From NCBI GenBank assembly GCA_951406725.2, contig OX597833.1:39308001-39372000 (forward strand): a DNA stretch of 64,000 nucleotides, written 5' to 3'. The DNA is from Octopus vulgaris (lineage: Eukaryota). Shown here piece by piece: positions 1 to 64,000 of the stretch. The stretch's first letter is position 1. Each line of letters starts with the position of its first letter. The translations under genes were made by a program, and so were the position numbers. The notes below the pieces were generated by a model. It searched no databases and had not been told where the DNA came from. It worked only from the letters and a program-made list of their open reading frames with translations.

Positions 1-259
1 CTACTACTACTACTCCAGCACCATTGATTCCATCATTACCATAAACAAATTATAAAAAATAAAATACTGACTAATCACAAATATCTTCACATATAAGTGC
101 CTTTGTATTGATTAGAAATTAGTATATAAATATCTCTTAGTCTATGTACATACGTAAATATATGTATATATATATAAATATATATAAATATATTTATGAC
201 AGATAAATAGATAGATAGATAGATTGATAGAAAATATGTGACAATTAGTTGGCTGTTAT

Positions 260-320
260 AATAAAACTCAGAGTTTCGGATACCAGGGCTGAAGTCTGCT
301 CCGGCATGTTATCAGTTAAG
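260..320 (-). ncRNA. degenerate minimal type I hammerhead ribozyme (PLE pLTR)
   Basis: Minus strand reads taa-CTGATAA-catgccgg..ctggtatcc-GAAA-ctctgag-TT-tta. Homologous to the intact motif at 34870-34930. Confidence 0.55.
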
Positions 321-575
321 ACAAAATGCTATTCCAATGAGATCGCATATGCCTGCTCCATCATATGATCTCATGCTCACATCTGTATTGGTTGTTTTAA
401 CCCTCTCTGCATTCTCACCAAAGAGTAAATTCTTTCTAGCATGGAATATTATTTCCTTATCTTGTATACTAATTTCTATAAATTCGCTAGCGATGGTGAG
501 GGCTTTATCGAGCAGTTCCTTAGAGATGGAAGCATAGAAATCTCCAATATTTCCGATGAGATAGCGTTTTGTTTT
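320..575 (-). pseudogene. Penelope-like element reverse transcriptase fragment
   Basis: ORF 312-611 reads IGDFYASISKELL..IIFHARKNLLF..DVSMRSYDGAGICDLIG, matching PLE RT motifs (FDIxDFYPSI..HARKSLLF..FDVTMGSYDGAEICELVG). It stops before the catalytic DD motif. Confidence 0.75.
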
Positions 576-724
576 AATAACTGTTATGTTATGGGGATGT
601 AAGCTCACCAAATACCAGTTGTCAAGTGGTGGTGGAGGACAAATTCACACATACATAAATACACACACACATATACATACATGCACTCACACACACACAC
701 ATATATATGTATATATATGTGTGT

Positions 725-945
725 GACCGCCATGTTAAATCGTTAGCTCCTGCACGCATTTTTTTTTTTTTCCTCTCCTTGTTTCTCTCCGTGTTTCTTT
801 TCTGTGTATCTTTCTGTTGAAGAGCGTAGGCTCGAAAGGTAAAAGACTTGTTTTATTTCTATTCCTGAGCGCCATACTAATACAATTGTTTGTTTGTACT
901 CCACCTGCCTTCGTCCTTTGTTTATTTTTGTAAGCTTCCTGTTAT
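725..945 (+). mobile_element. short non-autonomous element with hammerhead-like motif (809-846)
   Basis: tcttt-CTGTTGA-agagcgtaggctc-GAAA-ggta-aaaga. Homologous copies at 19725-19875 (-), 35160-35360 (+) and 48450-48605 (-). Flanked by (TA)/(TG) tracts. Confidence 0.6.
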
Positions 946-980
946 GTATATATATATGTACATATATATGTATATATTTA

Positions 981-1178
981 TGTGTGTGTCTTAGTGTCTG
1001 CGTTTGTCCCACCGCTATCACTTGACAACCAATGCTGGTGTGTTTATGTCCCTGTAACTTTGCAGTTCGATCAAAGAGACTGATACAATAAGTACTTGGC
1101 TCACAAAAGAATAAGTCTTGGGTTGCTCCAGTATGGCTGCAGTCAAACGACCAAAGCAAGCAAAAGGTTAAAAGATAG
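981..1178 (+). mobile_element. SINE family A, 3' half
   Basis: Matches the 3' part of the complete copies at 10950-11378 and 18003-18397. Confidence 0.8.
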
Positions 1179-1466
1179 AATATAAAAGATACACATAAGA
1201 GCATGACTCTGAATGCTGTTTTTAAAACCTACTCCATTCTCTAGTGCCATTACAGTTATGGATGTCTGCCTGTTGACATTGTGCCATTATATAACTTACT
1301 TACATTTTAATAAGTAGCTTTTAGCAAACTTTCATCATCTTGAAAGGAAACAGTTAAGAGACACCAGATGAGCTGCACTCTCACTCTCCATGTTACATGT
1401 TTCTATTCATCTTTCCTTCTCTCGTTTTGTATCTCTGTCTTTATGTTAGTTCTTTCTATTGCCTTC

Positions 1467-2760
<1,294 letters not shown>

Positions 2761-2764
2761 ATGT

Positions 2765-2914
2765 AGGATGGGCGTCTTTAAGTTTCCATCTGCCAAATCC
2801 ACTTGCAAGGCTTTGGTTGGCCCAAGGCTATAGTAGAAGATAGTTTCCCAAGGTGCCACACAGTGGGACTGAAACCAGGACCATGTTGTTGTGAAGCAAA
2901 CTTCTTACCACACA
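2765..2914 (-). mobile_element. SINE family A, 5' part
   Basis: Reverse complement of the family A head (TGTGTGGTAAGAAG..GGTTTCAGTCCCACTG). Confidence 0.8.
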
Positions 2915-3292
2915 ACTAGGATTCAATTTAACAAATTACTCCACATTAATCTTAATGAAGGTGACAACAGATGTGTATAGTGGTGAGGGTGATGATGATA
3001 GTTCTGGTGTGGTGAAGGTGATAGTGTTGGTGGTGGTGATAATGTTGGCAAATACAGTTGTTGCATAATGTTTAATCCTGAACCAGCCTTGAATGAATAG
3101 ACAAACCTATGATCAAATGGGTTCCAGTGTTGACCATTCTCCCACTTTTTATATATTTTAGGCTACATTATCTAGTCCATATATATGGGACTGTATGATT
3201 TGAGGAAATCTAGTTGCTATTTCTAGCAGTAACAGTAGGTACTGTAGTGATACTCACTGTAGTTGTAGCACCACCAGTATAACCCAACATTT

Positions 3293-3445
3293 ACTCTTAT
3301 TCTTTGTAAGCCTAGTACTTATTCTATTGGTGTCTTTTGCCAAACCGCTAAGTTATGAGGATGTAAACACACCAGCATCAGTTGTCAAACGATTGTGGGG
3401 TGGGGTGGGGTGGACAAACACAAACATATATACAGACACAAACAT

Positions 3446-3513
<68 letters not shown>

Positions 3514-3677
3514 GATGGGTTTCTTTAAGTTTCCATCTACCAAAATCCACTCACAAGGCTTTGGTCAGCCCAAGGCTATAGTAGAAGACACTTGCTCAAG
3601 GTGCCACACAGTGTGACTGAACCTAGAACCATGTGGTTGGTAAGGAAGCTACTTACCACGCAGCCACTCCTGCACCT
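3293..3677 (-). mobile_element. SINE family A (tRNA-derived, internal CA/TA microsatellite)
   Basis: Reverse complement of the GGTGCAGGAGTGGCTGCGTGGTAAG head, with the same body as the other copies. Confidence 0.85.
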
Positions 3678-3764
3678 ATATGTAAAAGAAACTACGCAAA
3701 CATGCCAGATTCTTTGTAAAATTTCAAAATATATTTTGAAAACTAATCTGGACTCTAAAGGAAT

Positions 3765-4725
3765 AGTTGAAGATAGTCTCTGTCATTGACAACATTTTAT
3801 CTGAGGAAAAGGATGGCAATGGTGGTTTCGTGGTTTCTGTGACTTTGACAGCAATGAATTTGAGAAAAATGGTAGGGATGAATTGTGTCACTAGTAAACA
3901 TTATATCTGAGAATATTTTATCTGCTGATGATAACTGTTCACATCATTGACAATAATTACTATGAAGAAACTGCTGTTTAAGGATTGTGTCATTGACATT
4001 AATTAATCTAAAGAAACTGATGATGACAGTCTGTGTCAAATGACAACAAATTAATTTGAAGAAACTGATGATGGTAGTCTGTCCTTGACAACAATTAAAC
4101 TTAGTAAACTGATGTTGACGGTCAGTGTCATTAGCTTCAAATTAATTTGAGGAAACTGATGATGATAGATGTATCATTGACAGCAATTAATCTGAGTATG
4201 TTGGTGATGACAGTCTATGTCATTTATCTGAAGAAGCTAGTTCATGTCATCGGTAACAATTAATCTATAGAAACTGATGACAACATTCTACATCATTGGG
4301 AACAATTAATATATAGGAAGCTGGTGATGACTGTTCCTGTTATCAGCAACAAGTCTGAAAATCTGGTGATGACAGTTTGTATCACCAACAGCAAAATAAT
4401 CTGAGAAAACTAGTGATGGTAGTCTGTGTCCTTGACAACAATTATTAAATAATAGACTCATAATGACGGCTTATGTCATTAGCAACAAGTTATCTGAGGA
4501 AAGAGATGATAATGAGCTAGGTGGTCAGCAACGATAATTTTGAAGAAACTGATGATAGTCTGTGCTATCAGAAACAGTTAATTGAAAGAATTTAGTGATG
4601 GCAGTCTGTGTCATGGACAGCGATTAATAAATATTAATCTGTTGACGGTGGTTTGTGTCATTGACAACATTTTATTTGAGAAAATGACGATGATAGTCTG
4701 CATCATAAATGATTACTAATCTATT
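3765..4725 (+). repeat. degenerate ~46-bp tandem array (~20 units)
   Basis: Consensus about GAAACTGATGATGACAGTCTGTGTCATTGACAACAATTAATCTGAA. Units start near 3925, 3971, 4017, 4065, 4109, 4156, 4274, 4321, 4363, 4410 and 4549. Confidence 0.85.
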
Positions 4726-5000
4726 TGCAGAATAATTTGGAAATTTGGTTTGTTGCAAAGAGTGAAAGAATTTAACATTTTCGAATAATATAACCTTTTC
4801 TGAAGAGAGGGAGAAAGGGCAAAAAGAAGGGAGAGGAAGAGAAGTAGAATAAGAAAAAGGGGAAAGAGAGAAAGAGTGAGAGAAGGTGTGAGAGAATATA
4901 GAAGTTGCATACAACCAAAAGAACAATACCTCTGCATATTCTTCTTTCTCTCAAAATTGCCAAAATGTTACATTTCTTTAGTCAACTACTTGAATTCTAA

Positions 5001-6115
5001 TATCAGGTTGGAACAAAATTTCCGTCGGCTGTTTTAAGGCTCCAATTTTACCTAGCTTGACATGTCTTCTCAAGCACATAAAGCAATAATAAAAAACAAC
5101 CTATCTGATGTATTTAATCATTAATATAGTCACCATTCTTCTCTATGACCTTTTTCCATCTGTCGATGACCTTTTTAATGCCACATTCATAAAATTCCTT
5201 CAGCTCAGAAGTGTAAAAGAAAATTAACTCATTTTAGACTTCTGCTCTTGAAGCCAGTTTGATCCACTCAAATGATTTTGTAGTAAAGAGATGGTAATCT
5301 GTAGGTGCATGTTCTGGAGAATATGGTGGATGATGCATAATATTCTAGGCATATTTTTCTAGTAGATCTTTGTTCGCTTGTGCAATGTGAGGTCTAGTGT
5401 TAATCATAATGAAGGGTGGCTCCTTTTTTTGCTTGTTAACGACGGACGTTTTTAGAGCAAAGCTGCTTTCAAACTTGTTAGTTGTTGGCTGTATACATTA
5501 ACTGTTATTGTCTGATTATTGTCTAGCAGCCTATGATGAATTACTAAATGCATATCCCAGCATACACTCAGAAGAATCTTCCTTGGATTCCAGCTACTTC
5601 TGGGCTGCTGAGCTGGCTCTTCACCATGACTGAGCCACAGATGTCTTCACTTAACATTATGGTAGTGTATCCATTTTTCATCTCCTTTATTGACACTATT
5701 CAAAAAAGATATTTGTGGCTCACAAAATTGCAGTGATGTGCAGCAGTCAACATGTTTGTGATTGTTTGCAGAGAGATCATGCAGGACCCATTTTCCAACC
5801 TTTCAGACTTTACCAAACCCTTTCAATTCACAATGAATGGGGTTTTTGCTCACATTGAAACCCATGGTAAGTTCCTGAGCTGTAACAGTCAGGTTTGCTT
5901 CAATAGTGGATCTGGATCTAACCCTCTTGGATGCTCTTCTCTTGATTCATCCTGCAGGCTATAGTTACCATTTCTGAATTGTGAAGACCATCTTCTGCAT
6001 GTTCTTCCAGTCACTATGCCATCTCCAAAAATGTTTCAGGGTGATTTTGCTGTTGCACTTGCACTGTCCCCTTTTTGAAATTCCCAAAGAATAACATGAT
6101 GAATATATTCTTTGC
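5001..6115 (-). mobile_element. decayed mariner transposon
   Basis: Minus-strand remnants HHPPYSPEHAPTDYHLF, RWKKVIEKNGDY and N-terminal ILWEFQKG..RRWSSQFRNGNYSLQDESR. TA plus TCAGGTTGGAACAAAATT TIR-like end at 5001. Confidence 0.85.
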
Positions 6116-6119
6116 TTGC

Positions 6120-6304
6120 AGTGAACATGGGGCCAATACAGCAAAGATATGGTAGTCTGTAGGTGCAAATTCCAGAAAATATGGTTCATGATGCATAATT
6201 TTCCAGGCATATTTTTCTAGGACATCTTTGGTCTTTTGTACAGTGTGAGGTCTAGCGTTATCATGATGAAGGATGACAAATTTTCTGCTATTAAAACCTT
6301 TCAC
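6120..6304 (-). pseudogene. second mariner transposase fragment (catalytic region)
   Basis: HHDNARPHT..IMHHEPYFLEFAPTDYHIF in ORF 6014-6304. It duplicates the ~5290-5410 segment. Confidence 0.85.
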
Positions 6305-6734
6305 ACCACCTCAATTTCTCAACATCCTTTAATTTTTTTCATTATTTCATTTTGTCATTTTTCTGCATCTTCCATCATTTTTTCTTCCTTGTTCAATTCT
6401 GTCATCATTCATTCTTAGATTTTGGTTTCCCCATCATTAATTGCTAACTTCTTAATTATCACTTCCTTCTACCTGTTCATTCCTCCTAAACTTAGCCTAA
6501 CTTCTCATAGCATAGCACTCCATTCTCACCATCCTACTAATGGCGTTGCCCTGTTTTCTCTCTGTACTACAACATAACTATGTTGCCTGAGATACACCAA
6601 TACCTTATTCTATTGACTTTGTCATATTTCAAATAGAACCGAGAAGCTAAACTCCTTTAAATCTAACTAGATATTTACTTAAAAAACAAAAGCAAAAAGA
6701 AAAACAGACAGAACTTTGGTTACAGCCTGATATA

Positions 6735-7030
6735 TACTCTCTTATAAATTCCCCTTTAACTATTCCCATAAAATAAATGTCCTGTCAATTTGCCTATGAA
6801 CTTTCCTATAAATAAAACGTCTCATGAATCCTCCCACAAATTCTCCTATAAACTCTCCCACAATATAAATCTCCTATAAATTCTCTTATAAGTCTTCTAT
6901 AATACCAATCTAGAAATTCTCCTATAAATTCACCCATAGTATTAATTTCCTTTAAATTCTCCTATAAACTTTCTCATAATTTCAATCTCCTATAATACAA
7001 ATCTCCTATAAAGGCTCCTATAATCTCTCC
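6735..7030 (+). repeat. degenerate short-period tandem repeat (CTCCTATAAAT-like)
   Basis: Recurrent ctcctataaa/ctcccacaaa units. Confidence 0.7.
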
Positions 7031-7721
7031 TTTGTGCTAGATTTTCATTTAACCTCTCAAGCAAATTAACTGATGTTTTGATTAGTTTTATGGATGTCAA
7101 TAATGTCTAATAGATTCTCTAAAAATAAATTAAAAATCTTATAAACGCTTTTATAAATTAAATGTTTTGATTGATTTTAAGGATCTCAATTACTGAGAGT
7201 AAAGTGGTTGTTTAGGCAGTATTGTGATGGTAATGCTGGTGTGTTGAGGTAGTGCTGCCGAAGTAGTATTTGTGGTGGTAGTGGTAGTGTTGTGATGGTG
7301 GTAGCTGTGGTGCCAGTGATGGTAATTGTGGTATGGGTGATGTTTTAGTGGTTGTGTTGGTGATGTAGTATTGGTAGTGTAGTGGTGGTAGTAGTGGTGT
7401 AGTAATAACAGTGGTGGTACTATTGGTGGTATTTTGGTGCTGTTGAGATGGTAGTGGCGTGGAGGTGGTATTGATGGTCTGGTGGTGTTCTACTGGTGGT
7501 AGCGGTTGTGTTATGTTAATGGTGATGGTGGTGGTGGTAGTAGTAGTTGTCTTATGTTAATGGTGGTGGTAGTGGTGGTAGTGTTTGAAAGATTGTGTTG
7601 GTGGTGGTAGTGGTGGTGATGATGATGGTGGTGGTGGTGGCAGTTGTGTTATGGTGATGATGGTGGTACTGGTTGGTGACGATATGAAAACTACCAGTAT
7701 TCCTGGTTGTCATATACTTAG

Positions 7722-8045
7722 AGAAGGTACATAGCTTAGTGGTTAGGTTATCCAGCTCACAATCATGAGGTTTTGAGTTCAATTCCTAGCGGTGCATGTT
7801 GTGTCCTAGAGCAAGGCACTTTATTCCACATTGGTCCAGTCACTCAGCTGGCAAAAATGAATTGTACTTGTAGGTCAAAGGGCCAGCCTTGTCACATTCT
7901 ATGTCACACTGAATCTCCCTGGGAACTACATTAAGGGTATGTATCTCTGTGGAGTGCTCAGCCAGTTGCACATTAATTTTATAAGCAGGCTGTTCCATTG
8001 ATTGTATGAAGTGGAGCAGTTGTCATTGTAATTGACAGTGAGCCA
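7722..8045 (+). mobile_element. tRNA-derived SINE family C
   Basis: Head TAGCTTAGTGGTTAGG..GAGTTCAATTCC. The 3' half matches 22819-23000 (rc). Confidence 0.8.
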
Positions 8046-8055
8046 GATCATATAC

Positions 8056-8900
8056 TTGCCCTTTGGCATTCAAATCAGCCATATCAGACCCAAATTTATT
8101 TACTGGTTTTATGTTTAAACTGGCCAGTTCTGGCCTCTCACACCTACTTTCCAATGTCATTCTAAAAGCAAACAATCGCATCATTGAACTCTGAAAGGTA
8201 CATGATAATGCTTGATTAATTCAAAGTGATGTGAATAAATAAGCATTGCATTTGACAGAGTTATCTGAATGCTAAAAGGTTACGTAGAATCTTTGTACAA
8301 TCATGTAGTCTGAATACACCAAAAAGATAATCATGAATGGAAAGCCTTTGACCATAAGTATGCTAGATCAGGGCTGACCTGGGTCTAAACAGCAATAACA
8401 ACATTATCTTCTAATTCTTTAGCCCTTTAGCATCTCAACTGGTCATCTTCAGCCAAAATATTCTACCTGTTTTATTATTCAAACTGGCCTTATCTCACAC
8501 TGAGCCTGCAATGTCATTCTAAAGATAAATAATCACATCATCAAAATATTGAAGCTACAAGATAATGCATGATTAATTCAAAACAATGTGAATAAATAAG
8601 TATGAAATTTGATAGAGAAATCTGAATGCTGAAGGATTAAAAATAGGATATGAACAATAATATAGTCTGAATATACCAAAAAGATAATCCCAAATGGAAA
8701 GCCTTTGGCCATAAGCTGACTAGATCAGGACCAACCTGGGTCTCAACTGCAATGACAAGAAAATCCTCCAATTCTTTAACCATTTAGTATTTAAACTTGC
8801 CATATCTGGTCAAAATAATCTATCTGTTTTATGTTCAAAGTGGCTAGATTCATCCTCTTATACCTACAGTACAATAATATTCTAAAACTAAACATTCACA
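8056..8900 (+). mobile_element. ~360-bp tandem of piggyBac-type MITE plus spacer (2.4 units)
   Basis: TTAA-CCCTTTAGCAT..ATGCTAAAGGG-TTAA-like ends at 8056-8283, 8419-8640 and 8776 (partial). The same spacer lies between units. Confidence 0.75.
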
Positions 8901-9278
8901 CCAGCCCATAAGGGATATTTGCTGAGATACTCACACTATCACATGAAGTAGAATACATGATAATCTGTTTATAGTTAAGAATGAGTTGAAAAAGTATAGG
9001 ATTATGAGATTCCTTTGGTCCTGTCCTATCAGAGTTTATTCTACCTGTCGAGTGGAAATGAATCCAGTTTGCAATATGAAGGGCATCCAGCCATAGAAAT
9101 CAAACCAAATGACATATATGAGCATCAGTTTATTATGAAAGTAGGAGAAGTGGTTACCGACAGGAAATATTTCAGGCTGTGACAACACATCTGATACATG
9201 CTAGCATGGAAAATGGATATAAAATAATGATGAGGAGGTAAAGGACAACGATAGCGATGATGATAATGACAGTGATGG

Positions 9279-9314
<36 letters not shown>

Positions 9315-10463
9315 GGAGGAGGAGGAGGAGGAGGAGGAGGAGGAGGAGGAGGAATGCAGGGTAGATTTCTCTGCAAACCACAATACAATGAAATATATTC
9401 ACAGAAAATTGAACCATCAAACTCCTGCTTCAATCACATACTGCTCTGCTATTAAAAACCATCACCACCACCACCACCACCACCACCTCAACCACCACCA
9501 CCACTACCACCACCACCACCACCGTCACCACCACCACGACTGCTATTGCTACCACTGCTGCTGCTGTCACAACTGCTACCACTATCACCACCGCAATCTA
9601 GTAAGAGAATGTACCACCATCATCACCCACCTACACACCACCATCACCACCACCACTACCACCACCGCCACCACCACCGCCGCCACCACCGCCACCGCTG
9701 CCACCACCGCCACAACCACCACCACCACCACTTTGCCACCATTTTATCCTCCCCCTCCCCACCATCATGGATTAGCATTTTTAGAAATCCTACTGACAAC
9801 TGGGCTATTGCCAATTGCCTTCTCCCTTTCACATTGTAAGGTCCAGCTTTTGGCCCTCCTCCATTCCAATGAATTCCCCTAATTTCTGGTTTGGTCTGGT
9901 TTGCAAGGAATTTATACAAAATTACACTCTGTGGCGGACAGATGGGTGGTGGTGGTGGTGGTGGTGGTGATGGTGAAGGTGGTGGTGGTGGTTGTGGTGG
10001 AAATGCTGATGGTTGCAGCGCTAATGATGATGATGATGATAGTAGTATAGGTGTTAGCGACGGGTTTGCAAGGGGCTGTAGCACTGATTGCTGTAGTTGT
10101 AGTAGTGCAAAAATAACCTCCACTCTGTTTCAACAACTTGTACAATTATGACTGAATTATGGTCATTATATTTATTATTTCTTTTGTATGAAACAAGGCA
10201 AGTTTTTGTGTGCAAGTGCCCCACCACCACCACCACACACACCCACACACACACACACACAATACACACATATCTTCCTCTTAATGTTACTACCATCACT
10301 AACATCACCACCACCACCAACAACAACAACAACACCACCATTCTCATTGGGCTTTGTAATTCTCTAATTAATTACAGCATTTTCGATGAACCAGGGCAGT
10401 AAAACGGTACAGGTAGAATTAGAACACATCGCTCCAGGATGAAACCTCTTCTTTTAGATCTTT

Positions 10464-10625
10464 TGGTGTGGATGTGTGGTAAGAAGTTAGTTTCCCAACC
10501 TCATGGATCTGCTTTCCATCCCACTGCATGGCATCTTAGGCAAGTGTCATCTACTTTAGTCTTGGGCTGATCAAAGCCTTGTGAGTGGATTTGGTAGACA
10601 GAAACTGAAAGAAGTCCATCATATA

Positions 10626-10664
<39 letters not shown>

Positions 10665-10808
10665 TTATATATATATGCATATATAAATGTGTGTGTGTGT
10701 GTGTGTCCTTGTGATTGTATTTGTTCCCCACTGTCACTTGACAACTGGTGTTGGTTTGTTCACATCCACATAACTTGGCAGTCCAGCAACAGAGACCAAC
10801 AGAATAAG
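10464..10808 (+). mobile_element. SINE family A (3' truncated)
   Basis: Homology to 10950-11378. Confidence 0.8.
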
Positions 10809-10949
10809 GTGCCAGGTTTAAGACGATAAGCACTGATGAAATACCGCTAAGCATTTTGCCTAGTGCAATCATGATTCTGCTAGTTTACCACCTTAATCCT
10901 AATGTAAGCATCAAGGAAAAAGTGATAATATTATATTAATTATCACTAA

Positions 10950-11111
10950 AGCACAGGCATGGTTGTGTGGTAAGAAGCTTGCTTCCCAACCACATGGTTC
11001 CAGGTTCAGTCCCACTGCATGACACCTTGGGCATGTGTCTTCTACTATAGCCTCAAGCTGACCAAAGCCTTGTGAGAGGATTTGGTTGACAGAAACTGAA
11101 AGATGCCTGTT

Positions 11112-11143
<32 letters not shown>

Positions 11144-11378
11144 GCTTGTGTGTGTGTGTGACTTAGTGTCCATGTTTGTCCCCCCACCATTGCTTGACAA
11201 CTGATGTTGATGTGTTTACATCCCTGTAACTTAATGGTTTGGCAAAAGAGACCGATAGAATAAGTACTAGGATTACAGACTGTAAGTCCTGGGGTCGATT
11301 TCTTTGACTAAAAGACATTCAAAGCGGTGCTCCAGCATGGCCACAGTTAAATGACTGAAACTTGTTAAAGAATAAAAG
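10950..11378 (+). mobile_element. SINE family A, full length
   Basis: tRNA-like head with B-box-like GGTTCAGTCCC, internal (TA)/(TG) tract and 3' GCTCCAGCATGGCCACAG..GACTGAAAC..AAAAG tail. More than 10 copies in the window. Confidence 0.9.
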
Positions 11379-12627
11379 TATTGTAAGATACCAATTCATT
11401 AGAATATTGTTTAGACGTGTGCTAAAAAACTATAAATAATTTTTTGGGAATTAAAACTATAATGGTACTTAAGGAATGTGTACAAGTTCATTTGTAATTG
11501 ATACAAATGGAATGAGAGAGACTCAGACAAATTACTAATTAGGATAGACAATATCATATTCTGCAGAAAATAGCCATTCTAGAATAGATATAGGTATGTT
11601 CCTGTAAATAGTTGTACAAAAATAGACAGAGGCAATAGCTTATCAATTCATTCTTAATATGTTCTGGCAGATTAGGAAATGAATATCTGATTGCTGTTGT
11701 TTATTTGCCACTAAAGAACACCTCTTTTTAAGCAATGTGTGTTCACAACACGTGATTCACTAGAGTCTCTGTAAGGAGTCTTTGAGACACCATAGTATTT
11801 TGACCTTGTTGTATGTCTCCTCAATCAAAACTACTTCACACTGTTCTGTGTGTGCCCCTCGAATCATTACACTGTGTAACATGACTTTTGTCCTTGGATA
11901 GCAATTGTTATTTCCTATTTACTTACCCCCAGACGGTATGAAAAATGGCTAATATTTCCTTCAAACTGCATTTGTTACTTTTATTCAAACACCATAGAAT
12001 CCCTCTCAACACAGGGCTATGATGCTCTCCTACTACTCCAGCTCATGATCAGAGATGCACATATTGTTAGCCAGTAAGGGACATGCTGAAGTGGTTAAGG
12101 TCAGGCAACTGAGAAGCAAATCTGTGGTGTTGAGCAGAATATTTGCTATAATGATATTTCTGCTTCAGTAACTCAGTGCTGAATCTGTCTGAAATGTAAT
12201 GGAAAATTGGTCAGTTTCAAAACACTGATGTGCAGGTTACAAAAGCAAAGTTTGAAGGGAATAATAGTCATTTCCTTTGATTTCTTGATAGAAGCAAATA
12301 AGAAACAACACTGACTGACTAAAAACAATAAATAAATAAATAAATAAATAAATAAATGAAAATTTTGTTACACAATGTTATCTGTTAGGTAGACATCTGC
12401 ACAAAAAATAATTTGTTTGCTGATTCCTATAAAGAAGAGCTCTTGTTAGACTCACTGATCTGGCCTGAGGTAGTTTCAACTGACAAAACCCACAAAGAGG
12501 TCAAAACACAGCAGTGCTTCTTGAGGCCTCCTTACACCAGTAAACTGGTAAATCATGTGTATGTTATGAACTCACATCATCTAAAAAAATGATACATTTC
12601 CTGGTGCTGCATTTCTACAGACATATT

Positions 12628-12783
12628 AGGCGTTAGGAAGGGCATCCAGCTGTAGAAGCACTGCCAGATCAGACTGGAGCCTGGTGCAGCCTCCTGGCTT
12701 CCCAGACCACGGTCGAACCGTCCAACCCATGCTAGCATGGAAAACGGACGTTAAACGATGATGATGATAATGATGATGATGAT
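12628..12783 (+). mobile_element. retroposon 3' end with (GAT)n tail (RTE-type, family D)
   Basis: GGCGTTAGGAAGGGCATCCAGC..GGACGTTAAACGATGATGAT. Possible TSD ATATTAG. Confidence 0.8.
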
Positions 12784-13077
12784 ATTAGTAAAACATTTCT
12801 CCAAATTATAAATTTAATCAGGCATCAGCTAAATTATGTTGATTCCAGTATCCTTTCATATTTGTTGAAAGTTTTGAAGACATAGAAAGCCAAAGAAGAA
12901 AAGCAGTTTTAAAAAACTTATACCAAATATAAACTTGTAACAAATAATGTAGTCATAGACACATTACTTCTGATAAAATGAAGAAAGAAACGAAAAACAA
13001 AACAAGTTTATTACAACAGGAATGAAGGATAAAGAATAAAAAGAATGAAGGATAAAAATTCTTTCAGAGTCAAAGGA

Positions 13078-13325
13078 TAAAGATCCTTTCTGAGTCATAT
13101 AGACTCAAAGGGCTGATTCCCTGGTTTCTGTGGAGTATATATATCCCACCTGGGTGGGACACCAGTCCATTGTAAGGTAACTCATTTTTGCTAGGTGAGT
13201 GGACTGGATTAATGTGAAATGAAGCGTTTTGCTCAAGAACATGTGTTGCCTGGTCCAGGAATTGAAACTGCAGTCTTATGATCATGAGTCCAATACCCTA
13301 ACCACTAAGCCACGTGCCTCCACCT
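13078..13325 (-). mobile_element. tRNA-derived SINE family C
   Basis: Reverse complement of the GGAGGCACGTGGCTTAGTGGTTAGGG head. Similar to 38529-38777. Confidence 0.8.
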
Positions 13326-13649
13326 TCTTTCATAAGTCTGTGGGATGAAAACTGACCAAGGGCTAAACAACAATAACAGCAAACAGCACCACAGATCCAA
13401 AGGATCACTTGCTGCCATTTCCAGGGGAGAATGGAACTGAATAGTTTTAGCAGCAGAAGGATTAGATAGTGAAGTGGTAACATTCATATTTTCTCTCAAC
13501 AGAATTATCAACATTTGTGAGGAAAAGAGTTGGATTCAATGAGGGATTTGAAACTGGGTTGCAGGTATGTGCCTCATGCAGTTTACCTCCTACTTTACTC
13601 TACAGATAGTTTAGTCCTTCTTTGTGGAGCTTAGGAATATTGGTGCTGT

Positions 13650-16635
13650 TAATGATAATGATGATGAGGATTATCATGATGGTCATCACTATCATTATTA
13701 TCATCATCATCATCGTTGTTATCTTCATCATCATTATCATCATCATCATCATCGTCTTCATCATCATCATTATTGTCATCATCATCATCATCATCATCAT
13801 CGTCATCGTCGTCATGATCATGATCCCCTCCTCCTCCTCCTCTTCATCATCATCATCATCATCATCGTTGTCGTCACCATCATCGTCGTCGGTGTTGTCA
13901 TTGCCATTGTCATCATCATCATCATTGTTGTCGTCATCATTGCTATCATCGTCATCATCATCATCACCATTCTCATCATCATCGTTGTCATTATCTTCAT
14001 CATCAGAATCATTATCATCATTGTTGTCATTGTCATTATTGTCGTCATTATCATCACCATCATCGTCATCATCATCGTGGTTATCGTCGTCATCATTATC
14101 GTTGTTCTTGTCCTCGTCATCATCATCATCTTCATCATCAGCAGCAGCAGCAGCATCAACAGGCTGGAATGTCAAATTACATGAAAACCATCCATATCTC
14201 ATTTATTACCATCGCTCCCAAACCCTACCCCTACGCCCACCCCATCCCCTTTCATATCTGCCCCCTCCACCCCCGCCCCCTTACCATCTTTACCAGCCTG
14301 CAATTGACAAACTAATTTCCTTGATGAGGATAATTTACAAACAGCTGAAATCTCAGGAGGATTTCCAATCACACACACACATATACACACACACACACAT
14401 ATGCACACATACATACACACACATTGACGAAAACATATGCAATCACACACACATGCACATACATGCATGCACATACACATGCACACATACAAATGTTCAT
14501 AAATATAAATCTATAAGCGCATGCTACACATAAAACACATACGCATGCACATGCATGCATGTACATACATAAATATACACAATTATATACACACACACAT
14601 ATGCATACGCATACACACATGTATGTATATATATATATATATATACATACATATATATACATATATATATACATACGCTCATAAATACAAACAAACACGC
14701 ACACACACACATACATGTATGTCAACATACATATGCAGATGCATTCATAAGCATGCACACTCACACACAAATGTATACTTACATACATACATACATACAT
14801 ACATACACTAACATATACATATATATACTCATACATACACTTTCACCCATATACACAAATACATACAAACATTCACATATATGCCACATGCATATATATA
14901 CATATATACATATGTACAAACACACACTTACACAATCATACACACACACACACACACGTAAACTTAAATTCTCACATCTCTACTATGGTGACTACATGAA
15001 GAAATTGTGACAGTAGTGGAGGTGGTGGTGGGGTTGATGGTGGTGGTGATAGTGGTGGTAGTGGTGGTGGTGGTTGTCATGATGCCTTAGTGGATGACTT
15101 CTACTTTAAGCTATCTCAAACTACCCCTCCCTCCTTCATCGATGATTATGGTGATGGTGATGGTGATTGTGATGATGGTGGTAGTTGTGCTAGTGATGGT
15201 GATGTTGTTGTTGTTGTTGCTGGTGGTGTGATGTAAGTTGACTTCCATTTTACACTACCTCCCACTGTATCTCCTCACAGATGCCACATTGGTTTTTGGA
15301 GGTGGGAGTGATGATGATGACAATGATGATGATGTTGATGACGACGATGAAGACGATGATGATGATGATGGTGGTGATGATGATGATGATGGTGGTGACA
15401 AGGATGATAATGATGATGACGATGATGATGGTGATGATGGTGATGATGATGATCTTGATGATGATGACGATGATGATGGTGACAATGACGACGATGACAG
15501 CAATGATAGTGATAATGGTGATGAGGATGATGACGATGATGATGATGGCAAGTGTGTGTGTGTGTGTGTGTGCTTGAAATAGGTGAGAAAGAAGTGGTGG
15601 TGAAGGTGTGTATGTTTTTAGAGAGAGAAAGAGAGAGAGAGTAAGAGCAAGAGAGAGTAAGAGCAAGAGAGAGTAAGAGCGAGAGAGAGTAAGAGCGAGA
15701 GAGAGTAAGAGCGAGAGAGAGAGAGAGTAAGAGCAAGAGAGAGAGAGTGAGAGGGAGTGAGAAAGAGAGGGAAAGAGAAGGGTAGTGTTGGGTGGTCGTG
15801 GTGGTGGTAGGTAAATGCAGTCATTTTTAGATCCTACCATTATAAGGTTAATCTCCTGTCAAAGGAGGTACATAAATTTATCTTTACATTCAACTTGCAC
15901 CTGCATCTGTATTCAAACATCTAGTTAGAAGCTGCACCACCACTACCACTACCACTACCACCAATATTATTACTACTACCATCACTATCACCACCACCAT
16001 CACCACCACCACCAGTGCCGCCTTCAATACTAGTAATACTACCCTCACCATCAGAAAAGCCATCACCTCCATAACCATTACTACATCTACGACCACCACC
16101 ACTTCACTACCACTTCACCACCACCACCACCACCACAACTTCTACCACCACCACCACCACCACCAGCACCACCACCACCACCACCACTTCACCACCACCA
16201 CCACTTCACCACCATCACCACTATTATCACCAACCACTACCCCAAGCACTACCATCCTCCACTATCACCACCACCACTTTTGCCACTATCACTACCACTA
16301 CTAACATCACCAGCAGCACCACCAGCACTACCACCAATACCATTACCTTCAACATTATCAACAACACTACCACGACCATCAACACTACCTCAAGCACTAA
16401 CACAAACACTACAATACCCACTATCATCACCACCACCACCACCAACACACCTATGGACGCTACCACCACCACCAACACCTCAACCACCACACCCACCATC
16501 ACTTCCTATATCATCAATACTACTACATAAACACTACCACCATTAATTAATACCACTATCACCCTCACCATCACAACAGCCATCACTACCATCAACACTA
16601 CCACCATAAACACCATCATACCACCAGCACCACCT

Positions 16636-16669
<34 letters not shown>

Positions 16670-16870
16670 ATGTCAACACCATCATTTCATCTATCTCTCC
16701 ACCATCTTTCCATCATCACAGTGAGTGGTGTGGTGAGTGGTGTGGTGAGTGGTATGATGAATGGTGTAGTGAGTGGTGTAGCGAGTGGTGTGGTGAGTGG
16801 TGTGGTGAGTGGTATGGCAAGTGGACTAGCGAGTGGTGTGGTGAGTGGTGGGGTGAGTGGTGGGGAGAGG
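13650..16870. repeat. block of (CAT/GAT)n, (CA/TA)n, (CAC)n repeats with 14-bp (15625-15745) and 12-bp GTGAGTGGTGTG (16720-16865) minisatellites
   Basis: Directly visible, with short unique islands interspersed. Confidence 0.9.
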
Positions 16871-17951
16871 GGGTGGGTGAACTGTGGAGTGAATGGCGGG
16901 GTTGAGGGGTAGCACTCTTGTGGGTATGATACTTTTGGGTCTGCTTTAAAAGCCTGTATAGGAAATATGGGGTTGGGGACAGCATACTAAGGGGTTACCC
17001 TGGGTAGCACACTTTCTAGCTGTGCCACTACATTATCATTGGTATTACCAGCATAAGCCTATGAGGCTACCTCTAAGTTTTGGTTCGATCTTCTAGAAAA
17101 AGCAGCCAAATGACCCTAAAAGAAATCACATCTAACTCTTTTAAAGGTCACATTAGAAAATGTAATCCTATAGATTTATAAACAGACAGGATGGTCGTGG
17201 TTGGAAGTTTTGATCAACGGTCTGTTTCATTGATCAGGATTAACCTGGGGTTAAATGGCAGAAAAACACCATAGTGCAATCATTACCATTAACCCTGCCG
17301 TCACCACCACCATCTCTGCTCTTCTACCACCACTGCAGCCACTGCCACCACCACTACTACAAATGCCACCACTGCAACCTGTACCCTTAATACTTGGGTA
17401 CTGCACTGCCACTATCAACACTACTACAAACACCACCAATACTGCTACCCATGCAAACATTAGATTATGATCAATTTCATTAACACTATTACCACCACCA
17501 CCACCACCAATACCACCACCTCCACCACCAATACCAATACCACCACCACTACCAACAACAACCACACTACTATCATTATCACCACTAAAACCATCTATCA
17601 TTGTCATCATCATCAAGATCATCATCATTACCTCTGTCATCATCCTCATCATTGTCATCATCATCATCATCATCATCACCATTGTCATCATCCTCATCAT
17701 TGTCATCATAATCATCATCATCATCATCATCACCATCACCATCATCATCATCATCATTCATCATCATCATCATCATCATCATCACCATTATCATCATCCT
17801 CATCATCAGCTTCATAATCATCATCACCATCGTCATTATCTGCATCATTGTCATTGTCATCATCATCATCATCATCATTAGTATCATTTTCTTTTGGCAT
17901 AAATTTATTGGTGTATTAACTCTCCTTTCTACCAATTATGCACACTCTCAC

Positions 17952-17985
<34 letters not shown>

Positions 17986-18002
17986 TATACACAAATGAAC
18001 AT

Positions 18003-18397
18003 AGGTGCAAGAGTGGTTGTGTGGTAAGTAGCTTGCTTCCCAACCACATGGTTTTGGGTTCAGTCCCACAAATGTCTTCTACTATAGCTTTGGGCTGATC
18101 AAAGCCTTGTGAGTGGATTTGGTAGATGGAAACTGAAAGAAGCCCGTCGTATATGTGTGTGTGTGTGTGTATGTATGTGTATGATTGTGTTTCTGTATTT
18201 GTCCCCTTACTATTGCTTGACAACCAATGTTGGTGTGTTTACATCCTTGTAACTTAACGGTTTGGCAAAAAGAGACCGACCGATTAAGTACTAGGCTACA
18301 AAGAATAAGTCCTGGGGTCAATTTGATTGACTAAGGGTGGTGCTCCAGCATGGCTGCAGTCAAATGACTGAAACAAATAAAAGAATAAAAGAATAAA
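18003..18397 (+). mobile_element. SINE family A, full length
   Basis: Head and AAAAGAATAAAAGAAT tail as in 10950-11378. Confidence 0.9.
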
Positions 18398-18777
18398 ATG
18401 AACATATAATTATTTGTACTACATGTGTGTGTACATGTTTGAATGTATATACATGTACACATGTATATTCATATACAAAAATCCATAGGCACACATACAC
18501 ACATAGGTACACACCCACATGTGTGTACATGTATATTCATATACAAAACTTCATAGGCACACATACACACATACGTACACACCCACACATATATATCATC
18601 ATCATCATTATTATCATTTAACATCCATGTTTCATGTTTGCATGGGTTAGAAGGATTGATAAAGACCTGATGTGTCGAAGGACTGAACCAGGTTTCAGTG
18701 TCTGCATCAGTATGGTTTCTATGGCTGGATATACACATACATACATATATATATACATATATGTATATATATATATA

Positions 18778-19698
18778 TAAGTAATGAAAATTTTTTTAAA
18801 TGCAGAATGCTCAAATGAAAGAAAATTTTAATAAAATGAGAAATTGATAAAATATATAAATATATATTTATTCAACCGGTTTTCGTCATTGTATGACTTA
18901 TCAAGAATATTTATGTTTAAAAAGTTTTTTAAAAATTAGAAAGGGGAAAAAAAGAAAATTGCATTGTTTTTGCAAAAGAATAATGATAAAAATGTACAAA
19001 AATTAAAAAATAAAAATTATTTTTATTATAAATGATATGACAATCTGAAATGCAATTGTCTATGCAGATTTATATAATTAGAAAATAATATAAATAAAGT
19101 GTTAAAATCTGAAAGTTAAGTTAATAAGCAATTATATAAAAAAGATAACGCAAATGAAGCTAAAATGATAATTTTATAATTTGGGTTTTACCAACAGCCC
19201 TTATTGAAGAACTCAAAAGAGTTGTCTCCCCTTACTCACAACACAGGAACTGAAGAACCACAATTACTACTACTTCCTGTCCTGCCGACATCCTGAATTA
19301 AACCAAACAACACATGCTCTTAATCCCTTTGGATCCTAATACCTCAAGGTAATTTTTTCGTGAACAATCATTAAACTCAAGATACACAACGAACTCACAA
19401 TGTATCGGAGTACTTATTTTTTCATTTTTGTACATTTTTATCATTATTCTTTTGCAAAAAACAATGCAATTTTCTTTTTTTCCCCTTTCTAATTTTTAAA
19501 AAACTTTTTAAACATAAATATTCTTGACAAGTCATACAATGACGAAAACCGGTTGAATAAATATATATTTATATATTTTATCAATTTCTCATTTTATTAA
19601 AATTTTCTTTCATTTGAGCATTCTGCATTTTAAAAAAAATTTTTCCGTACTTATCATTTCTCCATGTGCGGTCAACACAACCCCACCATTTATTGATC
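18778..19698. mobile_element. PLE-type insertion with ~235-bp inverted repeats carrying hammerhead-like motifs
   Basis: 18778-19013 is the near-perfect reverse complement of 19414-19653. Motif tattc-TTGA(C/T)AA-gtcat-aca-atgac-GAAA-accggtt-gaata in each arm. (TA)n on both sides. Confidence 0.7.
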
Positions 19699-19724
19699 TA
19701 TATATATATATATATATATATATA

Positions 19725-19875
19725 GGGAGAATTCACGAAAAAAACAAAAGATGAAGACAGGTGGTGTAGAAAATAAACAGATGTATTAGTATAATGCTCA
19801 GGAATTGAAAAAGTCTTTTATGTTTCGAGCCTATGCTCTTCTACAGAAAGGAACACGAAAGAAACAAGGAGAGAA
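19725..19875 (-). mobile_element. short element with hammerhead-like motif (19814-19850)
   Basis: rc: cttt-CTGTAGA-agagcataggctc-GAAA-cata-aaag. Homolog of 725-945. Confidence 0.6.
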
Positions 19876-19920
19876 ATCTTTGTATGAACACAAATGTTCA
19901 CAGACAAATATTTCACACAC

Positions 19921-19961
<41 letters not shown>

Positions 19962-20904
19962 CCTCTCTCAGACAGACACATACACAGGTGAAGCCTTAAT
20001 TGCCTTTTTAGCTCTGATCCTTCTTTCTCTTAACCATCCCCCACCTTGTCTCTCTCCTCTCTCTCTTTACTAATAAATCAGTGACTGCCCCACCTCCTCA
20101 CCTCTATGTCCAACTGTCTAGAAATGAAGTTCCACTATTAAAGTGCTTGCAGTCTTAAAGGAGTGCCTGCCATTTATTTTTCTCTTCGCTGTTAGTAGTA
20201 GTAGTAGTAGTAGTGGAGGTTGATGTTGTTGTTGTTGTTGTTGTTCTTCTTCTTCTTCTTCTTCTTCTTCTTCTCCTCCTTCTTCTTCTTCCTCCTTCTT
20301 CTTCTTCTCCTCCTCCTCCTTCTTCTCCTTCTTCTCTTTCTTCTTCTTCTTCTTCTTCTTCTTCTTCTTCTTCTTCTTCTTCTTCTTCTTCTTCCTCCTC
20401 CTCCTTCTTCTTTACATTCATCCATTCAGTCTCATTCTCTTCACGCACACCTTTCTCTCTCTCTCTCTTCTCCCTTTTTTTTTTTCAATCCATGCTCTTA
20501 TGGCTATTCTCAAGTGCTAGAACTTCCCAAATTACAAAAGTGGACACAAAGGAAGATCTGTACCAGCAAGTTCTCTGAAAATGGCTTCATCTCCTGCTAC
20601 ACTTCATAAAAGTCAAACTTAAAACCAGTTAAAAAAAAACAAAAAAAAACAAAAACAAAAAAAATAATAATTCTGAATTACCATTAAGATAACTGGTTAA
20701 CAAGTTTAAAATAGAAAACAAACCTGCGACCGCAACGTGATTCTGTTGGTCCCCTTGTGGTCATTGCAATATACTCAAATGAGCTGACCGGAAGGAAATG
20801 GCAGATGAGGGAAATTGTTGAGGTAATAAAGTGAAATCAGAAAATGAAGTTGATTGGAACTGTAGAGTACAAACAAACAAACATAACTGGATTTGTGTTG
20901 TACA

Positions 20905-21050
20905 GGGATTAGAATGTCAGAGAAAGAATTGTGAAATGGATTCTTCAAGCAAAGCCAAACGGCCGGAGACCTAGGAGTACACTAAGAGCAAGATGGTTGG
21001 GCAATATCCATTGTCTCGGTTCTTCTTGGGCATGGGCCTGAGAACAGGTG
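20905..21050 (+). pseudogene. RTE-clade LINE C-terminal fragment
   Basis: Translates RMSEKRIVKWILQAKPNGRRPRSTLRARWLGNI, resembling the RTE RM..R..K.IL..P.G.RPRGRPR.RW.D motif. Confidence 0.6.
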
Positions 21051-21248
21051 GTACAGAGAGTGCAAGTGCAATTTCAGGTAAGTTCACCACCGTCAATTCA
21101 CTGCAAGGAAAGTTCACCATCATCAATTAACCTTGAAGAAAGTTTACCACGAGGAAAGTTTACCAGTAAAATATATCAGTATTATCTCACTCTTTTATTC
21201 TTTTACTCTTTATATATGTAATATATATGTATATATAAATATATATGT

Positions 21249-21553
21249 GGAGGCGCAATGGCCTAGTGGTTAGGGCAACGGACTCGCGGTGACAGGATCG
21301 CGGTTTCGATTCCCAGACCGGGCGTTGTGAGTGTTTATTGAGCGAAAACACCTAAAAGCTCCATGAGGCTCCGGCAGGGGGTGGTGATCCCTGCTGTACT
21401 CTTTGACCACTCTTTCTCCCATTCTTTCTTCTGTTGGCCTGCTTGCTTAGCCAGCGGGGTGGCGTCGTTTGAAGGCTAAAACAATGCGAACACATTGTGA
21501 CCAGCGATGTGTAACAACATCTGATGGTCTGGTCGGTCCTGTGATCACGTGAT
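21249..21553 (+). mobile_element. tRNA-derived SINE family C (CpG-rich, young)
   Basis: GGAGGCGCAATGGCCTAGTGGTTAGGGC..GGTTTCGATTCCC A/B boxes. Tail shared with 52640-52915. Confidence 0.88.
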
Positions 21554-21560
21554 ATAAATA

Positions 21561-21800
21561 TATGTGTGTGTATATGTTTGTGTGTCTGTGTTTGTTCCCA
21601 CCAACATTGCTTGACAACTGACGGTGGTGTGTTTACGTCTCCGTAACTTTGTGGTTTGGCAAAAGAGATCAATAGAATAAGTACTAGGCTTCCAAAGAAA
21701 AAGTCCTGGGGTCAATTTGTTCAACTGAATCCCTTCAATGTGACGCTCTCCTGCATGGCTGCAGTCAAATGACTGAAACATGTAAAAGAATAAAAGAATA
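21561..21800 (+). mobile_element. SINE family A, 3' half
   Basis: Homology to other copies. Confidence 0.8.
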
Positions 21801-21999
21801 AATGGATCAGTTGTATCATTCATGAAGATGGTGCTAACAAAGTATTCTGATAGAGTGACAGATGACTGTTGAGCAGGGCAAGCAGGGAGAAATCTCTATA
21901 ATGACTTGTTAATCATACAAAGGGCTCATGGATCTGCTGCAGGAACTCATCTCTGGCAAGCCAAATTGTAAATTATAAAACAGTGCTCAGATCTTATGT

Positions 22000-22675
22000 G
22001 AAGGCACATGGCTCAGTGGTTAGAGCATCAGGTTCACAATCATGAAGTAGTGGGTTCGATTCCTGAACCGGGCTGTATGTTGTGCTCTTCTTGAGCAGGA
22101 CACTTTATGTCACATTGTTCCAGTTCACTCATCTGTAGAAATGAGTTGCGATGTCACTGGTGCCAAGCTGTATCAGCCTTTGCCTTTCCCTTAGATAACA
22201 TCAGTGGTATGGAGAAGGGAGAGTGGTATGCATGGGCGACTGCAGGTCTTCCATAAACAACTTTGCCCAGATTTGTGCCTTGGAGGGGAACTTTCTAAGC
22301 GCAATCCTGTGGTCATTCATGACTGAAGGAGGTCTTTATGTATATATGTATGCATGCATATATGTATGTTAAGGTGTATGGCTTAATGGTTAGAGCGTTT
22401 AGCTCACAATCATGAGGTAGTGAGTTCGATTCCCAAACCAGGCTGTGTATTGTGTTCTTGAGCAAGACACTTTATTTCATGTTGCTCCAGTTCACTCAGC
22501 TGTAGAAATGAGTTGTGACATCACTGGTGCCAAGTTGTATCAGCCTTTTCCTTTCCCATGGATAACATGGGTGACTGCTGGTCTTCCATAATCAACCTTG
22601 TCTGGAATTGTGCCTCGGAGGGGAACTTTCTAGGTGCAATCCCACGGTCATTCATGACCGCAGGAGCTCTTTACC
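22000..22675 (+). mobile_element. two tandem tRNA-derived SINEs (22000-22338, 22371-22675)
   Basis: Both start TGGCTYARTGGTTAGAGC..GTTCGATTCC and share body and tail. A third copy lies at 52075-52377 (-). Confidence 0.85.
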
Positions 22676-22689
22676 CTCAGTTCTTAGAG

Positions 22690-23145
22690 CAGTGGTTCCC
22701 AACAAGTGGTCTGTGGACCCCTGGTGGTCTGCAAAGGTAAGTACTAGGGGTCTGTGAACATGTTAAGCTGACGGACCTTTCAATATTCTGGGGTCCGTGG
22801 GAAAACTCATTTAAATATTGGATTGGAAGCACTCCGTCGGTTACGACGACGAGGGTTCCGGTTGATCCAAATCAACGGAACAGCCTGCTCATGAAATTAA
22901 CGTGTAAGTGGCTGAGCACTCCACAGACACATGTACCCTTAACGTCGTTCTCGGGGATATTCAGCGTGACACAGAGAGTGACAAGGCCGGCCCTTTGAAA
23001 TACAGGTACAACAGAAACAGGAAGTAAGAGTGAGAGAAAGTTGTGGTGAAAGAGTACAGCAGGGATCACCACCATCCCCTGCCGGAGCCTCGTGGAGCAT
23101 TTAAATATAAGGGGTCCTTGATAGTGAAAAAGTTGGGAACCACTG
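22690..23145. mobile_element. hAT-type MITE
   Basis: TIRs CAGTGGTTCCCAAC / GTTGGGAACCACTG. 8-bp TSD tcttagag / tcatagag. Confidence 0.85.
22819..23097 (-). mobile_element. 5'-truncated SINE nested in hAT MITE
   Basis: 11-bp TSD CATTTAAATAT (22808-22818, 23098-23108). Middle region shared with the SINE at 21249. Confidence 0.85.
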
Positions 23146-25232
23146 TCATAGAGAATGTTCTGCCTGAACGTGTTCTGGTCATTGAGTTAACTTTTCTATA
23201 TGAATACACATATGTATGATATTGAACATGTACATAAGAGGCAGCATTGAATGAATGTGAAGACGAAGAATGGTAGTGTACAAGAGAATAGGAGCCTGGA
23301 AGGAGATTGGGAAAGCATGAGTTTGTAGCTGGATATACAATGTTGTGCTTGTCTGCTGTTAGACATAGAAAGAATAGCCGGAACAGCTAGAGGAGGAATC
23401 AGAGAATTGTACATCATTGATATAACTGAGATATGAGAATGTATATGTGTGAGCGTGTGTGTGTGTGTGTGTGTGATGCTTTTGTGTTTGTGAATATGAT
23501 GTTTGTGTGTATGCAAGTGTGTTTGTGTGTGTATGTGCGTGTGTGTATATGTGTGTGTGTATGTTTGTATGTTTGTGTATATGACGTTTGTGTTCATATA
23601 TGTGTTTGTGTGTGAGTGTATGTATGGGTGTGTGAGTGTGTGTGTGTTTATGATGTTTGTGCATATGTATGTGTGTTTGTGTGTGAGTGTGTGTCCTATG
23701 TGTGTCATGTGTGTGTGTGTGTGTGTTCGAGTGTGAGTGTAAGTGTGTGTTTGTGAGTGGTCACTACAAAAGCTAATTGCCTCAATACTGTGGATATATA
23801 TCTCAGTATATGTATGTATATACATGTATATAGACATGTGTGTATGTGTGCATGTGTATGTGTGTGTGTGCGTGCGTGAGATACCACAGTGAAAACTAGT
23901 TACTATGTACTGTGTGTGTATGCATGTGTGTGTACACATTCTATTTTTCTGTTGGTTAAGCACACACAAAATACACACATACATATACACACTCACACAC
24001 ACACAAGCACAAACTCACACATACATGTACAAACACACACAAATACACTCACAAATGCACATATGTACATACAAACACACACTCACACACTTGCACGTGC
24101 ACACACACACACATGCATTCACACACACACAGATTGCTAACAATGTTTGGTCATAACTAATATAATGTTAGTTGCTAAGGAATGGTCAGTTTGACAGAAA
24201 CTGATCTTTTACATCAATATATTGGTCAGTATGAGACTGATAGTGATGGTGGTGGTAGGTGACGTGGTGGTAGTGGTGATAGCAGTGGTGGTGTGGAGGG
24301 TGTTGTGATCTTGGTTGTGGTGTAGTAGCAGCAGCAGCAGTAGTAGTAGTAGTAGTTGCAGCAGTGGTAATGATGTTTGTGCTGGTGGTGATGGTAGTCA
24401 TGATGATGATGATGATGATGATGATAATGATGATTGTGATGGTGGTGGTGGTGGTGGTTGAACGCAGTGATTGTGGATGATGATTATGATGATTACGACG
24501 ACGATGTTGTTGTCAATGGTGATGATGATGATGATGAGGATGACGACAATGACGATGACGACGACGATGATGATGATGATGATGATGATGACAATGATGA
24601 TGATAATGATGATGGCAATGGTGATGGTGATGATGATGATGACTATGATGATGATAATGATGATGGCAATGGTGATGGTGATGATGATGATGACTATGAT
24701 GATAGTGGTGAAGATAGTGGTGGCAGTGGTAGTGCTGGTTATACTACTTACTTGCAATGCTGGTGGTGGTGGTGGTGATGATGATGATGACTATGGTTCA
24801 GGTTGTAGTGTTTTGTGATTGGTGATGACTATAAAAATAATGATGGTGGTGGTGGTAGTGACGGTGGTGGCACTGGTGGTAGTGGCACTAGTGTTGGTTT
24901 AGATGGTGCTAGGAATAATGGTTAATTGGGAAAGCATTGGCAATAGTGATGATGGAGGTGGTGGTAGTAGTAGGAATGGTGGTGGTGGTGGTGGTGGTGG
25001 TGGTGGTTGGGGAGATGGTTGTTGTTGTGGTGGTTGTGGTAGTGGAGGTAGTGTTAGTAGTAGTACTAGTAGTAGCAGCAGCAGCGATGGTGAATGGCAA
25101 GGATCAGTGGTAAGCCGCAGTGAATGGTTTTTAATGGAGAGGTACTCTCTACTAATCAAATAAATGTGCAGTGACTTAATAAACAGGAGGCCTCACACAT
25201 TCACAACACATTCACACACGCTCACTCACACA

Positions 25233-25264
<32 letters not shown>

Positions 25265-26050
25265 TGCACAGATAAACACATACACACATATAGACAAACA
25301 CACATTAACACATGCACACATACACACACTCACACATACACACTCATACAAACGCACACAATGTACATAAATTCATGGCTATTAACGAACATACCTGCTT
25401 ATATTCACACATACCTGACTACAAACACACACATAGACACACACAGACACACACACATAAACAAATGTACATATAGAAAGATACTCTTACGCCTGAATAC
25501 ACATTTTTACATAAGTGCATTATACATACATGTTATTTGCTTTGTGTCAAACAGGCAGAGGTGATTTAACTCATACTTCCAGAAACTCAATGCACCATTG
25601 AATCTGAGCAAGAATACATTTATAATTGGATTCAATATTTGTTTCCCAACCTATTTTTCTACATGTGTATATCTTTCGCATGTTTATGGAACTTAATACA
25701 CTTGTAATAGCACCATTTTCAATATTGTGTACTCTCCATTACATATACTAATGTTTGTATTGTGATATATTTTGATTTACATTTGGTGATTATAAACAGA
25801 ACCAAGAATATCTTTCCTGGTTGTGCACTTTGTTTATGTAAGGTGACAATGCCCTCGTCTTATATTTTTACTACTAATAACATTAGTGAAATTATATTAC
25901 TACTGGGACTAAGTTTGGAACCTTGAGCGAACTGACATCCTTCATTGTGTCTGGTTCATAATGGTAGCAGAATCTGGTGCTGTGCTATATTTCTGTTGCT
26001 TAAATTTTTATACTTAGTGGAAGGTATATCATTATTTTATATGGAAAGAA

Positions 26051-26553
26051 TAGTGAGCTGGCAGAATCGTTAGCACTCGGGCGAAATGCTTTGCCGTATT
26101 TCATCTGCCGTTATGTTCTGAGTTCAAATTCTGCCGAGGTCGTCTTTGCCTTTCATCTTTTCGGGGTCGATTAAATAAGTACCAGTTATGCACTGGTACC
26201 CATTCAGCCACCCTGCTAGGGATATGGTGAGGTCATGATAGATTAGGAAGAAGAAGTGGATATAATCAACTTAATCCGTTTGTCTGCACTTGTTTGTCCC
26301 ACTTATGTTTAGTCCCTTATGGGCAATAAAGAAATAAGAATCGTTAGCACACTGCACTAAATGCTTAGTGGTGTTTCATCTGTCTCAGAGCAATAACTAG
26401 CAGAATCATTAACACTGGACAAAATGTTTGGTAGCATTTCATCTGTTTTTACTTTCTAAGTTCAAATTCTGTTGAGGTTGACTTTGCCTTTCATCCTTTT
26501 GGGGTTGATAAAATAAGTAACAATTGAATACTGGAGTAAATTTCATTGACTTA
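26051..26553 (+). mobile_element. SINE family B copies (26051-26345, 26390-26553)
   Basis: GAGCTGGCAGAATCGTTAGC..GAGTTCAAATTC..GCCTTTCATC(C/T)TTT(C/T)GGGGT(C/T)GAT core. Confidence 0.82.
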
Positions 26554-26698
26554 TCATCATCATCATCATCATCATCATTATTATATTACTTTCAGGACTA
26601 AGTTTGGAACGTGAGCAAACATTCTTCATTGTGTTGGCTTAACATGGGTTGCAGAATATGGTGCTAAGCCATACTTCTATTGTTTAAATTTCCATACT

Positions 26699-26930
26699 TA
26701 CTCTTTTACTCTTTTACTTGTTTAAGTCATTTGACTGCAGCCATGCTGGAGCACCACCTTAAAGGATTTTTAGTCAAAGAAATAAACCCCAGAACTTATT
26801 CTTCATAAGTTGAGTACTTATTCTATTGGTATCTTTTGCTAAGTTACAGGGACATAAACACATCAACATCAGTTGTTAAGTGATTGGTGGGGGTGGGGGA
26901 CAAACACAGATACAAAGACACACACACATA
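26699..26930 (-). mobile_element. SINE family A, 3' half
   Basis: Reverse-complement homology. Confidence 0.8.
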
Positions 26931-27023
26931 AGTATATACATACACACACACACATATATTTCGTTTTGGGATTTGGTTTGCAAGATTCTTTATGTGAGTT
27001 CGTGTGTTGAAGCATATTCTATT

Positions 27024-27159
27024 GTGTCTGGAAAGAGTCATTTTCTTTTTGTGCCTTATAATTTAACACACTCACCGGTAAAATTTCTACTTATTCCTTA
27101 TTTACCAGTGAGTGTGTTAAATTATAAGGCACAAAAAGAAAATGACTCTCCCCAGACAC
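27024..27159. repeat. ~59-bp-arm inverted repeat
   Basis: 27024-27082 is the reverse complement of 27101-27159 with few mismatches. Confidence 0.9.
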
Positions 27160-27163
27160 GACA

Positions 27164-27200
<37 letters not shown>

Positions 27201-27351
27201 TTCTATAAATATAAATATAATTATAATTAGAGGCCAGCTAATTACCTCACCACACACCGAATTTCTGCTACTGTAAAGATCTCCCAGATAGCAACATATT
27301 TTTTTACATTGGCAAAAAGAAAAAATAATAAATCCACATGAAGCAGATTCG

Positions 27352-27417
27352 CTACATACATGTTTCGGGATTAAAGTAAAGTTATATTTACTTACTTATT
27401 TCACCTCTTCAGTGCAG
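27352..27417 (-). ncRNA. minimal type I hammerhead ribozyme
   Basis: rc: ctgca-CTGAAGA-ggtgaa..atccc-GAAA-catg-TA-tgtag. Palindromic stem III ACATGT; stem II is weak. Confidence 0.65.
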
Positions 27418-27797
27418 AATTTCAAATATAAATTTGAGAGTGCTAGGATTAAATATGTCTGCGATTGAGCACCATTTCATAACTGATGTCCAACCAACAC
27501 TTCCAAAAATATACAGCCGAATGTGAACACATATTTATCCTTAATACCCACATATAAAATGGGCTTCTTTTGAAAAGGGACATTTGTTGGGTTTAGTGAA
27601 ATTCTAGGTATAAATACAATGTCTCCCTTACCACATCCAGTGAGGATTTTTGCTTTGGTTATGTGAGGCCTGAAGTTCAGTCACAACCATATGTGTACCA
27701 TTGCACAATCTTGGCTGATCCAAGTTTCTGAGAAGCATGGGTGATGGTAGTTAAGTTGTGGTTGTGTTGGTAGTAGAGGTAGCAGTATAGATTAATA

Positions 27798-28032
27798 GGC
27801 GGCGAGCTTGCAGAATCGTTAGCACGTCGGGCGAAATGCTTAGCGGTATTTCGGCTGCTGTTACGTTGTGAGTTCAAATTCCACCGAGGTCGACTTTGCC
27901 TTTCATCCTTTCGGGGTCGATAAATTAAGTACCAGTTACACACTGGGGTCGATGTAATCGACTTAATACCTATGTCTGTCCTTGTTTGTCCCCTCTGTGT
28001 TTAGCCCCTTGTGGGTAATAAAGAAATAGGTA
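27798..28032 (+). mobile_element. SINE family B, full length, young
   Basis: GGCGGCGAGCTTGCAGAATCGTTAGC..AAAGAAATAGGTA. The central GCCTTTCATCCTTTCGGGGTCGATAAATTAAGTACCAG resembles the MetaSINE domain. Confidence 0.9.
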
Positions 28033-28164
28033 TTAGTGGTTGAGGTGGTAGTATTGGTAGCACAATTTAGATGTTCTAAAGAAATGTTAATCCCTAATCT
28101 GTCCCACTTGGTTTTCTCTCAAGAGAAAAAGAGGTAGAGATAGTGAGAGAAGGATACGCATATA

Positions 28165-28205
<41 letters not shown>

Positions 28206-29148
28206 AGATAGTTAGAGAGATAAAGACATAGGGAGGGACACTGAGGTCTGGTAGTGACTTTAAAGGAATAAATGTAGTGTATAAACTTAGAGAAAGTTGG
28301 AGGTGGATTGAGTGATAAGTGGAGTATTTTTTTACTCTGTAAAAAGCATTATGGTAAAATAGACAGTATGTGGATTGCTAGAAATAAGAGCCAGTACACC
28401 ACCAACTGGGCCTACCATTCTATTTTTGGAAAATAAGTTCACAGTTATTTGGTGAATGGTCAAATTAACTTAAATGACACAAAAACCTGAAATATTATCA
28501 ATTTTATCTAGTGCTTTCAGCAATCAACATGTAAACAAACAAACTTTGCTTTTTATAAGAATAGAGACATGTGTGTGTGTGTGTGTGTGTGCTGGGTATG
28601 TAGGTATTTGAAAATAATTTGCAGAGTGATGACTGTGCCTTACATAGTTATAGACAGCTCTTTGGCAAGGCATGGTACCCATTCAGCCACCCTGCTAGGG
28701 ATATGGTGAGGTTATGATGGATTAGGAAGAAGTAGAAGAGCTCAACTGAGTTAATGGTGCTTCTTAAATTGATGTTGAGTGGAGGAATCTTAGGAGATCA
28801 ACAGTCAGGATCAGCAAGCTTTATCAAGAAAGTAATTGGAATGCATCCATAGGGGTGGTGTCCATGGTTGTGTAAACAGCTAATGGAAGATTCTTTATGA
28901 CTTAAACTCCTAATTCAAATTCGTAATAATGGAATTGGATGGTGATAGGGAATCATGGGAATCTGTAAAAGCAGCCAAAAAATGTACACACACACACATC
29001 AGAAAGAGTACATCTATAAAGTTACTCACCCAGCAATCTCTGCACTGAGAAAACAGATGGGATGGTCAGAATTAGAATGCTTTCAATCTAAGATTTGTTT
29101 GGTAAAGACTGACCTGGAGTTCAACAGTAACAATGGAAGTGAATGAAT

Positions 29149-29200
<52 letters not shown>

Positions 29201-29204
29201 CAAT

Positions 29205-29670
29205 CATGTTAATTTCAAATTTTGCTACAAGGCCTGTAATTTTGCACGGAAGGGGCAAGTTGATTACATTAACCTCAATTCTCAACTGATAATTATTTAT
29301 CGACCCCGAAAGGATGGAAGGCAAAGTTGACCTTGGCAGAATTTGAACTCAGAGCACAAAGCCAGAAGAAACACCTATTTCTTTGCTACCCACAAGGGGC
29401 TAAACACAGAGAGGACAAATAAGGACAAACAAACAGATTAAGTTGATTACATCGGCCCCAGTGCATAGCTGGTACTTAATTTATCGACCCTGAAAGGATG
29501 AAAGGCAAAGTCGACCTCGGCGGAATTTGAACTCACAACGTAATGGCAGATGAAATACTGCTAAGCATTTCGCCCAGCATGCTAACGTTTCTGCCAGCTC
29601 ACGGCCTTTAGAAGAAATAGCACTAAGTATTTTGTCTGGCATGCTAACAATTCAGTTAGCTCGCTGCCTT
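29205..29670 (-). mobile_element. nested SINE family B copies
   Basis: A full copy at 29373-29608 sits inside an older copy (29205-29372 plus 29610-29670). Confidence 0.82.
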
Positions 29671-29864
29671 ACATATAACATATATATTAAGTCAGTGTCA
29701 AATTAAATGTAGTTTTTATCATTTGAAACCTTGCTGCTTATTGCCTTACTATATTCATGTGCTAAACCATTTTGAAGAAAAGATTTTGGTCTATTTATTT
29801 ATGCCAATGATTTCTGTTTTTGCTGTCTATCCTGCTTTGTTTCATGCCATCAAAGTAAGGATAG

Positions 29865-30120
29865 AATGAAAAAACAAATGGAAACGAATTTGAATGGCTA
29901 TATTATATGAGATCAAAGTGGTGCGCCAAGCAGTAAAAACTACTCCCAATATAAACTAAGGTTTTTGCCAGAACACCATCAAAGACTGTACAATTCAATA
30001 CTGGTTCTCAAAATTTTATTGAGAAGATAAGAGCCTCGATGATGAGAAAGAGTTCAGACTATTTTCTGCAATTAATTTCAAGTAGTTGAGAGCCACTGTT
30101 GAAGTGGACCTATATACAAT
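29865..30120 (+). pseudogene. mariner transposase N-terminal HTH remnant (Hsmar1/SETMAR-like)
   Basis: ILYEIKVVRQAVKTTPNIN*GF..TIQYWFSKFY*EDKSLDDE..LRATVEVD, with stops. Confidence 0.7.
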
Positions 30121-30426
30121 CAGTTTCTTTCAATTGCTGTCTTCAGGTTTATAGACTGAAGACAAGTGCACAGCTGTGGACATATGTTTCTATCTAAATA
30201 GGTGTCATAAGTTGTATTTCTCTTAACTCAATGTTGTTCAGTTTATGCAAATTATCTAGGCCGTAAATATGTTCTACTCATTTTTGTTATAAGTCTATTA
30301 CCATTGGTTACAAGAGATAAGGTAGAACAATTGCCATACTGATGATGCCTGTTGAGGCAGAAACACATGATTAAAACATGTTTACAACTGACCCCTTGTC
30401 TCCAGACTGTCAACCAATGCTTTTCT

Positions 30427-31385
30427 TTAACCCTTTAGAATTTAAACAGATGTACATCCAGCCAAAATATTCTACCTATTTTATGTATAAACAGGCCAGA
30501 TCTGGCATCTCGCACCTAACCTACAGTGTCATTCCAAAAATAAACAGTCACCTCATTGAGATCTCAAAGCTACAAGAAAATGCATGATTAATTCAAAACA
30601 ATGTGGATAAATAATGATTACCATAAATCCTCAAGTATAATCTGCATTTTTTCCCCAAAATTTAAAGGTCAAAATTCCTAGTGCGTATTATACACGAGGT
30701 TAAAAATAAAAATTATCTTCTAAGCAATGTCCAAATCTCTATTTGCTGTCTGGCAATGTTTATTCAGACGTATTTTGTGATGTCAGGCGTGAAAATACCT
30801 TAAGCTAAGCCTGAAAGGAATGAAGTCATAAAAGAATCACCAAAAACTTGCAGTAAGCAACATTCATTAAACATTATTACTGTTATTTCTTTATTTTCTG
30901 CAAACAAAATGCTCAAAAAAGCTACATGTTTGCATTATGTTATATATACAATAATAATAAAGGACGTTTCCATAAACATTTTAAAAAACCAAGGACGTTA
31001 TATAGACCTCCTTAACTCAAGTTAGAGAAGGGGTACGTATAATACACAAGGTTTAGGTTTTTCAGAGGTACAGCCCCCAAAAATCCTCTGCGTATTATAC
31101 TCAAGGGCAGACTATGCTCAAGGATTTACGGTACATTTGATAGATTAATCTGAATGCTGAAGGATTAAAAATAGGATATGAACAATTATGTAGTCTGAAT
31201 ATACCAAAAAGATAATCACAAATGGAAAACCTTTGACCATAAGTCTGCTAGATCAGGGCTGATCTGGATCTAAACAGAAAAAACAACATAGCCCTCCAAT
31301 TCCTTAACTCTTTAGCATCTAAACTGGCCATATCTGACCCAAATATTCTACCTGTTTTATATTCAACTGGCCGTATCTGCCCCAA
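30427..31385 (+). mobile_element. piggyBac-type MITE plus spacer plus partial MITE (paralog of 8419-8900)
   Basis: TTAACCCTTTAG at 30427, GCTGAAGGATTAA at 31168, and a second start at 31304. Confidence 0.78.
30621..31131. mobile_element. Tc1/mariner(pogo)-type MITE nested in piggyBac MITE
   Basis: TIRs CCATAAATCCTCAAGTATAATCTGC / GCAGACTATGCTCAAGGATTTACGG. TA TSD; the host MITE is contiguous when the insert is removed. Confidence 0.82.
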
Positions 31386-31503
31386 GTTTTCAACCTGTTT
31401 TATATACTGTGAAGTCCACAAAATCAAAAACAAACAATGCACATGCATGAAATCACCTTGTATGTATATGCATTATATATATATATATATATATATGTAG
31501 ATA

Positions 31504-31535
<32 letters not shown>

Positions 31536-31768
31536 CCGGAGTAAACACATAAATATATAAATGTGAAACAAGGTGGAAAAAAGAGTACTCAAATACCAGT
31601 GGTAGAGTAATATGCTTTATTTAAAGCAGCAGAAAATTCAACAAAACCTGTTACTCTGAGTTTCACGTTGCCGTTCATCGGACAGTTTTTGCTAGAAAAC
31701 TGTCCGATGAACGGCAACGCAAACTCAGAGTAACAGTTTTGTTGAATTTTCTGCTGCTTTAAATAAAG
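31536..31768. mobile_element. fold-back double-hammerhead mini-element, copy 1
   Basis: Arms 31615-31689 / 31696-31768. Minus HHR aaaactgt-CCGATGA-acg-gcaa-cgt-GAAA-ctcagag-TA-acag. The plus arm has lost G12. Located in (TA)n. Confidence 0.8.
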
Positions 31769-31814
<46 letters not shown>

Positions 31815-31827
31815 TATATATATACAT

Positions 31828-31875
<48 letters not shown>

Positions 31876-31975
31876 ACACACATACATACAGATATACATA
31901 CATACACACACACACACATATATATATAAACACACACATACGTACATACATATATACATATATATACATATATAC

Positions 31976-32022
<47 letters not shown>

Positions 32023-32609
32023 TATATATATATATATGCATGCATGTATGTATAGATAGATAGAATAGATAGATAGACAGATAAATAAATAGACAGACAG
32101 ACAGATATATAGATAAAGAAAGAGAGAGAGAGAGAGAAAGAGGGAGAGAAATAGATAGACTAAGAGACAGAAAATTGACTGCAGCTACACAATACATGGC
32201 AGCTGAATTGGTGCCATAACCTCCTTCAGTATCATTGGGTGAGCTTCTACATGCAAAGCTCCATCACAGGTAAATGAAAGCCTCAATACATTTGCAATTA
32301 GACTCAAGTTGCCAGGCACTGCTGGAAGTGGGATACTGTCGGAAGTACCAACATCATCATGATATCCAGCTGACAGCCGTCGAAGAGAAAATCTGAGAGT
32401 AAAGTATCTATCATCTACTTTATAATTATAATTTGTGTGTGTGTGTGTGTGTGCTTGTTTGTGTGTGTGTGTGCTTGTTTGTGTGTGTGTGTTTGTGGGT
32501 GTGTACTTGTGGGTGTGCGTGTAAATATATGATATATGATATACATATATACACCCATAATATGTATACATACTGAGATTGAGAGACAGAGAGAAAAAGA
32601 ATTATCTAC

Positions 32610-32675
<66 letters not shown>

Positions 32676-32711
32676 CTCTATCTATCTACCCCTCTCTCTC
32701 TCTCTCTCTCA

Positions 32712-32753
<42 letters not shown>

Positions 32754-32965
32754 TGATATATTGAGTAGTTGAATGAATTATCTTATTATGGATAATTCGG
32801 TTAACCGATACCTGGGTAGCAAATTCACGTCAGAAAAACACGGTTGAAGTTACATGCCTAGGGCAGAGATCACGTGCTATCGTGTGGAAATTTGTGTGTT
32901 TTTTTAAATACAAATAAATGAAAGAATGGAGTTGAACGATGAATTAACAAAATTCCTTTATTTTA

Positions 32966-33048
32966 TTTTCGACATATGTTTCGAAGGCTGCATATTCCTA
33001 ATTTCGAAGGAATAAGGGGTGCATTATGCTGCCTTCTCATCAGGAAAA
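32966..33048 (-). ncRNA. type I hammerhead ribozyme (intact core, extended stem II)
   Basis: rc: ttttc-CTGATGA-gaaggc..gccttc-GAAA-catatg-TC-gaaaa. Palindromic stem III ACATATGT. Confidence 0.8.
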
Positions 33049-34037
33049 GTATGGAACTTATGTCAGCATCAAGATGCACAAAAAAACTTTTAGATGACTG
33101 CCCACTCCCTTTACAGTTCCGTGAAGCCGTAGCTAGAAACTTTCCCAGGAATTCTAGGTATTACTCTACTATCAATTCGCATAAGGTAAGGATTGCATTC
33201 TCCAACACTAGAAATCTATCGCAGATCATTGCCTCCCATAATAACAAGCTGCTAAATAAGGACTCATCACCCGGGAGTAGCGACACTGCCCTTACCAATT
33301 CCAACCAAACATACAATAATAATAATAATAGAAGTAGTATTGATAATAGCAACATTCATAGCAGCGTTGGCATTAACAATAGTAATATTAATAATAATAT
33401 TAGTCGGATTATTAACAGTGGTAGTATTAGTGGTAATAACAACAGCATTTATAATAACAGTGGTAGTACTGATGATAACAACCCCAGCATTCCTATAGTC
33501 AGGGAAATTACCGACGATAGTACAATTAATAGTAATGATAATAATATGAATAGTATTGTTGTCAATGCTAGCAATAATATTAACACCAATCATAACAATA
33601 AAAACTCTGTCTTAGTCTTGGCGGTAAACCCTAACAGATTAAAGTTCTTATCCAGCAATTCCAAAATTAGAAATTCCATTTACCAGTGCAAAATTTCTTC
33701 CGGTACCGATGTCTTCTTCTACATTGGGGCAACTACTTCTAAATTAGCCCAGAGGATCTCCAACCATTATTCAACTTTCCGAGATAAGAGAAAACAACAC
33801 AGCACAGGACTAAGTAAAATAGTTTGGCATCTTAAGGACAGTAATACAACTTTCAAGCTGGAATGGTCCATATTGTCTGTATCCTTTCCGTTTGATAAGG
33901 GCAGAAAATTTTGTGGCATCTGTAATTCCGAACTTTTCCATATTTTGTTCGCCAAAGTCCCTTTAATAAATACAATGGTCGAGAAATCCTATAGATGCAT
34001 GCACTGGCAAAAACACACCTTTCACTCATATGAATAA
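32976..34037 (+). CDS. Penelope-like polyprotein C-terminus: RT C-terminal segment, Asn/Ser linker, GIY-YIG endonuclease
   Basis: NFP..INSHKVRIAFSNTRNLSQIIASHNNKLL, then SIYQCKI..YIGATT..RISNHYSTF..STGLSKIVWHLK..WSIL..CGICNSE..LIN..RCMH. The first ~43 codons are read-through of the inverted pLTR. Confidence 0.85.
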   Translation: MFRRLHIPNFEGIRGALCCLLIRKSMELMSASRCTKKLLDDCPLPLQFREAVARNFPRNSRYYSTINSHKVRIAFSNTRNLSQIIASHNNKLLNKDSSPGSSDTALTNSNQTYNNNNNRSSIDNSNIHSSVGINNSNINNNISRIINSGSISGNNNSIYNNSGSTDDNNPSIPIVREITDDSTINSNDNNMNSIVVNASNNINTNHNNKNSVLVLAVNPNRLKFLSSNSKIRNSIYQCKISSGTDVFFYIGATTSKLAQRISNHYSTFRDKRKQHSTGLSKIVWHLKDSNTTFKLEWSILSVSFPFDKGRKFCGICNSELFHILFAKVPLINTMVEKSYRCMHWQKHTFHSYE

Positions 34038-34606
34038 TGATTAATATAGATAACCTCCTTGAATTTTAATAATATAGTCCCATTTATATATCACCCCCAT
34101 AGTCAATTTTTATACTCTTAAAGGATTACTACCCAACCCAGTGAGGTGTGTTTTACCTTTGTCTCTCTAACTCGCCCTTCTCTCTCTCTCTCTTTCCCTC
34201 TCTCTATCGTAAGCACAATCAAACACACAGACACAAACCTGCCACTTCACCACTGTCTGTTTTTGGCATCTACCCATCCACACACACAATTACGCACACA
34301 CATACACACACATAGCCATTAATGCAGTTATATACATACACACACACATAGGCACTCATTCACAAAAGAAAACAACAAAATCACCATTCATTTGACCTGC
34401 ACCCTTTTACCTTCCTATTCTTAGGTCTCTCTCCTCCAACCTTGTTTGAACCCTTGAACCTTCTAGAATCTTCTACATTCAACCATTTTTGACGTCACTG
34501 CTTATAACGGAATATTTTAAAGAAACACTCATTATCGCTATGGGCTCCATGTGGGCAGTCATCTAAAAGTTTTTTGTGCATCTTGATGCTGACATAAGTT
34601 CCTTAC

Positions 34607-34689
34607 TTTTCTTGATGAGAAGGCGGCATAATGCACCCCTTATTCCTTCGAAATTAGGAATATGCAGCCTTTGAAACAGATGTTGAAAA
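34607..34689 (+). ncRNA. degenerate hammerhead in 3' pLTR
   Basis: ttttc-TTGATGA-gaaggc..gccttt-GAAA-cagatg-TT-gaaaa (C3>U). Confidence 0.6.
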
Positions 34690-34869
34690 TGAAATAAAGG
34701 AATTTTGTTAATTCATCGTTCAACTCCATTCTTTCATTTATTTATATTGATATATATATATATATTGATAGAAATGGCAAGACAACAAAAGAATGAAAGA
34801 GACATCAAAATTATGTAAATAGAGTAATTTATCTGTAAATATAATATTTGACAGTCATTTGGTAGCCAT

Positions 34870-34930
34870 GATAAAACTCCGAGTTTCGGATGCTGGGGCG
34901 GAAACCCATGCCGGCATCTCTTCAGTTATC
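34870..34930 (-). ncRNA. minimal type I hammerhead ribozyme
   Basis: rc: gataa-CTGAAGA-gatgccgg..ccagcatcc-GAAA-ctcggag-TT-ttatc. Partial inverted copy at ~35090-35160. Confidence 0.75.
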
Positions 34931-35159
34931 GGGCCATCGAAAAAAATGCTATGAAAATGACCGTTAAAACAAAGGGAAATTACTGATTGACTGTTATTAA
35001 GACAAAAGAGCTATTCGAATGACTGATAAGTAAGGGGAAAGAGTAAAAATGTATATATATATATATATATACATATATAAATGTATATGCCAGTGTGGGT
35101 TTCTGATCCGACATCTGAAACTCGGCGTTTTATCATGGCTACTGGATAAGTGTCACATG

Positions 35160-35360
35160 TGACTGCGTGTGTACCATTGGCGATTTTTTTTATCTTGCCT
35201 TCTCTGGATCTTTCCTTTTCCTATGTTTCTGACGAAGAGCTCCGCTCGAAGGGTGTAAAACCCTCCTTCTTCCCTTCCTTCCTGAGCGTCCAATTTAGAT
35301 AATATTTGTTCCACGTCAAAGCGTTATTGTGTTTTCCTTTGTGTTTTCATGTTTGGATTA
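35160..35360 (+). mobile_element. short element with hammerhead-like motif
   Basis: gttt-CTGACGA-agagc-tcc-gctc-GAAG..aaac. Related to 725-945. Confidence 0.55.
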
Positions 35361-35404
35361 ACTATATATATATATATATGAGTGTGTGTCTAAACACACA
35401 CACA

Positions 35405-35456
<52 letters not shown>

Positions 35457-35559
35457 TATATTATCTTTTATTTTTTACTTATTACAGTCATTAGACTGTT
35501 AGACTGTGACTGCTGGGAGGCACATAACCTTCATTAATAAATAGGTTATGTGTTTTGTG

Positions 35560-35835
35560 GCATCAGCACCCAAGCTGGTACCTTGTAAGAAACACCCAAG
35601 CTGGTACCTTGTAAGAAACACCCAAGCTGGTTCCAGGCGAAAAGCACCTGTACCAGTGTCCCATAAAAGACACCCAGTACACTCTCTAAAGTGGTTGGCA
35701 CTAGGAAGGGCATCCAGCCACAGAAACCATACCAAGACAGACAATTGGAGCCTGGTGAAGTTCTGTGACTTAGCAGCTCTTGTCAAATCCTTCAACCCTT
35801 GCAAGCATAGGAAACAGACGTTAGATGATGATAAT
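35560..35835 (+). mobile_element. family D retroposon 3' end with internal 26-bp tandem repeat
   Basis: GGAAGGGCATCCAGC..GACGTTAGATGATGAT. CACCCAAGCTGGTACCTTGTAAGAAA is repeated. Confidence 0.75.
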
Positions 35836-35837
35836 GC

Positions 35838-35876
<39 letters not shown>

Positions 35877-36090
35877 CCGGAGTAAACACATAAATGTGAA
35901 ACAAGGTGGAAAAAGAGTACTCAAATACCAGTGGTAGAGTAATATGCTTTATTTTAAGCAGCAGAAAATTCAACAAAATCTGTTACTCTGAGTTTCTCGT
36001 TGCCGTTCATCAGCAAAAACTGTCTGATGAACGGCAACGAGAAACTCAGAGTAACAGATTTTGTTGAATTTTCTGCTGCTTAAAATAAAG
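35877..36090. mobile_element. fold-back double-hammerhead mini-element, copy 2
   Basis: Arms 35947-36013 / 36024-36090. Plus HHR aaaactgt-CTGATGA-acg-gcaa-cga-GAAA-ctcagag-TA-acag. Located in (TA)n. Confidence 0.8.
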
Positions 36091-36124
<34 letters not shown>

Positions 36125-36360
36125 TATATATTTAGAGAGAGAGAGAGAGGGGGAGAGATAGTTAGATACATAGACAAGCAGATAGCTATATGTATATATG
36201 TATAACTATATTTTTTAGTTTTGGTTTTACATTGCATCTGGCCACCTTTGGTTTTTTATAATTTTCATATTACCATTTTGCTGAATCAGTCATTGACTCA
36301 TATGGTAAATATTATATACTGACAGGTAGAATTTAGCTTAACCATCAGTGATGGAGTGGT

Positions 36361-36410
36361 CACTACTGATGAGCTTTGATCCCAAGTGAAACTAGCATGC
36401 TAGTATAGGG
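36361..36410 (+). ncRNA. minimal type I hammerhead ribozyme
   Basis: cacta-CTGATGA-gctt-tgatccc-aagt-GAAA-ctagcatgctag-TA-taggg. Stem III is the 14-nt palindrome ACTAGCATGCTAGT. Confidence 0.78.
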
Positions 36411-36773
36411 AGCTCACTTGCTGTGAGTACTAGTTATCTCTCCTGTCAGTACATAGACAATGTGTGCTTTGTGGCTATAAGGGTCTTTGACTCTTGTTTC
36501 TAGCAATGTAGGCGCTACCCTGCATCATCAATTTCTATTAGTGACAGATGAAGTTTTCCTTTTTGGTTTTATATTATGTCTAGCTACCTTTGTTATTTTA
36601 TATATATATTAACTTCATTATTACATATATATACACACACTCACTAACTAAACATAGACACACATAGAGGTATACGCAAGCGCAAATGAAGACACATACA
36701 ATAGGAATACAAAATACAAAATGGCTGACCGTTAGTAAGGAGAGACACACAAATAAGAAAGAAGAAAGCAAAG

Positions 36774-36817
36774 GACCACTGATGAGGTCACAGGAGTGTG
36801 ACGAAAGAACTCTGGCC
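36774..36817 (+). ncRNA. minimal type I hammerhead ribozyme
   Basis: gacca-CTGATGA-g-gtcaca-ggag-tgtgac-GAAA-gaac-TC-tggcc. Confidence 0.72.
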
Positions 36818-36911
36818 AAAATAAGATTAAGATTAATGTAAAAAATGAATAACGCTGAAGCGTGTGTTTTTATTGGCTAAACTGGCAAAATGACCATTCC
36901 TAAATACAACA

Positions 36912-36989
<78 letters not shown>

Positions 36990-36991
<2 letters not shown>

Positions 36992-37403
36992 TGTACCAAT
37001 GCGACCGTATGACAGGCACCCTTGCCAACCCCTTTGCTTGTGAAGACATGTTGGGGCAGCGAAATCGAAATCGAATTGAACCAGCCAGGATCCCTGGTCT
37101 GGTGGTACGTAAAGCACTATCCGACTCGTGGCCGATGCCATCGATGGCTTCCGTGCCGGTGGCACATAAAATACACCAATACCGTGGCCGTTGCCAGCCC
37201 CGCCTACCTGTGCAGGTGGCACGTAAAAAGCACCCACTACACTCACGGAGTGGTTGGCGTTAGGAAGGGCATCCAGCTGTAGAAACATTGCCAGATTAGA
37301 CTGGAGCCTGGTGCAGCCTTTGGCTTCCCAGAACCCCGGTCGACCGTCCAACCCATGCTAGCATGGAGAACGGACGTTAAACGACGATGATGATGATGAT
37401 GAT
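36990..37403 (+). mobile_element. family D retroposon (young, CpG-rich) with (GAT)n tail
   Basis: Longest family D copy; ends GGACGTTAAACGACGATGATGATG. Inserted in (TA)n. Confidence 0.85.
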
Positions 37404-37434
37404 ATATATATATATATATACATCTCTATATACA

Positions 37435-37466
<32 letters not shown>

Positions 37467-37492
37467 CATATATATATATATATGTATATGTT

Positions 37493-37523
<31 letters not shown>

Positions 37524-38019
37524 ATATAACATGAATATAATAAATTAAATTTTAATGACTTCTCACGAGAAGACTGGATTTGTTGAATCTATTTATCAAG
37601 TTTAGTCAACGAATTGATTGGCTGTTACCCTAATGGACTCTCTCAATTTGATTATCTTTTCTTTTGATTATAATGAATCCATTTAGTGTGCAATGTTAAT
37701 GGTTTTGGTTAGTCACTAAGCCAATACCAACCCTACCATCCTTGAATGAACCAAATACTATATCTAGTTATCCTTCACATGAAAATTCCATATACTATCA
37801 TGATCCCATTTTGTTACATATTGTCTAAATAATATCTCATGGAGAATTACTTGATGATGTGGTAATGTTATCTGAACACATTATTGCATAACTTTGTGTT
37901 ATTGGATTCCAAGTTGCATGACACAATGTGTTAATAGTAACATGCTTTTACAACTGAAGCACATGTTATATTAATATCCAAACAATGCAGTCATTTCATC
38001 TTCATTACTATATATATAT

Positions 38020-39125
38020 GAAACCTAACTTTTAACATCATCTCCTTTGAAATAGTCCCCTTGCACAGCAATACACTGATCCCAGTGTTTTCCGACCACT
38101 TTTAGAATTTGGTCAGGAAGTTAGTTTCTGCAAACAAGTGAAGGATCTTCAGCAATTCAGTCTGGATCTTGACAATGGTGTTAAAACAGCAACCTTTGAG
38201 CTGCTTCTTCATCTTGAGGAAGAGATGAAAGCTTGCAGGTGCTAAATCTGGCAAATTGAGTGGGTATGTTGGTGATACCATGTTGTTTTTAATGAGAAAC
38301 TCATGAATGAGGAGAACTCAGTGACAGGGTGCATTGGCATTGTGAAGAATCCAGCTGTTCGTGCTCTACAGATCCAGTTGCTTCAGCTGAATGTCCTCCT
38401 TCAAACACTTTAAAATGTCACTGTAGAACTCTCAGGTCTGGCCCTGGGGAATGAATTCTCAATGCACAATACCACATTTTGGGGGTGATGCTCATGGCAG
38501 GTCTTCCAGATCATTCATTGTCTTCCAGGGGTGGAGGCGTGTGGCTTAGTGGTTAAAGGTGTTGAACTCATAATTGTAAGGTTGTGGTTTTGATTCCTGG
38601 ACTGGGCGATGCATTGTGTTCTTGAGCAAAACACTTCATTTCCACGTTGCTCCACTCCACTCAGCTGGCAAAAATGAGTAATCCTGCGATGGACCGGCGT
38701 CCTATCCAGGTGGGGAATTTCTATGCTACTGAAACTGAGAAACTGGCCCTTATGGGCCTGGCATGGCTCGAGAAGGATCATTGTCTTCCAGAGACATTCT
38801 TTTGAAGCACCCATGCCACTTGAAATATTGCATATGACCCCATTGCCTTATTGTCATAAGCTTGCCAAAGCATTCTCAATGTCTCTGTAGCAGACTTCCT
38901 GGGTTTAGCACAAGATTTCATGTTAGCTCTTAGTTCCAACTTCCTGTCCATGACTACAGCAATACAAATGATCGCAAAGACACAAATTTCACTTGTGAAA
39001 TAAACACAATAACGTCACTCAGTACACTGCCTCATAAAGGTCACTACTAGTTCTCATTGCACCTTCAACCATGTGCTGTCATTTGTTGGCCTGCTACAGA
39101 AGAAGTCCAAGAACTTTTTGACACG
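38020..39125 (-). mobile_element. internally deleted mariner transposon
   Basis: MDRKLELRANMK..KSATETLRMLWQAY..SLED..SGRP, NAPCH..PDLAPASFHLFLKMKKQLKG and HWDQCIAVQGDYF. TIR-like GTCAAAAAGTTCTTGGAC at the right end. Confidence 0.82.
38529..38777 (+). mobile_element. tRNA-derived SINE family C inserted in mariner
   Basis: 14-bp TSD TCATTGTCTTCCAG at 38515-38528 and 38778-38791. Confidence 0.88.
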
Positions 39126-39144
39126 GAGTTTGTTTCAAATTCGT

Positions 39145-39728
39145 ACTGAGTTTGTTTCCAAGTTGGTTCAGGCATATGATGTTAATAAGCCACAAAAATG
39201 GTGAAACATCGATGGGATTTGGGGCGAGTTGTATCACCTGTCTATGACTTTCAGGTATTTTAACATCTGACACTTTGAAGGAGTTACTTCCACAGTGCTA
39301 ACCGCAGCCTACTGGCAAACAAGTCTCATATCTTGAGTATGTGCAGTTGCTAATGTTTACAACACTACCATTGCTTATAATTCATAATTGAATTTAATCC
39401 TACATATGTATCATCGTGGCTCACCAGCAAATAGGTTTTACACTATTTATATATATATATATATATATATAGTCATAGAGTAGTGATTCAGTTTGCCTTC
39501 AATTCGGTTCTGGTACATGGTGTTGATAAACCACAAAAATGTCAAAACAACAATGTCCATTTCCACCTGAATGGGATTTGGGGCAAGTTGTCACCCTTGT
39601 CTATGACTTGCAGATAATTTAACATTCTAGTATCTAGTGCTTTGAGGGAGTCATCTCCACCATACAGACCTGTAGCATACCAGCTAACAAGCAAAATACA
39701 TACGTTGAGTATATGCAATCATTAACAT
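39145..39728 (+). repeat. old diverged direct duplication (~39145-39360 vs ~39490-39728)
   Basis: Shared CCACAAAAATG, ATGGGATTTGGGGC, TGTCTATGACTT and TTGAGTAT blocks. Confidence 0.75.
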
Positions 39729-39946
39729 CATCATCATCATCATCATCATCGTTTAACATATATATATATATATATATAAGTTCAGCAAAAATTTAGATTC
39801 AAATGAATATGGTACTTAATTTAGATGCACCAGAATTCTGTATGGTGTTATCCTTATAAATCCATGGGGTGGTTATATTCAAAATAAGCAACAAGAATGA
39901 CTCCGGTAATTTGGTACAATTGTTTCGTACTACATCATTTGATATA

Positions 39947-39985
<39 letters not shown>

Positions 39986-40004
39986 TGTATGTATGTATAC
40001 ATAT

Positions 40005-40065
<61 letters not shown>

Positions 40066-40634
40066 GTATGTATACACATATTGCATGTGTATCCATGCTT
40101 ATATTTGCAGATGGTAACCAGCATTGTGTTGTTGTGTCCCTTTGTGTCCCATAACTTTATGGATTGACAAATACATTTCAATAAAATAAATATCAATCTA
40201 GATTCAGTCCTGGGGTTGATATGCTATGATGAACTAATAAGACTTGAAAGCCATGTCCAAGCCTGGTTGCAATTCACAGATTGAAACCTGTAAAGGAATA
40301 AGACAATGGAACATGTACATACATGCATAGGTACATACATGTATACATTCATACATACATACATACATACATACATACATACATACATACATACATACAT
40401 GAATGCATGCATGCATGCATGCATACATACATACATACATACATATACATGTAAATGCATATGTATATATTTATATGTATATGTGTATATTTATATATTT
40501 CTAATACACACATATATATGCACACACACACACACACACATATATATGTATACACATATAGATAGATACATGTGCATGTATATATATGTACATACATGTA
40601 TATATATATATATAGACATAAATAAACGTGTGTG

Positions 40635-40685
<51 letters not shown>

Positions 40686-41679
40686 GTATTTGTGGGTGTA
40701 TACACAAATCTATATTTATGTATGCATTTAAGTAAGTGTCTGCATATACATAAATGTGTATATGTAGGTGAGCCTGCACCGCTATCAAGAATTGTGTGCA
40801 TGCACACACACACGCACACACACACATTCTTTTGCATCCCTACGTGTGCAGTTCATCGAAAGTCCACCATAACAATAGGTTTAAGCGTATGTGTATGGTG
40901 GGGTGTGGTGGGGTGCATATTATGTTATGCAATGTGCAGTGTGTGTGGAGCACACATTGCGCAATGTGCAATGTGCAATGTGTGATGTGTGATGCAATAC
41001 TATGGAAACAATCGCCACAATCAAACCAATTCCTTAGAAGGTCTGAATAATGTATAAACTGTGTTTTATTTGATGTTTGCAGTGAGATGCATTTGCAACA
41101 TCAGAGGTGCATATAACATCAAACAATTGCATATGTTCACAGCAAATGCACTAACTTGCTGCTGATGTTGCCACAGCTGCTTCTGATGCTGCTTTGGTCC
41201 GTACATTAGTAAAAATGTGAAGAATCTCACTCGTTGCCAAAATATTAAAAATATCAAAGACAGCAGGGGATTTTTTTTTGTTTCTTTTTGCGTTTTTTGC
41301 ATCCTCAAAGTTATCAAGAACTGCACGATTTATTGTTTTTTTTTTAAATTTCTGTTTTTATTTTCTTTCTTGGTGTTGCATTGGTTTTATTTGCTTTGAT
41401 CATCATCATCATCATCGTTGCCGTTGACATCATTGTCCTCAGCATCTCCGTCACCACCATCACCCTCACCAGCAGCAGCAGTACAACCACTACCACTGTG
41501 ACCAACACCATTGTTTTCCATCACCATTATCATTGATATTACCAGTCTTCATCATTATTAAATGCAAAAAAAATACGATTGCTACCATCATTTTCATTGT
41601 TATCATGATGATGACATCATCATCATCCTCATTCCTCCATTATCATTCCCCACATCATTCTCCTAATAATTCATCATTA

Positions 41680-42185
41680 TCCTCCTCTTCCTCCTCATCT
41701 TCCCCTCTTCCTCCTCCTCTTCCTCCTCCTCCTCTTCCTCTTGCTCTTCCTCCTCCCCTTCCCCTCTTCCTCCTCCTCCTCCTCCTGCTCTTCCTCTTGC
41801 TCTTCCTCCTCCTCTTCCTCCACCTCTTCCTCTTGATCTTCCTCCACTTCTTCCTCCTGATCTTCCTCCTCCTCGTCTTCCTCCTGATCTTCCTCCTGCT
41901 CTCCCTTCCCCTCCTCCTATTCCACCTTCTCTTCCTCCCTTTCTTCTCCCCTTTCTTCTCTCCTTCCTCCTCCTCTTCCTCCCCTCTTCTTCTTCCTCTT
42001 CCTCTTCCACCTCCTCCTCCACCTCCACTTCCACTTCTCTTCCCCCCTCTTCTTCTCCCTCTTCCTCTTCCACCTCCTCCTCCACCTCCACTTCCACTTC
42101 TCTTCTTCTCCCTCTTCCTTCTCCCCTTCCACATCCCCTTCCACCTCCTCTTCCTCCCCTCCTCCTCCTCCTCCTCTCCCTCTTT
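41680..42185. repeat. polypyrimidine (CCT/CTT) tract
   Basis: About 500 bp that is nearly purine-free on the + strand. Confidence 0.9.
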
Positions 42186-43307
42186 ATGCTCGAATCCCTC
42201 AAAGTTTGTCATTTTCCTGGAAGTCCATTGTATACCAGGGTTGGTTGAATCACTTATATTATCTCTTGCTCTCTGTCCTTGCAAATATGGTGTGTTTTGT
42301 CAATACAAAACAGTATTGTTATTCCAGTGGGTGACTGAAATCAGTGAAACATAGGATAAATAGCAATTCACCCTTGCAATGTTTTGTTATGTGATTTTAC
42401 ATTCTGAGTTCAAATCATGCTGAGTTCAACTTTGTTTTTTATCCATTTGAGGTTGATAAATAAGTACCAGCTGGCATAGCTGCTTGATTAAAAAGTTCAC
42501 TTCAAAAACTCATCAATTCCTGGTTCAATCACACTGCACAGTACACAACAAAAAATCAACTTTCTACTCAAAGAATATTGTGACCTAAATCTGACACACT
42601 TGTTTACTTCTATGCTTGGTCGAATCTCAAACAATAGCAAAATTTCCACACCAAACCAAATAAGATTTACTGCCAATAACTTTTTATCAATGTGCTTGAC
42701 TGAACCCTAAGCAAAAATAAAATTACCACATCAAACCAAATAAAATCTACTTACAATAACTTTCTATTAACCCGTACCCTACAAACACAAACTTTTCTTC
42801 TATACTTCTCTATCCCTCTTCCTAAATAACACCTAATTATCATTCCACATAGCTGCACCTAAAATAACTACTTGACTATATAAAACTACATAAAGTAAAA
42901 CACAATGTGAAAAAGAGAGCAAGTTGACACTTTGCAGCCACTACCAACCTTCACCTTGTTAAAGTTTGGTAAATATATACATGGATGTTTGTTTATATGT
43001 ATGACATATATATATTATACACACACACACATGCATGCATGCACCCCTCCCCCACACATTAAACCTCAAATGCTTGAAATAGTAAAAGATAAAAGATAAA
43101 AGGTATACATTCATACATACATACATGCACATACACAGTTACATGTCTGCATACATGCATACATACATACATGCATACATTCATGCATACATACATACAT
43201 GCATACATACATGTATATACATGCATAAATGCATACATGCATAGATGCATACATACATAATACATGCATACATGCATACATACATGCATACATGCATACA
43301 TACATGA

Positions 43308-44867
43308 ATGCATGCATGCTTACATACATGCATACATACATACATACATGCATACAAGCATACATACATGTATGCATACATACAAAATAAGCGCAACTAT
43401 GCCTCCCCTGGTCTCGATGGAGTTACATACCTGCTTCTCAAACGTGGCAGGCACTTCCTTTTACACCAGCTTTCTATTTTCTTCCAGTACTGTCTCAACA
43501 ATGGTGCTACTCCGGAGCAGTGGAAAACTGCCAGTGTCATTCCTCTGTTCAAAAAGGGTGACCGCACATCACCTGTCAACTATCGCCCAGTCAGTCTCAC
43601 TAGCTGTATTGCAAAACTGATGGAATCGTGTGTCAGAGAAACACTCTGGAACTTCTGGAGCTCTCACAGTCTCATCCGACCCTCACAATATGGATTTGTC
43701 CCTAACTCCAGCTGCAGTGACCAGCTTGTCGAGTTCCTTGAGGACATTACTCAGATCACTGACAGTGGCTCATGGGTGGATGTTGTCTACCTTGACTTTG
43801 CTAAGGCTTTCAACTCTGTGCCACACAAAAGGCTTATGGTGAAACTCTCTGCAATGGGTGTGGGGGATGACCTTTTTAACTGGTTGAAATCCTTCATCCT
43901 CAGCCGAAAGGAGGTAGTTACAGTTCTAGGACAGCACTCTACACCATATGAGATGTCATCGGGTGTACCACAGGGATCTGTCCTTGGTCCCCTCCTGTTT
44001 GTGGCATACATTAATGACATAGATGCCAATTTAAAGAATGCCACAGTATTGAAATATGCAGACGACATCAAGCTGTACCTTGAAATCAAGAGGACTGATC
44101 CTGATGTCTACAACTCTTTCCTGCAATCAGACCTAGACACAATGCAGCAATGGATCACAGACTGGCAACTGAAACTGGCTGTGGACAAGTGTACCACCAT
44201 GCATTTTGGGAGAAAAAACCCTGCGTCCACATACTCCCTCCACAACACTGATATCAAGAAATCCTCTTGCGAGCGTGACCTAGGCATCACTGTCAGCAGT
44301 GATTTGCGTTGGACAAAGCATATCTCTAAAATTGTCAAGAAGGCCGAGGGTGTCTTGGCATCACTCAGCAAGACTTTTGTTAGCCGCTCTCCAGCCATCT
44401 ATTTAAAACTGTATACAGCTATGGTACGACCACACTTGGAATTCGCATCATCAGTTTGGAATCCCTATCTTGCTCAGAACATTGACCTCCTGGAATCTGT
44501 CCAGAGACGTGCAACCAAACGCATACCCTCCATCAGACACCTACCATATTCTGAGCGCCTTGTTTCCCTGGGCATGGATTCACTGAAGCTCCGGCGTCTA
44601 GCGACGGACTTGGTAAACACCCACAAGGTTATCAACCACCTCACCAACAACAACACTGAACACCTTTTTGATCTCCATGTGTCTAACACACGTGGACATG
44701 CCTACAAAGTCAGAAAACAGCACAGCTCCCATGACTTTCGGAAACATTTTTTCACGCTCAGGGTTGCTGAAGCGTGGAATAAACTGCCTGCATCAGTTGT
44801 TGACTGCCATGACACTGCATCCTTTAAGGCCCTCATGCTTCCCGAAATCCGTCGAAACTACACCTGA
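43308..44867 (+). CDS. non-LTR retrotransposon reverse transcriptase (ORF2 C-terminal part)
   Basis: SPGLDG, NYRPVSLTS, QYGF, VYLDFAKAF, SGVPQGSVLGPLLF, YADD and ERDLG motifs with no stops. The first ~26 codons are microsatellite read-through. Confidence 0.92.
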   Translation: MHACLHTCIHTYIHAYKHTYMYAYIQNKRNYASPGLDGVTYLLLKRGRHFLLHQLSIFFQYCLNNGATPEQWKTASVIPLFKKGDRTSPVNYRPVSLTSCIAKLMESCVRETLWNFWSSHSLIRPSQYGFVPNSSCSDQLVEFLEDITQITDSGSWVDVVYLDFAKAFNSVPHKRLMVKLSAMGVGDDLFNWLKSFILSRKEVVTVLGQHSTPYEMSSGVPQGSVLGPLLFVAYINDIDANLKNATVLKYADDIKLYLEIKRTDPDVYNSFLQSDLDTMQQWITDWQLKLAVDKCTTMHFGRKNPASTYSLHNTDIKKSSCERDLGITVSSDLRWTKHISKIVKKAEGVLASLSKTFVSRSPAIYLKLYTAMVRPHLEFASSVWNPYLAQNIDLLESVQRRATKRIPSIRHLPYSERLVSLGMDSLKLRRLATDLVNTHKVINHLTNNNTEHLFDLHVSNTRGHAYKVRKQHSSHDFRKHFFTLRVAEAWNKLPASVVDCHDTASFKALMLPEIRRNYT

Positions 44868-44945
44868 TTATATATACACTTTAGATGAGTTGTAGTGCAC
44901 CTGAGCACTGTACACAATTATTATTATTATTATTATTATTATTAT
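43384..44945 (+). mobile_element. 5'-truncated CR1-clade LINE
   Basis: RT ORF followed by a short 3' UTR and (TTA)n tail. Inserted in (CATA)n. Confidence 0.9.
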
Positions 44946-45048
44946 ACATATATGCATACATACATACATGCATACATACATACATGCATACATACATATA
45001 TGCATACATACATACATGCATACATACATACATACATACATACATACA

Positions 45049-45080
<32 letters not shown>

Positions 45081-45377
45081 GAGTGAAATAGCCAACCACT
45101 GGAATTTCTGTTATGGTTTTAATTCTGTAGTTATAACTGTTCCCAATACAGCATGGGAAATCCATTTCAGAGATAGAGATATTAATACTAACCAGCCTTA
45201 GTTTTGTTCTTGCTCTCTCTCTCTCTCTCTCTCTCTCTCACTAGTTCTCTCTATCCATTTATATTTATCTTTTCTGTATATCTTCCTTCTTCTTCTTCTT
45301 CTTCTTCTTCTTCTTCTTCTTCTTCTTCTTCTTCTTCTTCTTCTTCTTCTTCTTCTCTTCCTCCTCCTCCTCCTCCT

Positions 45378-45419
<42 letters not shown>

Positions 45420-45699
45420 CTTTGTCACTGTCTGTCTGTCTTTGTCTCTGTCTATTTGTCTTTGTCTCTGACTGTCTGTCTTGGTTTCTGTCTGTCTGTC
45501 TCTGTCTCTCTCCCTCTCCACATCTCTCTCTCTCCCTCTCCACATCTCTCTCTCTCCCTCTCCACATCTCTCTCTCTCTCTCCTTCCTGACGAATATTTG
45601 AAAAGAATAAATTCAAGGTTCTCCCAACAGTTGAAAGTATTGTTTTTGAGACTTTGCAGAAATGCACATGGGTATTTTAAAAATGTATATATATTTAAT

Positions 45700-46644
45700 A
45701 TTATGCACAGTGCATTTGTTGTTATTATCTTCACCAGGTCATCACCATACATGTTTAATACCATCTGACCCAAACAAGTTGATTTTAGTCGTCTTGGTAC
45801 AAAAAAGAATTTTATTTCAAAACTCCTTTCCCCTTACTCACATGGATTTCGGCAAAAGAAAGAAGACTTGATTTATGCCTGGCAGTGAGGAGAGGCTTCC
45901 TACAAGAAATGCATCCATGAAGACCACACTGGTTCAAACTTCAGCGAACTGTTTGGGAGGATACACTCTTTCGACTAACAGAAAACACTTCTTAGGCCAA
46001 AGATGAAGTGGTACAACGCCTGTCGTCCATCACACAACTTTGGATGTGGTGAATATCATGAACAGTTAAAATAGAAGAATGACCTGGATGTTGTTTATTG
46101 CTCAAACGACGATATTTATTGCTTACTTTGGCAACTGTGTTTACACTAATATGTATTCGTTTGCTAATTAACTTATATCCTAAACCATTCTTGTGGGAAT
46201 TAGAAATAATTTTCTTCAAATCTTCAGACAATTCTTTTTCTTTTGGTGTCATTTTAATTACAACGAAGAAGGTTTTCACCATGATACATAAATCAGAATT
46301 CCTGCAGATGCAATAACGATGATGCATACAAAAATGCCAAGAGAAATAATTTATTGGAATTGAAATTACCAGCAATATCGGAATTTAGTAAAAAAAAATG
46401 TGGATAAAATATTGAATATAGTAAATTTCCTTTAGGGTGTACATATTATTGTAACATTTGAAAATTAATATTTTGTTCATATCTTTGAAAATGTTTATTG
46501 GTTTGTGCTCCAGATTTGTATAATGTTTGCGTGTATAATATATTTTATTTAGTATAAATTTCGTTTGATTTCCTTTGATAGTATCAGAGTAATAGCAATT
46601 TTACTGAAATTTTTTAGGGTTGTACATACTTCTGTGAGATACTG
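45700..46644 (-). mobile_element. decayed Tc1-like (IR/DR, Passport-like) transposon, 5' part
   Basis: TA-CAGTATCTCACAGAAGTATGTACAACCC end with an inner DR near 46433-46456. MTPKEKELSEDLKKII..HKNGLGYKLISK and TKINLFGSDGIKHVW motifs. Confidence 0.85.
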
Positions 46645-46695
<51 letters not shown>

Positions 46696-47241
46696 GTTAC
46701 ATATTTATTATATAATACCTTGATACTGTGTGGACTAAGATCCCCGTTAACAGGTCACTGGTATTTATAGAGTGTTAAACACTTTCTGTATGCAAATTAA
46801 GGACTCCTTCATAGAGTAACTGCTCCATTTGTTGAGTATATAAACAGTTTGGCTGTTTGTTTCTCCAGAGGCTGTCAGAATGATGTGGATGCCTCTGTGG
46901 GGAATCCAATAAGGTTCGAAAATTGATTAAGGTTGTTTATTATTGTTTTTTTTAGTCTGCGGAGAAATTGCTAAAATTTTCCTGGTTTATAATTATACCA
47001 TATGTTACATGTGTGTATATATACATGCACACATCCTGTTCAAGGAAAATTTGATATTTATTTAGATGCTTCTTTGTTTTCAGGAACCGCTTGCAGCTTG
47101 ATATATTGGTGAAGAGTCATGTGTGATGTGGTGCAGTCATATGAAGATACATAGTGCATGACATTGCAGGTGGGTCCCAGTTAGAATTTTCTTTAGGTTG
47201 AGTAGCCTATCCTTCTCAAAAGGTCCCTGAATAAGGTTCTT

Positions 47242-47454
47242 TTAACCCTTTAGCATCCAAATCATTCAGTCAAATGTAATATTTATTTATTAACATTGTT
47301 TTGAATTAACCATGCTTTGAAATTCTGATGATGTGATTGTATATTTTTAGAATGACATTGTAGGACATGTGTAAGAGACTAGATCTGGCCAGTTTGAACA
47401 TAAAATGGGTAGAATATTTTGGTCAGATATGTTCAGTTTATATGCTAAAGGGTA
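47242..47454 (-). mobile_element. piggyBac-type MITE (reverse orientation)
   Basis: TTAACCCTTTAGCAT..ATGCTAAAGGG. Reverse complement of 8419-8640. Confidence 0.8.
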
Positions 47455-48033
47455 TGATGAACGAAACACCCATGTTTCCAGAGGTTAATTTTTTAACCCC
47501 AAAGAATTCCTCTCAACAATTATTTGGTGAGGTGGCAGGATTGTTTGTCTGTATCAAGAAATGTTCCAATGTATTTCTCCTGGTTTTTATGTTCTGGGTT
47601 CAAATCTTCCTGCCTTTCATCCTTTTAGGGCTGATAAGATAAAGTGCTTGTCTAGTACCGGAGTCTGCAATACTGACCACTCTCCTCAGAATGGTTGGCA
47701 TTGTGCCTAAACCAGAAACCATGCACACACACACACATGAAAAAGAAAGACTCATTATCATTACCATCACCATCACCACTACCACCATCATCTTCTTCAT
47801 GGAAACCAACATTACATAACCAACGATCATTATCATAACCAACATCACCATTAACCCTAATAATTTCATGGTCCTATTTTTGACATTCACACAACTGGTC
47901 CTACTTAAAACGTCAAATTGCATTGTTGCATTGTCATAAATGTCACATCGTATAATACATTAGAGTACTCTACATATATACAGACATACATACATTTATG
48001 GGTGTATATATATATGTATGCATACATACATAT

Positions 48034-48082
<49 letters not shown>

Positions 48083-48145
48083 CATGTATAATCAAATGCA
48101 CATGAAAACACAGGTATGTTTGTATTTAAATGCATATACATATTT

Positions 48146-48370
48146 ATCTTTTATTCTTTTATCTGTTTTAGCCATTTGACTGCAGCCATGCTGGAGCACT
48201 GCCTTAATGTGTTTTAGTCGTAGAAATCGACCCAGGATTTATTCCTTGTAAGCCCAGCACATATTCTATTGGTTCTCTTTTGCTGAATTGCTAAATTGCA
48301 GGGACATAAACTCACCAGCATCGGTTGTCAAGTGATGGCAGGGGGACAAATACAGACACAAAGACACACA
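48146..48370 (-). mobile_element. SINE family A, 3' half
   Basis: Reverse-complement homology. Confidence 0.8.
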
Positions 48371-48449
48371 TACATAAATACATAAACGTGTACATCATCA
48401 TCATCATCATCATCGTTTAACATATATATATGTATATTTATATATATAC

Positions 48450-48605
48450 AGGGATAATTCACAAAACAGCAAAAGACGAAGACAGGTTGTGTAGACAACA
48501 AACAGATGTATTAGTTTAACGCTCAGGAAGTGAAAAAGTCTTCAACGTTTTGAGCCAACGTTCTTCCACAGAAAGGAACATAGAAAGAAACAAGGAGAGA
48601 AAATA
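48450..48605 (-). mobile_element. short element with degenerate hammerhead-like motif
   Basis: Homolog of 19725-19875. rc cttt-CTGTGGA-agaacgttggctc-AAAA-cgtt-gaag. Confidence 0.55.
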
Positions 48606-48924
48606 AAGAATGTGTAGTGGCTAGTGATCTATCATGGTGAATGCTGGACAGAGGGGTCACACAGGAGAGCTAGAAAGAAGGGGAGATAATAAAGTAGTGG
48701 TGATCCCAAAACGAAGGTGCTCGTGCATGTGTATAAGAGAGCATGTATGTGCATGTGGAAGAGAGTTGGTGACTTTGACGTGTGCATGTGTGTATGTGTA
48801 GGTGCATGGATGTGGGTCAGTGCTAGTGTGTACATGATGGTGTCATGTGATGTGATGTGGTGTTGTGTGATATGGTGGTGCATGGTGTAGTGGATTTAGA
48901 AGATAGAAAATGAAAAAGGCTGTC

Positions 48925-48961
<37 letters not shown>

Positions 48962-49096
48962 AACTTTGTTTACAGGAAATGTTTTAAATATGTGTATAAA
49001 AGCTCCAATTCTATTATGCCAGCTACAGCCTAATGATACCAACTGGAGATACCAGCTTTTTGGGGTAACACCAAATTGTGCTGATATAATGTATGA

Positions 49097-49101
49097 TATA
49101 T

Positions 49102-49156
<55 letters not shown>

Positions 49157-49254
49157 TAATAATCCTTGGATAGAATTTATAAAAATTTTAATGCTGCACA
49201 TAGCGATGCATTAAAATATTTTAAAATTCCATCTAAGGATTATTATTATTATTA

Positions 49255-49265
<11 letters not shown>
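49097..49265. repeat. imperfect hairpin with microsatellite arms
   Basis: 49163-49194 pairs with 49208-49239. The flanks TATAGT(AAT)n / (ATT)nACTATA extend the symmetry. Confidence 0.8.
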
Positions 49266-49308
<43 letters not shown>

Positions 49309-49515
49309 ATGTGTGTGTGTGTGCGTGCGTGTGTGTGTGCGTGTGTGTGTGAGTGTTACCGTGTCTTGAGTTCATGTGAATGTATGTAAGCAGCAATAGA
49401 AGAAGAAAATCAGCCAAATTCCTAAAACATTAAAACAGAATGTCTGCAGTGAGAACTATTCATAACGGTCGAGGGAAAATTATGTCAAGCACTCAAGAAG
49501 CTTCATATTTGCATA

Positions 49516-49567
<52 letters not shown>

Positions 49568-50242
49568 ATGTGTACATATAAGTATGCATGCCTATTTGTC
49601 TATCTCTATATCTGTGAGTGTGTGTAATGTATTATGAATATATATATATATATTTATATCATTTATATCTGCAGATACAATGTATCTGTGTTACAGTGTC
49701 TACTTGCACCGAGTTTTATGGCAGCCTAAGCTTAACAAGCATCAAAGAAAATCAGAGAATGACTAGACATCTATATTCACTGTCCTTCTGATAACATCCT
49801 TTCTCCTGTTTGCCTCTTCCTATTCTGTTGTATGTTAATTTCACCTCATCTGAGACCAATATAATGTGCTTCCATCAACTCTTGTACTCCAGTAACTAGT
49901 CACTTCCATAATGGTGAATCTTTATAATCCAATAATTTTTACAAATAAAAGTTACACATTTCTGATGATTGGACAATAAGTCTTGATTACGTAAGCTGTC
50001 CCCTTATCTTTTCGTAATGGTCAGTTGGGTTTTGAAAATTCTTGGTTCTTTATATTATCTCTTATTCTGATTTGGAGTTGGTGCCAATTAACACCAAGCA
50101 ATTGCTCTACCCTTTCTAGAAAGGAGATGGGGATTATTTCTTTCATAATATCAAGAAGTGATTTTGTATATTATTTGAACATAAATTCACTCATCTTACC
50201 CACCCCTGCCCATACATGTATTATATATATGTATTGTATATA

Positions 50243-50274
<32 letters not shown>

Positions 50275-50457
50275 GGTGCAGAAGTGGCTCATTGGATTTT
50301 ATCAGACTGTCTAGCCATGCTTCTTACATTCCACCGGCACAGGACCAGTCAGGCAGTACTGGCACCAACCAAGCTCGTATGGTTCTTTTCATGTACCACC
50401 AGCACGGGAGCAAGTCCAGTGGCACTGGCATCAACCATGTTCGAATGGTGTTTTTTA

Positions 50458-50496
<39 letters not shown>

Positions 50497-50508
50497 TATA
50501 TAATTACA

Positions 50509-50550
<42 letters not shown>

Positions 50551-50842
50551 TATATATATACATATTTATATTTATATGTATATATATATATATATCTCCT
50601 TTCTTACTTCTCTTCACCCCTTTGTAACCCATCTTCCTCTTTCCCCTATTCTAATTGCATTTTACCATCCATTCCTCCCACCTCCATGCACCCACCATTC
50701 ATTCAGTATTCTGCTTTGTTATAACCAGAAATGGGTCTGATGAAAGTAGCATTAATTTGTTTAGGTTGTTCAGTTTTTCTCACCTGATCAATAGACTGAT
50801 TGAGTAAGCCTATCAGTAATGACCATTATTTTAAGCTTGTTT

Positions 50843-50916
<74 letters not shown>

Positions 50917-51114
50917 TGTAATAGTAATAATAACAATAATAATAATAATATATATATAATTTTAAAAAAGTGTGTTACTGTCTGGGAGATTCTTATGGTA
51001 GTAGAAAAGGAATTTTTAACTCCTCTTTCTAAATTCGGTATGTGGTGAAGCAATTAGCTGACTCCTAATTATAATTATGCTTATAATTATAGAATATATA
51101 TATATATATGCATG

Positions 51115-51192
<78 letters not shown>

Positions 51193-52074
51193 TGTATACA
51201 TATATGTATACATATATGTACATATTTATTTTTATATGTATATATATGCATATATGGGTACAGGACGTCACAAAATGTAAAAAACATGAAATGCGAAGAG
51301 AAACTATTTTTTGCAAACAACGAGAGAAACAAATGGAAAACAAGACAGGTAACATAAAGAATGGCCCTTCATCAGTTGCTGGCCAGATGAGGTAAGGTAG
51401 TGAATGTGGAGGAATATTGTCTTTGACAAGAGAAAGGATAGGAGAGGAGACAGATAAGAATGTGTCTGGTCTGTGCTGACAGACTGAACGAAAAGAAAGA
51501 TGATCATATGATGAGAGAAAAATGGCGAAAGGGAGAAAAAAAGAATTAGAGAAAGGATGAGAGAGAAAAATTGAAAGGGGTAGAAGGGGAGAAAAACGAA
51601 TTAGAGAAGGAAGAGGAAGAAAACGAAAGGGGGAGAGAGAGAACAGTAGAGGATAACACATAGATACAAATGAACACTCACCATACACACACACCTGTCC
51701 TATGTCTTTATTTATTTATCCATCTACTTACCTGCCTATCTATCCAATTATGTATCTCTTCAGTCTCTAAATATGTCTATCCTCCTATACACAGACCTCT
51801 CTACCTTGTTTTTTTGCCTGCCTATCTATCTGATTATCTCTCTGCCTATCTATCAGTTTGTCTGTCTGGCAAACAGTCTATCTATCTATCTATACACCTG
51901 CCTATATAAAATTATCCAAGATGGTCTTCCTTCCTTTCATGTATTATTGCTTTCTTTCTTCAGCAGTTTATTTCCTTGCTTTCTTTTTATTTAGCTAAAA
52001 GTGTTAATTTCTCCAAGATGAACATCCAAATTATTCCTATACAACTTCCAATTCCTGTCCCTCCCTCAGGGAGT

Positions 52075-52377
52075 AAAGACCCCTTCGGTTATGAATGATT
52101 ATGCAATTGCACCTGGAAAGTTACCCTCCAAGAAAGTTACCCTCGAGGTAAGGTTGTTTATGGAAGACCAGCAGTCGCCCATGAATACCAGCCTCCTCTC
52201 TCCATGCCACCGATGTTATCCAAGGGAAAGGTAAAGACCAGTACAGCTTGGCATCAGTGACATCACAGTTCATTTCTACAGCTGAGTGAACTGGAGCAAC
52301 ATGAAATAAAGTGTCTTGCTCAAGAACACAACACAGCCTGGTCTGGGAATCAAACTCACTATATCATGATTGTGAGC
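52075..52377 (-). mobile_element. tRNA-derived SINE (same type as 22000-22338)
   Basis: Reverse-complement homology. Confidence 0.82.
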
Positions 52378-52639
52378 ATCTCCTTCAAGAAAAACACCAA
52401 ATATTTTCAAGTATCTCTCAGCTTCATACACAGTGGAAGAGGAACACAATGTGTGAAAACAACCCTGAATGACCTTATTATTTAACCATTATATAATTTC
52501 AGAGACCAGGTTGTGACCTTAAGAGATATATTATCTACTGAGCGTATTACTTCACCAACAGGTACTGAGTGCTTGCATATCATATATAAGGTAAAATATA
52601 GTTCTGTGTTATATATATATATATACATATAATACATAC

Positions 52640-52915
52640 AGAAGGCACATGGCCTAGTGGTAAGGCTGCTGCACTCACGATTGCTGGATTGTGGGTTCAG
52701 TTCCCTGACTGCGTGGTGCATTGTGTTCTTGACCTAAACATTTCATCTCACATTGCTCCAGTGCCCCTTTGATTGTGTGTGTGTGGGGGGATTATTGGCC
52801 TGCTTGCCAAAGCAGTGAGGTGGCATCAATTGAAAGCTAAAACAATGTAAAAGCGCATTGTGACCAGCGATGTGTAACAACTCTGACAGTCTGGCTGGTC
52901 ACATGATCACATGAT
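52640..52915 (+). mobile_element. tRNA-derived SINE family C
   Basis: Head TGGCCTAGTGGTAAGG..GGTTCAGTTCCC. Tail shared with 21249-21553. Confidence 0.8.
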
Positions 52916-53074
52916 GTGTACGACATACATACATACACACCCACACACACACATATTTTAAATAAAAATGTATTATTACTGTTATTAATGATATTAATAA
53001 GGTAATAATAAGGTGGCTAGCCTTGGCTCTGATTTTAGCAAGTGGTATTATATACCCTACTGAATCTAAATTTA

Positions 53075-53109
<35 letters not shown>

Positions 53110-53174
53110 TAGGTAATAGTATTTATAAGACTAGTCAAATAACTTTCAAGTTGCAATATCATCATTGGCATCGT

Positions 53175-53205
<31 letters not shown>

Positions 53206-54434
53206 ATCATCGTTATCATTGTCATTGTTGTTGTTGTCTTCATTCATCATCATGATGTACATAGATAAAACACAAAGTTTAAATAGGTGGCATGTATGGA
53301 AATAGAAGCCTGCAGCCATCAATAGATCCTTAGTGAAGCAATCACACATACACATCTGTACGGTACGCACTCACAAGCTCACACACATTGAGGTCTGTTT
53401 GTATATTTGTTTCATGATCATCACCATCACCATCATCATCATGATCATCATGATCATCATCATGATCATCATCATCATGATCATCATCATCACCATCACC
53501 ATCGTCATCGTCGTATTCATCATCATCATCATCATATATATATGTGTGTGTGTATATGTATATATACATATATATGTATGTATGCATTTATATACATACA
53601 CACACATATATACATATACATGTATATGTTGATTATATATATAGATGTATAGATGTGTGTGTATATATATATATACACACACTTATACATATATATGTAC
53701 ATAAACACACAATACCATACAATGGATCAAACACATGTATAAAAACATACATATATACATGTGTGTGTGTGTGTGTGTGTGTGCACATGCACATGTGTGT
53801 GTATACATATATACATACATACATACATATATACACACACATACATACTATATTTGTTTTAAACACTGAGCAGTTAAGTGTGTTTAATGGAGTTTCTGCA
53901 GTAATTTAACCATTGTGGTTTTATAATTGATTAGATTGGCAGTTGAAATATTTACAAGAAAAACAACAACAACAACAACAACAGCATCAACAACGATATT
54001 AGTTTCAACTGCTGTAGTTACAAGAGCCATTGCTTCAACAACAACAACAACAACAAAAACAGCAACAATAGTAGTAGTTGTAGCACAATAACAGTGATAA
54101 TGATACTAAATATAATTGGAAGTCAGATGTTTATTACAGCAACAGCAACGAGAACAATATCAATTATAACAACAATGACAACAATTCAAATTGCCACAGC
54201 TGCAGCAGCAACAACAACAACATGAACAGCAATATCAGCATCAGGAAGTAAAAACAACCACAGTTTGAGCATCAATAATAGATGCCATAGCAAGCAACAA
54301 CAGTGATCAGAGCAAAGCAATGCTTTTCAGATCTGTGTTTTCTTAATGGTGTTATACAAGAGTCTTGTCTTAATACCCAACTTTGTAGCAGCTAAATCAG
54401 TCTTAAACTTACAAACATACATAAACTTTTACAT

Positions 54435-54660
54435 ATATGGCATCCTTTTTGTCTCGGGAGACAATGGAGTTGCGCATAAGTAGTCTAGTCCGGCTTTTAC
54501 ATTTCATGTCCTGATACATTTCCTGCTGTGGCTGTGTAGTCCTATCCTGGACAAACACTCCCTCTGGCAGGTACCGCAAATGTAGTGAAGACTGTTCCTG
54601 GCTGGTTGTAATGCCATAGTTTCTTGTTGACGTCTTTTCTTGTCTTTCCATTTCTCCTCT
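54435..54660 (-). pseudogene. RTE-clade LINE 3' end (C2HC zinc-finger-like motif plus 3' UTR)
   Basis: YICGTCQRECLSRIGLHSHSRKC followed by GTCTCCCGAGAC..GGATGCC. Confidence 0.75.
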
Positions 54661-55146
54661 CTCTCTCTGTCACTCCTTTGTATTCCCTCTCTTACGGTAC
54701 ATATATATATACATCCATTTATGAACATGTGTAGATTCATATATAAATATTTCCTCTCTACTATTTTTTCTTCCAGTATTTTTGTTTATTCATATTTCTT
54801 TTTGTATCAGTTATATAGTATGTATTCTTCAATGCATAATAACAATTGCTAGATTTTTTTCTTCGTTTTAAACATTTATTTAAATTTCAATTGGTGATGA
54901 AATTAAAGGTATTTATTTTATAAATATCTATTACAGAAACACATGTACAACAGTTATGTAAATAAATCCTTTTAATTATTTATTTATACTATTACTCTAT
55001 GGATCTCTTCTAATGATTTGAACTGATTAACCAGTAAGTAAAAAAGTTTTTCATAATTCACATCATCTTCATATTGAGTTATTACGTTATGGTTAATTGT
55101 TTATGCCTTTAAGCCATATAAATTTAAGCAATATATATATAGAGAG

Positions 55147-55315
55147 AGGCATAAACATGGATATGTGGTAAACATTTTGCTTCCCAATCACATGGTTCCA
55201 GGTTCAGTCCCACTGAATGGCACCTTGAGCAAGTGTTTCCTACTGCAGTCTTGTGTAGAAGACAAGCCTTGTGAGTGGATTTGGTAGATGGAAACTAAAA
55301 AGAAGCCTGTTCTAT
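55147..55315 (+). mobile_element. SINE family A, 5' half
   Basis: Head homology. Confidence 0.8.
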
Positions 55316-55623
55316 ACACACGTACACACACAGGCATATATATATATATACCTTCGAAATGCAGAGTAGATAATACAGGGGACAACTGATGAAGGGAATG
55401 TTCTTTATGTTGCATGTCTCATTCCTCTATTTGTTTGTTGTCTTTGTTGTTCCCCAAAACGTTCGCTTTCTATGTTTTTATTTTTTATGTTCTCGTTTCT
55501 CATTTTGTCTACGTTTTTTGATGTCCAGTATCCATATATGCATGTATATATACATTTATATGTAGGTATGTACATATATGTATGTATATATGCATATATT
55601 TATATATTATCTATATCATATGA

Positions 55624-55683
<60 letters not shown>

Positions 55684-55689
55684 CTCTAC

Positions 55690-56042
55690 TCTCTTTACTC
55701 TTTTACTTGTTTCAGTCATTTGACTGCGGCCATGCTGGAGCACCACCTTTTAGTACTTATTCTATCGGCCTCTTTTTGCCGAACCGCTAAGTGACGGGGA
55801 CGTAAACACACCAGCATCGGTTGTCAAGCAATGCTAGGGGGACAAACACAGACACACAAACACACACACATATACATATATATATACGACAGGCTTCTTT
55901 CAGTTTCCGTCTACCAAATCCACTCACAAGGCATTGGTCGGCCCGGGGCTATAGCAGAAGACACTTGCCCAAGATGCCACGCAGTGGGACTGAACCCGCA
56001 ACCGTGTGGTTGGTTAGCAAGCTACTTACCACACAGCCACTC

Positions 56043-56044
<2 letters not shown>
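55690..56044 (-). mobile_element. SINE family A, near full length, young
   Basis: Reverse complement with CpGs retained and a small internal deletion. Confidence 0.88.
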
Positions 56045-56122
<78 letters not shown>

Positions 56123-56903
56123 TATACATACAAACATATATATACATATTTAGTGAGTGTAGTCCCTAATTCATAGTTTGAAAGTGTTCGTGGGAAAGTT
56201 TAATAAATGAGCTTTTGAGAAGCATGTCTAATGGAATATCAGAAGGCAGTTTCTAAACAAATAATTTAATTTATTAAATTATTACAAGAGCTAACAAATA
56301 AAAAAGAGTATAGCTTGTGTGTATGCATGAGTCAAGGAAAACATTGTAATTTACGTTTGAAAAATAGATTCAGCTGGAAGTCATTTTAAGCAAACAGAAA
56401 ACAGAGCTAGCTTAAGTGAAAATATATGAACCAGAGTTGTGGCTGATGTCATCCAGAATTTCGTGAAGCATGATGGGCAGAAATGAATGACGTATCAAGT
56501 TGAGGGTGGCTGAAAATTTAGAGCCAGTGGCACAAAATTTGCTGTGTAAAGCAATTTCTACTCTTGTTACTTGTCCTCTATCTTTCGACAAACTGATTAA
56601 AACTCCTGCTTTGTTTCATGGGTAGAGAACTGCCTCTAGATTTTCTACACGCCCAGCCTTCATTGGCTGGAGAATACCATAGCACAACCGTGTTATGATG
56701 TGACAACTAAAATAGCTTTCCTGACATGCTATACATCTATTTATCCATCCATCCATCCATACATCCATACATGCATACATGCATGCATACATACATACAT
56801 ACACACATACATACATACATACATACGCACACACATACATACATACATACATACATACATACATACATACATACATGCATGCATGCATACATGCATGCAT
56901 GCA

Positions 56904-56937
<34 letters not shown>

Positions 56938-56943
56938 CATACA

Positions 56944-56974
<31 letters not shown>

Positions 56975-56987
56975 GTATGTATACATA

Positions 56988-57378
56988 CATTTGTCCTCAA
57001 CTGTTTGGACTCCTGCTCTCAACTGTGGTCATCCTACAGTGTCAGATTAAATGCAGAATTTGAGGCAGTTCAGTGATGTAACACAAGGAAGATTGCATCA
57101 ATGTAACAGCTGGACTACTGGGAAAGATTGAAAGAGCTATGACTCTACTATTTGGAATGAAAACAGAAGTATGCAGTGATATAAGTATGGAAAATGCTGG
57201 AGGGGCTGGTGCCGAACTTTGGAATTGAGAGCTATACCAGACCCCAAACTGGACATCACTGCACTGTTCCAAATGTCCCAACTGTCCCATCAAGAGTGAG
57301 GGCCATGTACTGCAATAGCTTTTGATTCAAGAGCTTGTAGCTATTTAATGCCTTCCAAAAACATCTGAGGATTCTCCA
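56988..57378 (+). pseudogene. decayed LINE RT C-terminal fragment (CR1/L2-like)
   Basis: FVLNCLDSCSQLWS..EFEAVQ*..LDYWERLKEL*LYYLE..VWKMLEGLVPN, with stops. Confidence 0.72.
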
Positions 57379-57705
57379 TGCTGGAGTACTGCATTTAGTC
57401 GAGCAAGTCGACCCCAGGACTTATTCTTTGTAAGCCTAGTACTTATTCTATTGGTCTCTTTTGCCACACTGCTGAGTTACGGGGATGTAAACACACTATT
57501 GGTTGTCAAGTGATGTTGGGGGGATAAACACAGACACACAAACATATACACACACATACATACATATAAATATAGATCTTTCAGCTTCCGTCTACTAAAT
57601 CCACTCAAAAGGCCTTGGTCAGCCTGAGGCTATAGTAGAAGACTCTTGCCCAAGGTGCCACGCAGTGGGACTGAACCTGAAACCATATGGTTCGTAAGCA
57701 AGCTA
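57377..57705 (-). mobile_element. SINE family A
   Basis: Reverse-complement homology. Confidence 0.82.
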
Positions 57706-57743
57706 CCACCACCACCACCACCACCACCACCACTACTATCATT

Positions 57744-57774
<31 letters not shown>

Positions 57775-57844
57775 CCACCACTACCACAGCCGCCACCACC
57801 ACCATCCTCCTCCTCCTTCTCCTCCTCCTCCCCCTATTCATCAT

Positions 57845-58020
57845 CATCACCATCGTTTGACCTCTGTTTTCTTTGCATGGGTTGGTGGGTCTGACAGAAG
57901 CATGTCTGTTTTGGTATGGTTTCTATGGCTGGATGTCCTTCCTAACGCCAACCACTTTACATAGTGTACTGGATGCCTTTATGCAGCACCACTACAAGCG
58001 CTTTTTTATGTAGCACCAGC
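57845..58020 (-). mobile_element. family D retroposon 3' end
   Basis: rc of GGTTGGCGTTAGGAAGGACATCCAGCC and tail. Confidence 0.7.
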
Positions 58021-58163
58021 ACTTATGAGCCTATGTATGTATGTATGTATGTATGTATGTATGTATGTGTGTGTGTATGTATGTATGTATGTATGCATGT
58101 TTGTATGTATGTATGTATGAATGTATGTATGAATGTATGTATGTGTACGTGTGTGTGTGTGTG

Positions 58164-58203
<40 letters not shown>

Positions 58204-58460
58204 TGAGTGTGTATGTATTAAAAAATAGAGAAAGACAGACAGAATGGATCATACATTGACAACGTCACACATACAAGCCAATGAAGAAATCTTTATACTG
58301 TCACTTGCCCAGTTAGAAATAGTAACCAAAGCACCTCAAATCATATACAACTGTCATCATGGTAGGAAACATAACATTAAGATAAATAAAATGGTTACAT
58401 AGATTTGCTTAACTAGAACTGAGTGGGCTTAAACTATTGCTTCTGCTGCTGCTGCTGCTG

Positions 58461-58509
<49 letters not shown>

Positions 58510-58819
58510 CACCATCAACGAACATTGGAGGTAGTGGGGGAGTACCTATGAAGTTGTCTTTAACCAACCCAGGAAAGGAAATGAATCTATAAGAGAGAAA
58601 TTCTATAGAGAATCTCTTGATTCACTCAATGGAACAGATAAATCTCCCTTAATAAACTCACTAAATTAATTAATCTATTCTGTAATCATAGATCTGATGA
58701 AAATTTTCTGTTACCATGGTAACAGAAAATGGTAACAATGTTTATCTTCAGTAAAATGTTGATTTATTATAGGCAGATGGTTTTATTTCTTACAAGAGTT
58801 AATCAACATTTTACTCCTA

Positions 58820-59238
58820 TTTTATTTCTTTATTACCCACACGGAGCTAAACATAGAGAGGACAAACAAGGACAAACAAAGGGTTTAAGTCAACTACATC
58901 AATCTCAATGCATAACTGGTACTTATTTAATCGACCCCAAAGAGATGAAAGGTAAAGTCAACTTCAGCGGAATTTGAACTCAGAACATAACGACAGACGA
59001 AATACCTATTTCTTTACTACCCACAAGGGGCTAAACACAGAGAGGACAAACAAGGACAGACAAACGGATTATGTCGATTATATCGATCCCAGTGTGTAAC
59101 TGGTACTTATTTAATCAACCCCGAAAGGATGAAAGGCAAAGTCGACCTCGGCGGAATTTGAACTCAGAACGTAGCGGCAGACGAAATACCGCTAAGCATG
59201 TCACCCGGCATGCTAACATTTCTGCCAGCTTGCTGCCA
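58820..59238 (-). mobile_element. SINE family B tandem pair
   Basis: Full copy at ~59005-59238 plus a second body at ~58820-59004. Confidence 0.85.
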
Positions 59239-59428
59239 TTTATTTTACTCCTATTTTGCAAGCCTATTGTTATTGCTACAGCACAACTGATTTCACATCA
59301 TGGTGAATTGTAAGGTTGTGTCTGGACTGTTTACATTTAAGTGGACTGGGTTGTTGATAAATAAATAAGTGTCTTTGTTATGGACATGACTCAGTAAATT
59401 ATATTTCACTGTGGTACATGCTTACAGA

Positions 59429-59690
59429 TGAAGGCATGTAACCCAGTGGTTAGGGCATTGTACTCATGATCACAAGATCATGGTTTCGATTCCTAGACTG
59501 GCTGGGGTGTTGTGTTCTTGAGCAAAAAAACTTCCATGTTGCTTCAGTCTATTCAGTTGTAAACGAGCAACCCTGTGATGGACTGGCATCCTACCCAAAG
59601 GGAGTGTTGTGTGCTCGGTCAGTTACATACCATGGTAACTGGATAACTGGACTTATAAATCCTAGAGTTCAAGACGGTACTTATTTACTA
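59429..59690 (+). mobile_element. tRNA-derived SINE family C
   Basis: CAGTGGTTAGGGCATTG..GGTTTCGATTCC head. Confidence 0.75.
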
Positions 59691-60502
59691 CATGCTTACA
59701 GCTAGCTGCTCTGGACAAGTGTTTTCTTCACAGAGGCAAACAGCTTAGTCCTCAGATTTAACTCTTTACTCATAGAAAGAGGGATAGTATCCACAGCTTT
59801 GACATTCCCTTCTCCAAGACAAACTATTGAAACTGATGCAACTGTACCCTGCTTAAACCCATACAGTCCAATATAGTCAATAAAATATGGGCTGGAAGAG
59901 AAAAGGGTGGATGAACTCTGTCAAAGGCTGGGGACTAGGCTGTGATGTTAAAAAGGACATCATTTCAGTACTACAACCAGAAGGTTAAGGGCATTCAAAG
60001 ATTAGTGTCTAGGGTTAAACAGAACAGTATGTTAGGCTTCATAAGTATTCATAAGTCCAGTTATCCAGTTACCATGGCTAAAGGAAGCCAAAGACCAATT
60101 TAAAGTGTCAAACTGGATTGTATGTTAGGTTTACTACAGCCTGGAGATGAAAAACATTCAAGGACCATGAAGAAGGACTAAACTGGGAAGCATATTTAGC
60201 CTGATTTCTAAAATCTATGCTAAAAGTACCCATGAAGCAGGTATGATAGTATAGTAGAATAGTTTGCTTTCAATGAAATTGTTTTTACTGATGTGGACTG
60301 AAGCTTGTCTCTTTGAATTTTTATGAGTATATATTTGCTCATAGAAAGTAAATTAGTGTGAGTTTTAAGAAGTTTGGCTGCAAACCATAAGGTTTTGAAG
60401 ACAAGTCAGACTACATCAACCGTTTTTACTATCAATTGACATAACTTATCTCTATTCTTTGACTTGACAGAAAAGCAAGAGTACTTTGCTATTATCTAAA
60501 AC

Positions 60503-60978
60503 CAATTTTTTATTTGCTAAAGGATATGTAAATAAGACATTACGCTCATGAAAAGGGTGTAATAGTTGATCAACAGACTTAGAATGGCTATCACCACTTC
60601 ACAGGGAAGGGAAAAGGTAAGAAATTGGCTGGTTGTTTCCTTCTGTGAAACAATTTTTGTCCAAAATGTTTAACTTTTTACATTCTTGTGAAGTCCTGTC
60701 AAGCCAAGTGAGTTAAGAGTTGTGGCCTATGCCAATGTCAGGTCGATGGCACCTGTGCCAGTGGAATGTAAAAAAACACCCACTACACTCTTGGAGTGGT
60801 TGGTGGTAGGAAGGGCATCCAGCTGTAGAAACCATGCCAAATCAGACTGGAACCTGGTGCAGCTCCCTAGCGTACCATATACATCTATATATGGATTCTT
60901 CGTGTGTGTGTATATATGTGTGTATGAATACACACATGCATACACTCACACACACACACACATACACACTCACTCACT

Positions 60979-61014
<36 letters not shown>

Positions 61015-61302
61015 AATACTCATATATGTGTGCATGTGCAGATCTCTGTGTGTCTTCTCTGTGTCTAAACGATAACACCACCACTGCTAATATCAAACTA
61101 TCCAACCCATACCAGCATGGAAAGTGGATGCTAAATGATGATGATGATAATTTTTTATCACCTATTTTGTAGCCTTTCCCCTACCTTTTACTAGTACTTT
61201 TCTCCATGAGGTATAGATAGCTATTCCAAAAGTCTATTGATCAACTATTATACCTCACAAGTGTAATAGTTTATTTCCTAATTCTTTAGTAAATAAAAAA
61301 TT
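60503..61302. mobile_element. old fold-back element / MITE with ~90-bp diverged TIRs, containing a family D insertion
   Basis: 60503-60593 is similar to the reverse complement of 61217-61302 (shared TAATAGTTGATCAAYAGACTT). Family D sequence at ~60685-61150. Confidence 0.6.
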
Positions 61303-61628
61303 AGCTGTCGACAATAGAAAAGAATCAAAGCAACACATTAGACCAGATTACACCTAGTTATTTGATTACCTCCATGTCACAGATTATCTCTGTTGGAGCT
61401 GACATGGGCTGCACAAGAACAGTGTCATCATCATCATCATTACAATCCTCCTCCTCCTCCTCATCATCATCATCATTATCATCAACGGCAACAACATGAA
61501 CACTAACAACAAAAGCAACACAGCCTTTTCACAGTTGAATGGTTAGCAGCAGGATGTGCACCCAGCTGTAAATAAAATATCATTACTTAAATTAACCAGT
61601 CAACCCAGACATAAATGAAATATAAATT

Positions 61629-61686
<58 letters not shown>

Positions 61687-61711
61687 CATACATACATACA
61701 TATATATATAT

Positions 61712-61779
<68 letters not shown>

Positions 61780-61823
61780 TTATAGATATATACATACATA
61801 TATATATATATACATACATACAT

Positions 61824-61879
<56 letters not shown>

Positions 61880-62007
61880 CTTCCTGGCCTCCTTAAATTT
61901 GCTGTTTAGTCCTTGGTCAGTCTGGATCTAGTAGGCCTGTAATCAAAGGTATTCCTTCCAGCTATGACTCTCCTGTCCTATTTTCAATTGCAATATATTT
62001 AGCATTA

Positions 62008-62155
62008 CTTCTGAGTTCAAATTTCACCGAGATCAGCTTTGCCTTTCATTCTTTCGGGGTTGATAAAATAAATACCAGCCATGCACTGAGGTTGATATAA
62101 TCAACTTACCCCATCCCCCAAAATCGCTGGCCTTGCCCCCAAATTTGAAACTAGT
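62008..62155 (+). mobile_element. SINE family B variant
   Basis: GAGTTCAAATT..GCCTTTCATTCTTTCGGGGTTGATAAA core. Confidence 0.78.
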
Positions 62156-62856
62156 ATATCTAGCATTACTTAATCCAATGCCTGGTTTGGTTTCGTTTTT
62201 GAGGCATTAATGTACGATCTGAGAGCAAATTTGGCTGGTACTTCTTGCAGGCAGAGTACTAATGTTAGGCTTCCCTCTTGGGCTTATGTGTTGATATTAG
62301 AATGGTGGTGTTATGGTTTAGACACAGAGAAGACACACAGAAATCTGCACATGCACACATATATGAGTGCTTATATATATATATGTGTGTGTGTGTGTGT
62401 GAGAGTGAGTGTGTATGTGTGTGTGTGAGTGTATGCATGTGTGTATTCATACACACATATATACACACACGAAGAATCCATATATAGATGTATACCTACA
62501 CATATACTTTCATGCACAAATCCAAGCACACACATACACACACACTCACGTGCAGAGAAATCCACTGATCTACACATACAAAAGCAGAGATATAAATGAT
62601 GACAATAGCAACAACAACAACAACAACAGGAATTTCTAGATTAGGTTTTCAGAAAGTATCACTGTGAATGATAAATGAATTGAACAAAACAATTAATCAC
62701 CCCTTGCTATGAAAGTCTTTCGAAAATAGAAACAGTTTTAGTTATATTTATGTACTATTATCTCTAAAGAGATACCAATAAATCTTGGTGATCAGCAGTA
62801 CAGATGGAAGCTTCTGGAAATGTGTAAGATATATATGTTTGTGTATGTATATGAGA

Positions 62857-62984
<128 letters not shown>

Positions 62985-63026
62985 ATATATATGTATATGT
63001 TTATATATATCATCATTATATATATC

Positions 63027-63156
<130 letters not shown>

Positions 63157-63963
63157 GTGTTCCACCCATGCCAGCATGGAAGGCGGATTTTAAATGATGA
63201 TTATGATGATGATGGTGATATATATATATATTCACATAACGCACACACATATATGCACATGTATATACATACATATATACATATATATACCGATTTATGC
63301 ACACACGCAACGCACGCACACACACATATAATTGTATGTATGTATGTGTGCATGGATCACTCAATGAATGCATTTAAATAGAGCATCACATATATTATTA
63401 ACATGGAGAAGGTTGACACAGTCTTTGAAGTTTTGGCTTAGTTGCATTCATTAGTGTCACTCCTTGGTTATTTATGTACGTGTGTCTGTGCATGTGTATG
63501 TGTGTATGTATGTGTGTATGTATGTACGTATGGCTGTATGCACATGTACATGTGTGTGAGTCCGTCTATCTGTGTGCATGTGTGTAGCATAATATTGTAG
63601 AATGTAGTTTGTATTTATGTACTGACACCATTTTTACACATGTTTCAGTGCTGATCGCAAAATGATTGGGTAAGATTAATTTTAAGCAATACTTTATCAC
63701 GTATCACCTCATCAGATGTTGTTGGAGTTAAATGGAACATATTCCAGTCTAACTCAATAATCATATCTTGCTCTTTAACAAGCACTGAATAAGCATTACA
63801 TACATGGGTGTGTGTATGTGTGTGTGTATGTGTGTGCAAACAACCACAAAAACATACACATATTTCTAAAGATATATTTCTTCACATTTAAGTATATTGT
63901 GTTCATACATTCACATTTGAGTGTGTGTGTATGTGTGTATACATACATATATATGTATGTATG

Positions 63964-64000
63964 TATCAGGTCATCCCATATGTTCTGTCCGAATTTTGAA
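63964..64000 (+). mobile_element. possible mariner TIR start running off the window
   Basis: TA-TCAGGTCATCCCATATGTTCTGTCCG resembles mariner termini (cf. 5001). Only 37 bp are visible. Confidence 0.35.

Follow-up and report, generated by a model that had tools for sequence, protein, structure and literature searches.

The question raised by this locus is how two short hairpins with hammerhead ribozyme motifs came to stand on either side of a Penelope-like element (PLE) in the genome of Octopus vulgaris. An earlier note on the window, that is, on the whole 64,000-nt stretch analyzed, had left two readings: extreme 5´-truncated PLE insertions reduced to inverted pLTRs, or a mobile non-coding hairpin RNA carrying a ribozyme in both polarities. 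We are nearly certain that both hairpins are separate, extreme 5´-truncated inverted insertions of a high-copy PLE. The features are as follows:

31536 to 31768, no strand assigned: stub 1, inverted insertion with one tailed and one bare end, older subfamily variant
31536 to 31614, minus strand: tail of stub 1 (the "leader" of the earlier note), between two putative reverse-transcription start sites, with an 8-nt duplication
31615 to 31697, minus strand: tail-bearing arm of stub 1, reaching a depth of 83 nt from the inner start site
31643 to 31690, minus strand: intact minimal type I hammerhead of stub 1, with palindromic stem III and 1-nt loop, predicted to be sequestered
31696 to 31768, plus strand: bare arm of stub 1, depth 75, hammerhead broken (GAAA lacks its G)
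32761 to 34766, plus strand: middle element, a second PLE family, inverted and truncated, with a tail of ~144 nt, its own pLTR and a GIY-YIG remnant
35877 to 36090, no strand assigned: stub 2, inverted insertion with one tailed and one bare end, young subfamily variant
35877 to 35946, minus strand: tail of stub 2
35947 to 36013, minus strand: tail-bearing arm of stub 2, depth 67, hammerhead without the 5´ strand of stem I
36012 to 36090, plus strand: bare arm of stub 2, depth 79, overlapping the tail-bearing arm by 2 nt
36015 to 36062, plus strand: minimal type I hammerhead of stub 2, with core and stems I and III, and A-A at the base of stem II

Both hairpins lie where they had been reported, with lengths of 233 and 214 nt, and most of their description held. 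The same leader follows directly on (TA)n in each (19 nt identical), the fold-back arms, claimed to be about 70 bp, measure 67-83 nt, and the differing centres were confirmed; independent insertion of the two stubs is supported. The loops, given as 6-10 nt, are predicted at 4-6 nt. The stubs are 87% identical to each other, no third copy was found in the 64-kb window, and the hairpins fold far more strongly than expected by chance (z -20.3; matched by 0 of 200 shuffles).

The search for an autonomous PLE with the same pLTR, which the earlier note had called for, yielded the parent: a 3354-nt (3.35-kb) unit with a single 711-aa ORF, found intact in 11 of the 20 genome stretches retrieved. The stubs match its 3´ pLTR (92-93% identity for stub 1 and 99% for stub 2, relative to a full-length copy), and the leader is the 71-nt tail of the parent read backwards. 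Exact matches across the genome number 6076 for tail ends, 4327 for bare ends, 2066 for arms extending into the element body and 69 for tandem junctions, with 0 for the controls. Insertion into (TA)n is evident from 94 of 100 tail ends, which stand directly after TATA or TAGA.

By its motifs, compared by eye with reference proteins, the parent appears to be a Hydra-clade PLE. The protein of copy L203 carries RWK, DKT, CxCX5C, CxxC and CxH at positions 37, 113, 562, 667 and 695, the set listed for the clade in section 11 of PMC8557442, and its core is without the CCHH cysteines, as in that clade. In copy L196, F replaces the second linker cysteine. The parent protein has YRDD at position 344, its C-terminus aligns with a GIY-YIG-like protein of the window (E 2.6e-11), and its look-alikes in the atlas, at 0.96-0.97, carry GIY-YIG or RVT_1; Pfam and PDB searches with the 711-aa protein gave no match. 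Hydra-clade units are generally shorter than 3 kb (PMC8557442), which the source gives as a tendency and no strict criterion, whereas the unit described here exceeds that size. Hydra-1_Obim from the same paper differs in pLTR and hammerhead, and the 71-nt tail motif is absent from the supplement of that paper.

The stubs do bracket the middle element positionally; they do not form a unit with it, since it belongs to another PLE family. A composite unit was rejected on the grounds that there is no DNA similarity and only 28% protein identity. Among 19 other loci of the middle-element family, one has a stub-family piece within 1.5 kb and none has such pieces on both sides; coincidence alone should yield about 58 pairs at distances of up to 4.4 kb. 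We ascribe the bracketing to chance. A repeat search of the whole window was dominated by simple repeats.

The claim that every arm carries a hammerhead had to be abandoned, as core plus stems are kept in two of the four arms. "Double-hammerhead" is likewise inappropriate in the functional sense, because each RNA strand has at most one motif. The A-A at the base of stem II in stub 2 also occurs in full-length young copies. Intact stub hammerheads are predicted to be folded shut inside the hairpin, with opening penalties of 63.8 kcal/mol for the minus-strand motif of stub 1 and 67.4 kcal/mol for the plus-strand motif of stub 2, as compared to 6.8 kcal/mol in the parent pLTR; on either strand the motif comes after the antisense arm. 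Rfam scans detected no hammerhead family and returned microRNA matches only, driven by microsatellites; the models miss the minimal motif present in the stubs. Hammerhead cleavage was rejected as the origin of the stubs, for the cut would fall at depth 37, where arm ends are not enriched. The stubs are very probably dead, and not a ribozyme RNA able to spread by itself.

To place the stubs among their relatives, we surveyed the first 100 consecutive tail matches, which lie in the first 55 Mb of one contig; this sample tilts to young copies, because an exact 19-mer was required. Seventy-two were parsed as inverted insertions, with lengths between 93 and 4351 nt: 64 do not exceed 300 nt, and the other 8 measure 456-4351 nt. 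The remaining 28 are single arms or decayed or interrupted copies. A DNA search with the whole stub was left out of the length statistics since it ranks stub-like copies first. According to the earlier note, lengths spreading into PLE coding sequence would speak for truncation products and against a distinct element. Such a spread was found, with 3 inverted insertions of the sample reaching coding sequence; it is uneven, and a sharp short class is present.

The ends follow a strict rule, as judged from two samples of 100 matches: there is one tail-tail insertion among the tail matches, and inward bare-bare pairs are missing among the first 100 bare matches. Seven family copies are informative about the target-site duplication, which has 14 bp in five of them, 13 bp in one and 20 bp in one; exact informative duplications were available for only 7 of 40 impure flank pairs, and at both window stubs the duplication is hidden in pure (TA)n. 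The 72 inverted insertions have 64 distinct junctions, of which the commonest is the self-complementary CTAG. Forty of the 72 joints show an overlap of 1-5 nt, 21 are blunt and 11 contain inserted bases.

The two arms of an insertion resemble each other beyond their common origin in the family. Among 48 copies, arms show 0.85 differences within a copy and 2.69 between copies, a contrast matched by 0 of 10000 permutations. Of the 24 arms of 12 long insertions, 21 have their own partner as nearest relative and 3 are nearer to another insertion; private variants are common to both arms in 8 of the 12. Arm lengths are coupled as well: both arms are up to 100 nt in 61 insertions, both are longer in 8, and 3 are mixed (p=3e-8). 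Many arms end at a "wall" at 74-85 nt: having come as far as depth 74, an arm goes no farther than 85 in 31 of 44 cases if it is bare and in 21 of 34 if it is tailed. Where tandem copies pass this stretch a second time the wall is gone (0 of 24 stops), which disfavours a sequence barrier to reverse transcription at this depth. Some caution is appropriate here. Arm identity could instead reflect two RNAs from one source copy or post-insertion conversion between arms, subfamily concordance of arms is partly an effect of age, and arm asymmetry could be mimicked by later deletions at palindrome centres.

The best explanation, and in our opinion a probable one, is that the stubs were made by both ends of a staggered (TA)n cut priming on the same RNA. 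Its basis is the parent element, the (TA)n target, the combination of one tailed and one bare end and the target duplication of about 14 bp. Two fixed priming sites would lie 71 nt apart on the RNA. One DNA end would prime at the inner site and the other at the tail end, the latter cDNA copying the same RNA again through strand displacement. For stubs, priming would take place in the 5´-proximal pLTR copy and both cDNAs would run off the 5´ end of the RNA, at a distance of about 84 nt from the inner site in the upstream direction. Longer templates would give rise to the long copies. Finally, two same-sense cDNA ends would be trimmed, joined (commonly at CTAG) and filled in, leaving a palindrome that is predicted to be dead, with its ribozymes folded shut. 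For the combination of inner and tail-end priming on one RNA with run-off near depth 84, sequence comparison gives somewhat better than even chances. Depth 84 holds a word that we take to be initiator-like; it is short, fits the initiator consensus and is common by chance.

Self-priming, in which the inverted arm of the same element arises by fold-back of one nucleic acid strand and the centre is deleted later, was proposed for rotifer Penelope elements (PMC3846280). It accounts for common private variants and coupled arm lengths, and would agree with the 229 loci of perfect CTAG-centred palindrome and with near-symmetric junctions in 22 of 72 insertions. However, the palindrome is perfect in only 6 of 72 junctions, and where the arms are unequal, the one without the tail usually exceeds the other (33 insertions, against 17 with a longer tailed arm and 22 with equal arms; p=0.033). 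Eight of the 72 have a tailed arm that ends at or before the inner site and a bare arm of 58-143 nt, so that the arms overlap little or not at all. Moreover, almost every copy has its bare end at exactly the same base, as expected of a priming site. We therefore regard self-priming as unlikely, and favour twin priming near the 5´ end of a single RNA because of end pairing, private variants, the fact that either arm can be longer, length coupling and the first-pass-only wall. Hardly more probable than self-priming is a dimeric complex carrying two RNA molecules, usually from the same source copy. A predicted PLE dimer that extends both strands (PMC11167929), the dimer type of minimal hammerhead (PMC4209133; cofold computed here) and a few copies with discordant arms, e.g. 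L047 and L051, would suit it. Taken alone, it explains neither the strict pairing of tail with bare end nor the scarcity of short-long mixtures (3 of 72), and it requires both RNAs to come from one among many intact copies.

The hairpin RNA spreading as its own unit, retrozyme- or viroid-like, seems very improbable to us, even if short copies make up about two thirds of the sample (64 of 100) and stub 2 has a 100% identical counterpart, junction included, at one other locus. With 64 junctions over 72 copies the unit sequence is not inherited clonally. The junction of stub 2 was found 10 times, 7 of them with the tail on the opposite arm and in several subfamilies, hence it re-arises. Neither does a foldable ribozyme exist in both polarities, as the motif is broken in two of four arms and each element retains a single intact copy of it, which is predicted to be sequestered; the length continuum into coding sequence also opposes this reading. 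Truncated PLE insertions, with an existing parent and arms from tens of bases up to coding sequence, are the supported half of the earlier proposal. Least probable of all, and practically negligible, is an assembly artefact by read fold-back. (TA)n-adjacent palindromes do assemble poorly (PMC8557442), but the arms of stub 1 differ and its junction is asymmetric, several family copies are flanked by target duplications, and in two studies (runs X17 and X18), one possibly of the source sample, loose contig ends at the CTAG joint match the mirror arm.

Twin priming is familiar from LINE-1, where a single RNA is primed from both target ends and the product is an inversion with a short-homology joint. 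Here, in contrast, the second site would be fixed on the RNA, and the arms mostly cover one stretch twice rather than meeting end to end. As regards PLEs, inverted insertions of EN+ elements (PMC8557442 Fig. 2; Pen2a_Av, PMC3846280) share with our family the head-to-head arms, one-end tail, target duplication, partial tandems and hammerhead in the pLTR, as well as the origin in the 3´ end or pLTR of an autonomous single-ORF PLE. Their tail is described as 30-40 nt, as opposed to 71 nt; in our family the insertions are mostly below 300 nt, the arms scale jointly up to full length, and a sharp stop occurs at 74-85 nt. A PLE protein in vitro cuts and extends both strands, is predicted to dimerize and starts inside the RNA, at two sites bounding the tail (PMC11167929). 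Anolis Poseidon (PAc) of that study resembles our family, as we interpret it, in these two internal start sites and the AT-rich target, and cutting and extension of both strands is what we propose; its start sites are within the ORF, whereas the putative ones here lie upstream of it. No start-site difference between strands was seen there, which by itself yields no one-tail rule, and the accessible text leaves inverted arms unexplained.

As objects, the stubs are ordinary: presumably dead remnants of a known type of retroelement insertion. What makes them useful is that the origin of PLE inverted repeats and one-sided tails has been called undefined (PMC8557442), and this family supplies thousands of young copies plus intact parents. 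Four rules that can be measured (the pairing of ends, the variants common to both arms, the coupling of lengths and the first-pass wall) render PLE models testable. The thousands of stubs in the genome are likely a record of how the two ends of a DNA cut copied one and the same RNA molecule. We tentatively suggest, at slightly less than even chance, that PLE integration always requires priming from both target ends on a single RNA and that priming in the 5´ pLTR leaves "strong-stop" stubs which map the transcription start. If true, the stubs would be a genome-scale footprint resolving the origin of inverted repeats and one-sided tails, against self-priming. "Ambisense ribozyme hairpins" in animal genomes can evidently be PLE scars. 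Non-LTR retrozymes (10.64898/2026.07.22.740005) are likewise non-coding, derived from PLE pLTRs and equipped with type I hammerheads, but their units are repeated directly in tandem, and two or more complete ribozymes follow one another on the same strand, an arrangement not seen in the stubs, which are single inverted pairs.

The family to which the two hairpins belong is large. By exact matching over 2.8 Gb in 227 contigs, where control sequences gave 0, the leader with which both hairpins begin occurs 6076 times and the opposite bare end, which lacks it, 4327 times. A perfect palindrome centred on CTAG occupies 229 loci, and arms extending into the element body give 2066 matches. At 69 places the sequence past the leader reaches a 5´ UTR and ATG, and 11 of the 20 stretches fetched around such places hold an ORF of 711 aa. 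The autonomous Penelope-like element (PLE) which the earlier note advised to look for was thus found; its repeat unit is 3354 nt, and its terminal repeat (pLTR) is 92-93% identical to stub 1 and 99% to stub 2. The 71-nt leader is thus the 3´ tail of the parent element in reverse.

The parent protein carries the motifs RWK, DKT, YRDD, CxCX5C, CxxC and CxH, all of which except YRDD are Hydra-clade marks in section 11 of PMC8557442, and by eye it has long blocks in common with Hydra-1_Obim. Pfam and PDB searches with the protein gave no match; its atlas neighbours bear GIY-YIG or RVT_1. The tail motif is absent from the supplement of PMC8557442. Two full-length copies joined head to head make up giant insertions of about 7.7-8.8 kb in stretches L214 (both ORFs open), L211 and L197/L198. 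The window contains the following features.

315-551: RT fragment from a related PLE with 49% identity to the parent protein
18791-19637: arms of 181 nt, 99% complementary, separated by 485 nt, adjoining TA repeats
27039-27144: separate fold-back of ~106 nt, arms near-perfect, spacer short
31536-31768: stub 1, hairpin of 233 nt
32761-34766: middle element, a PLE
34770-35350: more PLE-like end fragments between TA runs
34930-34870, - strand: hammerhead-like motif inside these fragments
35877-36090: stub 2, hairpin of 214 nt
43308-44867: open frame of 519 aa with RVT_1 domain (E 2e-37), without match to the PLE protein in tblastn

Both stubs lie at the positions proposed earlier, each between (TA)n runs, and are 87% identical; no third copy was found within the 64-kb window. 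Fold-back of stub 2 is borne out by its predicted fold (-124.6 kcal/mol, z -20.3). The motif in the stubs is a type I hammerhead of minimal form, in which stem III is palindromic and the loop 1 nt long, a kind described in PMC4209133 as active only as a dimer. A hammerhead had been claimed for every arm; it is intact in two of the four, the + arm of stub 1 having lost the G of GAAA and the - arm of stub 2 lacking the 5´ strand of stem I. On both strands an antisense arm precedes the motif, and the predicted cost of freeing it is 63.8 and 67.4 kcal/mol in the stubs versus 6.8 in the parent pLTR.

The stubs were also said to bracket the Penelope element. They do so in position; a link with that element fails on its DNA similarity to the stub family, of which there is none (protein identity 28%), and on the ~58 pairs within 4.4 kb expected by chance. 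The middle element belongs to a second PLE family, of which it is an inverted insertion; it has a pLTR of its own and a tail of roughly 144 nt, and its GIY-YIG match is weak (E 0.0011, below the cut-off). A stub-family piece lies within 1.5 kb of one of 19 other loci of this family, and none is flanked on both sides. A first look gave 1860 candidates for the second family, which is likewise inverted with one tailed and one bare end and forms minis of its own, about 450-600 nt long. In its ORF remnant the GIY-YIG part is preceded by an Asn-rich stretch, reminiscent of the N-rich inserts of rotifer Penelopes described in PMC3846280.

The earlier note offered, as one possibility, a distinct mobile hairpin. 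Lengths among the first 100 leader matches on one contig (C1), picked by position alone, speak against it and for the other possibility, truncated PLE insertions. Seventy-two are tail-plus-bare inverted insertions, 64 of 93-278 nt and eight of 456-4351 nt, and three with arms of 1.3-2.6 kb extend into coding sequence. Such a spread of lengths is what the earlier note had named as refuting a distinct element. They show 64 distinct junctions, the most frequent one six times, and full-length copies have the same layout. The 28 matches that did not parse in this way comprise solitary arms, copies that are decayed or interrupted, and a lone tail-tail insertion that accounts for two matches and is the one departure from the rule of one tailed and one bare end among the 100 tail matches. 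The exact junction of stub 2 occurs 10 times genome-wide; in seven of these the opposite arm bears the tail, and several subfamilies are involved, so that it arises anew, not by inheritance. A check for assembly artefacts drew on runs X17 and X18, of which one is possibly the source sample: where contigs end loosely at the CTAG joint, the sequence is that of the mirror arm.

The arms follow further rules. No inward bare-bare pair occurs among the first 100 bare matches, by an exact pattern fitting 50 of the 72 bare ends. In 48 copies, arms of one copy differ by 0.85 per 52 nt versus 2.69 between copies, and at a diagnostic site they agree in 45 of 46 (20 expected). Among 12 long insertions, 21 of 24 arms have their partner as nearest relative. 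Of the 59 columns shared by exactly two arms, 57 fall within a single insertion, counting columns, not events, with those of L204 and L211 sensitive to alignment. Conversion between the arms of one insertion may explain such likeness. The bare arm is longer in 33 cases and the tailed in 17 (p=0.033). The lengths of the two arms go together: both are short in 61 cases and both long in 8, while 3 are mixed (p=3e-8). With depth counted in nt from the inner presumed start site of reverse transcription, the tailed arm stops at or before that site in 8 of the 72, and of the arms that attain depth 74, 31 of 44 bare ones and 21 of 34 tailed ones end by 85. This wall stops none of 24 tandem copies on the second pass (first 30 of 69 junction matches), and arm ends are not enriched at the ribozyme cut site (depth 37). 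Among 40 pairs of impure flanks, 7 are informative on target duplications, and in 5 of these the duplication is 14 bp.

We suggest that a staggered cut leaves two ends which both prime on a single RNA, one at the inner site and the other at the tail end, and that the second cDNA copy displaces the first; PLE reverse transcriptases are not known to have RNase H. Stubs would come from a pLTR copy close to the RNA 5´ end. If so, the end rule, common source, arm asymmetry, length coupling and wall would all follow. An initiator-like word stands at depth 84, a weak sign of a start there. Transcription of Drosophila Penelope starts inside the pLTR (PMC2377424; PMC8557442). In vitro, according to PMC11167929, a PLE protein, predicted to be a dimer, cuts and extends both strands and starts internal to the RNA at two sites bounding the tail. 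Self-priming by fold-back, as published in PMC3846280, would equally give a common source and coupled lengths, but yields either arm longer only with later deletions. Two RNAs transcribed from one source copy suit the common source and either arm being longer, while end pairing and length coupling would need further rules.

Inverted PLE insertions as such are already described in PMC8557442 and PMC3846280. Non-LTR retrozymes are direct tandems (10.64898/2026.07.22.740005), whereas stubs are inverted pairs. In the openly accessible literature that was searched, neither PLE families dominated by stubs nor twin priming in PLEs were found to be described. In run X1, guessed to be RNA, one low-depth contig carries an A>G cluster at L203:2963-3076 that is largely missing from the other runs; it hints weakly at A-to-I editing of double-stranded RNA formed by long inverted copies.
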